NCBI GenBank assembly: GCA_018651085.1 | Contig: JABIEQ010000002.1 | Coordinates: 87,783-151,782, forward strand | Length of the DNA stretch: 64,000 nucleotides | From: Candidatus Magasanikiibacteriota bacterium | GTDB taxonomy: Bacteria; Patescibacteriota; Patescibacteriia; Magasanikbacterales; UBA922 | Reading direction: 5' to 3' | Part shown: piece by piece, positions 1-64,000 of the stretch | Numbering within the stretch: the first letter of the stretch is position 1 | Layout: the number at the start of each line of letters is the position of its first letter | Translations under genes and position numbers: made by a program | The notes under the pieces: model-generated | Told to the model about the DNA's origin: nothing | What the model saw: only the letters and a program-made list of their open reading frames with translations | The model's database searches: none

Positions 1-19
1 GTCACTTCTTTTAAAGCGC

Positions 20-580
20 GTGCGAAGTGATGGGCGAAAGACAGATATTTATCATGGGGGTCATATAAATGTATCAGGTCGGCACGGTGCTATATCAGTT
101 CATATTCCTCTTGATCCATTGCGTATAGAACACCGTCCATTTCGCATACTTGTTACTCGTTATTTTCGTTTGTTTCAGTATGTTATTTCGTTGTTTGGAT
201 TAGTAAGTACACTTGTTTCATTTTTTATTGTACCAACTTGGTATAATGGACTCCTTCTTTTTGGGCATGCCTGTATTTTTCTTTTATTTATTGTGTATAT
301 TAAACCACGACGACCAAAGGGATGGGGTGTTGTTTCTGATGCCACAAATAATAAATCATTACATCGTGTTGTTGTTCGTCTTTTTTTGAAGAAATTTCAT
401 AAGCTTGTTGCGACTGAAATCACGAATCATAAAGGACAATATGCTTTTTTAGTTGGGCAAAGTGAGTATTATGTTACGTGTGAGAAAAAGAATTATAAAC
501 TTCGAACGATTGAGGGGATTTCTATCACTGATAGTACTAAAGCGGCGGTGGCAGAAGATATAGAATTAGACCGTATTTAA
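20..580 (+). CDS. Hypothetical membrane protein (two N-terminal TM helices plus a C-terminal globular domain, possibly bacterial PH-like). The reading frame is open back to the window edge, so the gene may be 5'-truncated.
   Basis: ORF track; hydrophobic segments LFQYVISLFGLVSTLVSFFIV and LLLFGHACIFLLFIVYI; no in-frame stop upstream of position 20. Confidence 0.4.
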   Translation: MRSDGRKTDIYHGGHINVSGRHGAISVHIPLDPLRIEHRPFRILVTRYFRLFQYVISLFGLVSTLVSFFIVPTWYNGLLLFGHACIFLLFIVYIKPRRPKGWGVVSDATNNKSLHRVVVRLFLKKFHKLVATEITNHKGQYAFLVGQSEYYVTCEKKNYKLRTIEGISITDSTKAAVAEDIELDRI

Positions 581-629
581 GAAGATGAAAAAGAGGGGAT
601 TTATCCCCATAATGGTGATATATCACCTC

Positions 630-658
630 TTGACAATATTTTGATTGTTGTATACAAT
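630..658 (+). promoter_or_regulatory. Sigma70-like promoter upstream of 16S (TTGACA-N17-TACAAT)
   Basis: ttgaca at 630-635, 17-nt spacer, tacaat at 653-658, about 300 nt upstream of the mature 16S 5' end. Confidence 0.45.
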
Positions 659-856
659 AGCCCAGCAATCAGACAACCTATATTTTCCTCTTAAGCCTAA
701 GGGAACTGGGAAGAAAAAAGAGTAATCTATCTACGTTTTGCATATTGGGAGGATATGAGACGTCACCAGATTTCTCTTTTTTCTTTCTAGTCAGTTATGG
801 ATGAAATGAGACTAGAGAGCGATCATTACAATTTACGTTGCAAGAAACAACCATAA

Positions 857-879
857 TTGTCACAATAAAAATGTGACAA
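857..879. promoter_or_regulatory. Perfect inverted repeat TTGTCACA-N7-TGTGACAA in the 16S leader (possible operator or processing element)
   Basis: attgtcacaataaaaatgtgacaa seen directly; followed by a small hairpin gcttcg-tttta-cgaagc at 888-905. Confidence 0.3.
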
Positions 880-961
880 AAACGTATGCTTCGTTTTACG
901 AAGCAGCACGTCTATTTTCCTATAAAATTTTTTTTCTTTTTCGTGAGAAAGAGATTCAACT

Positions 962-2469
<1,508 letters not shown>

Positions 2470-2582
2470 TGGAGATACTCAGTCGAAAGACTGTGAATCC
2501 AAGTCGACCAGTTCCATCATGGTTCTGGATTACAAATAGACGTTATCGTTTTTGTCACTTTTTTCTTGTGAACTATGAATAA

Positions 2583-2608
2583 CACACCCCAAAAGGGTGT
2601 GTTTTTAT
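2583..2608 (+). terminator. Rho-independent terminator in the 16S trailer
   Basis: acacacccc-aaaa-gggtgtgt hairpin followed by TTTTT. Confidence 0.5.
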
Positions 2609-2716
2609 TCTTAATGTAATGAGGCAAGCCTCATTACGTGATTACCTTTAGAATCTGGGTATATATCGGATTATAGATTTCATTTTATTTGATACTTAAC
2701 CTTTGTATAAATAAAA

Positions 2717-2750
2717 ACACCCCGGGACAAAGCCCCCGGGGTGTTTTTTT
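2717..2750. terminator. Strong bidirectional terminator. It ends the 16S transcript on plus and the convergent minus-strand cluster.
   Basis: aaaaa-caccccggg-acaaagc-ccccggggtg-ttttttt; GC-rich 10-bp stem flanked by an A-run and a T-run. Confidence 0.65.
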
Positions 2751-2763
2751 GAAGGTATGTTTT

Positions 2764-3486
2764 TTACATGAGTCCATCGTTTCTTGTTGTGAGAAGCTCA
2801 GTACTTGTTATATGTTGTTGTTTTTGAAGTGCTGATTGAAAGGATGTTTTTTGAGTATCTTTTTTGAATGTGACAGTAAAACTATATTCTTGGACATTGT
2901 CTGTGATACTTCGTACGTGAAGGAGTGTATGATGTTTTATATATGCCTTGAAGATTGGATATAAGACATCATCAATATTATCAGATTTTGTTTGAATGTT
3001 TAGTATAAAGTCGTGAAAGTGGAATTCCCCAAAATTTGTTTTGTAAAAAATCCAGATAACGATACAACTAAATATACTTCCAATAATAGCTGCTGAATAA
3101 TTTAGGGTGCCGACGCCAAGTCCTACTACAAGGGCTAAGAAGACAAAAGCTGTGTCTCTGCTATCTTTAATTGCTGTTCTAAATCGTATAATGGTAAATG
3201 TTCCAAGAAGCGCAAATGCTGTTACGATGTTACCTCCTATTACTGCCATGGCGATGGTGGTAATAAGTGTAAGGAGTACTAATGTAATGACAAATGATTG
3301 TGAGTATGATATGCCGTGGTGTGTATGTTTGTATGTAATAGCAATTACAAGGCCTAGGAACAAGGCTACAAGAAGATTTAAAATAACGATGTCTATAGAA
3401 AATGTTGTTTGTGGAATCTGTGCGAGGAGTGTTTCTATCATATAATTATTTAGTAAGTGTTGGTCGAATATGTTGTAGACCAGCAC
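2764..3486 (-). CDS. Polytopic membrane protein, DUF4956-like. Assigned by typical size and by gene context with VTC and CotH.
   Basis: 240 aa, four or more hydrophobic helices; last gene of the CotH/VTC cluster. Confidence 0.45.
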   Translation of the reverse strand: MLVYNIFDQHLLNNYMIETLLAQIPQTTFSIDIVILNLLVALFLGLVIAITYKHTHHGISYSQSFVITLVLLTLITTIAMAVIGGNIVTAFALLGTFTIIRFRTAIKDSRDTAFVFLALVVGLGVGTLNYSAAIIGSIFSCIVIWIFYKTNFGEFHFHDFILNIQTKSDNIDDVLYPIFKAYIKHHTLLHVRSITDNVQEYSFTVTFKKDTQKTSFQSALQKQQHITSTELLTTRNDGLM

Positions 3487-4135
3487 AGTATTTTGAGTAT
3501 GATGTTTGTTGTAGAGAGAATATTTTTATAAACATATTTACCCATGTAGGAAGGTAAGTATGATATTTCAATTCTATAATTGCTTGATCTGTGAGTAGTG
3601 TACTGTTGGTCTGAGTAAATGTAAAGTCATTAGGAATACAGCTTTGAAGGTCACGATCTATGGTAATACGAATATGAGGATGTTGAATACCAATTAATGG
3701 TTGACGGGTATAGCTTATAAGTGTTGTGGGGCGTAGTGTATCTTGTATGTATAGGTGTCTGAAAGCATTGTCAATTGAATACATATCAGATTGTTGTTTT
3801 ATTGTGTTTGCCTCAAGTTGTATTCGCTCTTTGGTGATAACTGCTCCGTGTTTATATTTAATCTCAGCAAAAATGTTAGATTTTCCATGCGTTTTAGTGT
3901 GGTATTGTCGTAAGCGAAATTTTTTTCTTTTCATTATACCGTATATTTTTTCGAAATAATATTTCAGTGTAGGGGTGTCAAAATATATGCTATGTACAAC
4001 ATATGATTTTGTTATGGGATCAGCGTAGGAAAGGTCCGGTTTAGCAAAGCGGGATAAAAAGAATAGGATTTTTGGTAGATCTTTTTTATTAACGATGTAC
4101 TTGTATTCAAATCTTTTTATTTGTGTTGTAAGCAT
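3446..4135 (-). CDS. VTC/CYTH-like triphosphate-tunnel domain protein (polyphosphate-polymerase-like)
   Basis: 229 aa, no TM; N-terminal RFEYKYIV motif resembles the CYTH EXEXK start; context with DUF4956 and CotH is a recurrent bacterial neighbourhood (established knowledge, not verified by search). Confidence 0.45.
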   Translation of the reverse strand: MLTTQIKRFEYKYIVNKKDLPKILFFLSRFAKPDLSYADPITKSYVVHSIYFDTPTLKYYFEKIYGIMKRKKFRLRQYHTKTHGKSNIFAEIKYKHGAVITKERIQLEANTIKQQSDMYSIDNAFRHLYIQDTLRPTTLISYTRQPLIGIQHPHIRITIDRDLQSCIPNDFTFTQTNSTLLTDQAIIELKYHTYLPTWVNMFIKIFSLQQTSYSKYCAGLQHIRPTLTK

Positions 4136-4136
4136 A

Positions 4137-5294
4137 TTATTTTTTAAAACGATGGGCTTGGCTGTACTTACTATTATTTTGTGGAATAATATCTATTTTT
4201 ATTGATTTGAGTGCTTGAGTAATGTGTTCTTGGATTTCTTGTTGGTTTTGTAGGAATTGATTTTTTATAAAGGTGTTTTTTTCGTATTGATCTGTCTGCT
4301 TTTGTATTAATGTATCTAGTTTTGTGGAAGTATTTCTTTCAAATTCTATTTCTATTTCTTGAGATGTTCCTAATAGTTTGGGAGCAAAGGGTTTGCGTTG
4401 TGATAAAAATTGTAGATATTTTTTTCCGTCGTATACTCTGAATGTATCAAGAGATATGATAAAAGCTTGTTCTGGATTAGGCCCTGATCCCCAAGGGGAT
4501 GGAACATTTAGATGGATTCTTTCCCTTTCTGTTATAACCGCTACGGAAGGGGATAGTGCGATTTTTTGTATGTTGGGATCCTTTTTTTGCAGATATGCCA
4601 TGAGTTTTTGAGAAGGAAGGAGATGATATTGTTTGAATTTTCCTCGTTGTAGGTACGTTATGTAGGTTGTGATATCCCATGGTTGGTTTGGGGGAAGGTT
4701 GTTTTCGTTAAACGGGGTTGATTCTTTACGAAATTCAAATCGAGTTTCTTCTGTTTCACTTAATCCTGCATCTATGTGTGTACGGTTTATTTTTGTTTGA
4801 TATTCCATGCGAGATGGAAAAGATTTTGTATTCAGTGGATCGTTTAAATAAGAGGCAAATATGTTCTGGTTTTTAAATCTCTGTCTTAGTCTATAGAGTG
4901 CTTTATTATTGAACAGTGTATCGTCTTTTGTGTCAAAGTATATATCAAAAAAAATAGAAGAATTTGTGGACGTAGTTATATAGTATGCTTGGGATAATGC
5001 TTCTGGAGGATTGAAGTTATCTTTATCTATTTGTAGTTGCAGTTCTTTTTCAATATGTGCAATCATTTCTTTTGTGGAATATAAGGATGTTGATGGTGTT
5101 TGAATAGATAATTTAAATTCTCTTTCTATTCTTGAAGGAGTACCTGTTGCGGTTTTTTTTGTGATACTTATTGATGTAGTAATTTTGGAAGTGGGAATAC
5201 CAAAAATTGTGATTATAATAATAAGTAGTCCGATTGTACTTAAGATTAGGATGTGTTGGTATTTTCGACACAGGATTGGTATGGAAATTGTCAT
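4137..5294 (-). CDS. Membrane-anchored CYTH-domain protein
   Basis: N-terminal TM helix, then RIEREFKL (canonical CYTH ExExK signature); 385 aa. Confidence 0.45.
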   Translation of the reverse strand: MTISIPILCRKYQHILILSTIGLLIIIITIFGIPTSKITTSISITKKTATGTPSRIEREFKLSIQTPSTSLYSTKEMIAHIEKELQLQIDKDNFNPPEALSQAYYITTSTNSSIFFDIYFDTKDDTLFNNKALYRLRQRFKNQNIFASYLNDPLNTKSFPSRMEYQTKINRTHIDAGLSETEETRFEFRKESTPFNENNLPPNQPWDITTYITYLQRGKFKQYHLLPSQKLMAYLQKKDPNIQKIALSPSVAVITERERIHLNVPSPWGSGPNPEQAFIISLDTFRVYDGKKYLQFLSQRKPFAPKLLGTSQEIEIEFERNTSTKLDTLIQKQTDQYEKNTFIKNQFLQNQQEIQEHITQALKSIKIDIIPQNNSKYSQAHRFKK

Positions 5295-6967
5295 ATATTA
5301 TTTTTTTGTGGAGGTGAAAGTTTCCAAGGGTGTATACTTGTTGCATTTGTATTATCTGGACAGTTGTCATTTTTTTGGAGTGTTTGTAATACTTTATTTA
5401 TCGTGTTTTTGAATGTGATCGTAGAAATATTAATGTTTTCTGATAAGATGAATTGATAAGAAAGAGGAGCTGGGATTGCATGGGGAGGATTTGAGGTGTC
5501 TCTTCCTGGATAAAATATCATATTTTTATTTGAAGGAGAAAGAACCTCTTTTGATGTGACTTCTTCTCCTTTTGTTGTTATTATTGACGTGATTGTGTGA
5601 CTCGATACTCCGTTGACTTGTATAATGAGTTTTTGTCCTTTTTGCAAGAAACATAATTGTTCCTGTCCTATTTTTTTTGTAAATTCTGTTGATGAATTAT
5701 TAATACTTTTTTGTAATATTGTTATTTTTTCTTGCCAGATTTTTGGGGTTATTTTTTTGTATCGATAAAATGAGTAGTAGTCGTGTTTCTGTGTTGCTGC
5801 TAGAGTTTTTGTTATTTTAGATATTTCGTCGTTTATACTATCCGTGATTCCTGATGTTAATAGATTGTATATGTAGTTGTATTTTTGTTGTACAAAATAA
5901 GGATCTTTGTGAAGAAGAATAATTAGATCATTACTTATGATATCTAATTGAAATTCTCCTGTGTATGCGTTGTCTACGGTTCTTGTTAAAAATGTTGCAT
6001 CCCAGGGAATCTGTTGGAACTTTTGTATATCTTCATTGAAATACAATTTTACGTTATGTCTATTATCCCAATGTCTTATTTGGCCAATGTACATGAGTGC
6101 TCCTAGACGAATAAAGTATTCGTAATCAATAAGTGTTCTTAATTTTTTTATATCTTGTTTTTCAATAGCAAGAGATAGCTCATAGAGTTTTTGTTTGTGT
6201 TTTTCTTCTTGATCATGCGTAATACTATTTTCCCAAATAAAAGGTGCTCGAAATACAGAGGTTCCTATTCCTGGTTTTTTTGTAAAGGAAATATTTTCTG
6301 CTTCTAGGATACTTCCTAAGGGCAAATTTCTTCTTTGTAAAAAGGTATTGCGATCTATAGGTTCAGATACTTGGTATAGACCTAAAAATTTTTTGTTTAG
6401 GTATACGTTTGCAAAGGCATGATCAGGTACAATGAGATCGAGTTTTTTTCCGATAAATGATGTAATATACTCTCCAATTATTATAGACCCTTTTGGAGAG
6501 ATAACTTCAACTTGATCGGCATTAAATAATATGGGGGTGTTAGATTTTTCTGATCGTAGACGAAATGATTTTTTTGGGAATCGCCAATGATGATCAATGT
6601 CTCCGCGGAGTTTTATAAGAGATTTTATGGGTGATTTTTCATCTATTTGAATGGTTGCCCCATCGTAAAATTGTTTTTTTCCAGATATAGGAAGATCATT
6701 ATATATTTGTTTAAGTGTATCTTTTTGTGTCTGTATAGATAGAGTATAGATAGAAGATAGATCTTCTTTTTTTACGAGGGCTGATTGGATACTTGCAATG
6801 ATCGTTCTTGTTACTTGATAGTGCGGTTTTGTAATTTGGTCATTTCCATAGTTAAATGGTGTTATATTGAGATCTCTTGTCGTAAATGATATTTCAGCTA
6901 TACTAAGAAGTAATATGGCACTTGCTGCTATTATAAGGAATAAATATGTCATTTTTTTTGTGTACAT
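5291..6967 (-). CDS. cotH: CotH-family atypical protein kinase-like protein, secreted (signal peptide)
   Basis: N-terminal signal peptide MTYLFLIIAASAILLLSIAEI; central block IPWDATFLTRT resembling the CotH PWD(L)D motif; 558 aa, typical CotH size. Confidence 0.55.
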   Translation of the reverse strand: MYTKKMTYLFLIIAASAILLLSIAEISFTTRDLNITPFNYGNDQITKPHYQVTRTIIASIQSALVKKEDLSSIYTLSIQTQKDTLKQIYNDLPISGKKQFYDGATIQIDEKSPIKSLIKLRGDIDHHWRFPKKSFRLRSEKSNTPILFNADQVEVISPKGSIIIGEYITSFIGKKLDLIVPDHAFANVYLNKKFLGLYQVSEPIDRNTFLQRRNLPLGSILEAENISFTKKPGIGTSVFRAPFIWENSITHDQEEKHKQKLYELSLAIEKQDIKKLRTLIDYEYFIRLGALMYIGQIRHWDNRHNVKLYFNEDIQKFQQIPWDATFLTRTVDNAYTGEFQLDIISNDLIILLHKDPYFVQQKYNYIYNLLTSGITDSINDEISKITKTLAATQKHDYYSFYRYKKITPKIWQEKITILQKSINNSSTEFTKKIGQEQLCFLQKGQKLIIQVNGVSSHTITSIITTKGEEVTSKEVLSPSNKNMIFYPGRDTSNPPHAIPAPLSYQFILSENINISTITFKNTINKVLQTLQKNDNCPDNTNATSIHPWKLSPPQKNNI

Positions 6968-6969
6968 AC

Positions 6970-7902
6970 TTAGTGTTCACGAGGTTTAAAAGATATGTCT
7001 ATTTCGATAGACTCAATTTTTGAAGAAAGTTTCATTGAAGGACTTCTCAGATGAGGACTGACGCCATCAATAATGAATGCTGTTGGAGTTCGTGTTAGGT
7101 TACGTGGTTCCCATTCATCAAATGATTTGAATGTAATTATTTCTTCATTTTCTAAGTGTAAGACTATTGATGCAATGGTGAATGTTGTGCCTGTGCCTGG
7201 ATTTTCAAATGGTGATAAATAGATGTACTTTGGTGGATTTACAATATCTGGATGGGATTTAATAATGAGTCTTTTTTTGTGGAATGTATTGTTTATTGGA
7301 GCGTAAATGGGCTTTTGTGTGCTTTGTGTAGAAAATATGTGTGCTTTGTCTGCTAAATAAAATTGAATAGATGTATCTGTTTCTGGGTATGTTGCTGATA
7401 TGTTTTTTATATAGGATGCTTGTTTAATATCTCCTTTTTTTTCTGTTATTTTTATGAGTTGATTAGTAAGGTAGGTGTTTTTTGGTTGGATGTTCCATGC
7501 GTTAAAGTATGCCTCATAAGCTTTTTTTGTGTCTGGTATAAGTAAATAACAGTCTCCAAGAAGTGTAAAATACTCGTAGTTTTGATTCCAGAAGGAAATA
7601 AGTTCTTTAGTATATTTTATGCATTGTTCAGCATTTTTTTGATTTAAGAAAAATTGTGATAAATACGTATATGCTTTTATTTTAGAACTTGCAAAAATAT
7701 GTCGTTCTTGTGTTGCTGGATGATTTGCAATAAATGTTTGTAATGCTTGGGGGTTATCATGAATAATTTCTACTTGATTTTCTAATGCTTGTATTTTTTT
7801 TCCTTTGTATGCTAAAATTACATCATTAATTATGAAAAATATTTTTATTCCTATTAGAATAATTAGTATAGTAATTATTATATTTTTTAAAAAACTTATC
7901 AT
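6970..7902 (-). CDS. Membrane-anchored TPR-like repeat protein
   Basis: N-terminal TM helix; TPR-like segments (YEYFTLLGDCYLL...KKAYEAYFNAW); first gene of the minus-strand cluster. Confidence 0.4.
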   Translation of the reverse strand: MISFLKNIIITILIILIGIKIFFIINDVILAYKGKKIQALENQVEIIHDNPQALQTFIANHPATQERHIFASSKIKAYTYLSQFFLNQKNAEQCIKYTKELISFWNQNYEYFTLLGDCYLLIPDTKKAYEAYFNAWNIQPKNTYLTNQLIKITEKKGDIKQASYIKNISATYPETDTSIQFYLADKAHIFSTQSTQKPIYAPINNTFHKKRLIIKSHPDIVNPPKYIYLSPFENPGTGTTFTIASIVLHLENEEIITFKSFDEWEPRNLTRTPTAFIIDGVSPHLRSPSMKLSSKIESIEIDISFKPREH

Positions 7903-7912
7903 AATGTAGTTT

Positions 7913-10591
7913 ATGTCTTTTTATAAACATCGTAAGAATACATATATTCTTGTAATGGGTATATTTTTAATTGTCACTAGTTTATTACATAGTGGAGTTC
8001 GTGACAACCTTTTTAAAATTTATCAAGTTGGTGCACTTCATCTATCTCCTAGCAGTTGTACTGTTTTTCATAGTGCTGGGTATTGTGGTGCTCCTGGAGG
8101 GGATACTGATCCACCAGCTATTTCTTCTATTAAATTTGATGGAGTTTTGCAAGGGTCAGTCGGGACTTTGACATCTTCAACTGGTGTTATTGAAATTGTT
8201 CTTACTGAAGGTGAAACGGCTTTTGGTGCTGATTGTGCTAGTAATTTAAGTAATGTGAAGGTGAAGGCGGACACTGCCGGTACTCTTATAAGTGAGGGAT
8301 CAGGAATTAGTGAAATAGGGGGAGTTGGTGGTGCTCTAACGTGTACTTGGACTGGGACTTACACCATTAGTGCTGGCACTTCTGATACAGGCGCTTTTGT
8401 GGAAATTGGTACTATTCAAGATGATGCTATTATACCTAATTCTGCATCTAATCAATCAGGTGCAGGTACCTTTGCGGTAAGTATTCCTTCTGGAAATACG
8501 GTTCCAACGGTAAGCGCTATAACGCCGTCACAGACTACAGGATCTATTGTGGCATTTTCTCCAACAGTGGCTGATAGCGATAGCGATGTTACGAATCTTA
8601 TTGTTGAGCATTCTATTGATGGTATTACTTGGACTTCTAGTACATTATTTGTGGTTACTGAAACAGAAGGAGTTGATGGTGTTACTACGTCTACTGGAAA
8701 TATTGCTGATATTGATACTGATAATGATGGTTCAGTCACTTTTACGACAATTCAATGGGATGCTGGGACGGATCTTCCCAATACAGAGGATAGTAGTGTG
8801 TTTTTACGGGCTACTCCGAATGATGGTACGTTAAATGGATCTTCAGCTACGTCTAGTGCATTTGTGCTTGATACGAAAGATCCTACGGCTCCAGGTAATC
8901 TAACTATTGCGAATACCTCTACTACCGCTGTTACGTTTACATATGGTACGGTATCGACTGATGATAATTTTGTGGATTATCGTATTTTTTATAAAGAAGG
9001 TTCTTCTGGCGTCACTACAAGCGATACTTCTTTTACTTCTACAACGGACAGTAATTTGGGAAGTATTAGTTTTAGTTCAGCGACTACTTCAACAATATCA
9101 AGTCTTAGTCTTAATACCCAGTATGTAGCTAACATTTGGGCTTTTGATGGATTTGCTCATTCTACTGCTGCAAGCTCTGAAATTGCATTTTATACTCTTG
9201 CTGCTGCCCCTGGTACGCCAACTATCTCAAGTGTTGGAGAAACTAGCATGAGTTTTACGTTTGCTGGAGAATCTAATCCTACTACGACGGTTCATTCTAT
9301 TTTTGATACAAATGCTGGTCTTTATGTTGCTGCTGATAATGATCTTGACGCAACTACTGCTATATTTCAAACTACTTCTACATGGAGTACACCAACTATT
9401 TCTGGATTGTCCTTAAATACACAATATTGTTTTGGAACATTAGCTAGAAATGGAGATAATATTGAAACAGCGACAACAACTGCAGCGTGTGCGTATACGT
9501 TAGCTGCTGGGCCTGGTTCTGTTACTACCGATATTTTATCCAGTAAGATTACTGTCTCTTGGAATGTAAATGGTAATCCATCTGGTACGGAGTTTTATGC
9601 TTCTATTAGTTCAGGTGGCTCTTGTGGCTGGTCTGCTGATCTTACGACGTGTACGTTTACAGGTTTATCCCAATATACTTCTTATGTGATCACTGTGAAA
9701 TCTCGTAATGGGGATACTATTGAAGCTGTCGCTGGTGCTCTTACACTAAGAACTCTTGCTTCTGGAGGAAGTACACCGACTGCTTCTACTCCTTCTTTGG
9801 GTGGATTATTTAATGGATCAAGGGACTTTAAAGCTGTTGTCATTAATGATGGAGAATCAGAAACTGATTTATTAGACCTTCAATTAACTCTTAAGGCAAC
9901 AAATGTTACGCATATCGCTGTTGCTATTGATGGACTGTTTAACGATGTCTCTTTTGAACCTTTTTCTGAAGAGACTTCTTTTCGTATACCTGTTGATGTC
10001 TCTGGTGATAAACTTGTTTGTGTGAGGTTCCGTGCTTTTGGAGGTGGTACTTCTGATGTCTGTGATTCTATCAAATATGTTAAAAAACAGACACAAAGTT
10101 TGTCTACGTCTGATCCTGAAATACAAGAAGCTGTAAAGGATAAAGAAGTTGTTTCTGAGTTGTTTGATGATGGTTGTCCACTTGTTCGTCAAAAACCATA
10201 TAGGGTCGGAGGTACCAAAGGGGTGTATTATATTACTGTTGAATGTACTAAGCGTATATTTACGAGTCCAGATATATACTTTTCTTATTTTAGATCTTGG
10301 GACGAAATATCTGTGGTTACTCTTGATCAGTTGTCGTTTGTTGAGTATGATTCTTTTTTATATGTTCCTTGGGGACCGTTTAGTTCTCTTTCGAATCATT
10401 CTTTTGTAAATGTGCTTGGAAGTTCAAAAATCTATTTTATTCTTGAAAAAAATCGGCATTTGATTTCTTCTCCTGAAGCGTTGAAAATATTACGTTCACC
10501 GTTTGAGATAATTCATGTTGTAGGTCAATCTTTTTTAGATTTGTATTTTGACGAAGATATTATTTTAGAAAATCATTCCGGACTTTTTTAG
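7913..10591 (+). CDS. Large Thr/Ser-rich cell-surface protein with fibronectin-III-like repeats
   Basis: 892 aa; N-terminal TM/signal; repeated blocks YTLAAAPGTPTISSVGETSMSFTF / YTLAAGPGSVTTDILSSKITVSW typical of Fn3 domains; about 30% Thr+Ser. Confidence 0.55.
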   Translation: MSFYKHRKNTYILVMGIFLIVTSLLHSGVRDNLFKIYQVGALHLSPSSCTVFHSAGYCGAPGGDTDPPAISSIKFDGVLQGSVGTLTSSTGVIEIVLTEGETAFGADCASNLSNVKVKADTAGTLISEGSGISEIGGVGGALTCTWTGTYTISAGTSDTGAFVEIGTIQDDAIIPNSASNQSGAGTFAVSIPSGNTVPTVSAITPSQTTGSIVAFSPTVADSDSDVTNLIVEHSIDGITWTSSTLFVVTETEGVDGVTTSTGNIADIDTDNDGSVTFTTIQWDAGTDLPNTEDSSVFLRATPNDGTLNGSSATSSAFVLDTKDPTAPGNLTIANTSTTAVTFTYGTVSTDDNFVDYRIFYKEGSSGVTTSDTSFTSTTDSNLGSISFSSATTSTISSLSLNTQYVANIWAFDGFAHSTAASSEIAFYTLAAAPGTPTISSVGETSMSFTFAGESNPTTTVHSIFDTNAGLYVAADNDLDATTAIFQTTSTWSTPTISGLSLNTQYCFGTLARNGDNIETATTTAACAYTLAAGPGSVTTDILSSKITVSWNVNGNPSGTEFYASISSGGSCGWSADLTTCTFTGLSQYTSYVITVKSRNGDTIEAVAGALTLRTLASGGSTPTASTPSLGGLFNGSRDFKAVVINDGESETDLLDLQLTLKATNVTHIAVAIDGLFNDVSFEPFSEETSFRIPVDVSGDKLVCVRFRAFGGGTSDVCDSIKYVKKQTQSLSTSDPEIQEAVKDKEVVSELFDDGCPLVRQKPYRVGGTKGVYYITVECTKRIFTSPDIYFSYFRSWDEISVVTLDQLSFVEYDSFLYVPWGPFSSLSNHSFVNVLGSSKIYFILEKNRHLISSPEALKILRSPFEIIHVVGQSFLDLYFDEDIILENHSGLF

Positions 10592-10692
10592 TGGATATTT
10601 TTTAAAAGGTATTAGAAAAAGAGCTGTTACAGCTCTTTTTTTGGATATAATAAAAAAATTGTGCAGAGTCGTTTATATTTTTTGTTTGGAGT

Positions 10693-10718
10693 GTACGAGG
10701 GCGCTTGGGCCCTCGTAC
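10693..10718. repeat. Perfect GC-rich palindrome GTACGAGGGC-gcttgg-GCCCTCGTAC
   Basis: 10-bp perfect arms seen in sequence; stands out in AT-rich DNA; no adjacent T-run. Confidence 0.5.
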
Positions 10719-10732
10719 GACTCGGGTCAAGT

Positions 10733-11107
10733 TCACTCCCACCAGCGTAGTACTGTTGCTGCAATGGGGACGATAAGGAGAAGCGCTTCGATGACGATGA
10801 TGCCCATGAAGGCCAGCGTGATATCGAAGGTTTTGTTTCTTTGCTGGCTGCTTTTCTCGACGCTGTCTTTCCAGTCAGTGGCAACTTGTTGCTTGGCTGA
10901 CGGGAGCATCTTTATGTGGATTTCTCCACTAAGATTTCGGCTCAGGGCTTCCTTTCTTCTGCCGAGCATTTCTCTGAATATCTTCCAGGATTTTCCTCCG
11001 AAGAGAATATTCTGGATGATAGCCACCATGATGGTGACGAGTAAGAGGATCAGAATGGGAAATTGATATTCCCCAGCGAGGAGCACAGCACCTTGAAGCG
11101 TTTTCAT
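10733..11107 (-). CDS. Small two-TM membrane protein in a GC-enriched gene, driven by a consensus promoter
   Basis: 124 aa; TM helices at N and C termini; consensus TTGACA-N17-TATATT promoter upstream on the minus strand. Confidence 0.45.
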   Translation of the reverse strand: MKTLQGAVLLAGEYQFPILILLLVTIMVAIIQNILFGGKSWKIFREMLGRRKEALSRNLSGEIHIKMLPSAKQQVATDWKDSVEKSSQQRNKTFDITLAFMGIIVIEALLLIVPIAATVLRWWE

Positions 11108-11182
11108 CTACCAGATCCTTTGTCGATTGTGGGTCGGAACTTGGCGATTTTTCGAGCTGGGTAGCCCAGAAAAATACTATTA

Positions 11183-11250
11183 AATATAGCATATTTTTCG
11201 TGTTTTGTCAAGGTCTTTTCCTTGACAAATAGGCAAAAAAGCCCTATATT
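11183..11250. promoter_or_regulatory. Divergent promoter pair with -35 boxes embedded in the palindrome TTGTCAAGG-N7-CCTTGACAA
   Basis: plus: TTGACA 11222-11227, N17, TATATT 11245-11250, ahead of the U32 gene; minus: TTGACA (revcomp of 11206-11211), N17, TATATT (revcomp of 11183-11188), ahead of the 124-aa gene. Confidence 0.5.
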
Positions 11251-11269
11251 TAGGGAAAATATATACTTT

Positions 11270-12520
11270 ATGAAAAAACGAATAGAAATTATGTCACCGG
11301 CTGGTTCGCAAGCTGCTATGCAAGCAGCACTTGATGCCGGCGCTAATGCCATTTACTTTGGTATTGAACAATTAAACATGCGAGCAAGAGCTGCTAATAA
11401 TTTTACGCTTGAAGATCTTCCTCGGATTGCTGAGCTTTGTGGATCTAAGAATGTTCGGACGTATTTAACGCTCAACACTATTTTGTATGATCACGATATA
11501 ACGCTCATGAAAAAGATTTGTGATGCAGCAAAAGAAGCTGGTATTACGGCAATTATTGCAAGTGACATTGCGGCTATTTCTTATGCGCATTCTATTGGTT
11601 TAGAAATTCATATTTCAACACAAACTAACGTTACAAATATCGAAGCTGTGAAATTTTTTGCAGCGTATGCTGACGTTATTGTGCTCGCACGAGAATTAAC
11701 ATTGCAACAAGTTACAAAGATTCATGAAGATATTATTCGTGATGATGTGAAGGGACCAAGTGGAGAACTTGTTCAAATTGAACTGTTTGCCCACGGAGCT
11801 CTATGTGTTGCGATCTCTGGAAAATGTTTTATGAGTTTAGCAACGCATAACGCTTCAGCTAATAGAGGAGCATGTGCACAAAATTGTAGACGATCGTACC
11901 GCGTGATTGATGAAGATACTGGGGTGGAATTGGTGCTTGATAATAAATATGTGATGTCGCCGAAAGATCTTTGTACCATTGGAATTGTTGATAAAGTTAT
12001 TGATGCAGGGGTGACGGTGTTTAAATTAGAAGGACGAGGACGTTCACCTGATTATGTTTCAACTGTTACAAAATGTTATAGAGAAGCAGCGGATGCATAC
12101 TTAGAAGGAACATACACCGAAGAAAAAATTACTGCGTGGGTAGCAGAACTTGAAACGGTATATAACCGTGGGTTTTGGCATGGTGGATATTATTTAGGGA
12201 AAAAGATGGGGGAGTGGAGTGGTAGTTATGGAAATCAATCGACAAAAGAAAATATTTTCCTTGGTCCTGTAAAATCGTTTTTTGTACAAGCTAATGTTGG
12301 AGAGTTTCAAATGGAAACAGGTGAGTTATCTGTTGGGGAAGAAATTTTGGTGACTGGTCCCACAACAGGTGCATTTAAAATGGTTGTTGAAGAACTTCGA
12401 GTGGATGGTGAACCTGCAAAAAAAGCAGTGAAGGGTGATTTAATTACTATTAAAACAAATAGTCGAGTTAGAAAGAGTGATAAACTATTTGTGGTTCGTG
12501 ATCGAGTGAAAGTACAATAA
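11270..12520 (+). CDS. Peptidase-U32-family Fe-S protein (RlhA/TrhP/UbiU-like hydroxylase family)
   Basis: MKKRIEIMSPAGS...GANAIYFG U32 N-terminus; CVAISGKC-x15-CAQNC matches CX6CX15CX3C, the Fe-S motif of U32 hydroxylases. Confidence 0.8.
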   Translation: MKKRIEIMSPAGSQAAMQAALDAGANAIYFGIEQLNMRARAANNFTLEDLPRIAELCGSKNVRTYLTLNTILYDHDITLMKKICDAAKEAGITAIIASDIAAISYAHSIGLEIHISTQTNVTNIEAVKFFAAYADVIVLARELTLQQVTKIHEDIIRDDVKGPSGELVQIELFAHGALCVAISGKCFMSLATHNASANRGACAQNCRRSYRVIDEDTGVELVLDNKYVMSPKDLCTIGIVDKVIDAGVTVFKLEGRGRSPDYVSTVTKCYREAADAYLEGTYTEEKITAWVAELETVYNRGFWHGGYYLGKKMGEWSGSYGNQSTKENIFLGPVKSFFVQANVGEFQMETGELSVGEEILVTGPTTGAFKMVVEELRVDGEPAKKAVKGDLITIKTNSRVRKSDKLFVVRDRVKVQ

Positions 12521-12781
12521 TTGTTTGATATGTCTAAGATTTTGCATTTTCGAAATAATTGTATTGGTTGTGGAAGTTGTACGCTTCATGCGCCTGGTTA
12601 TTGGGAAATGGATGAAAAAGATGGAAAGGCAAATCTTAAACGAGGAAAATTGTGTGGTAAGGTTGATCAGCTTGATGTGTATGAGGGAGAAATAGAACAA
12701 AATGTCCGTGCAGCAGAAGATTGTCCCGTTTCTATCATTCATGTGTATGATGATAATGGAAAGAAAATTTCTCCGAAATAA
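12521..12781 (+). CDS. Single-cluster 4Fe-4S ferredoxin
   Basis: 86 aa; CIGCGSC ... C ... CP pattern (CxxCxxC...CP). Confidence 0.6.
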   Translation: MFDMSKILHFRNNCIGCGSCTLHAPGYWEMDEKDGKANLKRGKLCGKVDQLDVYEGEIEQNVRAAEDCPVSIIHVYDDNGKKISPK

Positions 12782-12895
12782 TAGCGTAATGTTCTCTTTT
12801 TTGGTTAGTTATGGGGTATTTTTCCTACTATGCTTGACGGTCTGTTTTTAATCTGGGTATTATAGGTTTATTAGATAATATTTCATTATTTTTTT

Positions 12896-13369
12896 ATGTC
12901 TGAACATTTTGATCGTTTACTCGATTTAGCAAAACGTACTGGGGACCCTCTTATTGTCCATGATCCTCTCCATGGTCAAGATGTTGTTGTTATGAGCCTT
13001 GATTACTATGAAATGCTTATTAGTGCCAATTCAGGCGTTATGGGGCATGGTGTAGAGCCTGCTTGGCACACTGCTGGGGCTGTACTTGAAGATCGTTTTG
13101 AAGACATGCATGAAGAAATATCTATGCCTTCAACTCCATCAACACCTGCATTTAAGCCTTCTTCTTTTGATAGTACTCCTGTCATGGATGATTTTGCTGA
13201 TCCTTTTTCTATTCCTCCTGCTCCTGCTCCAAAGGCAGCTTCATCTGAATTACATGTTGAAGAGTTACCGTATGATGCTCCTTTTTCTGAAGAAAATAAG
13301 ACTCCATTTGGGGAGGTAGAAGGGCGTTTTGGTGATGACGATCCTGTATTTCTTGAAGAACCAGTATAA
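12896..13369 (+). CDS. Phd/YefM-like antitoxin-fold N-domain fused to an acidic Pro-rich disordered tail; no toxin partner adjacent
   Basis: PLIVHDPLHGQDVVVMSLDYYEMLI resembles the YefM [25 protein letters not shown] block; the C-terminal 100 aa are D/E/P/S-rich. Confidence 0.4.
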   Translation: MSEHFDRLLDLAKRTGDPLIVHDPLHGQDVVVMSLDYYEMLISANSGVMGHGVEPAWHTAGAVLEDRFEDMHEEISMPSTPSTPAFKPSSFDSTPVMDDFADPFSIPPAPAPKAASSELHVEELPYDAPFSEENKTPFGEVEGRFGDDDPVFLEEPV

Positions 13370-13559
13370 TTATTGTTGTGTCCCCACAAAAGCCCTTGAC
13401 GAATGATTAAAAATCTACTATAATCTAGAGCGCGTAGAAATGCGCTCATTTTTATACATTTTTTGCTTTATATAGAGCAAAACATATTTATATACGCCGC
13501 TGGATTACAAAACCAGTCTAATCACTTAGGTCAGGTGCGGCAAGCATTATTTCGTTTGT

Positions 13560-14753
13560 ATGGCAGAAGACTTTGATCGTTCAAAGCCACATGTAAACGT
13601 TGGTACTATTGGTCACGTTGATCATGGGAAGACGACTACAACTGCAGCACTTTTAGCTGTAGCAGGTGCACACGGGCTTATCGCATCAACTAAGAAAGTT
13701 GATGAAATTGACGCTGCACCAGAAGAAAAGGCACGTGGTATTACTATCGCAACAGCTCACGTTGAGTATGCGACAGAAAATCGTCACTACGCTCACGTTG
13801 ATTGTCCAGGACATGCTGATTATGTAAAAAACATGATCACAGGGGCAGCACAGATGGATGGAGCAATTTTGGTTGTTTCAGCAGCTGATGGTCCAATGCC
13901 ACAGACTCGTGAGCACATCTTGCTTGCTCGTCAAGTTGGTGTACCATATATTGTTGTATACCTTAATAAGATTGACCAAGTGACAGATCCTGAACTTATT
14001 GATCTTGTTGAAGAAGAAATTCGTGAACTTCTTACAAAATATGAATTCCCAGGAGAAACTACCCCTATTATCCGAGGATCTTCTTTGAAAGCTCTTGAAA
14101 ATCCATCTGACGAAGCTGCGGCTAAGCCAATCTTGGATCTTCTAAAAGCACTTGACGAATACATTCCTACACCTGAACGAGATCTTGATAAAGATTTCCT
14201 CATGCCTATTGAAGATGTTTTCTCAATTGAAGGGCGTGGAACAGTAGTTACTGGAAGAATTGATCGTGGTATTGTTAAAGTTGGTGAAACAGTAGAAATT
14301 GTTGGAATGGGAGTTGATGTAAGTAGTACAACAGTTACTGGAGTAGAGATGTTTAACAAGAACCTTGACCAAGGACAAGCTGGAGACAATGCTGGAATTC
14401 TTCTTCGTGGTACAAAAAAGGAAGATGTTCAACGTGGACAAGTTCTTTCTAAACCAGGAACAATTAATCCACATACTGAATTTGAAGCAGAAGTGTACGT
14501 ACTTACCAAAGAAGAAGGTGGACGTCATAAGCCATTTTTCAAAGGGTATAAACCACAGTTTTACATTCGTACAACTGACGTAACTGGTGAAGTTGAACTT
14601 CCAGAAGGAAGTGAAATGGTAATGCCAGGAGACACTGTTAAACTAAAAATTAAACTTATTGTACCAGTTGCTATGGAAGAAAAAGTTCGATTTGCTATTC
14701 GTGAGGGTGGACGAACTGTTGGAGCTGGTGTTGTAACGAAGATTCTTAACTAA
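13560..14753 (+). CDS. tuf: Elongation factor Tu
   Basis: [21 protein letters not shown] GTPase motifs; 397 aa. Confidence 0.97.
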
Positions 14754-14765
14754 TCTTTATTTAAA

Positions 14766-14789
14766 GGGGGAGGGTAACCTCCCTTTTTA
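14766..14789 (+). terminator. Hairpin plus T-run after tuf (likely a partial terminator before rpsJ)
   Basis: gggagg-gtaa-cctccc followed by TTTTT. Confidence 0.45.
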
Positions 14790-14809
14790 TTGTTCTTTTA
14801 TCTTACTCT

Positions 14810-15151
14810 ATGACTGATCAACCAAAACCAGAAGCACAACAAGCTGGTCCGAGAATTCGGATCAAAATTTGTGCATTCGACAGTATCATTATTGATACAG
14901 CAACAAAAACTATTATTGAGACTGCTGAACGAAATAATGCAAAGGTTGTGGGACCTGTTCCACTACCAACGCATAAAAAGAAGTTTAGTGTGAATCGGTC
15001 TACTTTTGTGCATCGTCGTTCAGGGGAGCAATTTGAGATTCGTACGCATAAGCGACTTATTGATATTTTGAACCCTAATCCAAAGGCAATTGATGCGTTA
15101 ATGAACCTGAATTTGCCGAGTGGTGTTGATGTTGAGATCAAGATGAGTTAA
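14810..15151 (+). CDS. rpsJ: 30S ribosomal protein S10
   Basis: RIRIKICAFD...PVPLPT motif. Confidence 0.95.
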   Translation: MTDQPKPEAQQAGPRIRIKICAFDSIIIDTATKTIIETAERNNAKVVGPVPLPTHKKKFSVNRSTFVHRRSGEQFEIRTHKRLIDILNPNPKAIDALMNLNLPSGVDVEIKMS

Positions 15152-15254
15152 TATTCAACTCGTTTTTGGAGTTGCTGCCCCTTTCGGGGGTAGTATTCTA
15201 GAAATGATCTGATATTTCTTGATTTCTGTGGATAATCATGGGTATATCTCGCCC

Positions 15255-15283
15255 TTGACAGTCTGTATCAAATTTAGTATTAT
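15255..15283 (+). promoter_or_regulatory. Consensus sigma70 promoter in the 370-nt rpsJ-rplC gap (TTGACA-N17-TATTAT)
   Basis: cttgaca gtctgtatcaaatttag tattat seen directly. Confidence 0.5.
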
Positions 15284-15522
15284 ATTGGCGTCTAGATTTA
15301 ACTCTAATGAGGTTCCGTCAGATAAGATCCTAGCTATTAGGAAAACATCTGTGCTCGACCATTATTAGTTTTCGTGAGGTACCCTTCTAAATTATATATT
15401 CCCCTTTATTACAGTTTAATACCTCATTTGTGAGGTCGGTTTGTAAAAAGGCTAGAAGTAGTTATATGACACTCTTGTGTCGCGTTACTGCTTCTAGTTT
15501 TTTGTTAGCAGTCTTGAAGTAT

Positions 15523-16299
15523 ATGAAATTCATTTTAGGAAAAAAACTTGGGATGACACAGGTGTTTCGTGAAGACGGAGCTGTAGTTCCTGTTACCCGT
15601 GTATTTGCTGGACCATGTGTCGTTACGCAAATCAAACATGCTACAAAAGATGGTGTTGATTCTGTACAAGTTGGTTTTGGAGAACAAAAGTCATTTCGAT
15701 TAAACAAGGCAAAGCAAGGACACTTAAAAGATCTTGCAACTGTTCGTTTTGTGAAAGAGTTTCGTTCTTCTGAAGATCATGACCTTAAACGTGGTGACAC
15801 GTTTAGTGTTAAAGTATTTGCACCTGGTGAAAAAGTACACGTTGTTGGTACCTCTAAAGGAAAAGGATTCCAAGGTGTTGTAAAACGTCATGGATTTTCT
15901 GGTGGTCCTGCTAGTCATGGTCACAAAGATCAACTTCGTATGCCTGGAAGTATTGGAGCAACAGATGCTGCTCGTGTATTTAAAGGGAAAAAGATGGGAG
16001 GTCGCATGGGGGGAGACAGAGTGACTGTTAAAAATCTTGAGATTGTTGATATCTTACCTGAAGAGAATATTCTTCTTATTAAAGGTGCTGTTCCTGGAGG
16101 ACGTGGTGGTCTACTAATGATTTCTACTCCTGAAGGAAAGATGGTTATTGATTCAGTAGAAGAGATTGTGCCTGAAGTTGACGTTAAAGAAGTTGTTCCT
16201 GAAGAAGCTCTTGTAAAAGAAGCTGTTGCAAAAGAAGAAGTTGTTGAAGAATCAAAAGAAGTTCCTAAAGAGGAAGCTTCTGCAACTGATAAAGCATAA
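15523..16299 (+). CDS. rplC: 50S ribosomal protein L3 with a ~45-aa acidic E/K/V-rich C-terminal extension
   Basis: MKFILGKKLGMTQVFREDG start; tail EEIVPEVDVKEVVPEEALVKEAVAKEEVVEESKEVPKEE. Confidence 0.9.
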   Translation: MKFILGKKLGMTQVFREDGAVVPVTRVFAGPCVVTQIKHATKDGVDSVQVGFGEQKSFRLNKAKQGHLKDLATVRFVKEFRSSEDHDLKRGDTFSVKVFAPGEKVHVVGTSKGKGFQGVVKRHGFSGGPASHGHKDQLRMPGSIGATDAARVFKGKKMGGRMGGDRVTVKNLEIVDILPEENILLIKGAVPGGRGGLLMISTPEGKMVIDSVEEIVPEVDVKEVVPEEALVKEAVAKEEVVEESKEVPKEEASATDKA

Positions 16300-16304
16300 A
16301 TTAT

Positions 16305-16937
16305 ATGGCAACCGTATCATTATACAACGCACAAGGTAAAGAAAACGGAAAGATTGAGCTTTCTGATGCTGTATTTGGTGTGCCTGTAAAGCAAAATGTT
16401 GTTCATGAAGTGTATACTGCAATTCGTGCAAATGCACGTCAACCATGGGCTCATACAAAAAATAAAAGTGAAGTACGTGGTGGTGGAAGAAAACCATGGC
16501 GTCAAAAGGGGACTGGTCGTGCTCGACACGGATCTATTCGTTCTCCGCTTTGGACTGGTGGTGGTGTGACATTTGGTCCACGATCAACTCGTAATTTTAC
16601 AAAAAAGATTAATAGAAAGAAAAGTCAGTCTGCTGTTCGTATGTGTTTGACTGATAAGGTGCTAGAAAAGAAACTGTTTGTGCTTGATGCACTTACAAGT
16701 GAAGATGGAAAAACAAAAGCATTTGTTGCATTACGAGAGGCTTTTCCAGAATCATATAAATCAACACTTGTTGTACTTCCGAAAACTGATGAAATGGTTC
16801 TTCGTGCGACAGGTAATATTCCAAAACTTGATGTTGTAAGAGCACAAGATGTGAATGTCGTTGATTTGATGCATCATCAGTATATCTTTGTTTCAAAAGA
16901 TAGTGTTGACGCATTAGTAGCGCGCCTTGCAAAATAA
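16305..16937 (+). CDS. rplD: 50S ribosomal protein L4
   Basis: GGGRKPWRQKGTGRARHGS motif. Confidence 0.93.
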   Translation: MATVSLYNAQGKENGKIELSDAVFGVPVKQNVVHEVYTAIRANARQPWAHTKNKSEVRGGGRKPWRQKGTGRARHGSIRSPLWTGGGVTFGPRSTRNFTKKINRKKSQSAVRMCLTDKVLEKKLFVLDALTSEDGKTKAFVALREAFPESYKSTLVVLPKTDEMVLRATGNIPKLDVVRAQDVNVVDLMHHQYIFVSKDSVDALVARLAK

Positions 16938-16946
16938 TTTTGATGT

Positions 16947-17390
16947 ATGGGAATTTTAGATAAATTGACAAAGAAAAAATTATCAAAGCAACCAGAAAAA
17001 GCTGGTGTTATTCCTGCTGCGAAAGAAGTGAAACCTGCAGTGAAAAAAGCTGTAGCTGCGTCATCAACAAAAAAAGCCACTCCTGCTCCTAAGGTAACTG
17101 TTGGTGGTAACGCTTACCGTATTATCAAACACCCAGTGATTAGTGAAAAAGCAGTGTTTGGAGAAAAGAATGGTCAATACACATTTATTGTGGTTGACAG
17201 TGCGAATAAAATTGAGATCAAAAATGCTATAAAGCAGATTTATGGAGTTATGCCGAAGAAAGTTCGGGTAATGCATATTGAAGGGAAATCAAAGCGTTTT
17301 GGTCGTCTTCGAGGAAGACGAAGTGATTATAAAAAAGCGATCGTGTTTCTTTCAAAGGGACAGCGTATTAATATCCATGAAGGGGTGTAA
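16947..17390 (+). CDS. rplW: 50S ribosomal protein L23 with a ~55-aa K/A-rich N-terminal extension
   Basis: core AYRIIKHPVISEKA...GRRSDYKKAIV; N-terminal KKKLSKQPEKAGVIPAAKEVKPAVKKAVAASSTKKATPAPK. Confidence 0.88.
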   Translation: MGILDKLTKKKLSKQPEKAGVIPAAKEVKPAVKKAVAASSTKKATPAPKVTVGGNAYRIIKHPVISEKAVFGEKNGQYTFIVVDSANKIEIKNAIKQIYGVMPKKVRVMHIEGKSKRFGRLRGRRSDYKKAIVFLSKGQRINIHEGV

Positions 17391-17395
17391 TTTCT

Positions 17396-18241
17396 ATGGC
17401 AGTAAAAGTATATAAACCAACTACACCAGGACGTCGCCGATCAAGCGTAGAAGACTTTTCTGATATTACAAAAAAGAAACCAGAGCGTGCACTTGTGACT
17501 CGTATTATGAAAAGCGGTGGACGAAATAATACTGGTCGTATTACTGTTCGTCATCGTGGTGGTGGAGCAAAGAGACTATATCGAATGATTGATTTTACTC
17601 GAAGTCGTTTTGACATGCCAGCAGAAGTGATTGCGATCGAATATGATCCAAATCGAGGACCTAGAATTGCTCTTATCCAATATGAAGATGAAAAGAAGGC
17701 CTATATTTTGGCTGGAGAAGGAATGAAAGTAGGAACAAAGGTTCTGTCTTCACAAAAAGCTATTGAAGCTGTGAATGGAGCTCGTATGCCACTTGAGCAT
17801 ATCCCCTCTGGAATGTTTGTTTACAATGTTGAACTACAACCAACAAAAGGTGGACAAGTTGTTCGTGGGGCTGGAGCTGGAGCACAGATTCAAGTTATTG
17901 AAGGAAAATATGCACAATTGAAACTTCCTTCAGGAGAAATTCGATTGTTCCTAAAAGAATGCATGGGAACCGTTGGTCGTGTAGGAAATTCAGATTATCA
18001 ATTGGTTCGATTAGGAAAAGCTGGACGACGACGACACCTTGGATGGCGTCCAACAGTAAAAGGAAAGAACATGAACCCTGTTGATCACCCTCATGGTGGT
18101 GGAGAAGGGCACAGTCCGATTGGTTTGAAAGTTGGTCCAAAAACTCCTTGGGGTAAGAAAGCTCGTGGAGTAAAGACTCGAAAGAAAGGGAAATGGAATG
18201 ATAAACTTATTGTTCAACGTCGAAAGCGTAAGAAACGGTAA
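17396..18241 (+). CDS. rplB: 50S ribosomal protein L2
   Basis: HRGGGAKRLYR, NPVDHPHGGGEG motifs. Confidence 0.95.
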   Translation: MAVKVYKPTTPGRRRSSVEDFSDITKKKPERALVTRIMKSGGRNNTGRITVRHRGGGAKRLYRMIDFTRSRFDMPAEVIAIEYDPNRGPRIALIQYEDEKKAYILAGEGMKVGTKVLSSQKAIEAVNGARMPLEHIPSGMFVYNVELQPTKGGQVVRGAGAGAQIQVIEGKYAQLKLPSGEIRLFLKECMGTVGRVGNSDYQLVRLGKAGRRRHLGWRPTVKGKNMNPVDHPHGGGEGHSPIGLKVGPKTPWGKKARGVKTRKKGKWNDKLIVQRRKRKKR

Positions 18242-18250
18242 TTTCATTAT

Positions 18251-18529
18251 ATGTCAAGAAGTTTAAAAAAAGGGCCATTTGTTGCTCCAAAACTCATGAA
18301 AAAGGTAACGAAAGCGAAAGCTGAAAATGATCGTAAACCCATTAAAACATGGGCACGAGCATCAACGATTACCCCTGAAATGGTAGGAATGAAATTCTTA
18401 GTACATAACGGGAAAGATTTTCTTGAAGTGTATGTAGAAGAGAACATGGTTGGTCATAAGTTAGGTGAGTTTTCTCCAACACGGAAGTTCCGTGGTCATG
18501 GTGGTAAACTTGCAAAAGGACAAAAATAA
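18251..18529 (+). CDS. rpsS: 30S ribosomal protein S19
   Basis: [10 protein letters not shown]...HNGKDF motifs. Confidence 0.95.
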
Positions 18530-18543
18530 GCTAATTTTACGAT

Positions 18544-18987
18544 ATGAAAGCGCAAGCAAAAGCAAAACTTAGATATTTACGAATGAGCCCTAGAAAGGTA
18601 CGATTATTGGTGGACCTTATTCGTGGTATGGAAGCTGATAAAGCATTGTTACAGTTACAATTTTCTCAAAAAGCAGCAGCACGTCCTATTAAGAAGCTTC
18701 TTGAGTCAGTTATTGCAAATGCTGTGCATAATCATAGTGTAGAAAAGAATAGTTTAGTAGTAAAAACCGCATTTGTTGACGGTGGACCAATTCTTTATCG
18801 ATGGCGTCCACGCGCATTTGGTCGGGCATCTAAGATTCGTAAACGAACGTCACACGTGACGCTTATTGTTGAAGGTGACTTAGCTGCAACAAAAAAGGAT
18901 GCTGAAGTGAAAGAAGAAGTAGTTGTAGAAAGTACAAAAGAAACAGTAGAAAAGAAGAACGTAGCTCCTAAAAAAGCAAGCAAATAA
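18544..18987 (+). CDS. rplV: 50S ribosomal protein L22 with a K/E-rich C-terminal extension
   Basis: LRMSPRKVRLLVDLIRG; extra ~35-aa tail. Confidence 0.9.
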   Translation: MKAQAKAKLRYLRMSPRKVRLLVDLIRGMEADKALLQLQFSQKAAARPIKKLLESVIANAVHNHSVEKNSLVVKTAFVDGGPILYRWRPRAFGRASKIRKRTSHVTLIVEGDLAATKKDAEVKEEVVVESTKETVEKKNVAPKKASK

Positions 18988-19010
18988 TATTAGAACACAT
19001 AACGTACGCT

Positions 19011-19739
19011 ATGGGACGAAAAGTTCATCCAACAATTCATAGAACACAAGTGATTTACACATGGAATTCACGTTGGTTTGCGAAAAAGAAAGATTACGCA
19101 ACATTTGTTGTGCAAGATATTCGTATTCGTGAGTACCTTAAAAAGAAGTTTAAGGATGCACATATTGATGCTATTGGTCTTGAGCGTGGTCCAAAGAATA
19201 TTATTGTTACTATTTTAGCAGCAAAACCTGGTTTCATTATTGGTCGAGGCGGAAAAGGACTAGATGAAGTTCGTAAACACATTGAACGAAAGATTTTACA
19301 GATGAAGACACGAGTGAAAATTAATGTGCGAGAAGTTCGTTCACCAGCATTGTCAGCAGCAGTTGTTGCACAGACTATTGCAGGAGACACAGAACGTCGT
19401 GTTCGGTATCGACGAACCATGAAACAAGCAATTGAAAGAGTGATGAAAGCTGGAGCCAAAGGGGTGAAGGTGAAAATGTCTGGACGACTTAATGGTGCTG
19501 AAATTGCACGAACAGAAACACTTTTTCGAGGAAAAATTCCATTGATTACATTACGAAGTGATATTGATTACGCTCTTGTTGAAGCGCAAACAATTTATGG
19601 TAAGATTGGTATTAAAGTGTGGGTATATCTTGGCGAAGTATTTGGACGAAAGGACAAATTTGCTGAAAGCAAAACAGAAGGTGATGCAGCAAAGAAAAAT
19701 ACATCACGAAGAAGTCCATCACGAAAAAACACGAAATAA
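19011..19739 (+). CDS. rpsC: 30S ribosomal protein S3
   Basis: MGRKVHP...GRGGKG KH-domain motifs. Confidence 0.95.
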   Translation: MGRKVHPTIHRTQVIYTWNSRWFAKKKDYATFVVQDIRIREYLKKKFKDAHIDAIGLERGPKNIIVTILAAKPGFIIGRGGKGLDEVRKHIERKILQMKTRVKINVREVRSPALSAAVVAQTIAGDTERRVRYRRTMKQAIERVMKAGAKGVKVKMSGRLNGAEIARTETLFRGKIPLITLRSDIDYALVEAQTIYGKIGIKVWVYLGEVFGRKDKFAESKTEGDAAKKNTSRRSPSRKNTK

Positions 19740-19748
19740 CGAGATGAT

Positions 19749-20162
19749 ATGTTGTTACCAAAAAAAGTAAAACATAGAAAATGGCAAAAGCCACGACGCA
19801 TGAATAAAGGTGTCGCAACACGAACAAATACTGTCGCATTTGGACAGTTTGGTATTGTTGCTACAACACATGCTTGGGTAAGTTCACGTCAAATTGAATC
19901 TGCTCGTCGTGTGATCACTCGATATGTTCGTCGCGGTGGAAAGATGTGGATTCGTATATTTCCAGATCGACCAGTAACACGAAAAGGATCAGAGGTTCCC
20001 ATGGGAAAAGGAAAAGGTGCACCGGATCATTATGTATGTACGGTAAAACCTGGAACAGTACTATTTGAAGTAGCTGGGATTTCTGAAGAAAAAGCACGAG
20101 AGTCACTTATGCTTTCTGGGTATAAATTGCCAGTTAAGGTGAGATTTGTTAAGAAAGTATAA
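19749..20162 (+). CDS. rplP: 50S ribosomal protein L16
   Basis: MLLPKKVKHRK...RMNKG motifs. Confidence 0.95.
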   Translation: MLLPKKVKHRKWQKPRRMNKGVATRTNTVAFGQFGIVATTHAWVSSRQIESARRVITRYVRRGGKMWIRIFPDRPVTRKGSEVPMGKGKGAPDHYVCTVKPGTVLFEVAGISEEKARESLMLSGYKLPVKVRFVKKV

Positions 20163-20172
20163 CGCGTTTTGT

Positions 20173-20379
20173 ATGGCATACATTGATTTAACAAGTAAAA
20201 CAGAAAAAGAACTCCAAGCATTGCTTGCGCAAAAACGTGATGCGCTTCGGGAGCTTCGATTTAAAGTAAGTGAAGGGCAACTAAAACAAACCCACCTTAT
20301 TTCTGAAATGAAAAGAGATATTGCTCACGTGTTGACTGCGCTTAACGCAAGACGTCACGATGAGGCAAATCAACAATAA
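20173..20379 (+). CDS. rpmC: 50S ribosomal protein L29
   Basis: ELQALLAQKRDALRELRFK; start moved to the internal Met after the rplP stop. Confidence 0.85.
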   Translation: MAYIDLTSKTEKELQALLAQKRDALRELRFKVSEGQLKQTHLISEMKRDIAHVLTALNARRHDEANQQ

Positions 20380-20390
20380 TTATTGTACGT

Positions 20391-20666
20391 ATGAGTAAAG
20401 TAGAAACAACACAAGAACCTAAAAAACAGATCCGTCGATTCGAAGGTATTGTTAAACATGCAAAAGATAAGACTGCTCGTGTTGAAGTTACTCGTACAGT
20501 AATGCACCAAAAATACCGAAAACAATATAAGACCCATAAAAATTATGCTGTGCATGATGAGAAAGAAACTGCTGAGGCAGGGGACACTGTATCGTTTGTT
20601 GAATGTCGACCATTTAGTAAAACAAAACGTTGGCGGCTAACAGCGATTGTAAAGAAAGCGGCGTAA
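20391..20666 (+). CDS. rpsQ: 30S ribosomal protein S17
   Basis: RFEGIVKHAKDKTARVEV...HDE OB-fold pattern. Confidence 0.9.
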   Translation: MSKVETTQEPKKQIRRFEGIVKHAKDKTARVEVTRTVMHQKYRKQYKTHKNYAVHDEKETAEAGDTVSFVECRPFSKTKRWRLTAIVKKAA

Positions 20667-20692
20667 TACTTAGATAATTTTATCGATTTGAT

Positions 20693-21064
20693 ATGATCCA
20701 ACATCAATCAATGCTCAAGGTAGCAGACAATTCAGGAGCCAAAAAGTTGATGTGTATCCGTGTTCTTGGTGGTTATAAGAAACGATATGCATGTATTGGT
20801 GACGTGATAACTTGTACGGTAAAAGAAGCCGTTCCTCGTTCTGCTGTGAAAAAAGGTGAAGTTATTCATGCTGTTATTGTTCGTCAGAGAAAAGAATTCC
20901 GTCGTAAAGATGGGTCATACGTGCGATTTGATGAGAATGCTGCGGTTGTTATTGATAGAAAAACAAAGGAACCAAAGGGAACCCGTATTTTTGGACCAAT
21001 TCCTCGAGAACTTCGAGTAAAAGGGTACCAAAAGATTGTTTCTTTAGCACCCGAAGTATTATAA
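20693..21064 (+). CDS. rplN: 50S ribosomal protein L14
   Basis: [17 protein letters not shown]. Confidence 0.95.
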
Positions 21065-21068
21065 TCAT

Positions 21069-21386
21069 ATGAAAGCAAAGATTAAAACAAATGATAACGT
21101 AAAAGTCCTTACTGGGCGTGATCGCGGAAAGACCGGGAAAGTTATTCAGGTACTTACAAATAAGAAAACGAGTCAAAAGTTTGTTGTTGTTGAAAAGCTT
21201 AATATGCGAAAAAAGCATTTAAAAGCACGATCACGAACGGACAAGGGACAAATTATTGAATTACCTGCACCGATTCACATGAGTAATGTGGCAAAAATTG
21301 CAGAAAAGAAACAAACAGAAAAGAAAACTGCCCCTAAAAGTATTCCTTCTACCGCAAAAAAGGTAAAAACTACCGATAAGAAATAA
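21069..21386 (+). CDS. rplX: 50S ribosomal protein L24 (KOW)
   Basis: DNVKVLTGRDRGKTGKV. Confidence 0.92.
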   Translation: MKAKIKTNDNVKVLTGRDRGKTGKVIQVLTNKKTSQKFVVVEKLNMRKKHLKARSRTDKGQIIELPAPIHMSNVAKIAEKKQTEKKTAPKSIPSTAKKVKTTDKK

Positions 21387-21394
21387 GCTATTAT

Positions 21395-21940
21395 ATGGAA
21401 CCTGTATTATATACACAATATAAAGAAAAAATTGTTCCTGCGCTTAAAGAGCATTTTGGTTTTACCAACGTCATGCAAGTGCCTAAGATTGAAAAAATCG
21501 TTGTTAATGTTGGATACGGACGAAATCATAAGAATAAAGGATTTATTGATAATGCTGAGAAAACACTTATTGCTATTACTGGTCAAAAACCAGTACACAA
21601 TAAGTCACGAAAGGCTATTTCTAACTTTAAGATTCGTGAAGGTGTACCCGTTGGTGTGTCAGTAACACTTCGTGGAAAGGTTATGTATGAATTCTTATAC
21701 AGATTCATTAATCTTACCCTTCCTCGTATGCGAGATTTTCGTGGACTTAATGGTAAGGCATTTGATAAAAGCGGAAACTATTCTATTGGTATTAAAGAAA
21801 ACATTGCATTCCCAGAGATTACTGCGGATTCATCTGATAAGATTCATGGGTTGCAGGTAGTGATTAAGACGACAGCAACGAATAAGGACGAAGGACGAGC
21901 TCTTCTTGATTCACTTGGTTTTCCATTTAAAAAAAAGTAA
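21395..21940 (+). CDS. rplE: 50S ribosomal protein L5
   Basis: NVMQVPKIEKIVVNVG...RDFRGL. Confidence 0.95.
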   Translation: MEPVLYTQYKEKIVPALKEHFGFTNVMQVPKIEKIVVNVGYGRNHKNKGFIDNAEKTLIAITGQKPVHNKSRKAISNFKIREGVPVGVSVTLRGKVMYEFLYRFINLTLPRMRDFRGLNGKAFDKSGNYSIGIKENIAFPEITADSSDKIHGLQVVIKTTATNKDEGRALLDSLGFPFKKK

Positions 21941-21943
21941 GCT

Positions 21944-22132
21944 ATGGCTACTAAAGCACAAATTGCGAAGGGAAAAAATCCTAAACGTCACAAAAGTACG
22001 AGAACAAGAAATCGTTGTACTCTTTGTGGTCGTCCACGTGGTTTTTATCGTTTTTTTCAGATGTGTCGAATCTGTCTTCGTGAAAAAGCTAATGCTGGGG
22101 AACTTCCTGGTATGCGTAAGTCTAGTTGGTAA
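21944..22132 (+). CDS. rpsZ: 30S ribosomal protein S14 type Z (zinc-binding)
   Basis: 61 aa; CTLCGRPRG...CRIC. Confidence 0.92.
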
Positions 22133-22156
22133 TTTTGGATTAATATAGATGTCATT

Positions 22157-22549
22157 ATGATGACTGACCCTATTGCAGACATGTTAACCCGTATTCGTAA
22201 CGCTCAAAAGGCGAGAAAAACGGTTGTACATATCCCACACTCAAAGATGAAAAAAGCAGTTGCTGACATCTTGCTTCGTGAGGGGTATGTTAAGAGTGCA
22301 GATATAGAAGAAATGAAACCTGCCTCAATTCTTGTACTTGGACTTAAGTATGAAGGAAAAGAACCGATTATTCAGTCTATTGTTCGTGAGAGTAAACCGG
22401 GACATCGTAAGTATCGTAAGGCAGAAGAGTTGCCACGTGTGTTAAACGATTACGGTATTGCAATTATTTCTACATCACAAGGCCTTATGACGAATAAAGA
22501 TGCTCGTCAAAAAGGTATTGGTGGAGAGATTATTTGTTCTATCTATTAA
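22157..22549 (+). CDS. rpsH: 30S ribosomal protein S8
   Basis: DPIADMLTRIRNA. Confidence 0.95.
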   Translation: MMTDPIADMLTRIRNAQKARKTVVHIPHSKMKKAVADILLREGYVKSADIEEMKPASILVLGLKYEGKEPIIQSIVRESKPGHRKYRKAEELPRVLNDYGIAIISTSQGLMTNKDARQKGIGGEIICSIY

Positions 22550-22563
22550 GTAGTTTCATAGTT

Positions 22564-22600
22564 CCTCTTTTTGTGAGTGATATATACTCGCACAAAGAGG
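22564..22600 (+). promoter_or_regulatory. Stable hairpin in the rpsH-rplF spacer
   Basis: cctctttttgtgag-tgatatatac-ctcgcacaaagagg seen in sequence. Confidence 0.3.
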
Positions 22601-22627
22601 AGCTATGAAGTATTGAAACGTAATAAT

Positions 22628-23170
22628 ATGTCACGTATTGGAAAACAAACAATTGAAATTCCACAAGGTGTAACTGTTAGTGTAAACGATGGTTTACTTT
22701 CTGTTACTGGACCAAAGGGGACATTGACTCGACCTGTGCATCCTCTTGTTACTATCAATATTACTGACTCAGCTGCTACTGTTGACGTTGTCAACAAAGA
22801 AGATAAGATGGAGCGATCTTTATGGGGAACGTTTGCCGCTCATCTATTGAATATGGTAACTGGTGTCTCAAAAGGATTTACTAAAAAACTTGAAATTAAT
22901 GGTGTTGGATACCGCGTCGCTGTGCAAGGGAAAGAGTTGAAAGTGGAAGCCGGGTATTCTCATCCAGTATTATTCCCTATTCCTGAAGGGCTTACTATTT
23001 CTACAGAAAAGAATCTCATCACTATTGATGGGGCAGATAAGGAACTTGTAGGAAAAGTTGCTTCGGAAATTAGAGCTATTCGTAAACCTGAACCATATAA
23101 AGGAAAAGGTATCAAGTATATTGATGAAGTTATTCGTCGAAAGGCTGGAAAGACAGCCAAAACTGCGTAA
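22628..23170 (+). CDS. rplF: 50S ribosomal protein L6
   Basis: MSRIGKQTIEIPQGV start; the ORF-track start at 22577 is upstream extra. Confidence 0.9.
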   Translation: MSRIGKQTIEIPQGVTVSVNDGLLSVTGPKGTLTRPVHPLVTINITDSAATVDVVNKEDKMERSLWGTFAAHLLNMVTGVSKGFTKKLEINGVGYRVAVQGKELKVEAGYSHPVLFPIPEGLTISTEKNLITIDGADKELVGKVASEIRAIRKPEPYKGKGIKYIDEVIRRKAGKTAKTA

Positions 23171-23190
23171 ATTTACGCTAAACGTATTAT

Positions 23191-23565
23191 ATGAATAAAA
23201 CATTAAAAACAAGACAACAACGACGAATGCGTCGAAAAGCTCGAGTACGTGCTCGTATTTCTGGTACAGCAGCTCGTCCACGTTTGAATGTCTTTCGTAG
23301 TCTTCGTGGAATGTTTTTGCAATTGATTGATGATGCAACTGGAAAAACATTACTTAGTATTAATGCGAAAATGGATGTAAGTGGTGTTGATGCTGGTGAA
23401 CGAACTGGAAAAATGGCACAAGCATATGCGTTAGGAAAATTATTGGCAGAGCAAGCAAAAGAAAAAAATATTAATACTGTTGTTTTTGATCGTGCAGGAT
23501 TTTTATACCATGGGCGTGTAAAAGCGGCTGCTGATGGTGCACGTGATGGCGGTTTGAAATTTTAA
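23191..23565 (+). CDS. rplR: 50S ribosomal protein L18
   Basis: RPRLNVFRSLR... Confidence 0.92.
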   Translation: MNKTLKTRQQRRMRRKARVRARISGTAARPRLNVFRSLRGMFLQLIDDATGKTLLSINAKMDVSGVDAGERTGKMAQAYALGKLLAEQAKEKNINTVVFDRAGFLYHGRVKAAADGARDGGLKF

Positions 23566-23580
23566 TGTATAATCTTCCCT

Positions 23581-24162
23581 ATGGTAGATAATAGAAGAAA
23601 ACCAAAAAGACGAATGAAGCGAGAAAAACCTGAGTTTGATCAACAAATCGTTGACCTTGCTCGTGTTACTCGTGTAACAAAAGGTGGTAAACAGCTAAGC
23701 TTTCGCGTGTGTATTGTGATTGGTGACAGAAAAGGGCGCGTTGGTTATGGGATTGATAAAGGAAAAGATGTACAGATTGCTGTTGAAAAAGCTGTTCGTA
23801 AAGCAAAAAAGAACTTGTTTACTATCCCTATTTTGAAAGGAACTATTCCTCATAGAATTGAAGCAAAGTTTAAAGCAGCTCAAATTATGATGAAGCCTGC
23901 TCCACAAGGTTCTGGTATTATTGCAGGAAGTGTTGTGCGTGTTGCTCTTGAACTTGCTGGTGTTCCAAATATATCTGCTAAGATGATTGGGCGAACTACA
24001 AATAAGTTAACAAATATTCAAGCAGTATTTGCTGCATTTGGGAAGTTGAAAGTAAAAGCAGCTCCCTTGAAAAAAAGAATTCTCCCTAAAAAAGAAGAAA
24101 AAGTAGCACCAAAGAAGGAGCAAAAAGCTGCTCCAAAAGTAGCTGCCTCTAAAAAAGCGTAG
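23581..24162 (+). CDS. rpsE: 30S ribosomal protein S5 with a K/A-rich C-terminal extension; no rpmD follows
   Basis: VTRVTKGGKQLSFRV...; tail KKEEKVAPKKEQKAAPKVAASKKA. Confidence 0.92.
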   Translation: MVDNRRKPKRRMKREKPEFDQQIVDLARVTRVTKGGKQLSFRVCIVIGDRKGRVGYGIDKGKDVQIAVEKAVRKAKKNLFTIPILKGTIPHRIEAKFKAAQIMMKPAPQGSGIIAGSVVRVALELAGVPNISAKMIGRTTNKLTNIQAVFAAFGKLKVKAAPLKKRILPKKEEKVAPKKEQKAAPKVAASKKA

Positions 24163-24186
24163 TTACTATAACTTTAGACGAATTAT

Positions 24187-24630
24187 ATGGCACTTACTCC
24201 ACAAACAATTCAAACGGCTAAAAATTCACAGCGAAAAAAGAAGCGTGTTGGTCGTGGAAATGGATCCGGAAGAGGAACATATTCTGGGCGTGGTCTTAAA
24301 GGACAACGTTCTCGTTCTGGCGGAAAAAAAGGAACAAAGTTTCTTGGATTTAAATCTTCTCTTAAGAAGATTCCAAAACTTCGTGGATTTAAGAGTCCAC
24401 ATGCTAAAAAGCAAACGGTTACTCTTAAGACACTTAATAGAATTGTATCTTCTGACGACGTGATTACTCCACAGTATCTCATGAAAAAAGGCGTTGTTTC
24501 TAACGTACGAGATGGAGTAAAGATCGTGGCAACTGGCGTGATTGATAAAAAAGTACAGATTAAAGGTTGTCTTGCGACAAAGCAAGCCTTAGCCTTAATT
24601 GAAAAAGCTGGTGGGTCACTGATTGTTTAG
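24187..24630 (+). CDS. rplO: 50S ribosomal protein L15
   Basis: GRGNGSGRGTYSGRG. Confidence 0.93.
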   Translation: MALTPQTIQTAKNSQRKKKRVGRGNGSGRGTYSGRGLKGQRSRSGGKKGTKFLGFKSSLKKIPKLRGFKSPHAKKQTVTLKTLNRIVSSDDVITPQYLMKKGVVSNVRDGVKIVATGVIDKKVQIKGCLATKQALALIEKAGGSLIV

Positions 24631-24673
24631 TGACCTTTATTTATTTTAGATTATTGTTTTAGCGTCCTTTTCT

Positions 24674-25942
24674 ATGTTACATAAGTTTAAACGCATTTGG
24701 GACATCAAAGATTTACGAAATAGCATCATATTTGTACTTTTGATGCTTGTTATATTTCGTTTGGCTGCTCATATTCCTGTTCCAGGAGTAAACCCAGAAG
24801 GGTTGAGTCAGTTTTTACAAGGAAATCAGATCCTTGGTCTTTTGAATGTATTTTCTGGTGGAACATTAGAGAACTTTTCTATTGCCATGCTTGGTGTGGC
24901 TCCATACATTACATCAGCTATTATTTTCCAACTTTTGGTTCTTATTGTTCCTCGGCTTGAAGAAATGCAAAAAGAAGGACAAGCTGGTCAACAAAAGATC
25001 AACATGTATACACGTGTTGCGACTGTTCCTCTTGCAATGCTTCAAGCATTTGGACTTATTAAACTTTTAAGTCAATCTGGGCAAAACATTATTCCAAGCT
25101 TAAATTCTTGGACATTTATTGGTATTACGCTTGTTGTTACTGCTGGAACTGTATTTTTGATGTGGATTGGTGAGCTTATTACTGAAAAACGGATTGGAAA
25201 TGGTATTTCTTTACTTATTTTAGCAGGTATTATCGCGGCACTGCCTCGATTAGTTCAAAACGCGATTGTAAACTATACACCAGCTGATTTATATACGTAT
25301 ATTTTGTTTTTATTTATTGCTATTGCAACAATTATTGGTGTGGTGTTTATTAGTGAAGGGCAACGAAATATTCCTGTGCATTATGCTCGTCAAGGTGGTG
25401 GACGTGCGGTAGGGGCGGCACAATCTCATTTACCACTTCGGGTAAATACTGCTGGAGTTATTCCAATTATCTTTGCTATTTCTATTCTTATTTTTCCACA
25501 AACCGTTGCACAGTTTTTTGTGTCTGGATCTGGATGGACGGCGGAACTAGCGTTGTTTGTATCTGAATTATTTGGTAATCAATTATTTTACGGTATATTA
25601 TACTTTGTATTAGTATTTGGATTTACGTATTTTTATACTGCGGTTATTTTTCATCCACATAAGGTTGCTGAAAATCTTCAGCGTCAAGGTGGATTTATTC
25701 CTGGTATTAGACCTGGAAAAGAAACAGAAGAGTATATTGCAAAAACAATGAGTAGATTAGTTTTTGTTGGTGCGGTGTTCCTTGGTGGCGTTGCCATATT
25801 ACCACTTATTGTACAACTTGTAACAAATAGTCAATCTCTTGTTGTTGGTGGTACTGGATTATTGATTGTTGTAGCGGTTGCGATTGATATTGCAAAGCAA
25901 ATTGAAGCGCAAGTTACTCTTCACGAATACAACCGAGTATAA
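24674..25942 (+). CDS. secY: Preprotein translocase SecY
   Basis: 10-TM profile, GGTGLLI..., 422 aa, position after rplO. Confidence 0.95.
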   Translation: MLHKFKRIWDIKDLRNSIIFVLLMLVIFRLAAHIPVPGVNPEGLSQFLQGNQILGLLNVFSGGTLENFSIAMLGVAPYITSAIIFQLLVLIVPRLEEMQKEGQAGQQKINMYTRVATVPLAMLQAFGLIKLLSQSGQNIIPSLNSWTFIGITLVVTAGTVFLMWIGELITEKRIGNGISLLILAGIIAALPRLVQNAIVNYTPADLYTYILFLFIAIATIIGVVFISEGQRNIPVHYARQGGGRAVGAAQSHLPLRVNTAGVIPIIFAISILIFPQTVAQFFVSGSGWTAELALFVSELFGNQLFYGILYFVLVFGFTYFYTAVIFHPHKVAENLQRQGGFIPGIRPGKETEEYIAKTMSRLVFVGAVFLGGVAILPLIVQLVTNSQSLVVGGTGLLIVVAVAIDIAKQIEAQVTLHEYNRV

Positions 25943-26036
25943 GATTTTCCTTTTATATATAAGAAAGCCCCTGTATGGGGCTTTCTTTCTCTTTTATAGC
26001 TACTTTGTTATACTGATGATATCTTAAATTATTGGT

Positions 26037-26342
26037 TTGTCTATTTATAATATGTCTTTATTTGGCTCAATTAAGCAACATTCTAGGAAACTTTGCTATG
26101 TACCTGAAAAGAAGTTATGTGAATTAATAGCTGCAAGGAATATTTCTAGCATGGATTCAAAAGAAGAACAGGTGATTGAAAATGCTCTTCTTAGCGCACA
26201 AAAACCGGGGCATAAAATGTCTTTAGAAGATGTTTATGAAACCCTTAAGCATTTAGAAAAAGAAAGAAGTATTAGTATAAATGATCGTAAAGCAGTTATG
26301 AAAATATTTGAACAATATTTCTCTGATGAGTTTCACGTATAA
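26037..26342 (+). CDS. Hypothetical 101-aa protein inserted between secY and adk
   Basis: ORF track only. Confidence 0.3.
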   Translation: MSIYNMSLFGSIKQHSRKLCYVPEKKLCELIAARNISSMDSKEEQVIENALLSAQKPGHKMSLEDVYETLKHLEKERSISINDRKAVMKIFEQYFSDEFHV

Positions 26343-26350
26343 CACGATGT

Positions 26351-26956
26351 ATGATACCTAAAATTATTATTTTTATTGGACTTCCTGGAAGTGGAAAAGG
26401 CACACAAGCAAAAAAACTTATTGCTGAATTTCATTATGGACATATTTCAACAGGTGATCTTCTTCGTGCACTTGATACTGATCCTGATGGTAATTTGCAT
26501 GATAAAGAAGCGTTGCAGACTATGAAATCTGGTGGTATGGTGTCTAACGAATTAATTTATAAGTTAGCATTTTCTGAAATGGAAAAATGCTTTAGTGAAG
26601 ATCGAGGTGTTGTGCTTGATGGTGCTATTCGTAATATTGATCAAGCAAAATATTATCAGCAATTTTTTGTAGAAAAAGGATTAGAAAGTTCTTTACGTGT
26701 CTTTGATGTACGTATTCCTGATGATGTTGTGTTTAATCGTATTATGGCTCGTATTGAAAACGATAAGGCACGAGGAAAGGCATTACGGGCTGATGATACA
26801 CCGGAAAAGATTAAAAAACGTATTTTAGAACAAGGTCATGAACTTATGCCACCGATTTTATCGTATTATAAAGATATGGGAGTGCTTGTTGATATTGATG
26901 GTACTGATACGATTGATGGTGTTGAAAAACAGATTCGTGACTCATTAGAGATATAA
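26351..26956 (+). CDS. adk: Adenylate kinase
   Basis: IIIFIGLPGSGKGTQA P-loop. Confidence 0.93.
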   Translation: MIPKIIIFIGLPGSGKGTQAKKLIAEFHYGHISTGDLLRALDTDPDGNLHDKEALQTMKSGGMVSNELIYKLAFSEMEKCFSEDRGVVLDGAIRNIDQAKYYQQFFVEKGLESSLRVFDVRIPDDVVFNRIMARIENDKARGKALRADDTPEKIKKRILEQGHELMPPILSYYKDMGVLVDIDGTDTIDGVEKQIRDSLEI

Positions 26957-26959
26957 TAT

Positions 26960-27751
26960 ATGTATATTAAGTCAGAAAGTGATATTGCAAAACTTATTGA
27001 AGGGGGAAAGCATCTTGGTGAAATCCTTGAAGTATTGTCTTTAATGGTTGCCCCTGGTGTGTCTGCATGGGAAATTGATCAAGTTGCTGAAAAACGCATC
27101 CGTGCTATTGGTGGAAGACCAGCATTTAAGGGATATAAAAGTGGAAAAGGTGGTACACCATTTCCTTCGACTGTTTGTTTCTCTCGTAACGAAGAAGTTG
27201 TTCATGGTATTGCATCAAAAAACAAAATAATTCAAAAAGGGGACATTATTACGATTGATATTGGAATGGAGTACCCTGCAAAAAATGGATGTTTTACTGA
27301 TACGGCGATCACTGTTCTTGTAGAACCGGTTGATAAAAAGGTGTCTGCCATGCTTGATGTTGCGAATGCTTCTCTTGAAAAAGGGATTTCTCTTATGCGA
27401 CCTGGTTATACAGTTGCTGATATTGGAAAAATTATTGAAGACACTATTACGCCACATGGGTATGGCATTGTTCGTGATTTATCAGGGCACGGTGTAGGAC
27501 ACGGTGTACATGAAGATCCTTGGGTTCCTAATTATTATGAAAAATCTCTTAAAAAATGGGTGCTTGAACCAGGAGTTGTTCTTGCTATTGAACCAATGAT
27601 TACGCTTGGTACTCACGCTATTACGACGGCTGACGATGGGTGGGGGATTATTACGACGGATAAGAGTTTGTCAGTGCATACTGAACATACGGTTATTGTG
27701 ACAAAAGGGGATCCTCTTATTGTTACTCGTCGTCCTAGTGAATTATCATAA
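26960..27751 (+). CDS. map: Methionine aminopeptidase type I
   Basis: pita-bread fold motifs DIGMEY..., HGVGH..., 263 aa. Confidence 0.92.
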   Translation: MYIKSESDIAKLIEGGKHLGEILEVLSLMVAPGVSAWEIDQVAEKRIRAIGGRPAFKGYKSGKGGTPFPSTVCFSRNEEVVHGIASKNKIIQKGDIITIDIGMEYPAKNGCFTDTAITVLVEPVDKKVSAMLDVANASLEKGISLMRPGYTVADIGKIIEDTITPHGYGIVRDLSGHGVGHGVHEDPWVPNYYEKSLKKWVLEPGVVLAIEPMITLGTHAITTADDGWGIITTDKSLSVHTEHTVIVTKGDPLIVTRRPSELS

Positions 27752-27756
27752 TATAT

Positions 27757-28140
27757 ATGAATGTTTTAGGTGTTGATTATGGGACAAAACGTATTGGACT
27801 TGCCTGGGCAGATGATGCTATGGGGTTTGTGCTTCCTTATGGGGTCCTTGTTGATTCTCATACGACTAAAGAGGAGCAATTGCGCGCTCTTATCAAGGAA
27901 GAAAGAATTAATAAGGTTGTGGTGGGGTTACCTATTGGATTAGATGGAGAAGATAAGGTACGAACGCTTGCTACGAGAATGTTTGTTCATGATTTAGAAG
28001 AGCATCTTTCTATTCCTGTTACCGTTTATGATGAACGGTTTTCTTCAAAACAAGCAGATAATATGGGAGGGGATGCGAGTCGAGATGAAAAAGCTGCAAT
28101 GGTTATTTTACAAAGTTATATTAGTTCACCTAATACGTAG
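27757..28140 (+). CDS. ruvX: Holliday-junction resolvase-like YqgF/RuvX
   Basis: MNVLGVDYGTKRIGLAWAD. Confidence 0.85.
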   Translation: MNVLGVDYGTKRIGLAWADDAMGFVLPYGVLVDSHTTKEEQLRALIKEERINKVVVGLPIGLDGEDKVRTLATRMFVHDLEEHLSIPVTVYDERFSSKQADNMGGDASRDEKAAMVILQSYISSPNT

Positions 28141-28143
28141 TGT

Positions 28144-28893
28144 ATGCAGGCGATTGTTCTTGCACGCCGAAATGTTCGTGAGGTTGATCAAATTATTTCT
28201 GTCTATACGGCAGAATATGGAAGACGAGATCTTTTTGCGCGTGGTGTAAAGAAAATTACCAGTAAAAATACGGCCCATTTGGAGCCGTTTTCTTTTGTGC
28301 ACGTTGGTATTGCTAAGGGACGTGATATGGATCATGTGACAAATGTGCAACCAATTGAATATTTTTCTTCTATTCGTCTTGATATAGATAAATTGTCTCT
28401 TGCTAATTATGTGGTTTCTCTTTGTGCTAGAGTGTTTGAACAAAATCATCCTGATCATCATCTTTTTACTCTTTTACTGACATGGCTTTCTTCGCTTAAT
28501 ACATCAAGATCTACAAATATTTTTGTCTTGGATGCTTTTATAATCTTATTTTTATCTCATCTTGGTTTTTATCCTTCATTTGATGTTTGCGTGTCGTGTG
28601 AAAAACAACTTGATGCAGATCACGATAAGTACCTTGGTTTTTCTATTTCAAGTGGGGGGCTTATTTGTCGATCTTGTCGTGTGACATATATGAATCAACA
28701 TATGCCTATTGTTTCATTTACTCCTCATTTTCGGCGGATATTTCGCGGTATCTTTTCTTCTGATATGGATGTCATTTGTAGAATGCATGTACCTAAAGAT
28801 GTAGAGGATAAGTTTCATACTCTTGTGTATTCTTTTTTGACGTATCATTTAGGTGTGCACATACCTATTTTTTCTTTTTTAGGTGAAGAGTAG
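28144..28893 (+). CDS. recO: DNA repair protein RecO
   Basis: N-terminal OB fold plus C4 zinc finger CVSCEK...CRSCR. Confidence 0.8.
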   Translation: MQAIVLARRNVREVDQIISVYTAEYGRRDLFARGVKKITSKNTAHLEPFSFVHVGIAKGRDMDHVTNVQPIEYFSSIRLDIDKLSLANYVVSLCARVFEQNHPDHHLFTLLLTWLSSLNTSRSTNIFVLDAFIILFLSHLGFYPSFDVCVSCEKQLDADHDKYLGFSISSGGLICRSCRVTYMNQHMPIVSFTPHFRRIFRGIFSSDMDVICRMHVPKDVEDKFHTLVYSFLTYHLGVHIPIFSFLGEE

Positions 28894-28902
28894 GTTGTTT
28901 AT

Positions 28903-29050
28903 TTGACAATTTATATAGTTATGTTATAGTCAATTTATTATGATCTACCAGATACATATCAATAATAATAACGGAAATAATAACTGCCACTAAGTGCGGA
29001 TTGATTTGTATATACATAAAACATACGAATAACCGCCTAAGGGCGGTTTT
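28903..29050 (+). promoter_or_regulatory. Candidate Asn-responsive attenuator: promoter (TTGACA-N16-TATAGT), near-leaderless 17-codon leader ORF with 7 Asn codons (28940-28993), and an intrinsic terminator (29031-29050)
   Basis: ATG ATC TAC CAG ATA CAT ATC AAT AAT AAT AAC GGA AAT AAT AAC TGC CAC TAA read directly; terminator aaccgcc-taag-ggcggtt-TTTTTT; upstream gtgcggatt could pair alternatively with aaccgcc. Confidence 0.4.
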
Positions 29051-29054
29051 TTAT

Positions 29055-29127
29055 TCCCCTGTAGTTCAATTGGTAGAACGTCGTGCTGTTAACGCGAATG
29101 TTGTAGGTTCGAACCCTGCTGGGGGAG
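29055..29127 (+). tRNA. tRNA-Asn (GTT)
   Basis: manual cloverleaf: acceptor TCCCCTG/TGGGGGA, anticodon loop CTGTTAA, T-loop GGTTCGAAC; CCA not encoded. Confidence 0.85.
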
Positions 29128-29235
29128 CTAATGTTAATTATTTATAAATATTTCAGGTCATTTTGGCTACACACCGCATTATATTGCGCTAGCATCATAA
29201 TCATGGTACGCTATTTTCACTGTTAACTTTTTTTT

Positions 29236-30531
29236 ATGCATACACACATTAAAGACATTTCAGCCTACGTCTCAAAAGAAGTAACTCTTAAGGGGTGGCT
29301 TCATAATAAACGTTCTAGCGGAAAGATTGCTTTTTTAGAAATTCGAGATGGATCTGGGTTTTTACAAATTATTGTAAACAAAAGTGATGTTGATGAAGCA
29401 ACTTGGGGGACCGTTGAGGCGTTGACGCAAGAATCATCATTCTCTGTTATCGGAGAAGTTTCTTCTCACCCTAAAAAAGAAGGGGTGTTTGAACTTCAAG
29501 CTAGAACAGTGCATGCAATTCATATTGCGACAGAATATCCAATTGGTAATAAAGATCATGGTCCTGACTTTTTGATGAATCATCGCCATCTTTGGGTTCG
29601 AAGTAAAAAACAATGGGCAACACTTCGTATTCGTGATGTGATTGAAACGGCTATTCATGACTACTTACACTCTGAAGCTTTTGTACGGACAGATTCTCCT
29701 ATTTTTACGCCAAGTGCTTGTGAAGATACAACAGAACTTTTCCCTGTACCGTATTTTGATTTAGGGGAAGCATATCTGTCTCAATCTGGGCAATTGTATC
29801 TTGAAGCTGTTATTGCTGGACTTGGACGGTGTTATGATTTTGGGCCAGTATTTCGTGCAGAAAAATCAGTGACTCGTCGTCATCTTACAGAATTTTGGAT
29901 GATGGATGCTGAAGCTGCATTTGTCGAGCATGACGAAAATATGGATACGCAAGAAGGATTAGTAAAAGCTATTGTAAAAATGTGTTTAGAACGATGTCAG
30001 GTAGAGTTTTCTATATTAGAAAGGGATACGAGTGCACTTCAAGGATTACTTGAAAAACCATTTGAACGATTGATGTATAAAGATGCCATTACCCGATTAC
30101 AATCATTAGGGTCAGACATTAAATTTGGGGAAGATCTTGGAAATGATGATGAAGGACTTCTTACAAAAGAGAGTCCTGTCCCAGTATTTATCCATAAGTG
30201 GCCAAAGGATATTAAGCCATTTTATATGAAGCGAGATGCGGAAGACGAAACACTTGTGTGTAATAATGATCTTATTGGTATTGAAGGTGCTGGAGAAATC
30301 ATTGGAGGATCTCAACGTGAAGATGACTATGATGTGTTAATGGCTCGTATTAAAGAAGATGGACTCGAAATTGAAGATTATGCCTGGTATAGTGAGCTTA
30401 GAAAATATGGATCAGTGCCTCATTCTGGGTTTGGATTAGGATTAGAACGGATGGTTCGTTGGATTGCAGGATCAGCACATATTCGTGAAACAATTCCATT
30501 TCCTCGATTAGTAAACCGTATTCGTCCATAA
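29236..30531 (+). CDS. asnS: Asparaginyl-tRNA synthetase (class IIb; an archaeal-type AspRS cannot be excluded)
   Basis: 431 aa, N-terminal anticodon-binding OB fold, class II motifs; tRNA-Asn immediately upstream; a bacterial-type aspS lies next door. Confidence 0.7.
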   Translation: MHTHIKDISAYVSKEVTLKGWLHNKRSSGKIAFLEIRDGSGFLQIIVNKSDVDEATWGTVEALTQESSFSVIGEVSSHPKKEGVFELQARTVHAIHIATEYPIGNKDHGPDFLMNHRHLWVRSKKQWATLRIRDVIETAIHDYLHSEAFVRTDSPIFTPSACEDTTELFPVPYFDLGEAYLSQSGQLYLEAVIAGLGRCYDFGPVFRAEKSVTRRHLTEFWMMDAEAAFVEHDENMDTQEGLVKAIVKMCLERCQVEFSILERDTSALQGLLEKPFERLMYKDAITRLQSLGSDIKFGEDLGNDDEGLLTKESPVPVFIHKWPKDIKPFYMKRDAEDETLVCNNDLIGIEGAGEIIGGSQREDDYDVLMARIKEDGLEIEDYAWYSELRKYGSVPHSGFGLGLERMVRWIAGSAHIRETIPFPRLVNRIRP

Positions 30532-30533
30532 GT

Positions 30534-31511
30534 ATGGGAAAAAAGAGAAAGCAAACCTCTTCAAAACTTGAATTTTTTTATGAACGACTGGCTACTATTG
30601 TAGGCCGGTCGTTTGTTCAGGATATTAAAAAAACATTCGTAGAAAAGCCAACAACTTTTCGAGTAAACACGTTGTTGTCTACAAGAAAAGATGTAGAAGA
30701 ATTATTAAAACAATCTGGATTTACCGTTCGTCGGGTTCCTTGGTACAGCGATGCGTTTATTTTACAAAATAAAAGTAAACGGGAATTAATGAATCATGTC
30801 CTTTTTGAAAAGGGATATATTTATGTGCAGAGTTTAGCGAGTATGGTTCCGCCAATTGTTTTGAATGCAAAACCAGGAGAGCGTGTGTTAGATCTTACTG
30901 CTGCACCAGGGAGTAAGACATCTCAGATTGCATCATATATGGAAAAGACAGGGGAGCTTGTTGCAAATGATAAAGATCAAGTTCGTTTTTTTAAATTAGA
31001 ACATAACATGAAAAAGCTTGGGGTTATTGATGAAGAAAAAGAAGATTGGAAGTTTACTCTTACAAATGAACCAGGTGAAAGATTATGCCGCGAGTATAAT
31101 GAATATTTTGATAAAATTCTTCTTGATGCGCCTTGTAGTGCAGAGTCAAGATTTATTGAAGGGAAGCCTAAAACGTATTCGTATTGGAGTGAAAAAAAAG
31201 TGGAAGAGCTTGCTCGTTTGCAGCGACGATTATTAAAGGCTGCTTGGAGTGCGCTTAAACCTGGTGGAATATTAGTGTATTCAACGTGTACCATGGCACC
31301 AGAAGAGAATGAGTTACAGATTTCGCGATTTATTTCTGAATGTGAAGATGAAGTAACATTGCTTCCAATTGCTATTGATGGATTGAGACGATTATCTTTA
31401 TTAAAAGATTGGCAAGAAAAAGGGAATAGTAAAAAGATGAAGCATATGCTTCGGATTATGCCAACAAAGGATATTGAAGGATTTTTCATTGTAAAGCTAC
31501 AGAAAGCTTAA
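30534..31511 (+). CDS. RsmB/NOP2/Sun-family RNA m5C methyltransferase
   Basis: LDLTAAPGSKTSQIA (SAM site), LLDAPCSAE and YSTCT catalytic Cys motifs. Confidence 0.8.
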   Translation: MGKKRKQTSSKLEFFYERLATIVGRSFVQDIKKTFVEKPTTFRVNTLLSTRKDVEELLKQSGFTVRRVPWYSDAFILQNKSKRELMNHVLFEKGYIYVQSLASMVPPIVLNAKPGERVLDLTAAPGSKTSQIASYMEKTGELVANDKDQVRFFKLEHNMKKLGVIDEEKEDWKFTLTNEPGERLCREYNEYFDKILLDAPCSAESRFIEGKPKTYSYWSEKKVEELARLQRRLLKAAWSALKPGGILVYSTCTMAPEENELQISRFISECEDEVTLLPIAIDGLRRLSLLKDWQEKGNSKKMKHMLRIMPTKDIEGFFIVKLQKA

Positions 31512-31615
31512 ATAATGGAAGGAAAGGACTTGTTTAAGCCATTTTTTGGCTTATTTAGGGGTTTGCAAAATGAATTCAGTATGGTAGTATATTCTTGTAA
31601 TTTAAGCGAAAAAAT

Positions 31616-33382
31616 ATGTATCGAACTCATACGTGTAATGCATTAAACACGACTCATGTCGGTCAGGAAGTAACCCTTTCTGGGTGGGTTCATAAACGGC
31701 GTGATTTGGGAGGACTTATTTTTGTTGATCTTCGTGATCGTTATGGGCTTACACAAGTAGTGTTTCATCCTGAAGACATTGCTGACTTTTCTGTGGTTGA
31801 AGGGTTGAAATATGAACATATTATTAAGGTTTCTGGGAAGGTTGTTGCGCGTGATACGAAGGCCGTGAATGATAAGCTCACGACAGGGAAAATTGAGCTT
31901 AGCGCAGTGAGCATTGATATTCTGTCGGCGACTAAACCTATGCCGTTTGAGATTTTTGAAACGGATAAGGGAGAAGAAGACGAAGAACTTCGGCTAAAAT
32001 ATCGATTTTTAGAATTACGACGGAAACGATTAAAAGAAAATATACTGTTTCGTAACAAAATGGAACAATATATTCATAAATACATGCAAGAGAGAGATTT
32101 TATTCATATCTCTACACCAATTTTAACAGTATCGTCTCCAGAAGGAGCAAGAGACTTTTTGGTTCCAAGTCGGATTCATCCTGGAAAGTTTTATGCGTTA
32201 CCTCAAGCACCACAGCAGTATAAACAGCTTTCAATGGTTGCTGGGTTTGATCGGTATTATCAGATTGCGCCATGTCTTCGAGATGAAGACCCGAGAGCCG
32301 ATCGTTCACCAGGAGAATTTTATCAACTTGATTGCGAAGTGAGTTTTATGACGCGTGATGAGTTTTTTGATCTCATGGAACCACTTTTTATTGAACTTAC
32401 AGAAAATGTTGCTGGGAAAACCGTCATGCAAAAACCGTTTCCTCGTATTCCATATAAGGAAGTTATGGAAACATATGGAAGTGATCGTCCAGACCTTCGC
32501 TTTGATTTAAAGATTTCGGATGTTACTGAGTGGGGGAAAGAAACTGATTTTAAAGTATTTCAATCAGCTGAACATGTTCGTGTCCTTGTTGTTCCAGGTG
32601 GGCATGAGTTTAGTCGTAAAGAAATTACGGATGAATTTGAAGATAAGGCTAAACGAGGCCATGCAAAAGGGTTAGCATGGATGAAGCATGTGGATGGTGC
32701 CTTTGATGGAGGTATCATGAAATTCTTTACTGAAACTCAGTTGCAACAACTGAAAGAACAAGTGTCACTTAGTGAAAATAGTATTCTCTTTTTTGTAGCT
32801 GATTCCTGGGATGTGTCTTGTAAAGCTCTTGGAGTTGTTCGAGAATATGTTGGAGAAAAAATGAAACTTGCTGATCCTAATATGATTGGGTGGGCGTGGG
32901 TTGTTGATTTTCCTTTTTATGAATGGAATGAAGAATATAAAAAAGTAGATTTTGGGCATAATCCATTTTCTATGCCACAAGGTGGTATGGATGCGCTTAT
33001 GAACCAAGATCCATTGATGATTCTTGCTGATCAATATGACATCATTGCAAACGGGTTAGAATTGTCTTCTGGTGCTGTTCGAAATAAAGATCCTGAAGTA
33101 ATGTATAAAGCCTTTGAAATTGCAGGGTATAAAAAAAGTGATGTTGATGATAAGTTTGGTCACATGATTCGTGCTTTTGAGTATGGTGCTCCACCTCATT
33201 GTGGGTTTGCGCCAGGTATTGAACGATTAGTGATGCTTCTTCGAGGTGAAAAGAACATTAGATCTGTTGTACCATTTCCAAAAAATCAAAAAGCAGAAGA
33301 GCCGATGGTGGGAAGCCCAAGTACGGTTGACGACGAACAACTCAAAGAACTTTCTATCAAGGTATCATTACCAAAAGCATAA
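31616..33382 (+). CDS. aspS: Aspartyl-tRNA synthetase, bacterial type
   Basis: 588 aa; MYRTHTCNAL...GWVHKRRDLGGLIFVDLRD; GAD insertion domain present. Confidence 0.93.
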   Translation: MYRTHTCNALNTTHVGQEVTLSGWVHKRRDLGGLIFVDLRDRYGLTQVVFHPEDIADFSVVEGLKYEHIIKVSGKVVARDTKAVNDKLTTGKIELSAVSIDILSATKPMPFEIFETDKGEEDEELRLKYRFLELRRKRLKENILFRNKMEQYIHKYMQERDFIHISTPILTVSSPEGARDFLVPSRIHPGKFYALPQAPQQYKQLSMVAGFDRYYQIAPCLRDEDPRADRSPGEFYQLDCEVSFMTRDEFFDLMEPLFIELTENVAGKTVMQKPFPRIPYKEVMETYGSDRPDLRFDLKISDVTEWGKETDFKVFQSAEHVRVLVVPGGHEFSRKEITDEFEDKAKRGHAKGLAWMKHVDGAFDGGIMKFFTETQLQQLKEQVSLSENSILFFVADSWDVSCKALGVVREYVGEKMKLADPNMIGWAWVVDFPFYEWNEEYKKVDFGHNPFSMPQGGMDALMNQDPLMILADQYDIIANGLELSSGAVRNKDPEVMYKAFEIAGYKKSDVDDKFGHMIRAFEYGAPPHCGFAPGIERLVMLLRGEKNIRSVVPFPKNQKAEEPMVGSPSTVDDEQLKELSIKVSLPKA

Positions 33383-33426
33383 TATATATAAAAGGGTGAG
33401 GTTCTCCTCATCCTTTTCTTCTTTTT

Positions 33427-35139
33427 ATGGATCTTCTTTATTCTGACATACAACACCTTGTTGCAATAAAATTGTGCTTTTTCTTGTTTTTGATATTTGC
33501 CATTGTTGGTATCTATAGAAAATGGCGTTTAGGGTACTTTGTAGGGCTTATAAGTCTTTTATCGGGTATTTCCTACCTTTTGCTCGTTCGAGGGCGTGAG
33601 CTCATGTTTTGGGGCCTTCATGGGGACGAGGTGACTATTGCCGCGATGTATACCATGGTGTCTAAAGGACCTGGTTTTGTGGATTTTGCGTATACGCATC
33701 TTCCTGCTTTTTATCCACCATTGTATTTTTGGGTATTTGGTTTTATTGGCCGTATGCTGTCGTTAAATGGTGTGCAGGTTGCTAAAATTGCTACGTTTTC
33801 TACTATTTTGTTTGTACCTATTATGTTGTATTTGGTGCAGGCCTGGTTTTGGAAAAAGAAAAAAGATGCAGGGATATTATTTACTCAAAAACTTTTATGG
33901 TTTTTATCTACGCTTTTGTTATTTGTAGTGATTGAGTGGGATGCCATTATTACAAAGCCATATCAATTTGTTTCCGCTGCTGGGATTATTATTTGGACAA
34001 CCATGTTGTTGTATTGGGTTCATAAGGAACGTCTTCGTCTTTTGAGTGGTATTGTGTTTGGAATTGTTGGTGGTCTTTTGTTTTTAACGTATTATTTTTG
34101 GTTTTTTCTTGCTGCTATTGGGATTACATTTTTTCATCTTTTTTATAAACGGGTTTCTTTTCGGGCGTATCTGTCTTTGTTTGGTGTTGGAGCGTTAACG
34201 CTCCTTGTTGGTTCTCCATTTTGGTGGCCACTTGCAAGGAGTTATCGAGCATTTGGTACAGAAAATTGGCAATTCGGGTATTTACTTGTTGAATGGCTTT
34301 CTACGCACGTCTCATTTTTCACCTTTTCGATTTCTTCGCTTGTTATGCTTTTTGGATTTGGTGTTCTTGTTTGGTATAGAAAACGTTTTTATTGCCGGGT
34401 GCTCTTGAGTTTATTTATTGCTTCATATGTGTGGCAAATAATGGGATTGTTTACGATTTTGTTTTTAGCGTCTCCCATGCAAGAAGCGAAAGGGTTTTAC
34501 TTTTTTAGTCGATCTGTTTTAGCTTTTGGCGCTGCGTATGGTATGACGCGTGTGTGGTTTTTCATTCGTCGTAAATATAAAGGGAATATCTTTATTTTAC
34601 GGACTATTCAGATTATTGCTATTTGTTTCTTAGCTACGCAGCTTCCGTTTGGATTTTTTATTGACGAACCACTTATCTATAATACCCGTGTAAGTGCTCG
34701 AGCACTTAATCCTGAAGTACGGTTGTTGATTGATTATCTAGACGATAAACACGTTGAAGATAGTGTTACTGTTCATAGTGGTATTACTGGTTTACATGCA
34801 TTTTTACCATTGAATACTTTTGTGTATTTTAATATGAATAATTCTCATCCTGCTGCATTGTTTTCTGAACGATTACTTGTGCTTGATGAATTATCTCGTG
34901 CAAAAACACCAGAAGAATTTTATACAATATCTCAAAATAATTATGTAGATACGATTGGTAGGTTTATTCTACGAAAAGACGAGGGAGAACAGTATCTTTT
35001 GTATTTTTTGATTGATAATTTTCCTCATGGTACAAAAGAGCATATTATTTCTTTTTCTAAAGATCTTATTTCTGACACACATTTTTCGTCAGTGTTTGAA
35101 ACAGAACATTTTGTGATATTTGAATCGAAGAATCTATGA
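33427..35139 (+). CDS. Polytopic GT-C-like membrane protein, paralog A (~13 TM plus a C-terminal soluble domain)
   Basis: 570 aa; WGLHGDEVTIAAMY acidic motif in the first loop; HLPAFYPPLYFW; clear paralogy to 41528-43246. Confidence 0.5.
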   Translation: MDLLYSDIQHLVAIKLCFFLFLIFAIVGIYRKWRLGYFVGLISLLSGISYLLLVRGRELMFWGLHGDEVTIAAMYTMVSKGPGFVDFAYTHLPAFYPPLYFWVFGFIGRMLSLNGVQVAKIATFSTILFVPIMLYLVQAWFWKKKKDAGILFTQKLLWFLSTLLLFVVIEWDAIITKPYQFVSAAGIIIWTTMLLYWVHKERLRLLSGIVFGIVGGLLFLTYYFWFFLAAIGITFFHLFYKRVSFRAYLSLFGVGALTLLVGSPFWWPLARSYRAFGTENWQFGYLLVEWLSTHVSFFTFSISSLVMLFGFGVLVWYRKRFYCRVLLSLFIASYVWQIMGLFTILFLASPMQEAKGFYFFSRSVLAFGAAYGMTRVWFFIRRKYKGNIFILRTIQIIAICFLATQLPFGFFIDEPLIYNTRVSARALNPEVRLLIDYLDDKHVEDSVTVHSGITGLHAFLPLNTFVYFNMNNSHPAALFSERLLVLDELSRAKTPEEFYTISQNNYVDTIGRFILRKDEGEQYLLYFLIDNFPHGTKEHIISFSKDLISDTHFSSVFETEHFVIFESKNL

Positions 35140-35900
35140 GTATGTTATCTGACAATTCTGTTGTTCTTATTATTCCTGTATATAATGGGGAAGAGTACTT
35201 GTTACGAACATGTGAAGAACTTGAAACGTACTTTGTAGAGCGACGTTATCTTAAAGAAATTATATTTGTTGACGACGGGAGTACTGATAATACCCATATT
35301 GCTTTAAAAAATAGTGTTCCTGCAGTATTAGCCTCTAGAGTGCGAGTACTCCATTATAAGAAAAATAGGGGAAAGGGATATGCAATTATGCATGCATTAT
35401 CTACGATTGACGATGCTGTTTCTTTTTTTGGCTTTACTGATGTTGAAATTCCATATGGATTGTCTTCTTTTGAAGAAGCCCTTTTTAAGCTTTTTGAATC
35501 AAAAGATATTGATGTTGTTATTGGAAATAGAAAACATAAAGATCAGACACAAGTGCAATATAGTTGGTATAGACAGTTTTGTACTCGTTTTTTTCGTTTA
35601 TTACTTCCTAAACCTATTCGTGCCATTTCAGATACACAAAGTGGGTTAAAGGTGTTTAAGGGAGATGTTGGACAAAAATTATTTTCATTAGTTCGAACAC
35701 ATCGTTGGGTGTTTGATATTGAGCTTCTGTTAGCTGTTGTTCGTGGTGGTTTTTCTTTTTATGAAATGCCCGTCTCTTTGAAGTCGTCGTGTCTCTCTCG
35801 TACTGGTGGTGTGTCTTTGTTTCGTCATGGTCCTCGAATCTTGTATGATATGATACGAATTTACTTATATGATAGAAAAAGCATATACAATTCTAAATAA
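35136..35900 (+). CDS. GT2-family glycosyltransferase (polyprenyl-phosphate sugar synthase-like, DPM1/GtrB type)
   Basis: VVLIIPVYNGEE...FVDDGSTDNT DXD-type GT2 N-terminus. Confidence 0.7.
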   Translation: MSMLSDNSVVLIIPVYNGEEYLLRTCEELETYFVERRYLKEIIFVDDGSTDNTHIALKNSVPAVLASRVRVLHYKKNRGKGYAIMHALSTIDDAVSFFGFTDVEIPYGLSSFEEALFKLFESKDIDVVIGNRKHKDQTQVQYSWYRQFCTRFFRLLLPKPIRAISDTQSGLKVFKGDVGQKLFSLVRTHRWVFDIELLLAVVRGGFSFYEMPVSLKSSCLSRTGGVSLFRHGPRILYDMIRIYLYDRKSIYNSK

Positions 35901-37542
35901 ATACGCGTCGATTATTGTTCCTGTTGGGCTTTTTTTGCTCATCTTCGCGGTATATTTCCCCCTTTTATCTATTGGGTTTTTTAGTGATGATTATCACATG
36001 CTTTCTGTTGTTTCTGACCAGGGGAGTGTATGGAAATATTGGATAACGAACCTTATTGGAGAGCGTGGAGGACACTCATATGGTCCAATATACAATATGG
36101 TGTTTACACTTGAATATTGGCTTTTTGGTTTACACAGTCTTGGGTATCATGTATTTACGTTGTTTTTTCATTTTATGAGTGCTTGTTTGGTGTTTTTCTT
36201 TGGAAGAGCATTAAGTAAACGAGTTTCTGTTGGGCTTGGTGCTGCTATTTTGTTTTCTATATTGCCTAATCATACGGAATCTCTTGCTTGGGTGTCTGTG
36301 CAACCGCATGTATTATCTACTTTGGGGTATCTTGGAGCACTATTAAGTTATTTCCTTTTTTTACAAAAACAGACAGTATTACGGTATATTGTGATGCTTG
36401 GTAGTGTGATATTTGCACTTTTTTCTAAAGATGCTGCATTGACGCTTCCAATTGCTCTTATATTAATGCATGTATTTTTTTCTCGACCTTCTTTTACAAA
36501 GGAATCCCTATATAGTTTTTTTCGTACCATATTGCCTGTTGTAGCTATTACTGGAGTGTATCTATTTTTGCGTACGTATACCACTCAAAGTGGAGGATAT
36601 TATGCTGGGGCACTTGATGTATCATTTTTCCCACTGCTTTCTATGTTTGTTGAGATTACGGTAAATATGTTTGTTGTGTATCCGGCGCGTATGATTGTTA
36701 CTCATTTTTTACCGACTACATTTGTTGTTCTTTTACTATTACCATTTTTTTTGTACTTTTTTATATTGTATACAAAACGTATACAAAAATCTGTGCGTAC
36801 GCCATTATGGTTTTTGTGTTGTTTGTATCCCGTTGTTCTTGCTCCGTTTTTGCTTCTTCAATATAACGTTCTTCATGACGGGGGTGAGCGATATGCCTAT
36901 CTTGGTTCATCAATATTTTTTATCCTTTTTTCGTATGTTATCTATACGTTTTTACGAAGATATATTAAACAATCATCTTTTCGTTTAGTGTATTTTGGTA
37001 TTTTCTTTTTATTCTTTCTTCTTTTTATTCCAATATCAATTTCTAAAAATATGAATTGGGAAGCTGCAGGAGATGTAAGAGATTCTATTTTTTCTTCTGA
37101 ACTAGTGGTATCATCTGACGATTATGTATTATTTGTAGGTATTCCTGACAACATAGATGGTGCAGAACTTTTTAGGAATGCTATTTTTGAATCTTTTTCT
37201 CTTGAAAATGATATGGATTTATCTGGTGAACGTTTACCTCTTTATACTCTTTTAGATAAGGATAGAGCTTTGTCTTTGGTTTTTGAAGAAGTGACACCTT
37301 ATGAATTTCTCCTTACCCCTCAAGAAAATGATGTTGATGATGTGGTGTTTACTGGGTTCCCTCACTATGATCATGCGTTTGGGTCTGCTGAATTAGGTGG
37401 ATTTGATTCTTTTGGGAGTGTTGGCCGGTCAATTCGTATTGTATTTGATGAAGAAAAGATTGAAGATGCATTTACCGGTGAGAGATCATTGGTTTTAGTG
37501 TATTTTTCAGATGGAGTATTTCAATCAGTGTCATTGTATTAA
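35869..37542 (+). CDS. GT-C-like polytopic membrane glycosyltransferase (PMT/ArnT/YfhO-like)
   Basis: 557 aa; FSDDYHM acidic motif in the first extracytoplasmic loop, 11 or more TM helices, C-terminal soluble domain. Confidence 0.45.
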   Translation: MIEKAYTILNKYASIIVPVGLFLLIFAVYFPLLSIGFFSDDYHMLSVVSDQGSVWKYWITNLIGERGGHSYGPIYNMVFTLEYWLFGLHSLGYHVFTLFFHFMSACLVFFFGRALSKRVSVGLGAAILFSILPNHTESLAWVSVQPHVLSTLGYLGALLSYFLFLQKQTVLRYIVMLGSVIFALFSKDAALTLPIALILMHVFFSRPSFTKESLYSFFRTILPVVAITGVYLFLRTYTTQSGGYYAGALDVSFFPLLSMFVEITVNMFVVYPARMIVTHFLPTTFVVLLLLPFFLYFFILYTKRIQKSVRTPLWFLCCLYPVVLAPFLLLQYNVLHDGGERYAYLGSSIFFILFSYVIYTFLRRYIKQSSFRLVYFGIFFLFFLLFIPISISKNMNWEAAGDVRDSIFSSELVVSSDDYVLFVGIPDNIDGAELFRNAIFESFSLENDMDLSGERLPLYTLLDKDRALSLVFEEVTPYEFLLTPQENDVDDVVFTGFPHYDHAFGSAELGGFDSFGSVGRSIRIVFDEEKIEDAFTGERSLVLVYFSDGVFQSVSLY

Positions 37543-37545
37543 CGT

Positions 37546-38919
37546 ATGTCTTCATTTTTTTCTTTTATTACAAAACATAAAGTATATACAGTGCTTCTTT
37601 TTTTATGTTTTATCCTTGGAGTAAGTATCCGTATTCATGATATACGAACATACAATCCTTGGTGGGCAGATGATGGAGGAGCACACGTTGCATATGTTAA
37701 TACTCTATTTAACGATCATGTGCTTCCTGACCCTTCTATAAATTATTTAGCGTGGCATGAACCTGGATATTATGCACTTAGCGCGGTATGGAAAGGAGTC
37801 GGCACATTGTTTGGTATTGAAAGTTTGGCCTTCGTCACAGCACTACAACTTATATTTTTTATTTTTCTATTTATTCTTGTCTGGCTGTTTACCTATTGGT
37901 ATAGCAAAAAAAATATTTGGCTTTCGTTATATGCTACGGGGCTTATAAGTGTTCTTTTTTCTTATGTGAAGGTGTCAACGTATATTACGAATGAGTTTTT
38001 AGTGCAAGTGGGCATTATTTTTGGCATTGCGGCTTTTTTATACTTTCGTCTTTATACATCTTCATCATATCTTCGGGTGAGTGTGTGGGCATTGTTTGTT
38101 GCCGGTTTATTACTTATAAAGGTGAGTGCTGTTCTTTTATTGTTTGGGGCTTGTGTGTTGTGGGGTATTAGAGCGATATCTAAAAAACAATGGTATCCAT
38201 TTTTATACATTGTTCTTACTATTTTTATTATTGGTGTGATTAATAGTCCTTGGCTTATGTATAAGCATCATACCTTTGGGGAGTCATTTTCTATTAATAG
38301 TCATGAATCTGTTAAGCAATCTGTTTTTACAAGTGATGCCTGGGAGTATATGTTTTCTTTTAATGGGCATGTTTTTTCTGATAACCCTTATTGGTTCTCT
38401 TTACCGTATTCATTTTCGAGTATTATAATTTCTGACACGTTTAGTGATTATTATAATTTGTTTCATGATGCTGATCGTTTAGCATTGTTACCAGAAAAAG
38501 ATAAGACACTACTTCCTAATAATAGATACACTACAGCAGTGCTTACCCATGCAACGCTTCGAATGAATCAGATTGGCTTAGGGATATTTGTATTATGGGT
38601 CATTGGTCTTTTTGGAACCCTCTATACTTCTGTTCGTTCTTATTATTTCTCAAAAAAGATCGATTATCGAACACTTTTTGTGTTTATTATGATTGGATCT
38701 GGTTGGGGTGCACTTATCTATAATAATCTTCGTCTGCCTTATCTTGATCGAGGAGTACTTAAGATTCATTTTGTATTGTTTGTTATCTTTTTGATGAGTA
38801 TGGTATCGTCGGTATGGTGGTGGAACATGCTTAAGGTTTGGTATTTTCGTGCTTTAGTGTTGTTTTTACCACTTTTTGTCTATACCGTCATAGGATGGTC
38901 TATTCTTTTTATGAAATAG
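37546..38919 (+). CDS. GT-C-like polytopic membrane protein
   Basis: 457 aa; NPWWADDGGAH motif in the first loop; multi-TM. Confidence 0.4.
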   Translation: MSSFFSFITKHKVYTVLLFLCFILGVSIRIHDIRTYNPWWADDGGAHVAYVNTLFNDHVLPDPSINYLAWHEPGYYALSAVWKGVGTLFGIESLAFVTALQLIFFIFLFILVWLFTYWYSKKNIWLSLYATGLISVLFSYVKVSTYITNEFLVQVGIIFGIAAFLYFRLYTSSSYLRVSVWALFVAGLLLIKVSAVLLLFGACVLWGIRAISKKQWYPFLYIVLTIFIIGVINSPWLMYKHHTFGESFSINSHESVKQSVFTSDAWEYMFSFNGHVFSDNPYWFSLPYSFSSIIISDTFSDYYNLFHDADRLALLPEKDKTLLPNNRYTTAVLTHATLRMNQIGLGIFVLWVIGLFGTLYTSVRSYYFSKKIDYRTLFVFIMIGSGWGALIYNNLRLPYLDRGVLKIHFVLFVIFLMSMVSSVWWWNMLKVWYFRALVLFLPLFVYTVIGWSILFMK

Positions 38920-38925
38920 GGTTGT

Positions 38926-40368
38926 ATGCTTTTTAGTTCCCTTCCATTTTTATTTCTCTTTTTACCAATATTTTTATTGGCATATTATCTATTGCCAAGA
39001 TCTTTAAGAAATATAGTGGTCCTTGTCTTTAGTTACCTTTTTTATGCGTGGGGTGCGCCTATGTTTGTACTGGTTCTTTTTGGTACAACGATTATCGACT
39101 ATGTGCTTGGTCGATTGATTGCAAGATATGCTACAAAAGGGAATGTCTCTCGATTATTTCTATGGATTTCTTTATTATCTAATGTAGGGTTATTGGTGTA
39201 TTTTAAGTATGCTAATTTTTTTGTAGGAGAGTTTCAGGTGCTTCTTAGTTCATTTGGTTTTTCTTCGTCGTCTTTTGTTGCCATTGCTCTTCCTATTGGA
39301 ATATCCTTTTTTACTTTTCAAAAAATTAGCTATATTGTTGACGTCTATCGTGGAACGACACCGCCAGCAAAAAAATTTACAGACTTTGCGTTATATATTG
39401 CATTATTTCCACAACTTATTGCTGGGCCGATTGTACGGTATCATGATATAGCTTCTCAAATAATTTCTCGGACACATTCATTTAAAAAGTTTTTTTCTGG
39501 ATTGTGGCGTTTTTCTATAGGGCTTGGTAAAAAAGTACTGATTGCTAATGAGTTATCTCAAATTGTTGATACTGTATTTGCGCTTCCTGTTGAAAGTATC
39601 CCTTTTACCTATGCATGGATAGCTATTCTTGCGTATGCTTTTCAGATTTATTTTGATTTTTCTGGATACTCTGATATGGCTATTGGGCTTTCTCGTATGA
39701 TTGGTTTTGATATTTTAGAAAACTTTCGGTTGCCATATATTTCTCGAACGATTACAGAGTTTTGGCGTCGTTGGCATATTTCGTTGTCTCGTTTCATGAG
39801 AGAATATTTGTATATTCCCCTTGGAGGAAATCGTGTGAGTGCTGTACGTATGTATGGTAATTTGTGGATTGTTTTTTTACTTAGTGGATTTTGGCATGGA
39901 GCAGCATGGACATTTGTTATTTGGGGTGCGTGGCATGGATTTTTTCTTATGTGTGATAAAATGTTTTTTAAAGCCTATGCAAAAAAGATTTCTGGTCTTA
40001 TTACTGTTCCATTAACGTTTTTTATTGTAAGTATGGGATGGGTATTTTTTCGTTCTGAAACGTTATCATATGCGTGGGGATTTTTTAATGCCTTATTTAA
40101 TGTATTTTCTATTGGCACGGTGTTTTCTGGTATAGCTTGGGGAGAATTTATTACCCATAGAGGTCTGTTTGTACTTGTCATTGCTTTATTGATTAGTTTT
40201 ATCCCTGCAATTGTTCCTTTGTCTAAAAAAGTTATTCAATGGATTTCTTGTATTTCCCCCATAAAAAAAGTAGCATTTCAGTCTGTGTGTATTGTGTTTC
40301 TTTTATTGGTATCTGTAATGGCTATAACAAACGATGCGTTTCATCCGTTTATCTATTTTAGATTTTAG
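38926..40368 (+). CDS. MBOAT-family membrane O-acyltransferase (AlgI/DltB/PatA-like)
   Basis: FWRRWHISLSRFMREYLYIPLGGNR and FLLSGFWHGAAW contain the MBOAT conserved His. Confidence 0.8.
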   Translation: MLFSSLPFLFLFLPIFLLAYYLLPRSLRNIVVLVFSYLFYAWGAPMFVLVLFGTTIIDYVLGRLIARYATKGNVSRLFLWISLLSNVGLLVYFKYANFFVGEFQVLLSSFGFSSSSFVAIALPIGISFFTFQKISYIVDVYRGTTPPAKKFTDFALYIALFPQLIAGPIVRYHDIASQIISRTHSFKKFFSGLWRFSIGLGKKVLIANELSQIVDTVFALPVESIPFTYAWIAILAYAFQIYFDFSGYSDMAIGLSRMIGFDILENFRLPYISRTITEFWRRWHISLSRFMREYLYIPLGGNRVSAVRMYGNLWIVFLLSGFWHGAAWTFVIWGAWHGFFLMCDKMFFKAYAKKISGLITVPLTFFIVSMGWVFFRSETLSYAWGFFNALFNVFSIGTVFSGIAWGEFITHRGLFVLVIALLISFIPAIVPLSKKVIQWISCISPIKKVAFQSVCIVFLLLVSVMAITNDAFHPFIYFRF

Positions 40369-40369
40369 T

Positions 40370-41518
40370 ATGCGACGGTTTTTTATATTCACAACTATAT
40401 TCTTTTTCCTTTTTCTTTTTGCTCCCGTATTGCAAGGGGTGTCTCATGTATTTCAAGAGTCATCTGTATCTGGAGTGGAATATATTCCGACGCGACCTAC
40501 CTTAACGTTGTCTTCTTTTAAAACAGGTGATTTCCAACGAGATTTTTCTGATTGGTTTTCGTATGTGATGGGGTTCCGGGGAGCATTGATTCGATCTGAT
40601 AATCAATTAAATTTTTCTTTGTTTTCTGATATTTCTTCACAAGCTGACACAAAGATTGTTTTAGGAAAACAGGACTTTTTATATGAGCAAGGCTATATTG
40701 ATGGTATACAACATATTGATCCGATTGACCCCTTGATATTAAAAGAACGGGTTTTAGCACTTCGTACATTTCAGGATGAACTTAATAAACGAGAAATTCC
40801 TTTTCTTTTGTTAATTAGTCCAAGTAAAGCAAGTGTCTATCCGGAGTTTATTCCTGATCGTTTTTTGTATACTGAAGCTGTTCAGACAAAAAATACCTAT
40901 GAACAGCTTGTTCCGCTTTTAGATACATATGGTATTCAGTATATTGATGGTCATGATTTTTTTGTAAGACAAAAAGAAACACAGCCCCATACGTTATTTT
41001 CTGCTGGTGGAACGCATTGGAATTATTATGGAGCACTTCTTTTTTTACAACATGTGTTTGATGTTCTTGAGATACATATAGATAAAGATTTACCAGAGCT
41101 TATCTTAGACGATGTTGTTGTTGATACGGATTCATATGCTGCTGATAGAGATCTTTTGGAGCTTATAAATGTTTGGGATACTAGTCCACTTGATTCGTTA
41201 ACACCACATCCGTTGTATCATAGTGAGACAGAAGGGAAGTTTCTTGGTGATTTTCTCTTTGTTGGCGATAGTTTTAGTTGGATTCTTCTAGATATTCTTG
41301 ATGGAGCTCATATGTACAATTCTCGGGATTTCTATTATTATTTTAAGCAGCATGACACGTACCCAGAGAAAAGCTCGACTTCGATTAATCGAAGTAACAT
41401 TAATTGGGAAAAAGATGTCTTTTCTCGTGATGCGATTATTTTAGAGGTAAATGAGACGGCGCCACTTCCATTATGGTTTGGTTTTGTTGACGAAGCGCTT
41501 AATTATCTTGAACTGTAA
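40370..41518 (+). CDS. AlgJ/AlgX-like SGNH-type partner of MBOAT (extracytoplasmic O-acetyltransferase)
   Basis: N-terminal signal/TM; SAGGTHWNYYG motif; always adjacent to MBOAT in such systems. Confidence 0.5.
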   Translation: MRRFFIFTTIFFFLFLFAPVLQGVSHVFQESSVSGVEYIPTRPTLTLSSFKTGDFQRDFSDWFSYVMGFRGALIRSDNQLNFSLFSDISSQADTKIVLGKQDFLYEQGYIDGIQHIDPIDPLILKERVLALRTFQDELNKREIPFLLLISPSKASVYPEFIPDRFLYTEAVQTKNTYEQLVPLLDTYGIQYIDGHDFFVRQKETQPHTLFSAGGTHWNYYGALLFLQHVFDVLEIHIDKDLPELILDDVVVDTDSYAADRDLLELINVWDTSPLDSLTPHPLYHSETEGKFLGDFLFVGDSFSWILLDILDGAHMYNSRDFYYYFKQHDTYPEKSSTSINRSNINWEKDVFSRDAIILEVNETAPLPLWFGFVDEALNYLEL

Positions 41519-41527
41519 TGTTTACAT

Positions 41528-43246
41528 ATGTTTTTTGATTTTCTGACCTACAATGATATTCAGCACATTATTGTTATTAAATTATGTTTTTTTCTGTTTT
41601 TAGGTTTATGTCTCTGGGGAATATATAAGCGATGCCGCGGATGGTGGTTTGTTTTTTTAGTAAGTATTTTTTCTTCTTTTACTTACCTTGTGTTTGTGAA
41701 TAATCTTGGTCTTCCGCTCTGGGGGTTAAAAGGTGATGAGATTACAATTACTGCTATGTATGAAATGATGGCGCATGGTGCAATGTTCCGTGATTTTGCC
41801 TATCCTAACTTACCAGCCTTCTATCCGCCGCTTTGGTTTTCTTTTTTTGGCCTTATTGGAAAGATTTTTTCTTGGAATGGAATTTTTATTGGTAAATTTG
41901 CAGCTGCAAGTACATTTTTATTGTTACCAGCAGTGTTTTATGCGCTGCAGGTATATTTTTGGGGTAAACAAAAGAGTGCAAGTCTTCCTGGTCCTGTAGC
42001 CTGGTTGTTTTCTTCTTTAGCGCTTTTTGTTGTTTTTGATTGGCATGTGGTGGTCTCTAAACCTTATGAAGTTGTGAGTGCTTGTTTGATTGTTCTTTGG
42101 ACGTTATTTTTCTTGTATGATTTGTGGCATAAAAAGATATCGCTTAAACGAGGACTCGTGTACAGTGTTACAGGTGGACTTCTGTTTATGGTATTTTATT
42201 TTTGGTTTTTTCTTGTAGCACTTGGTATTACTTTTTTTCATTTGTTATATAAACGTGTTTCGTTACGTAAATACGTTTCTTTATGTATTGTTGGTTTAGG
42301 GATTTTGTTGGTATCAGCTCCTTTTTGGTATCCTTTATTTGAAAGTTATAGAGTGTTAGGATCAGAAAATTGGACGCTTGGGTATTTTCTTCTTTCTGGT
42401 GTTGCAACGCATGGTCCGTTATTAACGTATTCCATTTCTTCGTTGGTTCTTTTGTTTGGATTAGTCTCTCTTATAGTGTACAGGAAACATTTTGTGCCGC
42501 GTATTCTTTTGAGTTTATTTGTTGCACAGTATGTGTGGCATATTATGGGACTTGTCACGCTTTTAGTATTGTCGTATCCAATGCAAGAAGCAAAGGGAGT
42601 CTATTATTTTCATCGAGTGGTTCTTTTGTTGGGAGCAGCTTATGGGGTTGAGCGATTATGGATATACTGTAAAAAAAGATTTTCATATAAGCATAAAGTT
42701 TGGACGCGTTCTGTTGTCCTTATTGGTGTGTGTGTATTATCTACGCAACTTTTTTTCGGGTTTACTGTTGACGATGTGCATCTACAAGAACGACGTTCTT
42801 TATCTCGATCTCTTGATAGTGATATGCAGGATCTCATATCATTTTTAGATGATACGAATGACACCGTTCATCGAGTGACTCTTCATTCAGGTATTTCTGA
42901 AATATCTGCATTTTTGCCAACCAACACCTTTATCTATTATAATGCCCATAACAGTCATCCTGCTGCACGGTTTTCTGAACGGCTATCTGTTGTTGATGCG
43001 CTGACAAGAATGACTGATCCTGAATCTTTTTTTGAGTTGACGCAACATAATGGAATAACTCCTATTACGCGATTTATCTTTTTTGCAGAAGAAGAGAAGG
43101 GATATCCACTATACTTTCATGTTGATGATTTTCCACACACTGCAAAAGAAGTAACTATGTATATTTCTCCATCGGTATTTTCTCCAGATTATTTTTCTGA
43201 AGTGTATCGATCAAAACGTTTTGTTGTATATGAATCAAACAAGTAA
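41528..43246 (+). CDS. Polytopic GT-C-like membrane protein, paralog B
   Basis: 572 aa; WGLKGDEITITAMY, NLPAFYPPLWFS, GITFFHLLYKRVSLRKY aligned with paralog A. Confidence 0.5.
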   Translation: MFFDFLTYNDIQHIIVIKLCFFLFLGLCLWGIYKRCRGWWFVFLVSIFSSFTYLVFVNNLGLPLWGLKGDEITITAMYEMMAHGAMFRDFAYPNLPAFYPPLWFSFFGLIGKIFSWNGIFIGKFAAASTFLLLPAVFYALQVYFWGKQKSASLPGPVAWLFSSLALFVVFDWHVVVSKPYEVVSACLIVLWTLFFLYDLWHKKISLKRGLVYSVTGGLLFMVFYFWFFLVALGITFFHLLYKRVSLRKYVSLCIVGLGILLVSAPFWYPLFESYRVLGSENWTLGYFLLSGVATHGPLLTYSISSLVLLFGLVSLIVYRKHFVPRILLSLFVAQYVWHIMGLVTLLVLSYPMQEAKGVYYFHRVVLLLGAAYGVERLWIYCKKRFSYKHKVWTRSVVLIGVCVLSTQLFFGFTVDDVHLQERRSLSRSLDSDMQDLISFLDDTNDTVHRVTLHSGISEISAFLPTNTFIYYNAHNSHPAARFSERLSVVDALTRMTDPESFFELTQHNGITPITRFIFFAEEEKGYPLYFHVDDFPHTAKEVTMYISPSVFSPDYFSEVYRSKRFVVYESNK

Positions 43247-43949
43247 TAATTCTATTGACCTTCAACTTGGGCAATTTGCAGGCCCTCTTGATCTTTTGTT
43301 ACACGTGTTACAAGAAAAAGAGCTCCATATTACGGAAGTCTCCCTTTCTTTGGTTACAGAGCAATATTTGGGGTATCTTGATGCCTTAGAAGATGATCAT
43401 AAGCATGAAGAATTAGCGGATTTTCTTGTTGTTGCTACAAAACTGCTTCTTATCAAAGCGCGGGCACTTTTGCCACATTTTTCCTTTCAGGAAGAAGAAG
43501 ACATGAATGAGCTTGAAGAACAGTTACGACGATATAAACGTTTTGTTGATGCAAGCAAAAAATTACATCAATTATGGCTGCATCCTCATCGTTCTTTGCC
43601 ACGTATTGAACCACCAAGAAAAGCGACGTCGTTTGTGTGGCCTACAAATGTGACTCTCGACCGTCTTCATGAACGTATGGTACAATTGGTTGAGCGTTTA
43701 TCTCCACCAAAGGCACTTCCAACGGCGACCATTGATCAGCGAGTGTCTATGAAGGACACCATTAATCGGATTCGTACGCTTCTTTCTTCTGAATCTCAAG
43801 TGATATTTCAAGAAGTAGTTGGAAAAACACAGAATAAAACAGCTCTTATTGTTGGGTTTATTGCTCTTTTAGAGCTTATGAAACAAAAAGAAGTGTTTTT
43901 ACATCAAGATCATACTTTTGGAGATATTGTTATTGAATCTGCATCATAA
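43230..43949 (+). CDS. scpA: Segregation and condensation protein A
   Basis: LQLGQFAGPLDLLLHVLQEKELHITEVSL. Confidence 0.8.
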   Translation: MNQTSNNSIDLQLGQFAGPLDLLLHVLQEKELHITEVSLSLVTEQYLGYLDALEDDHKHEELADFLVVATKLLLIKARALLPHFSFQEEEDMNELEEQLRRYKRFVDASKKLHQLWLHPHRSLPRIEPPRKATSFVWPTNVTLDRLHERMVQLVERLSPPKALPTATIDQRVSMKDTINRIRTLLSSESQVIFQEVVGKTQNKTALIVGFIALLELMKQKEVFLHQDHTFGDIVIESAS

Positions 43950-43955
43950 TTATTT

Positions 43956-44483
43956 ATGGATATTCTCTCTCACATTGAATCAATTTTATTTGTGGCATCA
44001 AAACCACTTCCTTTGACACGGATTGCAAAAGCTACAGGAAAGCAGGTAGGGGATATTTGTGAGGCTGTTGAAAATTTACGTCGTAAATGGAATCGAGATG
44101 ATTCAGGTATTCATATCCTTTTTGAAGCAGATCAAGTGCAAATGGTAACGAACCCTTTGTGTAGTGATGTTATTGAAGGGTTTGTAAAAGATGAAGTGGC
44201 GGGAGAGTTAACACGAGCACAACTTGAAACATTAACGGTTGTTGCGTATCAAGGTCCAGTGACTCGTCCTGAACTTGAACAAATTCGTGGGGTCAATTGT
44301 GCTATTATTTTACGAAATTTACTTATTCGTGGGTTGATTGAAGAAACAACGTCATCTGAACATATTCTTCCTGTGTATACATTATCTATTCTTTCTTTAC
44401 GTCATCTTGGTATCAGTGCTGCAACGGATCTTCCTGGATTTACTGAATTACGAAACCATGATCATATTTTAGCTTCTTCATAA
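43956..44483 (+). CDS. scpB: Segregation and condensation protein B
   Basis: IESILFVASKPLPLTRIAKATG winged helix. Confidence 0.8.
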   Translation: MDILSHIESILFVASKPLPLTRIAKATGKQVGDICEAVENLRRKWNRDDSGIHILFEADQVQMVTNPLCSDVIEGFVKDEVAGELTRAQLETLTVVAYQGPVTRPELEQIRGVNCAIILRNLLIRGLIEETTSSEHILPVYTLSILSLRHLGISAATDLPGFTELRNHDHILASS

Positions 44484-44484
44484 T

Positions 44485-45516
44485 ATGGAACCTATTAATT
44501 TTCTTCCTCCAGCGCCTCTTGAACCTCACGTGCGTACTCGTCGGTACGCTTTTTTTGGTGTTGTTTGTCTTTTTTTGTTTGTCGGTATTGGTCTTGTTGT
44601 TATGAAGCCTTCTTCTCCTGAATCTCAAGAAGTTTCTGAAGTTGTTGCTGTTGTACCCAACATTAGTGCTGTGAGTGATGTGGTTGGAGGGGATATTCAT
44701 GTTCCTCCTCCATCACCTGTTGTCGCGTTACCAGTTCTTGAAGGTACGTTACCTTCTGTCACTGATTTTACGGCAACTCACATGGTTGTTAAAGATCATA
44801 AAACAGGGGTTGTTTTATTTGAAAAGGATCCGTACACTGAATGGCCACTTGCGAGTATTACAAAGCTTATGAGTGCGCTTGTTCTTCTTGAAAGACCACT
44901 TGATATGACAAGTTCTACTGCTGTCGTGTCTGACGCTCTTATTGATACGCATATGTACGCAGGGGACACGTATACACTTGAAGAATTGTGGCAAGCAGCA
45001 CTTATTGGTTCATCAAATAAGGCTATTGTGACGCTTGTTGACGTGAGTGGTTGGCAGCGTGAAACATTTGTGGAGCGAATGAATCAAAAAGCGTTAGAGC
45101 TTGGAATGGGGGATACGCATTTTGTTGAACCCACAGGGCTTGATGCTAAAAACACGTCGACCGCTGTTGATGTGAGTATTTTATTGTCTGAAGCATTACG
45201 TTATGATGATATCCGTGATATTGTCCTTTCTCGTGAACTGACATTGTATTCGTTTGAACGAGAAAATGAACATCACTTGTGGAATACTAATTGGCTTCTT
45301 TTGGGGTGGATTCCATATGATGGGTTTATTCTTCGAGGAGCAAAAACTGGGTATATTCCGCGTTCACGGTATAATTTTACCGTGCAAGTTGAAGATACTG
45401 ACGGACACATTATTGATGTTGTTGTTTTAGGTGCAGAAGCACATGAAGCCCGATTTACAGAAGCAAGAGACATTGCTAAGGCGGTATTTGAGGCGTATCG
45501 TTGGCCTTCTTCATAA
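44485..45516 (+). CDS. D-alanyl-D-alanine carboxypeptidase (PBP5/6-type, peptidase S11), membrane anchored
   Basis: SITK (SxxK), SSN (SxN) and KTG motifs in order. Confidence 0.75.
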   Translation: MEPINFLPPAPLEPHVRTRRYAFFGVVCLFLFVGIGLVVMKPSSPESQEVSEVVAVVPNISAVSDVVGGDIHVPPPSPVVALPVLEGTLPSVTDFTATHMVVKDHKTGVVLFEKDPYTEWPLASITKLMSALVLLERPLDMTSSTAVVSDALIDTHMYAGDTYTLEELWQAALIGSSNKAIVTLVDVSGWQRETFVERMNQKALELGMGDTHFVEPTGLDAKNTSTAVDVSILLSEALRYDDIRDIVLSRELTLYSFERENEHHLWNTNWLLLGWIPYDGFILRGAKTGYIPRSRYNFTVQVEDTDGHIIDVVVLGAEAHEARFTEARDIAKAVFEAYRWPSS

Positions 45517-45527
45517 TTGATGAGTAT

Positions 45528-46091
45528 ATGCTGAAAAAATATAAAAAACATATATTTCGCCTTGTTGGGCTCGTCTTGTTGTTTTTTTTATTTGTCGTAA
45601 TTAATCAATCCCTAGTTGAAATTGATTTTATTCGTGATGTGGCACAAGATTCAGGGTACATTGGTATTTTTCTTCTTTCGGCATTAAGTGGATTTAATAT
45701 TTTAGTGCCGGTTCCAATTATTGGTTTTTTTCCTTTTTTTACAGAGATTGGTCTTCATCCTGTGTATGTGATTCTTATTATTTCAGTAGGGATGAGTTGT
45801 GGAGATACATTGGGGTTTCTTATTGGTCGATTTACAAAAACAGTAATGACTGATAAATCTCATACGTTTATGCGTCGTATTGAAAAACTGCGAGAGAAAA
45901 ATATTTGGTTACTGAGTACCTTTTTGTTTTTATATGCCTCTGTTGTGCCTTTGCCTAATGAATTGGTCGTTATCCCCGCATCTTTTTTAGGGATACGGTT
46001 TTTTCGAGTGATGATTCCTGTATTTTTTGGAAATTTAACCTTTAATATTCTTGCGGCTTTTGGGCTGTTTCATATTTTTCAATTGTTTTAG
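45528..46091 (+). CDS. DedA/VTT-domain membrane protein
   Basis: multi-TM; GxxxSCGDTLGFLIGR-like VTT motif. Confidence 0.45.
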   Translation: MLKKYKKHIFRLVGLVLLFFLFVVINQSLVEIDFIRDVAQDSGYIGIFLLSALSGFNILVPVPIIGFFPFFTEIGLHPVYVILIISVGMSCGDTLGFLIGRFTKTVMTDKSHTFMRRIEKLREKNIWLLSTFLFLYASVVPLPNELVVIPASFLGIRFFRVMIPVFFGNLTFNILAAFGLFHIFQLF

Positions 46092-46094
46092 TTT

Positions 46095-46601
46095 ATGGAT
46101 TTTTTCTCTCCCTTATCTCTTGTTGCGTCTTTTCCCCCTGAACTAGGTGTCTTTTTGCTTTCCATGCTTCCTATTACAGAACTTCGTGCATCAATCCCAA
46201 TTGGGATTGAAGTGTATGGGTTGCCCGTTATTGAAACCTGGGTTATTGCTGTCGTTGGAAATATTTTACCTACTATTTTTATATTATTACTTTTTCCTAA
46301 AATGCATGAATGGTTAATTCGTCAACGATTTTTAGGAGATGTCGTGAAGAAAAAAATGCAAGCAGCTTCAGAAAAATTTTCTGGAAGATATGCAAAATAT
46401 GGAGCAATTGCTTTAATTTTATTTGTGGGGCTTCCGTTACCTTTTACTGGAGCTTGGACAGGTTCTTTAGCGGCTTTTATTTTTGACATTCCTTTTAAAA
46501 AATCACTTCCCCTTATTTCTATTGGTGTGTGTATTGCCGCTACCATTGTCACACTCATTACTGTCTTTGCAGGAGGAACATTGCGTTGGTTTTTAGGTTA
46601 A
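46095..46601 (+). CDS. Small multi-TM protein, COG2426/putative small multidrug-export-like
   Basis: 168 aa; LPITELRASIPIGIE motif. Confidence 0.35.
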   Translation: MDFFSPLSLVASFPPELGVFLLSMLPITELRASIPIGIEVYGLPVIETWVIAVVGNILPTIFILLLFPKMHEWLIRQRFLGDVVKKKMQAASEKFSGRYAKYGAIALILFVGLPLPFTGAWTGSLAAFIFDIPFKKSLPLISIGVCIAATIVTLITVFAGGTLRWFLG

Positions 46602-46615
46602 TATATATACAAAAT

Positions 46616-46645
46616 AAAAACAGGTACATGTGTACCTGTTTTTTT
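46616..46645. terminator. Bidirectional terminator between the membrane-protein gene (plus) and tRNA-Leu (minus)
   Basis: aaaaa-caggtacatgtgtacctg-ttttttt perfect palindromic stem. Confidence 0.6.
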
Positions 46646-46646
46646 G

Positions 46647-46730
46647 TAGGCGAGGAGGGACTTGAACCCTCATGATGTCGCCATCGCTGGATTTTGAATC
46701 CAGTGCGTCTACCAATTCCGCCACCCGCCC
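46647..46730 (-). tRNA. tRNA-Leu (CAA), long variable arm
   Basis: reverse complement GGGCGGGTGGCGGAATTGGTAGACGC...CTGGATTCAAAATCCAG...GAGGGTTCAAGTCCCTCCTCGCCT; anticodon loop TTCAAAA. Confidence 0.8.
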
Positions 46731-46806
46731 AAAGTAAGATGTCCCTAAGTATAGGGCTTTTTGGTGTTTTTGTCAATGATATAGTATACTATGTGTATTA
46801 TTTTCT

Positions 46807-47577
46807 ATGTCAAAAATCATTGCTGTTGTGAATCAGAAAGGTGGTGTTGGAAAAACAACAACCACTATGAACTTAGCTGCATATCTTGCTGAACTCGGTA
46901 AATTTGTGCTTGTTGTTGACATGGATCCTCAAGGAAATGCGACGAGCGGTCTTGGTATTTCTCGAGCTGACCTTGCTCATGGTATATATGAAGCACTAGC
47001 GAAGCAGAAACGTATTCATGATGTTGTTATTAATACGAATCATGAAGGGTTGCGATTGGTTCCTGCAACACAAGATTTAGCGGGAGCAAACATTGAGCTT
47101 GTTGACGTGGAACGACGTGAGTTTCAGCTTGGTGACTTGTTAGAAGAACTTCGTCATGCATATGATTATATTTTAATTGATTGTCCACCGTCATTAGGGT
47201 TGTTAACGATTAATAGTTTAGTAGCAGCTGATGAGATTCTTATCCCTGTGCAAGCTGAATATTATGCGCTTGAGGGACTTGGGCAATTATTACAAACCAT
47301 TGGTCTTGTAAAAGAGCACATAAAGCCTGAAATTTCAGTGCTTGGCGCTGTGCTTACCATGTTTGATAAGCGAACAAAATTAGCAGGTGACGTTATGGAA
47401 GAATTGTATAAGTATTTTCCTGATAATATTTTTAGAAGTGTTATTCCTCGAAATGTTCGGTTGGCTGAAGCACCTAGTTTTGGGAAATCTATTTTTCATT
47501 ATGATCCAAAAGGTAAAGGGGCTCGTGCGTATGAGCGTCTTGCTCGCGAAATTTTAGAAAAACATAGCGTTATTTAA
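46807..47577 (+). CDS. parA: Chromosome partitioning ATPase ParA/Soj
   Basis: KIIAVVNQKGGVGKTTT deviant Walker A. Confidence 0.93.
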   Translation: MSKIIAVVNQKGGVGKTTTTMNLAAYLAELGKFVLVVDMDPQGNATSGLGISRADLAHGIYEALAKQKRIHDVVINTNHEGLRLVPATQDLAGANIELVDVERREFQLGDLLEELRHAYDYILIDCPPSLGLLTINSLVAADEILIPVQAEYYALEGLGQLLQTIGLVKEHIKPEISVLGAVLTMFDKRTKLAGDVMEELYKYFPDNIFRSVIPRNVRLAEAPSFGKSIFHYDPKGKGARAYERLAREILEKHSVI

Positions 47578-47585
47578 TTATATTT

Positions 47586-48455
47586 ATGGCATTAGGTAAG
47601 GGGCTTGGGTCACTCATCCCACAACATAAAACAAAACGAAAGGTACTTAGACGTGAAACAAGTGGAGCAAGTGATGTTCCTGATGGTGTTCGGGTTATTG
47701 ATATTCCGTTAACTGAGATTGTTCCAAATTCAGAACAACCTCGAAAACACTTTGATCATCATGATTTAGAAAGTTTGGTTGCGTCGATTAAAAAACATGG
47801 TATTTTGCAGCCGGTTACTGTAACAGAAAAGTCTGATGGGAGTTATGAGCTTATTGCTGGGGAGCGTCGTTTTAGATCTTCTCAAATTGCTGGGTTAGTC
47901 ACTATTCCTGCTATTGTTCGTTCTGTTACTGATCAAGAAAAATTAGAGCTTGCTTTAATTGAAAATATTCAGCGTCAGCAACTTAACTCTATTGAAGAAG
48001 CTTTTGCGTATAGACGGTTAATGGATGCATTTGGTCTTACGCAACAACAAGTAGCTGATCAAGTTGGTAAAAAGCGTCCAACAGTTGCTAATACTGTTCG
48101 TTTGCTTGATTTACCGTCAGTTGTGCAAAAAGCATTAATTGATGGGCAAATTAGTGCAGGGAAAGCGAGAGCTCTTTTGAGTCTAAAGGACGAAAAGGAA
48201 CAGTTAGCTATGTTTAAGAGCATGATAGGTGAATCAATGACTGTTCGTGAGGTTGAACAAGTTGTTGCAAGAAAAGGACCAATGTCACGAAAAGGATCTG
48301 TGCGGCGAGATCCAAATCTATTAGCGCAAGAACAGCTTATTGAAGAAAGACTTGGGACGAAAGTACATATTACGAAAAAAGGGGAAAAAGGAAAGATTGA
48401 AATTGAATATTATTCAAAAGAAGAATTAAAACGGTTGATTTCTGAATTGTCTTAA
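47586..48455 (+). CDS. parB: Chromosome partitioning protein ParB/Spo0J
   Basis: GERRFRSS ParB box, HTH. Confidence 0.92.
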   Translation: MALGKGLGSLIPQHKTKRKVLRRETSGASDVPDGVRVIDIPLTEIVPNSEQPRKHFDHHDLESLVASIKKHGILQPVTVTEKSDGSYELIAGERRFRSSQIAGLVTIPAIVRSVTDQEKLELALIENIQRQQLNSIEEAFAYRRLMDAFGLTQQQVADQVGKKRPTVANTVRLLDLPSVVQKALIDGQISAGKARALLSLKDEKEQLAMFKSMIGESMTVREVEQVVARKGPMSRKGSVRRDPNLLAQEQLIEERLGTKVHITKKGEKGKIEIEYYSKEELKRLISELS

Positions 48456-48469
48456 TCAGATATGATAAA

Positions 48470-48504
48470 TAAAAAAACAACAGATGTATTTCTGTTGTTT
48501 TTTA
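48470..48504. terminator. Bidirectional terminator between parB (plus) and tRNA-Ser (minus)
   Basis: aaaaaaa-caacaga-tgtatt-tctgttg-ttttt. Confidence 0.55.
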
Positions 48505-48506
48505 TG

Positions 48507-48593
48507 CGGAGAGACAGGGATTCGAACCCTGGGAAGGCGTTAACCCTCAACGGTTTTCAAGACCGCCGCCTTAAACCGCTCAGCCATCTCTCC
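48507..48593 (-). tRNA. tRNA-Ser (TGA), long variable arm
   Basis: reverse complement GGAGAGATGGCTGAGCGG...CGGTCTTGAAAACCG...GGGTTCGAATCCCTGTCTCTCCG. Confidence 0.8.
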
Positions 48594-48614
48594 ATGACCT
48601 TTTTGATAAAGGTG

Positions 48615-48702
48615 CGGAAGGGGCGGGATTCGAACCCGCGGTCCGGGAGTACCGGACAACACGTTAGCAGTGTGCCGCTTTCGACCACTCAGCCACCCTT
48701 CC
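48615..48702 (-). tRNA. tRNA-Ser (GCT), long variable arm (one mismatch at the base of the anticodon stem)
   Basis: reverse complement GGAAGGGTGGCTGAGTGGTCGAAAGC...CTGCTAA...GCGGGTTCGAATCCCGCCCCTTCCG. Confidence 0.65.
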
Positions 48703-48860
48703 ATAAGTTGGTATGAACGGGGTCTATTGTAGTCGTTTTGTCTGTTTTTGTCAATATATTTTTGTTGTGGAGAAAAATGTGCTATACTCAATCATATCTA
48801 TTACATTTTTTAATCCTCATTAGCATGTCTGTCGAGTGTTAATGATTTCAGGGAGAGTCT

Positions 48861-49220
48861 ATGAGCTTTGATTTTGCTCATATTTTACCAATAACTGCAG
48901 CGCTTGCGCTCGTATGGGTAACAATATTTTTATGTGTTCTTTTATATCAGGCTGCGCGTGTTCTTCGTAATGCTAATAACATTATTGAAAATCTTACGCA
49001 TAAGCTTGAACTTATCGTTGAAGCGGTTGAGTTTATTAAAGAACGAGTTGATGGGATGACAAGTCGTATGGGTGTGTTAAGTGGTGTTGCAACAAAACTT
49101 GTGGATTCGTTTGTAATGGGCCCCATAAAAAGTAAATTGAATGCAAAAATATCTGCTAAAATGAAAGCGCCACCTCCTAAGCGGAAGAAATCAACGGCAA
49201 AGACCAAAAAGAAAAAATAA
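48861..49220 (+). CDS. Small membrane-anchored protein with a Lys-rich C-terminal tail
   Basis: 119 aa, N-terminal TM, ends KAPPPKRKKSTAKTKKKK; terminator at 49232-49262. Confidence 0.4.
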   Translation: MSFDFAHILPITAALALVWVTIFLCVLLYQAARVLRNANNIIENLTHKLELIVEAVEFIKERVDGMTSRMGVLSGVATKLVDSFVMGPIKSKLNAKISAKMKAPPPKRKKSTAKTKKKK

Positions 49221-49299
49221 CCTTTTTAGTTAACACACCTTATATATGAGGTGTGTTTTTTTATATCCCTTTTTATCTTGTGTTATACTATGTATTAGT

Positions 49300-50487
49300 A
49301 TGAAAGATATATTGCGTCATTTTTTTGTTCCTCATAAGGAAAATGGGTATCATCCGCACGTGCTTCATCCTAAACGAGCCGTGTTTTATAGTATGGTTTT
49401 TTGCGCTATAAAAGGAGTGCTTGTTTTGTGTGCATTACTTTTACCTACGACAGCTTTTTTATCTGATGATTTTTTTAAAGGAGAAGAGGAGATTTTATAT
49501 ACTCTTACGAATGAACTTCGTGCTTCTCAAGGGGTAGCAACTCTTGGTGTTGATGAACTTTTAGCTACGTCGGCTATGCTTAAGGCTGAAGATATGGCTA
49601 CAAAAGGATATTTTAGTCATGTTGGTCCAGATGGAAGGGGATTGGCATCTTTTTTATCAGAAGCAGAATATGATTATGGTGTTGCTGGGGAAAATTTAGG
49701 AATGGGTTTTTATGATGCTCTGTCGTTATTTCGTGCGTGGGTTAATAGTGAAACACATTATGCAAATTTGATTGATGGTTCTTTTGACGAGGTCGGTTTT
49801 GCTATTCGTTCTGGTGTGTTTGAAGGAAAACAGGTGACGTATGTTGTGCAGCATTTTGGGACGACTGCTGACGCTTTACCTGCTAAGATTGCTGCTGAAC
49901 GTATTCATAGTGTTGTGGTTGCTCCACAAGAGAACGGAGTTTCTTCGTCGTATCCTTTTGTTTGGAACGCAACGGACACCATTGTGAAAGATACTTCATT
50001 TATTTCTCAAGAGTCTGTTGAAGGAGGACTTCTTCTTCGTGCTCATGTATCTTTTCTTTCTCCAATTCACTCAGCATATGTAAAAGCGCATTCTACTATT
50101 ATTCCTTTATCTTTTGACGAAGACCTTCAAATGTATACAGGTGCTTATATGGTGGATCTACCTCCTGAAGGTACTTTTTCTGGTGTTGTTCCTGCAACAC
50201 TTCATGTTGTTGATGCCTCTCAAAATGTTCGCGTATATCCACTTTTGTGGAAAGAAGTTTCTCCAGGTGTTATTTCCTCAGTTCAACAGTATTTTTTAGC
50301 AAAACGTGATGGGTCTCCACTTGCTCCGTTATTTTTGGTTTCTCAGTGGATCTATGGTCTTTGTACATTATTTTTCATTATCATCCTTGGAGTGAAGGTG
50401 TTTGTGCATATTCGTCATCAGCATTATCATGTCATTGGGCAGACGCTTGGCCTCCTTTTTCTGCTGGGAACGTTCTTTTTTATATAA
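49300..50487 (+). CDS. Secreted CAP/SCP/PR1-like domain protein with a C-terminal TM anchor
   Basis: GYFSHVGPDG...ETHYANLIDGSFDEVGFAI CAP-like blocks; the start is placed at the MKDILRHFF Met downstream of the terminator. Confidence 0.5.
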   Translation: MKDILRHFFVPHKENGYHPHVLHPKRAVFYSMVFCAIKGVLVLCALLLPTTAFLSDDFFKGEEEILYTLTNELRASQGVATLGVDELLATSAMLKAEDMATKGYFSHVGPDGRGLASFLSEAEYDYGVAGENLGMGFYDALSLFRAWVNSETHYANLIDGSFDEVGFAIRSGVFEGKQVTYVVQHFGTTADALPAKIAAERIHSVVVAPQENGVSSSYPFVWNATDTIVKDTSFISQESVEGGLLLRAHVSFLSPIHSAYVKAHSTIIPLSFDEDLQMYTGAYMVDLPPEGTFSGVVPATLHVVDASQNVRVYPLLWKEVSPGVISSVQQYFLAKRDGSPLAPLFLVSQWIYGLCTLFFIIILGVKVFVHIRHQHYHVIGQTLGLLFLLGTFFFI

Positions 50488-50589
50488 ATAGTAATAAAAG
50501 TAGCTTTTTTAAACAAACCCTTTATTTTTAGGGGTTTATTTTGGTATTTTTTGACTTTTTTCCTTGCATTGTTATAGTACCTTTAGAAT

Positions 50590-51507
50590 GTGTATAACAA
50601 TATATATATGGATGTATTTCAGCAGGGGCTCTATTTTGGTAGTTATTTCGTTTTCCCTTTTCTTTTATGGTGTATATATCGCTATACCGTAAAGCGATCA
50701 CGCATTGTATTGTTTCTCTTTGTCCTTTCTCTTTTATTTGTTGATATGCGTTTTATTGAGCCTAATATTGTGATTACTCGAGAAGAGTCGTTTTCTTTTA
50801 GTGCTCATGGTGAAAATGAAGGAACTGAAGTACGTATGGCTTTATTATCCGATATCCATCTTGGGGTATATAGAGGAAAGCGTTTTTTTGCAAAAACTAT
50901 TGACACTGTCATTGCTTCGAATCCTGATATTGTGCTTATTCCTGGAGATTTTATTTATTATATATCTTCTGAAGAACTCGTTATTTTATTTGAAGAATTT
51001 TCTAGAATTGATGTTCCTATATATGCCGTCACAGGAAATCATGATGCTGGGTATCCCGGACCATATACGAGTTCTGAGATACGACGTGCTATTAGTGCTT
51101 CTGGTGTGATATTTTTAGATAACGATATTACCTCTATTGATGTAAAAGGAAAGAAGCTTCGTTTAGTAGGTTTAAGTGATCTTTGGGAAGGGGATACAAA
51201 TTACAGTGTGTTAAAAAATATTCGTCCAGAAGATAATGCTATTGTTATTGCTCATAATCCTGACACTGTGTATGACTTTCCGTCATATGATGCTGATTTG
51301 GTAGTATCAGGTCATACGCATGGGGGGCAGATTCGGATTCCTTTTTTGTATAAACGTGCTATTCCTTCATCATATGGTTTTGATAAAGGGTGGTATGATG
51401 TTGAATCATTGAAAGTGTATGTTACGAGTGGTCTTGGTATTATTGGTCTTCCACTTCGTTTTTTAAATCTTCCTGAGGTTGTGCTTATATCTTCTCAAGT
51501 GTATTAG
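50590..51507 (+). CDS. Membrane-anchored calcineurin-like metallophosphoesterase
   Basis: SDIHLG, GDF, GNHD, GHTHGG motif series. Confidence 0.8.
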   Translation: MYNNIYMDVFQQGLYFGSYFVFPFLLWCIYRYTVKRSRIVLFLFVLSLLFVDMRFIEPNIVITREESFSFSAHGENEGTEVRMALLSDIHLGVYRGKRFFAKTIDTVIASNPDIVLIPGDFIYYISSEELVILFEEFSRIDVPIYAVTGNHDAGYPGPYTSSEIRRAISASGVIFLDNDITSIDVKGKKLRLVGLSDLWEGDTNYSVLKNIRPEDNAIVIAHNPDTVYDFPSYDADLVVSGHTHGGQIRIPFLYKRAIPSSYGFDKGWYDVESLKVYVTSGLGIIGLPLRFLNLPEVVLISSQVY

Positions 51508-51531
51508 CAGTGTATGATTATATGCAAACGT

Positions 51532-54500
51532 ATGGTGGGGATTCGTTTGACTGGAGTTATTGTACTATGTGCTCTTCTTTTTCCTATTCAAGTATTTGCG
51601 TCTTTAGAATTTAAGACGTCTATTGATACTGACTTAATTACTCTTCCTGAAGATGTTCATGAGTATAATCGTTTGTTTGAAGAATATCTTTCTCAAGAAA
51701 AGAATAGTGAGTTGTCTTTTCTTAAAGTTAAAGAGCGTTCTTTAATAGATCCTATCGTTCAAAAACACTTTCGTGATGGTCTTTTAATAAATGATGTCAA
51801 AGAACAGATTGATGCTGCTTCTTTATTTACTGATTTATCTGTACAGCAACCAGTTTTTCCCATATATAAGCATGCATTACCATTATCTCCTTTTTTATCA
51901 CCATCCGTTTCATCGTTGTCTTCGTTAGATCGATATTTATTTTCTCCTTTAATAAAAAATGCAGGGGGTTCTTCTTTTGATAATGCTTCTTTATCTTTTT
52001 TTACTATTCCATCTGTCCATGCTGATGATGATTTATTGATACCATATTATACAGATATTGAGACTTCTCCAGTTGATTTTCTTCTTTATTATATTTCTCA
52101 GTATCAAAATAGCGATGGGAGTGTTGGTAATTCTCGACAATATGAGTTTACTGTTCGTTTAGCTATGATATTAAGTCAGTTTCAAAAGACTGATAATGAT
52201 CAATATACACTCATGCTTGGTTATCTTCGTGATACTGAACCAGTGACTGTGAGGGAAAAAGCATTACAAGTACGCTTTTTGATGCATATTGGTGACCCTT
52301 ATGAAGATATTCTTCATGAAATTACGTCACTACAAAAAAATGATGGGGGTTTTCCTCTTTCTCCTTCACTTGATGTGAGTGATATTGAAACGACTCTTGA
52401 GGTTGCGCTTTCTTTTTTAGCAGCTGACCATGGACTTGATGATTCTTTGCCTTTGGCACTTTATTATGTTGTTTCTTCGATTCCTGAAGATGGTGGTATG
52501 TTTTATGGGCGTGATGCATTGTATAGTGATCCAAATTATCCACTTATAAATAAGACCGTACAAATGTTACAACCATTTGAAGCGTTTACTCTTCGAATTA
52601 ATAATGAAGATGTTGTGATATCTGAAATTATTGATTCTTTGTTTTCTTTTGTTGTAGGTGGGTATGAAGAAAATAGTGGGTTTTCTTCTCATGGTTTTTT
52701 TAATGATGTTAGTACGCTTTATACATTGCATGTGTATGGTGAGTATAATGATTTATATACATTTCTTTTTGATACAAGTAAATCTTATCAAAAGGTAGAT
52801 GGATCAGTGGGTGCTTCTTTTGAAGAAATTTTAGTATCTCTTCAGGGCTTTTCTCAACCTGATCTTGTTGTATCTGATATGCAATTTGTGGGGGATAGGA
52901 TAAGTGGGGAAGATGCGTCTATGCGTATAACTATTCAAAACAATGGATACGTCCGTCCAAAAGATGGGATACTTCATGTGTTTGTTGATAATGTTGACAT
53001 TGGACTTCAGCTTTCTTTATCTCAATCTGATGTAGAGGCTCTTTCTTTTAGAAATAGTCATACTATTGTTTTTGATATTCCTTTTTCATATACGAAACGA
53101 TTTTTAGGGAACACATCTTTTCAAGTGTATCTTGAGTCTAAAAATGATATGACACCAATTGATAATTGGTTATCGAGGTCTTTTTCTTTTGCTTCATCAA
53201 TTGATAGTTCTCCATCTTTCCCACTATATTATTCAGCGTTTGCTTCATCATTTCAGGGTGGTCCTTCTTTGACTTTTTCTTTATATGATCGAGAAGATCA
53301 AAACCGGGTGGGGTATGTATTAGGAGTACGTGAACTTGGTGAAGAAACTTGGTCTACATATGTAGTAAATGTTGAACAATATATTGTTGGAGGAATATTT
53401 TCTGAAGGGACTACCTATGAAGTCATTGTAGGAGTATTTGGAGATAATCAAGAAGTATTATTTTTTCCCGAAGAAGAGATTACAACTATTCGTATGAGTG
53501 CTACGCCTGAAATATATGAAGGGAGTATAAAAGGGGATGTTCGTGTTGATAATCTATTGTCTTCCCCTCAAATATTTGTGCAGGGTGGATCATCTATATA
53601 TGTAGAAAATGGTGAATTTGAGGCAAGGGTGCCAAATGGTTCTATTATGGCTTGGGTACAGGAAGATCAATATGATGCGGTGCGCTATCGATTTAATGTA
53701 TCTTCTGCTGAAATTGTTGACGATGCTCGACTGTTTTCTCACTTATCGTTTGATGATGAGTCGCCTACCATAACAAGTTTTGGGTTATCTCCTTTTTTTG
53801 ATGGAGTTCTTTTTAATCAGGGTATTGTAACTATGACGGTGCAAGCTCAAGATACTTTGGCACTTGATTCTGTTGATATTTTTTATTTTGATCCGGATGA
53901 ATCACTATGGTTGTATGTAACAACGGCTTCTTTTTTAGGAGAGCAATCACGTATTGATTGGTTTGTCCCACATACTTTTTTAGGAGAAGGGTATCAGTTT
54001 CGTGCAATTGCTCGGGATTTTAGAGGGAATGTATCTATTCCATTTGATGTGGATGTCACATCTATTCGTGATGGAACTCCACCTTCTTTTTCATTTAGTA
54101 CTCCTGTTAGTAGTACTGTGTGGCAGTTGGGGGAAGAGCATTCTATTTCTTGGGAAACACAAGCTATTAATAATGTTAATGATGTTACTATTGATCTTTT
54201 GTATGGAGAATACGTTGAGCCTATTTATCGGTCTCGTGAAAATACAGGGGAGTATCTTTGGTCTATTCCGTATGACATGTCTTACGCATCTGACGATGTG
54301 TATCTTCGTGTGTCAGGAGAAGATAATGAAAATTATCGTCTTGGTGTTCAATATACAACATCTTCTTTTCATATTGTTGATCCATCTTCTTTTGTAGATG
54401 CCCCTTGGGGAAATCCTGTCGTTGTAACAGATACTCTTCGTGATGAGTTTTATGGTGGACGATATTATGACGTTGTAAGTGCTTATGACGATGCTGGTAT

Positions 54501-56919
54501 TCTTCATGTAGTGTATCAATTTATTCGTGACGAGTTAGGTGATACACGTATACTTACGCAACAATTACATTATCTTACTTTTTTTGAAAATACATGGTCT
54601 TCCCCTCAGATTATATTTGAAGAACAAATTGAAACAGATAATTCTCTTACAGGGTATCGATCTATTAGTGATATGCAAATGCTTGTGGGCACTGACGCTT
54701 TTCCACGATTGCTTTGGCGGCAGGGACTTAGTCAAGGTTGTGAGTCTTTGAACACTCAAGATATCTTTTTTATGGAATATGTAGGTGACACTTGGTCTGA
54801 TGTTATGAATGTGTCTTCTAATGAAACTGATTCTCGTCAACCAGATATGACTATTAGTGATATGGGTGTGGTTACATTTATTTGGTCTGATGGTCCGGCT
54901 TGGACAGAGACCTGTGATTTTATTGGTGAACAAGGGTTGTCTTATGTGTCTTATGATAATGGTGAATGGGGAAGTATGACATCTCTTTTTGAAGGAACAT
55001 ATCCAAGTAAACCGCAACTTGTTTCATTAGGTGGAAATGATATTGATGTTGTGTATAGAAGTGGGGATGTTGGGGAACTTGCTCATGTTCGTTTTTCTAA
55101 TAATGCATGGTCTCTTCCAGATTATTTTATGAGTGCACGATCTGAAACACCGCAACTTGTTTTAGGAGAAAATGGAACACTTCATTATGTATTTCGTGAA
55201 TTTCATTTTCGTACTCAACCTGTACGTAGTCGTATTGTATATGCTTATTTTGATGGGGATCATTGGTCAACGGAAGAAGTATCGCCCATTGTAGACGGGT
55301 ATGAGGTGTTTTATCCGTCTATTATGCTTGATGGTACAAATAGTCCATATATTATGTATGAACGTCGTAATACTGAGAATCAGCGGCGTGATGGGGTGTT
55401 TTTGAGCCAATCTCCGGGTGGAGAATGGCTTACACCTATATCTATACAAAGGGACTCTCAATTTCTTACCTCTGGTACATTAAATACAAATATAAGCTCT
55501 CTTGGCCAGGTGTCTGCTTTATGGCTGGGGTCATATCAATTTCATCCAGAGATATTTTATAATCAGGCAGATGTTTCTCGTGGAGATTCCACCATAAGAT
55601 CATTTGGGGTGTCAGAAAATGTTATATTTACTAATAGTAGCGCAACACAAACTATACAATTTGTATTAGATGATGCTCGAGATGTCGATGAAGTTCGTTT
55701 TTTGTGTAATCATCGATATCATCGTGAACAAGATAATCCTGCTTGTGGGTATATACAGATTGTACGTGATCCTGATACTTATGAATATACTCCTCAATTG
55801 TATACGGCAGGTTTTGGAAATGATGTCATGGATTTAAAGATGGATGATTTTTCTTATACGTATCATCATGATGGTTCTCTTTCTTTTTCTATTCCTTTTA
55901 CACTTTCTCCAGCATTTGGTGAATATACTAATAATATTTTTTCTGTTATTTGGTATGAACATGAAAATGAGTATGTTCGTGGATGGTTTGCAAGCCCTGA
56001 GCGGTTTGATACGTATCTTGACGAAAATGTTCTTCCTCCACCTGTTGTTGGTGAGATTTCTTTTTTAAAGGATACTGTTTTAGCAAATGATAGTGATATA
56101 CAGTTTAGTACTGTTACATTTCAATATGGTGAGCCCGTTGATGAGTTTCGATTGTATATAAATCATGACTGGTACGCTGATAACGATAATCCACGTGGGG
56201 GGCTTTTCTTGTGGCGACGTGAGGATGATGTATTTATGGAATTAGGTGGAAATAATTATGGAGGAGATATCGTTACTCTTTTACCTGAGTTATCTTCTTC
56301 TTTTTTGGATGAAGATACACATGAACGTACTATCGTATTTGCTTGGAGTTTGTCTCCTACGTACCCACAAACAGAAGGGCATACTCTTTCTTATCTCTGG
56401 CAAGATCTGGATATTGCATATTCTTCTGGGTGGAAACATTTATTAGATGAATCGTTTCGTGTTGTATCTGATGATGATTATATTCCACCAGCTCTTCTTG
56501 ACTCAGTACAAGTATTGAAAGAATTTGTAGCACGAAATAATATAGATACTCAAGAAGTTACGTTTGTATTTTCTTCTGGTGAACAGGTGGACGATGTTCG
56601 ATTATATATTAATCATGATTGGTATCCTGATAACGATAATCCACGTGGTGGCCTTTTTATTTGGCGACGAGAAAGTAATAGTTTTTCTGAGCTTGGTGGA
56701 AATAATTATGGATCTCAATTGGTTACTCTTTTGCCTGATTCTCACGTTGTCATTGATGAAGAAAGTGGGGAAGTGCGTGTTACATTTATTTGGTCTATTT
56801 TATCTGATTATCCTATTTCTTTTAATAATACATTATCTTATTTATGGCAGGATAGTGATATATCCTATTCTTCAAATTGGAAACATGTAGAGGGCCAACA
56901 TTTTTCCATTATTGATTAG
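51532..56919 (+). CDS. Giant secreted/surface protein (~1796 aa): N-terminal signal peptide, region with repeated DG(S/G) alpha/alpha-toroid-like motifs, and three C-terminal tandem ~150-aa repeats
   Basis: signal MVGIRLTGVIVLCALLFPIQVFAS; repeats NHDWY(A/P)DNDNPRGGLF(L/I)WRRE...TLSYLWQD(L/S)DI(A/S)YSS(G/N)WKH at about 56070-56500 and 56520-56919, plus a diverged copy at about 55620-56050. Confidence 0.6.
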   Translation: MVGIRLTGVIVLCALLFPIQVFASLEFKTSIDTDLITLPEDVHEYNRLFEEYLSQEKNSELSFLKVKERSLIDPIVQKHFRDGLLINDVKEQIDAASLFTDLSVQQPVFPIYKHALPLSPFLSPSVSSLSSLDRYLFSPLIKNAGGSSFDNASLSFFTIPSVHADDDLLIPYYTDIETSPVDFLLYYISQYQNSDGSVGNSRQYEFTVRLAMILSQFQKTDNDQYTLMLGYLRDTEPVTVREKALQVRFLMHIGDPYEDILHEITSLQKNDGGFPLSPSLDVSDIETTLEVALSFLAADHGLDDSLPLALYYVVSSIPEDGGMFYGRDALYSDPNYPLINKTVQMLQPFEAFTLRINNEDVVISEIIDSLFSFVVGGYEENSGFSSHGFFNDVSTLYTLHVYGEYNDLYTFLFDTSKSYQKVDGSVGASFEEILVSLQGFSQPDLVVSDMQFVGDRISGEDASMRITIQNNGYVRPKDGILHVFVDNVDIGLQLSLSQSDVEALSFRNSHTIVFDIPFSYTKRFLGNTSFQVYLESKNDMTPIDNWLSRSFSFASSIDSSPSFPLYYSAFASSFQGGPSLTFSLYDREDQNRVGYVLGVRELGEETWSTYVVNVEQYIVGGIFSEGTTYEVIVGVFGDNQEVLFFPEEEITTIRMSATPEIYEGSIKGDVRVDNLLSSPQIFVQGGSSIYVENGEFEARVPNGSIMAWVQEDQYDAVRYRFNVSSAEIVDDARLFSHLSFDDESPTITSFGLSPFFDGVLFNQGIVTMTVQAQDTLALDSVDIFYFDPDESLWLYVTTASFLGEQSRIDWFVPHTFLGEGYQFRAIARDFRGNVSIPFDVDVTSIRDGTPPSFSFSTPVSSTVWQLGEEHSISWETQAINNVNDVTIDLLYGEYVEPIYRSRENTGEYLWSIPYDMSYASDDVYLRVSGEDNENYRLGVQYTTSSFHIVDPSSFVDAPWGNPVVVTDTLRDEFYGGRYYDVVSAYDDAGILHVVYQFIRDELGDTRILTQQLHYLTFFENTWSSPQIIFEEQIETDNSLTGYRSISDMQMLVGTDAFPRLLWRQGLSQGCESLNTQDIFFMEYVGDTWSDVMNVSSNETDSRQPDMTISDMGVVTFIWSDGPAWTETCDFIGEQGLSYVSYDNGEWGSMTSLFEGTYPSKPQLVSLGGNDIDVVYRSGDVGELAHVRFSNNAWSLPDYFMSARSETPQLVLGENGTLHYVFREFHFRTQPVRSRIVYAYFDGDHWSTEEVSPIVDGYEVFYPSIMLDGTNSPYIMYERRNTENQRRDGVFLSQSPGGEWLTPISIQRDSQFLTSGTLNTNISSLGQVSALWLGSYQFHPEIFYNQADVSRGDSTIRSFGVSENVIFTNSSATQTIQFVLDDARDVDEVRFLCNHRYHREQDNPACGYIQIVRDPDTYEYTPQLYTAGFGNDVMDLKMDDFSYTYHHDGSLSFSIPFTLSPAFGEYTNNIFSVIWYEHENEYVRGWFASPERFDTYLDENVLPPPVVGEISFLKDTVLANDSDIQFSTVTFQYGEPVDEFRLYINHDWYADNDNPRGGLFLWRREDDVFMELGGNNYGGDIVTLLPELSSSFLDEDTHERTIVFAWSLSPTYPQTEGHTLSYLWQDLDIAYSSGWKHLLDESFRVVSDDDYIPPALLDSVQVLKEFVARNNIDTQEVTFVFSSGEQVDDVRLYINHDWYPDNDNPRGGLFIWRRESNSFSELGGNNYGSQLVTLLPDSHVVIDEESGEVRVTFIWSILSDYPISFNNTLSYLWQDSDISYSSNWKHVEGQHFSIID

Positions 56920-56989
56920 GTATATCTATTTGATATATGATTTTTTTCTGTTTTTTGGCTAAAATATGGGTGTTTTTTGGTTATTTCTC

Positions 56990-57018
56990 TTGACAAAATC
57001 ATCAATATGTGAGATACT
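56990..57018 (+). promoter_or_regulatory. Sigma70 promoter of deaD (TTGACA-N17-GATACT) with a ~110-nt 5' UTR
   Basis: cttgacaaaatcatcaatatgtgagatact seen directly. Confidence 0.45.
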
Positions 57019-57127
57019 GCGGTCGCTAGTTTATAATGGTTTGCCGCATACATATTTTAGGGAAAATATAGGTGGCACACTTATCGTATACGAGTGTCAC
57101 TTAATTTACCTATAATATTGCACCTTT

Positions 57128-58846
57128 ATGGCAACATTTATAGAGCTGGGTCTCAACCCAGCCATTCTTCAGGCGCTTACTGACCTTGGGTTTAGTGAAC
57201 CAACGCCTATTCAACAAAAGAGTATTCCTCATATTTTAACGAATACTCAAGACCTTATTGCCTTTGCTCAGACGGGTACAGGAAAAACGGCAGCATTTTG
57301 TTTGCCGGTTATTCATAATATTGATGAGACATCAAACGAGGTACAAGCCCTTGTTCTTTGCCCTACACGGGAATTGTGTCTTCAAATTACTAAAGACATT
57401 ACGTCTTTTACAAAGCATATGCCAAATGTTGGTGTTGTTGCAGTGTACGGGGGAGACCCAGTATATAAACAACTCCAAGCATTAAAGAAAAAACCGCAAA
57501 TTGTTGTGGGTACTCCGGGTCGTGTTGCTGACTTTGTTCGAAAAAACAAAGTTGATTTTAGTACAGTTCGTTTTGCTATTCTTGACGAAGCTGATGAAAT
57601 GTTGAACATGGGATTTAAAGAAGAGCTTGATCAAATCTTGGGAGCTACTCCTAAAGATAAGCAAACACTTCTTTTTTCTGCAACCATGCCAAAAACTGTT
57701 GATCGTATTGCGAAAAAATACATGAACAATCCTTTAGAAATTTCTGTTGCAGGTAGAAATCAAGGAGCTTCTAACGTGAGCCATGTGTATTATCAAGCGC
57801 ATCCACGTGATAGGTATCATGTGCTTCGCCGTATTGTAGATATGAATTCTGATATGTATGGTATCGTATTTTGTCGAACAAGAAACGATTGTAAGGAACT
57901 TGTGACAAAGCTTGTAGGAGATAGTTATGCAGCTGAAGCTATTCATGGGGAATTAGATCAAAATCAACGAGAAAAGGTTATGACTCGTTTTCGTAAGCAA
58001 AAAACTAAGTTGCTTATTGCAACGGATGTTGCTGCTCGTGGTATTGATGTAAAAAATCTTACACATGTTATCAATTTTGCTCTTCCTGATCAACTTGAAA
58101 GTTATGTTCATAGAAGTGGAAGAACTGGTCGAGCTGGAAATGATGGTGTATCAATTGCTTTTGTCTCAAATCGAGAACTTCGAAGTATTGGTACTCTTGA
58201 GCGACATATGAATAAAAAATTTGAACGTGGAATGATTCCAACGGGAGAAGATGTATGTAAAAAACAGCTTTTTGAGCTTATTGAAAAAGTGAAAGCCGTT
58301 GATGTTGATGAGTCACACATTGATACATATCTTGAAGAAGTATATGAAAAATTGTCTCATTTTGACCGTGAAACTATTATTAAAAACTTTGTATCTTTAG
58401 AATTTAGTCGCGTGTTATCTTTTTATAAAGGTGCAAGAGACTTGAATGGCTCACAATCATCAAGACGAGATGATCGATCAGTGGGAAATAAAGATTTAAA
58501 AACCCTTAAGGTAAATTTAGGAAAAAAAGATGCCTTTAAGGTTGTTGACTTGTTTGGACTTTTAAATCGGCATAGAAAGTTAAAGGGAGCAAAAGTTGGA
58601 AATATTCATATCCAAGAATCAAGTACGTTATTTGAAATTGATCAATCTCTTGTAAATGAGATTTTGATTTGTTTTAATAAGGCGCATTTTAATAGACGAA
58701 AAGTGATTGTTGGGGAAGGTGAACAGATTCAACGATATGCCCCTTCTCGTGAGCGATCACGTCATAGTCGTGGATCTTCTCGACGACGTGCAACAAGCCC
58801 TTCTCGTACCCGTGGAAATTATAAACAATCACGCGGACGACGATAA
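57128..58846 (+). CDS. deaD: DEAD-box ATP-dependent RNA helicase with DbpA-like C-terminal domain and R/S-rich tail
   Basis: Q motif, AQTGTGKT, DEAD, SAT, HRSGRTGRAG. Confidence 0.93.
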   Translation: MATFIELGLNPAILQALTDLGFSEPTPIQQKSIPHILTNTQDLIAFAQTGTGKTAAFCLPVIHNIDETSNEVQALVLCPTRELCLQITKDITSFTKHMPNVGVVAVYGGDPVYKQLQALKKKPQIVVGTPGRVADFVRKNKVDFSTVRFAILDEADEMLNMGFKEELDQILGATPKDKQTLLFSATMPKTVDRIAKKYMNNPLEISVAGRNQGASNVSHVYYQAHPRDRYHVLRRIVDMNSDMYGIVFCRTRNDCKELVTKLVGDSYAAEAIHGELDQNQREKVMTRFRKQKTKLLIATDVAARGIDVKNLTHVINFALPDQLESYVHRSGRTGRAGNDGVSIAFVSNRELRSIGTLERHMNKKFERGMIPTGEDVCKKQLFELIEKVKAVDVDESHIDTYLEEVYEKLSHFDRETIIKNFVSLEFSRVLSFYKGARDLNGSQSSRRDDRSVGNKDLKTLKVNLGKKDAFKVVDLFGLLNRHRKLKGAKVGNIHIQESSTLFEIDQSLVNEILICFNKAHFNRRKVIVGEGEQIQRYAPSRERSRHSRGSSRRRATSPSRTRGNYKQSRGRR

Positions 58847-58863
58847 AACATTTTATTTTTTAA

Positions 58864-58891
58864 AAGCCCTACATCATGTAGGGCTTTTTTT
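58864..58891 (+). terminator. Rho-independent terminator after deaD
   Basis: aagccctacatcatgtagggctt-TTTTTTT. Confidence 0.6.
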
Positions 58892-58963
58892 ATATTTGAC
58901 TGATATGTTATGTTTGTGTTAATTTATGGTTTCTTGTTCTTTCATGCTTAACGGAGGGTAAAG

Positions 58964-59398
58964 ATGCAACATTGTCCAAAATGCGCTGGGAACGTCTTGT
59001 TTGATGAATCATCAAGTGAGTGGTGGTGTTTCCACTGTGATTCTGATGGACTTAAAGGGAAGCCTGGGGTGAAGGCTTCTTCTTCTGTCGCAGAGGTCAA
59101 GTCCAGACTTGCTGCGGTGGAGTTCCAAAACCCAACGGGCAATTGGAGCTACGAAGGAGCCTACTCGGTTGAACTGACCGATCGCGCTGACATGAGCGTC
59201 GCCCCCGTGGGCAGTGAATTCCTCAAGATCGAGGGGAATCGAGTCGTCATCAGTGAAGGGCGCGCCATGCAGGGGATGGGAGGCATTCAGCTTTACGTGG
59301 AGGAATATCCCTTTTTTTTGGGATACGTCTGCCTCAAGTGCATTCGTAGAGGAGACGGCTTTCTCCTTTGGAAGAACAACAACTACGACAACATGTAG
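58964..59398 (+). CDS. Hypothetical zinc-ribbon protein in a GC-rich island (horizontal-acquisition candidate)
   Basis: strong SD GGAGGG 6 nt before the ATG; CPKC...CFHC N-terminal zinc ribbon; local GC clearly above the flanks. Confidence 0.45.
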   Translation: MQHCPKCAGNVLFDESSSEWWCFHCDSDGLKGKPGVKASSSVAEVKSRLAAVEFQNPTGNWSYEGAYSVELTDRADMSVAPVGSEFLKIEGNRVVISEGRAMQGMGGIQLYVEEYPFFLGYVCLKCIRRGDGFLLWKNNNYDNM

Positions 59399-59473
59399 GA
59401 GGACGCTGTGAAAAATTCACGAGCACCACCCTGAGAGAACGTGTTTCACGATTCAATCGGGGGACATAAAAAA

Positions 59474-59498
59474 TAACCGAATAATCGGTTATTTTTTA
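59474..59498 (+). terminator. Terminator after the zinc-ribbon ORF
   Basis: aaccgaataatcggtt-TTTTTT. Confidence 0.55.
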
Positions 59499-59526
59499 TT
59501 GACAAAAACTTTTTTTATGATATAAT
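59499..59526 (+). promoter_or_regulatory. Strong promoter with extended -10 (TTGACA-N16-TGaTATAAT)
   Basis: ttgacaaaaactttttttatgatataat seen directly. Confidence 0.5.
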
Positions 59527-59534
59527 TTTGTTTT

Positions 59535-59960
59535 CTACTTTCTTATACCAACCTGCGGAGAATAATGGAACTCTTGCTTCTTTCGACAGATCGCGTTCCT
59601 TCGAAGTCACATATGACAGTATCTACGGTTCAGCCTCCTGAGGAGAGGAATACCCAAAATGAAGAGGTTGTACGAACCTCGACCATTGTGGGGGAGCCGA
59701 TTCGCCGATCGTACTGGTGTCTGCTTGCAGAGGCCATCAATCGCGGTATGGAGTAGTCCGGCTTTGGACGCTAAACTGAGTGTTGCGGAAACCTTTTCCC
59801 GTGTCCTAACCATTCTGGTTAGTTGATAAAGAAGGTGCGGTCGCTGAGTATCAAGTGACCCTGACATGACCATAGGTCTGCTCTTCCCACACATCGTGGG
59901 TAGAATGGCAAGGTTGTGTCGGGGAGAGTATAAAAATCATCTTATATAGGTGGTTTTTTG
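59535..59960 (+). ncRNA. Promoter-to-terminator transcript of ~420 nt, GC-enriched, open on both strands. Either a small ORF (59565-59756, 63 aa, GGAG SD) with a long 3' region or a structured ncRNA. Identity unresolved.
   Basis: defined by the promoter at 59499 and the hairpin at 59974-59993; contains GGAGUAGUCCGGCU and GGUGCGGUCGCUGAG, which resemble RNase P CR-I/CR-II, but no P4 partner was found. Confidence 0.3.
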
Positions 59961-59965
59961 TTGTA

Positions 59966-59996
59966 TAAAAAAAGACACCGTTTGAACGGTGTCTCG
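59966..59996 (-). terminator. Terminator for the minus-strand small ORF (9-bp perfect stem, T-run on minus). A degenerate copy recurs at 60315-60343.
   Basis: plus aaaaaaa-gacaccgtt-tgaa-aacggtgtc. Confidence 0.5.
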
Positions 59997-60026
59997 TTTA
60001 TAGGACTGATGGTACGGTATTAAAAC

Positions 60027-60212
60027 TTATTTTTTAAACCAAGCAACAAGTACATAGGTCCAAAATACTATGAACCCTAGCCAAAAAAGCCAGGAATAAT
60101 TTATTAGAGCATCTGCAAATTGAATTCCAACAGCAATACCAAGACACAGTCCACCCCAACCAATAACCTTTAGCTCCCACCATTTCCAAGTTGTTTGTTT
60201 AAAAAGGTTCAT
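60027..60212 (-). CDS. Small two-TM membrane protein (61 aa)
   Basis: ORF track; hydrophobic helices; own terminator. Confidence 0.3.
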   Translation of the reverse strand: MNLFKQTTWKWWELKVIGWGGLCLGIAVGIQFADALINYSWLFWLGFIVFWTYVLVAWFKK

Positions 60213-60314
60213 ATTATTTAGGCTAAATAAATTATATATAAACTATACCATAATTTAAAATTTTAAATAGATCCCTTATCTTCTTTATTTAGTAGAGAGG
60301 ATTAAGGAATAGAA

Positions 60315-60343
60315 AAAGACACCCTTTGAAAGGCGTCTCGTTT
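60315..60343 (-). terminator. Terminator of tRNA-Asp (a copy of the 59966-59996 element)
   Basis: minus-strand reading gagacgcctttcaaagggtgtc-TTTTTC. Confidence 0.5.
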
Positions 60344-60344
60344 G

Positions 60345-60418
60345 CGGACCGGACGGGATTCGAACCCGCAACTTCCGCCGTGACAGGGCGGTGCTCTAGC
60401 CAATTGAACTACCGGTCC
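60345..60418 (-). tRNA. tRNA-Asp (GTC)
   Basis: reverse complement GGACCGGTAGTTCAATTGGCTAGAGCACCGCCCTGTCACGGCGGAAGTTGCGGGTTCGAATCCCGTCCGGTCCG. Confidence 0.85.
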
Positions 60419-60707
60419 AAATGTCTTATAAGACTATGCTTATAAGAATGGAATTTATTTTGTTTTTTCTATTGCTTTTCCATGCATTGTAAGGTGGAGT
60501 TTTTCTCCAGCAGTCAGTGGTTTCAATGCTCGTTTCACCTTGTTTGCTGCTCGTTTAAGCCTATTCTTTTTTTCAGCAACAGCTGCGAGCATCTTGTTTC
60601 TTTTTCGTCTTCCCATACAGTTTCTTAAAGTTAACGTTCATATGATACACCAGGTATCTGTTAATGTCAATATATTGAATATGTGGAAAAGCCGGTTTTT
60701 TATAAAT

Positions 60708-60815
60708 AAAAAAACCGCTAGATGTCCAAGCCTGGCATGAGGGATGAAGGAGGGGGCATCCCCGCCTAGCTTGGACATACAACGGTCTTCGTTTTGATTG
60801 TTTTTTGTGTAACAA
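60708..60815 (-). ncRNA. Candidate small RNA: consensus promoter (TTGACA-N17-TATATT on minus, 60822-60850), nested hairpin and T-run terminator
   Basis: RNA about 100 nt: ...GUAUGUCCAAGCUAGGCGGGGAUGCCCCCUCCUUCAUCCCUCAUGCCAGGCUUGGACAU...UUUUUUU; 10-bp outer stem, inner GGGAUG/CAUCCC stem, loop contains CCUCCU. Confidence 0.35.
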
Positions 60816-60967
60816 CACCTCAATATAACATGTATAGTTGCTCTTGTCAATAATTCCATGTGGATAAGTAAAAATATGTGTTTTTCCGTTGTTTAAGCCA
60901 TGTATTAGGTATAATTCTTTTTCTATTCTGTTTAATGAGACTTAACAAAATAATAACATTTTTTTAT

Positions 60968-60998
60968 AAAAAAACCCTCACAATTTGTATTGTGAGGG
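60968..60998 (-). terminator. Terminator of the infC-rpmI-rplT operon
   Basis: minus reading ccctcacaatacaaattgtgaggg-TTTTTTT. Confidence 0.6.
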
Positions 60999-61008
60999 AA
61001 TTGAGGTC

Positions 61009-61353
61009 TTATTTTACGAGATCAACGATCTTTTCAAATGTTTGAGGATGTTTTGCTGCGATTTCTGAAAGTACTTTTCGGTTCAGTCCAACTTCTTTTT
61101 CTTTCAGTTTGCCAGTAAATACGCTGTAGCTTAGTCCAAATTTTCGGACAGCGGCGTTAATACGTACTTGCCACAATGCTCTCATAACACGCTTTTTCTT
61201 TCTACGGTCACGATATGCATGTGCTCCAGCTTTTGTTTCTGCTGTTTTTGCTAATTTTATGAGGTTTTTACGTCCGTTAGAGAATCCTTTCACTCGTTTC
61301 ATGAGTGACTTTCGTTTCTTTAAGTGACTTTTTCCTCGTTTTACTCTTGCCAT
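61009..61353 (-). CDS. rplT: 50S ribosomal protein L20
   Basis: MARVKRGKSHLKKRK... Confidence 0.93.
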   Translation of the reverse strand: MARVKRGKSHLKKRKSLMKRVKGFSNGRKNLIKLAKTAETKAGAHAYRDRRKKKRVMRALWQVRINAAVRKFGLSYSVFTGKLKEKEVGLNRKVLSEIAAKHPQTFEKIVDLVK

Positions 61354-61368
61354 ACTAGGATGATTAAT

Positions 61369-61587
61369 TTAGAGGCTATGTGGCATTGCTGCCTTAATTG
61401 CCTTGTGGTTTGCCTTGATCATACCGTCAGTTCTCTTATTTCGCTTGATTTTTCCGGATTCACGTGCATTAAAATGCCCTTGACCACAAGTTCTTTTTTC
61501 GACTGTCATTTCTACTTTTCCAGTCTTTTTGTTCTTCTTTCTTCTAATTTTTAGTCGTTTTACAAACGATTTTTTTGTTTTTTGCAT
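61369..61587 (-). CDS. rpmI: 50S ribosomal protein L35
   Basis: MQKTKKSFVKRLKIRRKKNKKTGK; 72 aa; start moved to the internal Met. Confidence 0.75.
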   Translation of the reverse strand: MQKTKKSFVKRLKIRRKKNKKTGKVEMTVEKRTCGQGHFNARESGKIKRNKRTDGMIKANHKAIKAAMPHSL

Positions 61588-61675
61588 ATAACCATTCAGG
61601 TCAGATAAATACAAGTGGTAGGAGTATAGCTTCTTTCTTCTATACTGTCAAGTATAGATTTGTGTATAGTAAGGC

Positions 61676-62224
61676 TTATTTTTTGGCTACAATAGCGGTA
61701 ATTTTGTTTCCTTGTCTTGTGGGTTCTTGTTCGTGTCTAATCGAGGTATTCTCTTCTAGACGAGTAACAAAGGTTTTAATGATCTCATAGGCCATTTGTG
61801 ACTTTCCTCGTTCTCTTCCTCGGAGGATGATTTCTACTTTCACCTTATCTCCTCGGCTTAGGAATTTTTCTGCTTGTTTTTGTCTTACACCCATATCACC
61901 CTCACTAATTCGCATAGATAGGCGTATTCCTTTCAGTTCAGCTACGTGTGTCCGGGCTTTTTGTTTTCGGGCCTCTTTTTCTTTTTGATACTTAAAATGC
62001 GTAAAATCAAGAATTTGCGCGATTGGTGGCACTGCTTTTGGGTTGATTTCTACTAAATCAAGTTCTTGTTCACGTGCCATGTTTAAGGCTTCTCTTGTTG
62101 TGAATATTCCTAGGTTTTCTCCTTCAGCACCAATAAGACGCACTTCTGGTGCTTCTATGCGGTTGTTAAGGTTGAATTTTGGAATGAGAAGCTTTTTAGG
62201 TCTTTTCTTTCTTGATATTCGCAT
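61676..62224 (-). CDS. infC: Translation initiation factor IF-3
   Basis: NNRIEAPEVRLIGAEGENLGIF...; promoter TTGACA-N17-TATAGT on minus at 62251-62279. Confidence 0.92.
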   Translation of the reverse strand: MRISRKKRPKKLLIPKFNLNNRIEAPEVRLIGAEGENLGIFTTREALNMAREQELDLVEINPKAVPPIAQILDFTHFKYQKEKEARKQKARTHVAELKGIRLSMRISEGDMGVRQKQAEKFLSRGDKVKVEIILRGRERGKSQMAYEIIKTFVTRLEENTSIRHEQEPTRQGNKITAIVAKK

Positions 62225-62306
62225 ATCATTATGAGGTTTATACTGAGCTCACTATAGCAACTTATAAAAAACATGTCAATGGAGGGGATTTCTTCTGAAT
62301 TTATGG

Positions 62307-62335
62307 TTGACTATAGTCTTTTGTAGTGGTATGGT
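62307..62335 (+). promoter_or_regulatory. Promoter-like element (TTGACT-N17-TATGGT) at the 5' edge of the GC-rich RNA locus, divergent from the infC promoter
   Basis: ttgact atagtcttttgtagtgg tatggt. Confidence 0.35.
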
Positions 62336-62339
62336 GCTC

Positions 62340-62960
62340 ACTGGTTTTCCATCTTATGACTCAAGGGGGAGGTTATGGATACTTTGTGGTGTGTTTCGAC
62401 AAAGGTGTCTTCGGGAGCGTTGCTGTTCATCGGTTCGGTGACTACCTATGGTGGTCCTACTCCACGTTCGCTTGCAGGAGTGGAGGTCTCGGATACTTCT
62501 GTTGGCCTCATCACTCATAGTCTGGCTGGGGTAGAGGCCTTTCTCATTCATCATGGTCAGGAGCTTGATGATGAAAGTCGGGATCTTTGTTTCGATCAGC
62601 TGTCCCGACGGCCTTGGGCGTACGGAATGCACTTGCCGGACCGGGACACTTCGATCACTGATCCGTTCGCAGCCTCTTTGTGGGCACAGTTCCTTCTCCT
62701 GATGGGACGTGCGCCTCAATTTTCGAAGGGGGCAGTTCGTTTGCCTACGGAGATTCTTTCGATTCTCAGTCTGGCCGATGCGATGCATCTTGGCACGGCT
62801 AATCGACAGGTTCTGTGGAAGCTGGCGCTGTCGTCTTTGCTTGTGGAGCCGCCGGACTTCGATCAAGAGACTGTGATCATGGGGCTCTGAAGATGGATCA
62901 AAGGGGGAGGCCGCTTGCGTTTTCGTATTGCGGCCACTCCTCGTAGAGATGTTATAACAA
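62340..62960 (+). ncRNA. About 620-nt GC-rich (~50%) structured-RNA candidate, open on both strands. The sub-region 62513-62885 has RNase P RNA-like features (rnpB candidate).
   Basis: P3-like hairpin CAUCAUGG...UGAUGAUG immediately 5' of GAAAGUCGGGAUC (CR-I-like); GCCGGACUUCGAUC (CR-IV-like) 270 nt downstream; 9-bp enclosing helix UCAUAGUCU/AGACUGUGA; ends at the bidirectional terminator 62971-63010. Confidence 0.35.
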
Positions 62961-62970
62961 ATATATGACA

Positions 62971-63010
62971 TTTGTCCGAGAACAAAAAATCAACATATGT
63001 TATATGTTGA
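62971..63010. terminator. Bidirectional terminator shared by the GC-rich RNA locus (plus) and ssrA (minus)
   Basis: aaaaaa-tcaacatatgttatatgttga-tttttt. Confidence 0.6.
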
Positions 63011-63020
63011 TTTTTTATTG

Positions 63021-63414
63021 TGGAGATGCTGGGATTTGAACCCAGGTCTAGAGCGGGCTACCTACACACTCTACATACATAGCCGTTTTGTTGTTTCATA
63101 CTGTGATAAAAAAGCGGCAAAATCACGCAGTACTAGCCTAGGAGAATTTCAGATATACCATGCAGACACACTATATACCCTACACTCAATGTTTTGACAC
63201 CGCGGGACCATTATTGAGTATCATGGACGCGATGGCTGTGCTTATTTAGGCAACAACAGATGCGAGTGTTGGCATAGCAAATGCGTTAGCAAGTGTAGCC
63301 TTTACTCGACTGATAACGTTTGCACGTAATCGGTTGCCCCTTGATTTACGAGGGGAGACACCCTCGGTATGCATATATAGATAACGGATCCGTCTATCGA
63401 GTCCTGTCATCCCC
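63021..63414 (-). ncRNA. ssrA: tmRNA (transfer-messenger RNA)
   Basis: 5' GGGGAUGACAGGACUCGAUAGACGG; 3' GACCUGGGUUCAAAUCCCAGCAUCUCCA, a tRNA-like T-arm with encoded CCA; acceptor pairing GGGGAUG/CAUCUCC; candidate tag reading frame GCA AAC ... GUU GUU GCC UAA giving AN...ASVVA; immediately downstream of smpB. Confidence 0.8.
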
Positions 63415-63423
63415 ATTAGAGCC

Positions 63424-63873
63424 TTATTGGTGTTCTTTCATGATTCTCGCTGTTTCTCGTTTCTGCTCACGTGTTTTGATGCTTTGTCGTTTATCGTATT
63501 TCTTTTTTCCTTTAACAATAGCAACTTCCACCTTAATATGGCGACCCTTAGTATATACTGATAATGGGACAATTGTCAATCCTTTTTCCTCTATTTTTCC
63601 CCTTAAATAAGCAATTTCTTTTTTATGAAAGAGGAGTGTTCTACTCCTCGTTGGTTCATATTCGCCTTTAAGGTTTGCAAACTTATATGGTGCAATATGC
63701 GCATTTGTAAGCATGGGGGTCTCTTTATGAAATGTGACATATGATCCTTTGAGGTTTATTTGACCGTCTCTTACAGATTTTACCTCTTGCCCAGAGAGCA
63801 TTAAGCCGGCCTCAAGGGTTTTGAGGACTTCATAGTCGTGAAATACTTTTTTATTTTTTGCGTATGTAGGCAT
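63424..63873 (-). CDS. smpB: SsrA-binding protein SmpB
   Basis: KKVFHDYEVLKTLEAGLMLSGQEVKSVRDGQINLKGSYV... Confidence 0.9.
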   Translation of the reverse strand: MPTYAKNKKVFHDYEVLKTLEAGLMLSGQEVKSVRDGQINLKGSYVTFHKETPMLTNAHIAPYKFANLKGEYEPTRSRTLLFHKKEIAYLRGKIEEKGLTIVPLSVYTKGRHIKVEVAIVKGKKKYDKRQSIKTREQKRETARIMKEHQ

Positions 63874-64000
63874 AGTGCTTCAAGGATAGCAACTTTTCCC
63901 CTCTTTTACTAGGGGAGAGGGCATGGTATACTTTCATGGAGCATGTATTGTTTTTTAATTTATTTTTATCTGTTAAATGACGTTTATGTCCAATCCTTCG

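Follow-up and report, generated by a model that had tools for sequence, protein, structure and literature searches.

The GC-rich stretch that follows deaD in the window (the 64-kb piece of DNA analysed here) raises the question of what its composition stands for, as the initial annotation had taken it as a signature of either foreign DNA or a structured RNA. The rise in GC content itself could be confirmed: intervals of 300 nt reach values of 0.543 (59000-59299), 0.537 (59100-59399) and 0.510 (59600-59899), with a dip to 0.397 at 59300-59599 that corresponds to an AT-rich terminator and promoter. Compared to the entire window (mean 0.374, sd 0.046), the peaks of 54-55% at 59000-59400 and 51% at 59600-59900 represent an excess of about 3-4 standard deviations, which is not a product of chance. 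Apart from this island, GC contents of at least 0.47 were limited to the 16S gene, a tRNA-Ser pair and two further small islets, one at 10.7 kb and the other at 62.3-62.8 kb. Overlapping open reading frames (ORFs) are, as had been described, present on each strand of the island. The locus is best explained as a lineage-specific block (about 1.35 kb) that would consist of four modules, namely an imported gene, a 3′ module, an RNA unit and a convergent gene (Table 1). We estimate the probability of this reading at roughly one half.

Table 1. Predicted features of the block between deaD and tRNA-Asp and its borders (positions within the window).
Feature	Position	Strand	Details
Intrinsic terminator of deaD	58862..58888	+	left edge of block; 12-bp stem, then T run
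Shine-Dalgarno (SD) sequence and 144-aa ORF (putative zinc ribbon and all-beta domain)	SD 58953-58958, ORF 58964-59398	+	
Coupled mini-ORF	59398..59434	+	GGAGGA overlapping upstream TAG, GTG 59408, TGA 59432-59434
Conserved hairpin over last Pro codon and UGA	59429..59462	+	CCCUGA/UCGGGG pairing, inner CGUG/CACG stem
Intrinsic terminator of ORF and mini-ORF transcript	59466..59499	+	perfect 15-bp inverted repeat, T run
Sigma-70 promoter, extended -10	59499..59526	+	TTGACA 59499-59504, 16 nt, TATAAT 59521-59526, TG 59518-59519
Promoter-to-terminator unit, candidate ncRNA	59533..59962	+	~430 nt, ~48% GC
3′ end of unit	59932..59999		11-bp A/U-rich hairpin 59932-59958 and bidirectional terminator 59972-59995
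Left copy of 35-nt direct repeat	59965-59999		
Gene for 61-aa two-helix hydrophobic protein	60027..60212	-	convergent with RNA unit, inside block
Terminator of tRNA-Asp	60309-60343	-	right copy of 35-nt repeat
tRNA-Asp(GTC)	60344-60418	-	right edge of block

The analysed DNA belongs to the CPR (Candidate Phyla Radiation), a group of uncultured bacteria with small genomes. In L098, a relative whose DeaD is 72% identical to that of the window and whose tRNA-Asp shows 1 mismatch in the 53 nt present, the distance from the deaD stop codon to the 3′ end of tRNA-Asp is only 147 nt, whereas it is 1497 nt in the window. There, deaD is followed by its own terminator and, within ~100 nt, by the terminator of tRNA-Asp. 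Because of this difference in spacing, the block of about 1.35-1.4 kb between the convergent deaD and tRNA-Asp genes looks like a lineage-specific insert beside the 3′ end of a tRNA. In this comparison, the relative lacks the entire block at the corresponding site, the 61-aa gene included, a point that the initial annotation did not contain. Two further DeaD relatives (53-58% identical) exhibited neither synteny nor the mini-ORF module described below. A scan of a genome collection with DeaD yielded, among the matches listed, relatives of at most 50% identity and did not include the own species. Contigs of the same species, including cluster variants, are 99.94-100% identical and thereby offer no usable variation.

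The first module can be regarded as an imported gene for a putative zinc-ribbon protein. Its SD sequence GGAGGG is present as had been proposed, but is separated from the ATG by 5 nt and not by six. The 144-aa product carries the CPKC and CFHC motifs with 14 residues in between (CxxC-N14-CxxC) at its N-terminus. That this ORF is a real gene is supported by its proper SD sequence, its homologues and a confident domain model. The homology search retrieved two non-self homologues with 49% and 39% identity. A conserved all-beta domain comprises the C-terminal residues ~48-144 (~95 residues). A profile search with it yielded 181 cluster representatives, mostly stand-alone proteins of 80-100 aa; fusion partners and tail matches in this search were PKD/Ig repeat proteins and were discarded as noise. 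AlphaFold2 models the C-terminal domain with a pLDDT of 96-98 and the putative zinc-ribbon N-terminus with 53-58. The latter matched Pfam zinc-ribbon models only below the threshold (E 0.006 and 0.19) and was not found in any homologue of the 144-aa protein. Neither the protein nor its C-terminal domain had a match in Pfam, NCBIfam, PHROGs, PADLOC or PDB, and the domain was also not found in phage records, plasmid records or IMG/VR. The C-terminal domain represents an uncharacterised small all-beta family without a family name. With its 181 clusters, this unnamed domain of ~90 residues is a small addition to the domains of unknown function.

The GC3 of the zinc-ribbon ORF is well above that of host genes, with a value of 0.60 for the complete ORF and 0.67 for its conserved domain in comparison to 0.19-0.29 (median 0.23), and for this reason the ORF looks imported. 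The two origins originally suggested for the high GC content do therefore not fare equally well in the first half of the island: the foreign composition is borne out, but a structured RNA is not, as the GC excess is concentrated there at third codon positions, as is characteristic of imported genes. Homologues of the domain are located on contigs of higher GC content, beside Fic/Mrr or HigB/HigA-like genes. A tblastx comparison of the island with two loci containing such homologues did not reveal anything shared downstream.

The second module, a mini-ORF with a hairpin (59398-59462), is new here and was absent from the initial annotation. Read from the sequence, GGAGGA lies 4 nt before the GTG of a frame encoding the peptide MKNSRAPP. 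The same layout is found in L097, where the TAG stop codon is followed by an ATG 10 nt further on, with GGAG 6 nt before it, and by the peptide MHTREPP. Both the window and L097 thus contain a short ORF with its own start that ends on Arg-x-Pro-Pro (RxPP). Using nhmmer, the mini-ORF/hairpin module was matched to L097/L098 with an E-value of 5.6e-6. In the consensus fold of the hairpin all 11 pairs are kept, one of them via a compensatory change, and the folding energies in the two species are -16.4 and -17.4 kcal/mol. A 1-nt indel directly after the UGA disrupts any common downstream frame between the window and L097, which places the conservation downstream at the nucleotide level. The terminator that had been predicted behind the zinc-ribbon ORF is present as a perfect 15-bp palindrome, and the stem of its counterpart in L097 is preserved via three compensatory changes. 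Over the whole module, compensatory changes affect 4 of 23 pairs and none is broken, with folding z-scores of -5.75 and -3.4 in the two species that this evidence covers. What follows the module differs: in the window it is the RNA unit, whereas L097 has an MGMT-like gene and deaD there. No third copy was found with a covariance model of the module, and a stricter pattern had no match in IMG/VR. All 17 metagenome matches of a mini-ORF/hairpin pattern were chance hits inside high-GC coding DNA.

Based on this architecture and its conservation, a ribosome that finishes the upstream ORF would meet an SD sequence overlapping the stop codon and may restart on an eight-codon frame ending with Arg-Ala-Pro-Pro-UGA, whose last Pro codon and stop are situated within the conserved hairpin directly before the terminator. 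RxPP is described as a minimal motif that suffices for translational arrest and that is avoided in bacterial proteomes (PMC10951233; PMC12992588). In the long host-like ORFs of the window it occurs 0 times in 16,406 residues, compared with 1.4 expected occurrences. As a miniature leader, the mini-ORF may cause ribosomes to stall at its RxPP peptide, and such stalling would tune mRNA fate or termination. No convincing alternative pairing that opposes the 15-bp terminator was found. Similar to the arrest peptides ApdA and ApdP, the short ORF ends on RAPP here and on REPP in the relative, lies upstream of another transcription unit and carries a motif not seen elsewhere in the local proteome sample. 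However, the RAPP/RxPP peptides known so far belong to small proteins of the secretory or membrane type, which serve as monitors of protein localisation (PMC10951233; PMC12992588), whereas the mini-ORF peptides have only 7-8 residues without a signal or membrane segment, Pro-Pro-UGA is here embedded in a conserved hairpin directly followed by a terminator, and arrest is a prediction. A SECIS-like recoding or +1 frameshifting at CCC-UGA was dismissed as the indel leaves no common downstream frame. A decayed tRNA-Asp fragment (GAGCACCxCCCTG resembling the D/anticodon arm) was also rejected, as it has no anticodon-stem pairing and the likeness is weaker in L097. Compared with the candidate RNA, the RxPP mini-ORF module may be easier to follow up. 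If its proposed role is true, arrest-peptide regulation would also exist in a minimal form of 7-8 codons, coupled to the end of the preceding gene and located within a hairpin-terminator. We know of no description of such arrest-peptide control in the CPR phylum.

Directly behind this terminator, the initial annotation had noted a near-perfect promoter with an extended -10 element. It in fact matches the consensus at 12 of 12 positions, includes the TG and is the only sigma-70 match of this quality in the 64 kb. Sites with 11 of 12 matches occur 15 times, and most of them precede stable-RNA or translation genes, such as 16S, tRNA-Asn, tRNA-Leu, tRNA-Ser, tmRNA, IF3 and the ORF before L20. The transcript of ~420 nt that was proposed to start there and to end on a hairpin also has its equivalent, a unit of ~430 nt with an 11-bp hairpin at its end. 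This third module can be described as an independent, hairpin-closed unit with the best promoter of the window and no coding signature, and would represent an ncRNA with paired ends. Its 3′-end element folds with -25.5 kcal/mol (z -6.0), and the bidirectional terminator within it also ends the convergent 61-aa gene.

Whether this unit acts as an RNA or encodes a protein was approached from both sides. The 63-aa ORF (59565-59756) that had been pointed out as a possible product does exist, with GGAG 4 nt before its ATG and ~30 nt past the predicted start site, and a gene is called there in some automated annotations (L004, L007). These features would fit an mRNA for an orphan protein, either of this ORF or of an overlapping 55-aa ORF (59659-59826), with the remainder of the unit as a long and structured 3′ UTR. 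Yet, a search of 5.8 billion protein clusters returned no sequence other than the identical one for the 63-aa ORF, and a single-sequence AlphaFold2 model of it (pLDDT 64, pTM 0.24) is mostly disordered with one short helix. GC content by codon position is flat over the ~430 nt (0.46-0.49), i.e., without codon periodicity, and amounts to 0.56/0.44/0.53 in the 63-aa ORF, unlike in host genes and in the imported neighbour. By inspection, a short local stem could moreover enclose the SD sequence and the ATG of this ORF, and a non-coding tail of ~200 nt would be odd for a compact genome. An mRNA for a small protein hence appears unlikely, and the 63-aa ORF probably does not give rise to a functional protein. 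As the promoter is a 12/12 match with TG, the GC content shows no period of three and the 63-aa ORF is an orphan with a mostly disordered model, an RNA is the better interpretation of the unit, rather than a gene for the 63-aa protein. Most likely it is a non-coding RNA without known relatives, as far as its sequence allows such an assignment.

The energetics of folding contribute little to this distinction. The unit has a minimum free energy of -145.5 kcal/mol with a z-score of -3.1 on the plus strand and -2.0 on the minus strand, and its 5′ and 3′ ends are paired in the predicted fold. As the mRNA of the zinc-ribbon ORF reached a z-score of -2.2 and the genuine tmRNA -1.9 (ORF171: -1.9), folding energy has no power here to separate RNA from mRNA. 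The 12 same-species loci that extend into the unit all share 100% identity over its length, and with every copy being identical there is no covariation evidence for any structure. The unit was not found in contigs of relatives, and blastn against phage and plasmid records revealed nothing beyond one chance match of 32 nt. IMG/VR contained no match to the back-translated peptides of its two long ORFs or to a 19-mer. A comparison of the island by nhmmer with 91 loci (later 99, then 121) recovered same-species copies and the mini-ORF module only.

The lack of relatives would also be expected if the 430 nt were non-functional remains of imported DNA, for example of a decayed gene, whose signals are incidental in an AT-rich genome. 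The unit does adjoin a clearly imported gene with a similar overall GC content, and promoter-like sites at the 9/12 level are barely above shuffled sequences (10 observed, 7.5 expected). The promoter of the unit, however, is the single 12/12 match with TG in 64 kb and is placed exactly past the terminator, while a hairpin closes the unit at the other end. Six-frame comparison with the sole related loci did not unveil a decayed gene, and none of the three ORFs tested had a Pfam match above threshold. To our knowledge, reduced genomes of the CPR type rarely keep 430 nt of junk. Such an origin is to be reckoned with, but appears rather doubtful. Independently of this, the GC excess of the candidate RNA may be inherited from the donor of the neighbouring gene rather than selected for structure.

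Searches for known RNA families in the island did not assign the unit. With Rfam 15 (4227 models), permissive searches at E ≤ 10 of both strands, covering 1201 nt and 446 nt, yielded nothing beyond terminator-like noise, with matches as weak as 11.8 bits being listed. At gathering thresholds, a search of the whole 64-kb window returned no match in the island. The best Rfam score in the unit was that of Phe_leader (20.8 bits, gathering 55, E 1.2) over the 3′ hairpin region. ARAGORN detected no tRNA-like element in the island. Several other candidates were examined and dropped: a T-box, suggested by the likeness of its core to the reverse complement of ACCACCCU, had no Rfam match and the wrong context, an integron attC site lacked a core-site match, GGA motifs were not frequent enough for a CsrB-like sponge (9, with ~7 expected), and domain V of a group II intron was likewise abandoned.

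A further candidate was RNase P RNA, which was found only at lowered thresholds in about 10 of 35 closed CPR genomes (PMC8172020), some CPR forms falling below Rfam thresholds. A strongly diverged RNase P RNA (RF00010, RF00011, RF00373) of this kind would fit the length of the unit, its strong promoter and its paired ends, and inspection revealed two short CR-I-like strings, GAGGAAUACCC and GGAGUAGUCCGG. None of the RNase P models of any type scored at E ≤ 10, though, not even when the 446 nt were searched permissively, and at gathering thresholds the entire window contained no RNase P match. By inspection, the sole possible partner of the CR-I-like string, GGGUA (~59897), lies 5′ of the 3′ strands of both closing helices (P2/P1), which are just 4 nt apart. 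With GGGUA preceding these strands the arrangement is nested, and the P4 pseudoknot and the J2/4-CR-V segment are absent. In comparison to RNase P RNA (PMC8172020) the unit thus has neither a covariance-model score nor the P4 topology, CR-IV, CR-V or positional conservation. Its absence at the same position in L098 is unexpected for an essential gene, albeit no decisive objection. As the initial annotation had already suspected from the missing P4 partner, RNase P RNA can be discounted as an extremely improbable identity of the unit. Because the nearest relative lacks the RNA at the same site, it does not appear to be a housekeeping RNA at all.

If transcribed, the ~430-nt unit would preferably be seen as the source of an abundant RNA that is stable and belongs to the islet. 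This RNA could partner the neighbouring small proteins or control the convergent membrane-protein gene in an antisense-type manner. This gene, the fourth module, would encode a small two-helix membrane protein; it has a host-like GC3 of 0.27, and its product did not match any family, including toxin families. A small hydrophobic protein gene that converges on a strongly promoted candidate ncRNA within an accessory block is reminiscent of type I toxin-antitoxin systems such as bsrG/SR4, in which the transcripts reportedly overlap at their 3′ ends. The RNA would then be the antitoxin and the 61-aa protein the toxin, the two transcripts meeting at their 3′ ends; both genes share one bidirectional terminator, and both are situated in the block that the relative lacks. 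Nevertheless, the overlap is at most the ~35-nt terminator, and other complementarity is restricted to 15 nt that match at 80% and include an exact core of 8 nt. The RNA is also two to four times longer than usual antitoxins, its high GC content contrasts with the host-like 61-aa gene, and toxicity of the 61-aa protein is a prediction that no family match accompanies. A type I pair is therefore quite unlikely.

A different comparison, in terms of architecture only, is offered by the OLE RNA ribonucleoprotein (PMC7936274). Similar to OLE, the unit would yield an RNA several hundred nucleotides long that is GC-rich despite its AT-rich genome, and its neighbours on either side encode a small beta-rich protein and a small membrane protein. 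It shows no sequence or covariance-model similarity to OLE or other Rfam families and lacks the cross-species conservation by which such classes are defined. It would be a long shot to regard the RNA as the first representative of a structured RNA class that has yet to be described, in which it would form a mobile ribonucleoprotein module of CPR bacteria with the adjacent zinc-ribbon/small-beta-barrel protein, and perhaps also with the small membrane protein, its expression being insulated from the protein gene by a new kind of 3′ control element based on the RxPP mini-ORF. Little is known about the ncRNA repertoire of CPR bacteria, in part of which not even RNase P RNA is recognised by the standard models (PMC8172020). 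A real transcript would provide a new RNA class for CPR together with a candidate RNA-protein pair; if it is not real, the region would be an ordinary small patch of imported DNA beside a tRNA gene.

Taken as an insertion, the preferred four-module block resembles the islets found at the 3′ ends of tRNA and tmRNA genes. Its location directly downstream of tRNA-Asp, its absence in the relative and its atypical composition (GC3 of 0.60-0.67 compared with 0.23) are all features of tRNA-adjacent integrated elements. In contrast to those, the block is very small (~1.35 kb) and has neither an integrase nor tRNA-derived direct repeats. No ORF within it is integrase-sized, a copy of the tRNA-Asp 3′ end marking the insert was not found in 58840-60300, and the sole direct repeat is the 35-nt terminator repeat, which brackets just the 61-aa gene. 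Elsewhere in the same 64-kb window, a second GC3-rich ORF adjoins the 3′ end of the tmRNA gene.

The stretch between deaD and tRNA-Asp reads best as a small imported islet adjoining a tRNA gene; it comprises a genuine gene for a hypothetical protein, a candidate leader/terminator module of the RxPP type and a transcription unit that is an orphan and probably non-coding. In 300-nt windows, GC was 0.54 at 59000-59400, dropped to 0.40 where the AT-rich terminator and promoter lie and reached 0.51 at 59600-59900, compared to a whole-window mean of 0.374 (sd 0.046), which confirms the GC-rich island that the initial annotation had placed after deaD. Within the entire window, GC of at least 0.47 was confined to the 16S gene, the tRNA-Ser pair, the island and two other small patches (10.7 kb, 62.3-62.8 kb). 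The CPKC and CFHC motifs of the first ORF were both present, as were the terminator, the TG-extended promoter behind it and the hairpin at the end of the 430-nt unit; the Shine-Dalgarno sequence was also found, although its spacing is not 6 nt as stated. While the observation as a whole is confirmed, its interpretation as foreign or structured-RNA DNA is supported in part: in the first half of the island, the GC excess stems from foreign codon usage and not from RNA structure.

Features of the islet and of related loci (window coordinates unless a contig is named)
Feature	Position	Strand	Basis
Zinc-ribbon ORF	58964-59398	+	
Shine-Dalgarno GGAGGG of zinc-ribbon ORF	5 nt upstream of ATG 58964	+	sequence
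RxPP mini-ORF module	59398-59499; L097 7476-7575 (= L098 1274-1373)	+ (window)	nhmmer
Terminator, perfect 15-bp palindrome	59466-59499	+	sequence
Promoter TTGACA-16-TATAAT, TG ahead of -10 (extended sigma-70 type)		+	sequence
430-nt unit	59533-59962	+	
63-aa ORF	59565-59756	+	
11-bp A/U-rich hairpin closing the 430-nt unit	59932-59958	+	sequence/fold
Bidirectional terminator after A/U-rich hairpin	59972-59995	both	sequence/fold
61-aa gene	60027-60212	-	
35-nt direct repeat	59965-59999 and 60309-60343		
171-aa ORF	62375-62890	+	
124-aa ORF	10733-11107	-	
Promoter of 124-aa ORF (11/12+TG)	11211-11183		
Promoter within smpB (11/12)	63550-63579	-	

When the zinc-ribbon protein was searched against 5.8 billion protein clusters, two distant homologues (49% and 39% identity) came up besides the identical sequence, both covering only the C-terminal two-thirds of the query. 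With a profile built from these three sequences, 181 cluster representatives were found at E<=0.001, and 88 reached E<=1e-10. Most members of this domain family stand alone, are 80-100 residues long and have in common the pattern FxNPxGxW-Y-G...VELT...MGGIQ-Y...PF-WGY...LLW-N; the family had no match in phage records, plasmid records or IMG/VR. Those homologues that could be placed lie on higher-GC contigs, adjoining Fic and Mrr genes or a HigB/HigA-like pair. Codon-position GC of the conserved domain is 0.55/0.38/0.67, as against 0.51-0.54/0.37/0.19-0.21 for the giant upstream ORF and deaD and a host median GC3 of 0.23. Codon-position GC and the higher-GC homologue contigs attribute the GC excess in the first half to foreign codon usage and not to RNA structure, and the ORF is, judged by its sequence, a genuine, imported gene. 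GenBank annotates this gene with 133 aa (MBT3418758.1 and others) from an internal TTG, by which the first CxxC knuckle is dropped; going by the sequence signals, the ATG behind GGAGGG is the better start. On a contig of the same species (L092), four of five differences in 8.4 kb are clustered in a 34-nt stretch of the zinc-ribbon coding part (59017, 59024, 59029 and 59050, all to G), which could be an assembly error, the contig having low coverage (~5x), or a hypervariable patch.

Contigs of the closest DeaD relatives were retrieved for a comparison of the deaD surroundings. In one of these relatives (contig L098), the deaD stop and terminator give way, after a ~65 nt spacer, to a terminator on the minus strand and then to the 3′ portion of tRNA-Asp(GTC), which has one mismatch to the window copy. 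The deaD stop and the tRNA-Asp end are thereby 147 nt apart, compared to 1497 nt in the window (58846 to 60344), where the additional ~1.35 kb hold the zinc-ribbon ORF with the mini-ORF module behind it, the 430-nt unit and, convergent to this unit, the 61-aa gene. As another relative (L096) carries different genes downstream of deaD, synteny is fluid there. The block has the appearance of an insert next to tRNA-Asp that is specific to this lineage; its absence from L098 could also stem from a deletion in that lineage, yet the foreign codon usage favors insertion. Neither an integrase gene nor a repeat of the tRNA-Asp end was found in the block, and a 35-nt direct repeat (89% identity) brackets only the 61-aa gene. 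Both repeat copies are minus-strand terminators, namely that of the 61-aa gene and one abutting tRNA-Asp at its 3′ end. In L098, two copies of the first 9 nt of this tRNA-Asp end (GCGGACCGG) lie between deaD and tRNA-Asp (3601-3609 and 3703-3711, 100 nt apart), which looks like a scar left when DNA was earlier integrated or excised at this tRNA gene.

The host is a small-genome CPR bacterium: the window contains a 16S gene, five tRNAs and tmRNA, island copies on other contigs (up to 863 kb) are identical, and the closest non-self DeaD proteins share 72% identity, with Peregrinibacteria-annotated proteins in the next tier. Its genetic code is standard (stop codons of 45 long host-like ORFs: TAA 33, TAG 8, TGA 4).

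The segment 59392-59528 aligns with one of L097, whose end has the same sequence as L098 (E 5.6e-6), and contains a conserved module that the initial annotation had missed. In both species the upstream TAG stop overlaps a Shine-Dalgarno sequence (TAG-GAGGA in the window, TAG-GAG in L097), a start codon follows ~10 nt past this stop, and a frame of 7-8 codons ends with CCA CCC TGA (MKNSRAPP in the window, MHTREPP in L097). The ORFs upstream are unrelated: that of the window encodes the zinc-ribbon protein, and the GC-rich one of L097 encodes a membrane protein of 196 aa. In the RNA, an inner hairpin is flanked by the paired strands CCCUGA and UCGGGG, so that the Pro codon and the stop are enclosed, and an intrinsic terminator comes next. 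Between the two species, 23 of 23 pairs are kept, four via compensatory changes (RNAalifold), with folding energies of -39.7 and -39.1 kcal/mol (z -5.75 and -3.4). As a 1-nt indel directly follows UGA, the conservation downstream of it is not protein-coding. RxPP has been described as a minimal motif that suffices to arrest translation and that proteomes avoid (PMC10951233), and small proteins with a RAPP-like C-terminus are encoded ahead of a variety of genes (PMC12992588); the 16,406 residues of the window's long ORFs contain no RxPP (1.4 expected). From the layout, the conserved fold, this literature and the local absence of RxPP we infer that the module may be a minimal arrest-peptide element, a candidate 3′ element coupled to the upstream gene and seen in two species only. 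A covariance-model search yielded no third copy, a metagenome scan with the module pattern gave chance matches only, and no alternative pairing competing with the 15-bp terminator was found. In L097 the module lies at the 3′ end of an extra block of ~3.3 kb (4300-7590) with GC-elevated ORFs without family matches (51, 140, 90, 48, 206 and 196 aa), located between the PPDK gene and an MGMT-like gene plus deaD; in L096 (7671-8001) deaD directly follows PPDK.

Across the 64 kb, a 12/12 match was obtained solely for the promoter of the 430-nt unit. Of the fifteen sites that match at 11/12, most lie ahead of genes for stable RNAs or translation (16S, tRNA-Asn, tRNA-Leu, tRNA-Ser, tmRNA, IF3, an ORF before L20), so consensus promoters in this genome mostly mark such genes. 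GC within the unit is flat across the three codon positions (0.46-0.49) in every frame, and the 63-aa ORF had only a self match in the protein-cluster search and was modelled mostly disordered; that the unit is the mRNA of a small orphan protein appears quite unlikely. We consider it a non-coding RNA of the islet with a probability of about 0.45-0.5. Its 5′ end is predicted to pair with the segment directly ahead of the terminal hairpin. The folding-energy z of -3.1 (opposite strand -2.0) decides nothing, as the adjacent ORF mRNA and another GC-rich ORF score -2.2 and -1.9 and the genuine tmRNA just -1.9. No Rfam family was found at gathering thresholds or E<=10 on 1201 nt or 446 nt. Divergent copies were absent from phage and plasmid records, IMG/VR and any relative's contig searched, and all same-species loci reaching the unit have the same sequence throughout. 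That the unit is decayed foreign DNA whose signals are fortuitous is unlikely.

As RNase P RNAs of ~10 of 35 closed CPR genomes fall under Rfam cut-offs (Lui et al., PMC8172020), this identity was taken seriously. The initial annotation had noted short CR-I/CR-II matches for which it saw no P4 partner. RNase P models gave no score for the unit at E<=10, though matches down to 11.8 bits were listed. By inspection, the sole possible partner of the CR-I-like string GAGGAAUACCC is GGGUA at ~59897, which precedes the 3′ strands of both closing helices, themselves 4 nt apart. With no room for the J2/4-CR-V segment, no pseudoknot topology and no model score, RNase P RNA was rejected as highly improbable.

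Should the unit be a non-coding RNA, it might more specifically be a type I antitoxin for the convergent 61-aa membrane protein (two-helix, hydrophobic). The gene layout fits, but the two transcripts could overlap no further than in their common terminator, and this function is rather improbable. Adjacency and a sub-significant Sm-like fold match, only these two, give the idea that the RNA might partner the adjacent small beta-barrel protein; no such RNA was seen beside other members of that domain family.

Two further GC-rich ORFs lie elsewhere in the window, both without a family match. The 171-aa ORF (GC3 0.55, Shine-Dalgarno GGGGGAGG) has the IF3 gene on one side and the tmRNA 3′ end on the other, and probably represents one more imported islet next to the end of a tmRNA or tRNA gene. 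The 124-aa ORF, the third small GC3-rich one, has two predicted membrane helices and codon-position GC of 0.51/0.35/0.58. The consensus promoter found towards the 3′ end within the smpB coding sequence lies ~136 nt upstream of the tmRNA gene, which is probably transcribed from a promoter of its own inside smpB.

What the first reader, a model, noticed from the sequence alone, without database searches (positions are those of the whole stretch)
60708..60850. Promoter-hairpin-terminator unit on the minus strand: candidate ~100-nt sRNA with a CCUCCU-containing loop
A consensus TTGACA-N17-TATATT promoter (minus) sits 10-15 nt upstream of a 10-bp perfect stem (AUGUCCAAGC/GCUUGGACAU). The stem encloses an inner GGGAUG/CAUCCC hairpin whose loop is CCCCCUCCUU, an anti-Shine-Dalgarno-like sequence identical to the 16S 3' end. 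It is followed by U7. It overlaps only implausible ORFs. It could be a regulatory sRNA that sequesters SD sequences of target mRNAs, or a small stable RNA.
Basis: seen in the sequence. Interest (0 to 1): 0.5.

Follow-up and report, generated by a model that had tools for sequence, protein, structure and literature searches.

The report
New small hairpin RNA in Patescibacteria
The flagged promoter-hairpin-terminator unit is a real small RNA gene, absent from Rfam and from the papers I searched, conserved in one group of uncultivated ultra-small bacteria (Magasanikbacteria-like Patescibacteria); its unchanging loop copies the ribosome's mRNA-docking sequence, yet these bacteria rarely use that docking, so its function is open.

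Summary
On the minus strand, TTGACA-N17-TATATT (60850-60822) precedes an 81-nt hairpin (60790-60710; -48.3 kcal/mol, z -6.9) with loop CCCCCUCCUU, then U7. One detail is wrong: the promoter lies about 43 nt upstream of the 10-bp stem, not 10-15.

It is a conserved RNA gene. About 107 homologous hairpins were found in 96 loci from Magasanikbacteria-like Patescibacteria, almost always between rplT and tRNA-Asp. In the large alignment, 29 of 32 base pairs show compensatory changes. G-U pairs outnumber A-C mismatches 225 to 36, which fixes the transcribed strand. 66 of 77 distinct upstream regions carry their own TTGAC-N17-19-TWNNNT promoter. No Rfam family matches.

The promoter shares an upstream TTATCCACA-like box with the 16S, tRNA-Ser and putative EF-Tu promoters. 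Some relatives have 2-3 tandem copies. A small basic protein (MGxRKKNN...) is encoded next to it in 51 of 96 loci.

The function is inferred only. The genome is nearly free of Shine-Dalgarno sequences, so global SD sequestration is unlikely. My best guess is that the loop pairs with the few SD-led mRNAs. The main rival is a protein-binding mimic of the 16S 3' tail. In six relatives the hairpin abuts the rplT stop codon and probably ends that mRNA.

The parts
60859..60867 (-). Upstream promoter box TTATCCACA, 8 nt upstream of the -35. It is identical to the DnaA-box consensus (from my own knowledge).
   Evidence: TCC[AC]CA boxes precede 5 of 20 strong promoter-like sites in the window, against a 1.8% background. 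A related box lies 9, 19-20 or 30 nt upstream of the -35 in 47 of 66 homologous promoters.
60822..60850 (-). Sigma-70-type promoter TTGACA-N17-TATATT with TG (extended -10). The predicted transcription start is near 60816.
   Evidence: 11 of 12 matches, TG present. An equivalent promoter with its -35 located 37-62 nt upstream of the hairpin is found in 66 of 77 distinct related loci.
60791..60816 (-). Predicted A-rich 5' leader of about 25 nt. It is not conserved; in many relatives transcription would start at the hairpin base.
   Evidence: and the -35-to-hairpin distances. This is an inference from promoter geometry.
60710..60790 (-). 81-nt hairpin, the conserved RNA body: basal stem, one-nucleotide interruption, 11-bp middle helix, GGC/GCC helix with a 3-nt 3' bulge (CAU, 60739-60737), then a 7-bp apical stem.
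   Evidence: MFE -48.3 kcal/mol, z -6.9. Covariance-model hit at 60706-60791, 83 bits on this strand against 24 bits on the opposite strand. Covariation.
60747..60756 (-). Apical 10-nt loop CCCCCUCCUU. It contains the anti-SD core CCUCCUU and is the presumed interaction site.
   Evidence: CCCUCCUU is conserved in all 13 hairpins from 10 genomes that were found through L20 alone. The closing base pair covaries (A-U or G-C).
60708..60714 (-). U7 tract directly after the stem. Together with the hairpin it forms an intrinsic terminator, and part of it pairs with the 5' A-rich base of the stem.
   Evidence: 48 of 58 distinct homologues have at least 5 U here; the exceptions are mostly the internal units of tandem arrays.
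60975..60998 (-). Separate intrinsic terminator of the infC-rpmI-rplT operon (context). It shows that the hairpin RNA in this genome is not simply the rplT terminator.
   Evidence: 10-bp stem followed by U7. rplT spans 61353-61009.
60642..60690 (-). Second promoter, TTGACA-N17-TATCAT, with its own upstream box TTTTCCACA. It drives the downstream small basic protein gene and probably tRNA-Asp.
60455..60616 (-). Gene for a 53-aa Lys/Arg-rich protein (MGRRKRNK...). It belongs to a small-protein family encoded next to the hairpin in relatives and is a possible partner.
   Evidence: The family is found in 51 of 96 hairpin loci and in none of the loci without the hairpin. No Pfam, NCBIfam or PDB match.
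60344..60418 (-). tRNA-Asp (GUC), the conserved downstream neighbour of the hairpin RNA.
   Evidence: tRNA-Asp lies within about 35-900 nt downstream in most related loci.

Best explanation
This is an independently transcribed, lineage-specific small RNA of about 85-110 nt, found in Magasanikbacteria-like Patescibacteria.

Architecture: it consists of one long irregular hairpin that also serves as its own intrinsic terminator. A strong sigma-70-type promoter drives it. That promoter carries the same upstream TTATCCACA-like box as the rRNA, tRNA and putative EF-Tu promoters, so the RNA is probably made abundantly together with the translation apparatus.

Proposed mechanism: the working part is the invariant 10-nt apical loop CCCCCUCCUU. 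I propose that it base-pairs with GGAGG-type, SD-like sequences. In a genome where almost no gene has an SD, that would make it a selective repressor of the small minority of SD-led mRNAs. It would block ribosome docking, or create a duplex for nucleases, in the manner of known sRNAs that carry C-rich or anti-SD loops. Tandem copies in some genomes would raise the dose.

What is shown: the gene, its structure, strand, promoter, terminator, distribution and synteny.

What is inferred: expression, abundance, pairing through the loop, and the identity of the targets.
For: - The structure is real. MFE z -6.9. The consensus fold has 22 of 31 pairs with compensatory changes. In the 12-sequence set found through L20 alone, 23 of 32 pairs have double changes and 91% of cells are paired, against 36-49% when the partner columns are slid. 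In the 58 distinct sequences, 29 of 32 pairs have double changes, 94.6% of cells are paired, and the covariation score is 0.64 against 0.27 in shuffles and about 0.13 when slid.
- The strand is clear. G-U/U-G pairs number 225 against 36 A-C/C-A. Covariance-model scores are 83 bits on this strand and 24 on the other.
- It is an independent gene. Promoter in the window. 66 of 77 distinct relatives have TTGAC-N17-19-TWNNNT at 37-62 nt upstream, even when squeezed directly against the rplT stop codon, and a separate rplT terminator is often visible. The U-tract is present in 48 of 58.
- The promoter belongs to the translation-apparatus class.
- The loop CCCUCCUU is conserved in all 13 unbiased hairpins, across 52-75% L20 identity, while the stems change.
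- The genome is SD-poor, but a few genes in member genomes have strong AAGGAGG SDs: pilin-like, PpsA-like and GIY-YIG-like genes.
- There is precedent. The alpha-r14/NfeR1 sRNAs silence mRNAs through ultraconserved CCUCCUCCC loops (PMC10746234).
- No Rfam family matches.
Against: - There are no expression data.
- No conserved target was found. AGGAGGGG occurs nowhere else in the 64-kb window, and I saw no recurrent site in about 100 related loci.
- Duplex predictions against 16S, tmRNA, the tRNAs and neighbouring leaders are unremarkable.
- The invariant 5' CCC of the loop extends beyond the anti-SD, so the partner need not be a generic SD. Invariance of this kind fits a protein or rRNA partner equally well.
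- Parts of the stem (RUGUUYG/YGRACAY) and a 3-nt bulge are also conserved, which pure antisense RNAs do not require.
- In 6 of the 77 distinct related arrangements the hairpin has no promoter and is the 3' end of the rplT mRNA.
- Loop invariance in the metagenome set was imposed by the search pattern. Only the 13 hairpins found through L20 are unbiased.
Confidence: 0.4

Rival explanations
1. Protein-binding RNA, or a 16S-3'-tail mimic. The loop presents an anti-SD-like C/U-rich sequence to a protein that normally recognises the 16S 3' end or C-rich RNA. Candidates are a platform r-protein, a KH-domain factor such as Era or KhpA/B, or the neighbouring small basic protein. The RNA would form an RNP, or titrate that protein in step with ribosome synthesis. 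Tandem hairpins would then act as multi-site sponges.
For: - The 10-nt loop is invariant, including the CCC that lies outside the anti-SD, and the bulge and middle helix are also conserved.
- The promoter is of the translation-apparatus type.
- Some relatives have 2-3 tandem copies.
- A Lys/Arg-rich 36-53-aa protein family is encoded next to the hairpin in 51 of 96 hairpin loci and in none of the other loci.
- The organism is SD-poor yet keeps the anti-SD. In Bacteroidetes, which share this trait, the anti-SD is held by bS21/bS18/bS6 (PMC7797042).
- bS21 is reported as frequently undetected in Parcubacteria (PMC9297842).
Against: - No protein partner has been identified. The small protein matches no known RNA-binding or ribosomal family and is missing near the hairpin in about half of the loci, mostly the more distant subclade.
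- Its co-occurrence with the hairpin may simply reflect shared ancestry.
- Era recognition requires GAUCA, according to my recollection of the literature, and the loop lacks it.
Confidence: 0.25
2. A cis-acting 3' element of the infC-rpmI-rplT transcript. It would be an unusually long terminator or stabiliser hairpin, possibly with an autoregulatory role for L20, L35 or IF3. On this view the upstream 'promoter' is secondary.
For: - The hairpin lies directly downstream of rplT, on the same strand, in nearly all loci.
- In 6 of the 77 distinct arrangements it starts 0-10 nt after the rplT stop codon with no promoter.
- The stem plus U-tract has terminator form.
Against: - 66 of 77 loci have a near-consensus promoter between rplT and the hairpin, and many also have a separate rplT terminator, including this window.
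- Several loci carry the hairpin without rplT upstream but still next to tRNA-Asp or the small protein: L081, L169, L138, L162 and L143.
- Terminators do not keep an invariant 10-nt loop.
- There is no match to the Rfam L20 leader.
Confidence: 0.1
3. A leader or attenuator of the downstream small-protein/tRNA-Asp unit. Transcription from the hairpin promoter would either terminate at the hairpin or read through into the downstream genes, perhaps controlled by the small protein binding the loop.
For: - The order hairpin, small protein, tRNA-Asp is conserved.
- In L182 and L143 the small ORF starts only 9 and 22 nt after the hairpin, which leaves no room for a separate promoter.
Against: - In 33 of the 35 arrangements where the small ORF was found by pattern, including the window, a separate strong promoter (TTGACA...TATTAT) lies between the hairpin and the ORF.
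- Many loci have no small ORF there.
- There is no alternative antiterminator fold; the hairpin is a single, very stable structure.
Confidence: 0.07
4. A DNA-level or selfish element, such as a palindromic repeat, a MITE or a recombination site, rather than an RNA.
For: It is a long inverted repeat. Tandem duplications occur, and it sits next to a tRNA gene, which is a common integration target.
Against: - It is single-copy in the window and keeps a fixed syntenic position.
- There are 225 G-U pairs against 36 A-C mismatches, so the palindrome is imperfect at the DNA level but intact as RNA on one strand.
- The promoter and U-tract are conserved.
- No copy was found in viral contigs.
Confidence: 0.02

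Closest known systems
alpha-r14 / NfeR1 (and AbcR) sRNAs of alpha-proteobacteria
   Same: They are trans-acting sRNAs whose hairpin loops carry an ultraconserved anti-SD motif (CCUCCUCCC) while the stems diverge. They silence mRNAs by pairing at the ribosome-binding site (PMC10746234). Multiple redundant loops in one transcript resemble the 2-3 tandem hairpins seen in some relatives.
   Different: - Those RNAs have three short hairpins in one RNA; this is a single hairpin with about 32 base pairs.
- The motif differs (CCCCCUCCUU).
- The phylum differs.
- No Rfam model matches.
- The host genome here is SD-poor, so the pool of possible targets is very different.
- No target is known.
C-rich-loop sRNAs of Firmicutes (RsaE/RoxS, RNAIII hairpins)
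   Same: C-rich unpaired loops that pair with the G-rich SD regions of target mRNAs, and Rho-independent terminators. This description is from my own knowledge, not tested here.
   Different: No sequence or structure match to the Rfam RsaE model or other Staphylococcus sRNA models. This RNA has a single long hairpin, and its promoter is of the stable-RNA class.
Anti-SD handling in SD-poor Bacteroidetes (ASD sequestered by bS21/bS18/bS6; rare SDs used as regulatory elements)
   Same: The organism is SD-poor but keeps a canonical anti-SD, and a handful of genes keep strong SDs (PMC7797042). The comparison suggests that SD/anti-SD pairing is reserved for regulation.
   Different: That system uses ribosomal proteins and cis SDs, with no RNA decoy. 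No equivalent free RNA with an anti-SD loop is described in that paper. Whether anti-SD sequestration happens in this lineage is unknown.
Ordinary intrinsic (Rho-independent) terminators
   Same: A stable stem followed by a U-tract, with an A-rich 5' flank that pairs with the U-tract. In six relatives the hairpin sits where the rplT terminator would be.
   Different: - It has about 32 base pairs and conserved internal irregularities.
- It has an invariant 10-nt loop.
- It has its own promoter.
- It is conserved across 47-75% L20 identity with covariation.

Membership tests
Any Rfam 15 family | Covariance-model score at or above the family's gathering threshold | tested here: not met
   There is no hit over the element at gathering thresholds. 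With E up to 10, only meaningless plant-miRNA and Mycobacterium sRNA matches of 12-15 bits appear.
alpha-r14 / NfeR1 sRNA family | Three hairpins, each with CCUCCUCCC in an unpaired region | tested here: not met
   Each unit is a single hairpin, and the loop is CCCCCUCCUU. The family definition is taken from PMC10746234.
alpha-r14 / NfeR1 sRNA family | Represses mRNAs by pairing of the anti-SD motif at the ribosome-binding site | not testable with these tools
   No targets were found in the window or the related loci. This needs whole genomes and experiments.
Bacterial small SRP RNA (4.5S) | A hairpin of about 100 nt with a GNRA-type tetraloop and the conserved domain IV internal loops | tested here: not met
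   The loop is 10 nt and C/U-rich, and there is no Rfam SRP hit even at E up to 10. The motif description is from my own knowledge.
6S RNA | A rod of about 180 nt with a large central bubble that mimics an open promoter | tested here: not met
   The hairpin is 81 nt and has no central bubble. There is no Rfam hit.
L20 leader / r-protein autoregulatory leader | Lies in the 5' leader of the infC-rpmI-rplT operon and matches the Rfam L20_leader model | tested here: not met
   The element lies downstream of rplT. There is no L20_leader hit; the only weak hit nearby is the rplT terminator matched to the terminator portion of the L10_leader model.
Intrinsic terminator | A G+C-rich stem-loop directly followed by a U-tract | tested here: met
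   The stem is followed by U7, and 48 of 58 homologues have at least 5 U. The simple scanner did not list it because the loop is longer than 8 nt. Form alone does not explain the conserved loop or the promoter.
Independent sRNA gene (generic) | Own promoter and terminator, conserved structure with covariation, and no coding potential | tested here: met
   Expression itself was not testable.
Type I toxin-antitoxin pair (sRNA plus small protein) | A small hydrophobic toxin peptide whose mRNA overlaps or pairs with the sRNA | tested here: not met
   The neighbouring small protein is strongly basic and hydrophilic, is encoded on the same strand, and does not overlap the hairpin. Its leader has no complementarity to the loop.

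The most novel reading that the evidence does not exclude
In a bacterial lineage that has largely given up Shine-Dalgarno-led initiation, the cell makes a free decoy of its own anti-SD, co-regulated with rRNA and tRNA and possibly bound by a dedicated small basic protein. This RNP would police the remaining use of SD/anti-SD pairing. It could do so by silencing SD-led mRNAs (pilins, mobile-element and phage genes), or by buffering the proteins that hold the 16S 3' tail. Either would be a trans-acting layer of translation-initiation control that has not been described.
Probability: 0.15. Interest if true: 0.8.

Novelty: new variant of a known kind. Interest (0 to 1): 0.55.

Why it matters
Patescibacteria have tiny genomes and very few known regulatory RNAs. 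This is a well-supported new RNA family with about 100 examples, strong covariation, and a promoter of the rRNA/tRNA class.

Its invariant loop reproduces the anti-SD core in organisms that barely use SD sequences. That makes an open question testable: why SD-poor bacteria keep the anti-SD, and how the few SD-led genes are controlled.

The work also yields two further leads. One is a candidate upstream promoter element for translation-apparatus genes. The other is a previously unannotated small basic protein family linked to the RNA.

Tried and rejected
- Rfam at gathering thresholds and at E up to 10 gave nothing for the element.
- SRP RNA, 6S RNA, L20 leader, Y-RNA-like and 5S-like readings were considered and dropped, because no model matches and the architecture is wrong.
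- Target search. No AGGAGGGG outside the hairpin in the window. No recurrent complementary site in related loci. RNAduplex of the loop against 16S, tmRNA, the tRNAs, the infC leader and the small-protein leader gave nothing distinctive.
- Repeat or MITE idea. The element is single-copy in the window, and the one viral-contig match was a chance hit.
- About 35 of the 120 stretches matched by the metagenome pattern were chance matches in unrelated high-GC coding DNA.
- A second covariance model found no members in Uhrbacteria, Paceibacteria, Saccharibacteria or Bacteroidota loci.
- Small basic protein. No Pfam, NCBIfam or PDB relative. Only same-species or very few homologues turned up in the big protein searches, so a bS21 or bS22 identity could not be supported.
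- The GC-rich islands at 62325-62950 and 59550-59920 were tested as possible large RNAs. They gave no Rfam hit, no nhmmer match in related loci, and weak folding z-scores of -1.5 and -1.4.
- Literature searches found no description of this RNA.

Full report
**1. The observation**

On the minus strand there is a near-consensus promoter, TTGACA-N17-TATATT, with a TG extended -10 (60850-60822).

It has four parts:
- a basal stem, 60790-60780 with 60720-60710;
- the 10-bp perfect stem, AUGUCCAAGC with GCUUGGACAU (60778-60769 and 60731-60722);
- a short GGC/GCC helix with a 3-nt bulge;
- an apical GGGGAUG/CAUCCCU stem closing the 10-nt loop CCCCCUCCUU (60756-60747).

The hairpin is followed by U7 at 60714-60708. 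The fold has -48.3 kcal/mol, against -26.5 +/- 3.2 for shuffles (z -6.9).

The 16S gene in the window ends GGAUCACCUCCUUUCU, so the loop shares CCUCCUU with the anti-SD.

The only error in the finding is the spacing. The -10 hexamer is about 43 nt from the 10-bp stem, not 10-15 nt. This gives a predicted RNA of about 108 nt with a leader of about 25 nt. The overlapping ORFs have no family match.

**2. What organism this is**

The neighbouring genes are smpB, tmRNA, infC, rpmI and rplT upstream, and tRNA-Asp downstream. The best L20 relatives (up to 75% identity) are MAGs titled Magasanikbacteria/Magasanikiibacteriota or 'Patescibacteria group'. The same species, with identical L20 and an identical hairpin, occurs in GCA_018701095.1 and in a Saanich Inlet 150-m metagenome.

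**3. It is a conserved structured RNA**

*The unbiased set.* In loci fetched only through L20, hairpins with the same loop lie just downstream of rplT in L001, L002, L003, L004 (three tandem copies), L005, L007, L008 (two copies), L018 and L022.
- RNAalifold gives one long hairpin in which 22 of 31 pairs carry compensatory changes.
- On a hand-checked structure, 23 of 32 pairs have double changes and 91% of cells pair. When the 3' partners are slid, only 36-49% pair.

*The expanded set.* A covariance model and a metagenome pattern scan raised the set to about 107 hairpins in 96 loci.
- On the 58 distinct sequences of the 76-hit alignment, 94.6% of cells pair and 29 of 32 pairs show double changes.
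- The covariation score is 0.64, against 0.27 for shuffles and about 0.13 for slid structures.

*Caveat on ascertainment.* The metagenome pattern fixed the loop and part of the middle helix. Loop invariance is therefore independent evidence only in the 13 hairpins from 10 genomes that were found through L20. All 13 keep CCCUCCUU while their stems differ. About 35 of the 120 pattern matches were chance hits in unrelated DNA.

**4. Strand and gene status**

- G-U/U-G pairs (225) far outnumber A-C/C-A mismatches (36).
- The model scores 83 bits on the rplT strand and 24 on the other.
- 66 of 77 distinct upstream regions contain TTGAC-N17-19-TWNNNT with the -35 located 37-62 nt upstream of the hairpin. 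This holds even when the promoter is squeezed directly against the rplT stop codon. Many loci, like the window, also show a separate rplT terminator.
- In many relatives the predicted start site falls at the hairpin base, so the mature RNA is essentially the hairpin alone.
- 48 of 58 distinct sequences end in at least 5 U. The exceptions are mostly the internal units of tandem arrays.

Six arrangements are different: L113, L094, L106, L082, L123 and L088. There the hairpin sits 0-10 nt after the rplT stop codon with no promoter, so it is presumably the 3' end of the rplT mRNA.

**5. Distribution and synteny**

The RNA lies almost always between rplT and tRNA-Asp. Some loci lack rplT upstream but still have tRNA-Asp beside the hairpin. 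In an Uhrbacteria relative, tRNA-Asp follows rplT directly with no hairpin. This suggests the gene arose in that spacer.

A second model found no members in other Patescibacteria or Bacteroidota loci, and none in viral contigs. The window holds one copy. No Rfam family matches, and literature searches found no description of the RNA.

**6. Promoter class**

A TTATCCACA-like box (TCC[AC]CA) lies 9, 19-20 or about 30 nt upstream of the -35 in 47 of the 66 homologous promoters. That spacing follows helical phasing.

In the window, 5 of 20 strong promoter-like sites have the box, against a 1.8% background:
- the 16S rRNA promoter;
- the promoter of a 397-aa gene at 13560, which I take to be EF-Tu by size and position but did not verify;
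- the hairpin promoter;
- the next promoter downstream;
- the tRNA-Ser promoter.

An inverted copy also lies before a gene at 15430, at the head of what I take to be the ribosomal-protein gene cluster (gene identities there not verified). The RNA therefore appears to belong to the translation-apparatus promoter class. The identity of the box with the DnaA-box consensus comes from my own knowledge; which factor binds it is unknown.

**7. Constraints on mechanism**

- The window's roughly 55 long ORFs almost all lack an SD. The only strong SD precedes ORF 58964-59398.
- A crude count puts hairpin-bearing loci at the level of Bacteroidota loci (24% against 20% with any 4-mer SD) and well below the few cyanobacterial and proteobacterial loci (57%).
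- Global SD sequestration is therefore unlikely.
- A few genes in member genomes do carry strong AAGGAGG SDs: pilin-like, PpsA-like and GIY-YIG-like genes.
- No loop-complementary site was found in the window or recurrently in related loci. Duplex predictions with the local stable RNAs are unremarkable.

**8. A linked small protein**

The 53-aa ORF at 60455-60616 belongs to a Lys/Arg-rich family (MGxRKKNN...KRDKKKxKR). It is usually expressed from its own strong promoter, between the hairpin and tRNA-Asp. An HMM of the family finds it in 51 of 96 hairpin loci and in none of the other loci held. It matches no Pfam, NCBIfam or PDB entry. It is almost invisible to large protein searches. The co-occurrence may reflect phylogeny, or it may reflect a partnership with the RNA.

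**9. Interpretation**

With high confidence (about 0.9) this is a new, lineage-specific small RNA gene.

For mechanism, I favour loop-mediated pairing with SD-like sequences of the minority of SD-led mRNAs (about 0.4, including gene status). This is analogous to NfeR1/alpha-r14 (PMC10746234).

The main rival (0.25) is a protein-binding mimic of the 16S 3' tail, possibly in complex with the small basic protein. It is motivated by three things:
- the invariance of loop positions that lie outside the anti-SD;
- the conserved bulge and middle helix;
- the Bacteroidetes precedent of protein-held anti-SDs in SD-poor bacteria (PMC7797042), together with the reported frequent absence of detectable bS21 in Parcubacteria (PMC9297842).

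The cis-terminator, leader and DNA-element readings are minor.

**10. Verdict**

It is a robust RNA family that is absent from Rfam 15 and from the literature I could search. The function is unresolved. The SD-sequestration idea survives only in a narrowed form.

Noticed in passing
window 601-609(+), ~13374-13382(+), 48766-48774(-), 60682-60690(-), 60859-60867(-); inverted copy 15227-15235(-): A TTATCCACA-like box (TCC[AC]CA) sits about 8-20 nt upstream of the -35 of the 16S, putative EF-Tu, tRNA-Ser, hairpin-RNA and small-protein promoters. That is 5 of 20 strong promoter-like sites against a 1.8% background. In relatives its spacing is 9, 19-20 or 30 nt. It may be an upstream element or factor site for translation-apparatus genes. 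It is identical to the DnaA-box consensus.
   Followed up: partly
window 60455-60616 (-): A 53-aa Lys/Arg-rich protein (MGRRKRNK...) belongs to a previously unannotated small-protein family. The family is encoded next to the hairpin in 51 of 96 hairpin loci and in no other locus held. It has no Pfam, NCBIfam or PDB match.
   Followed up: partly
whole window; ORF 58964-59398 (+): Almost none of the roughly 55 long ORFs has a Shine-Dalgarno sequence, although the 16S keeps CCUCCU. The single clear SD (aacGGAGGGtaaagATG) precedes a GC-rich 144-aa ORF with a weak zinc-ribbon-like N-terminus. In related loci, strong SDs occur at pilin-like, PpsA-like and GIY-YIG-like genes.
   Followed up: partly
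window 62325-62950 and 59550-59920 (also 58950-59400): GC-rich islands (0.50-0.57 against about 0.38 for the surroundings) with long ORFs on both strands. They lie between tmRNA and infC, and downstream of tRNA-Asp. They have no Rfam hit, no nhmmer match in related loci, and folding z-scores of only -1.5 and -1.4. Their nature is unknown.
   Followed up: partly
L004 3553-3820; L008 3471-3655; also L083, L086, L090, L119, L151, L163, L171: In some relatives the hairpin gene is tandemly duplicated two or three times. Only the last unit is followed by a U-tract, which implies one multi-hairpin transcript.
   Followed up: partly
L166, between the rplT stop codon and the hairpin promoter (about 4140-4200): A palindrome there contains both CCCCTCCTT and its complement AAGGAGGGG (...cgCCCCTCCTTattAAGGAGGGGat...). 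In other words, the loop motif is paired with its own complement in the rplT 3' region of one relative. This may be chance, or a target-like sequence.
   Followed up: no
window 62281-62287 (-): The sequence CCCCTCC lies immediately upstream of the -35 (TTGACA) of the putative infC promoter, on the coding strand. This is the position where other promoters carry the TCCACA box.
   Followed up: no
window 962-2468 (+): The 16S rRNA gene stands alone. No 23S or 5S gene follows it in the window, and minus-strand ORFs begin at about 2764. This suggests an unlinked rRNA operon.
   Followed up: no
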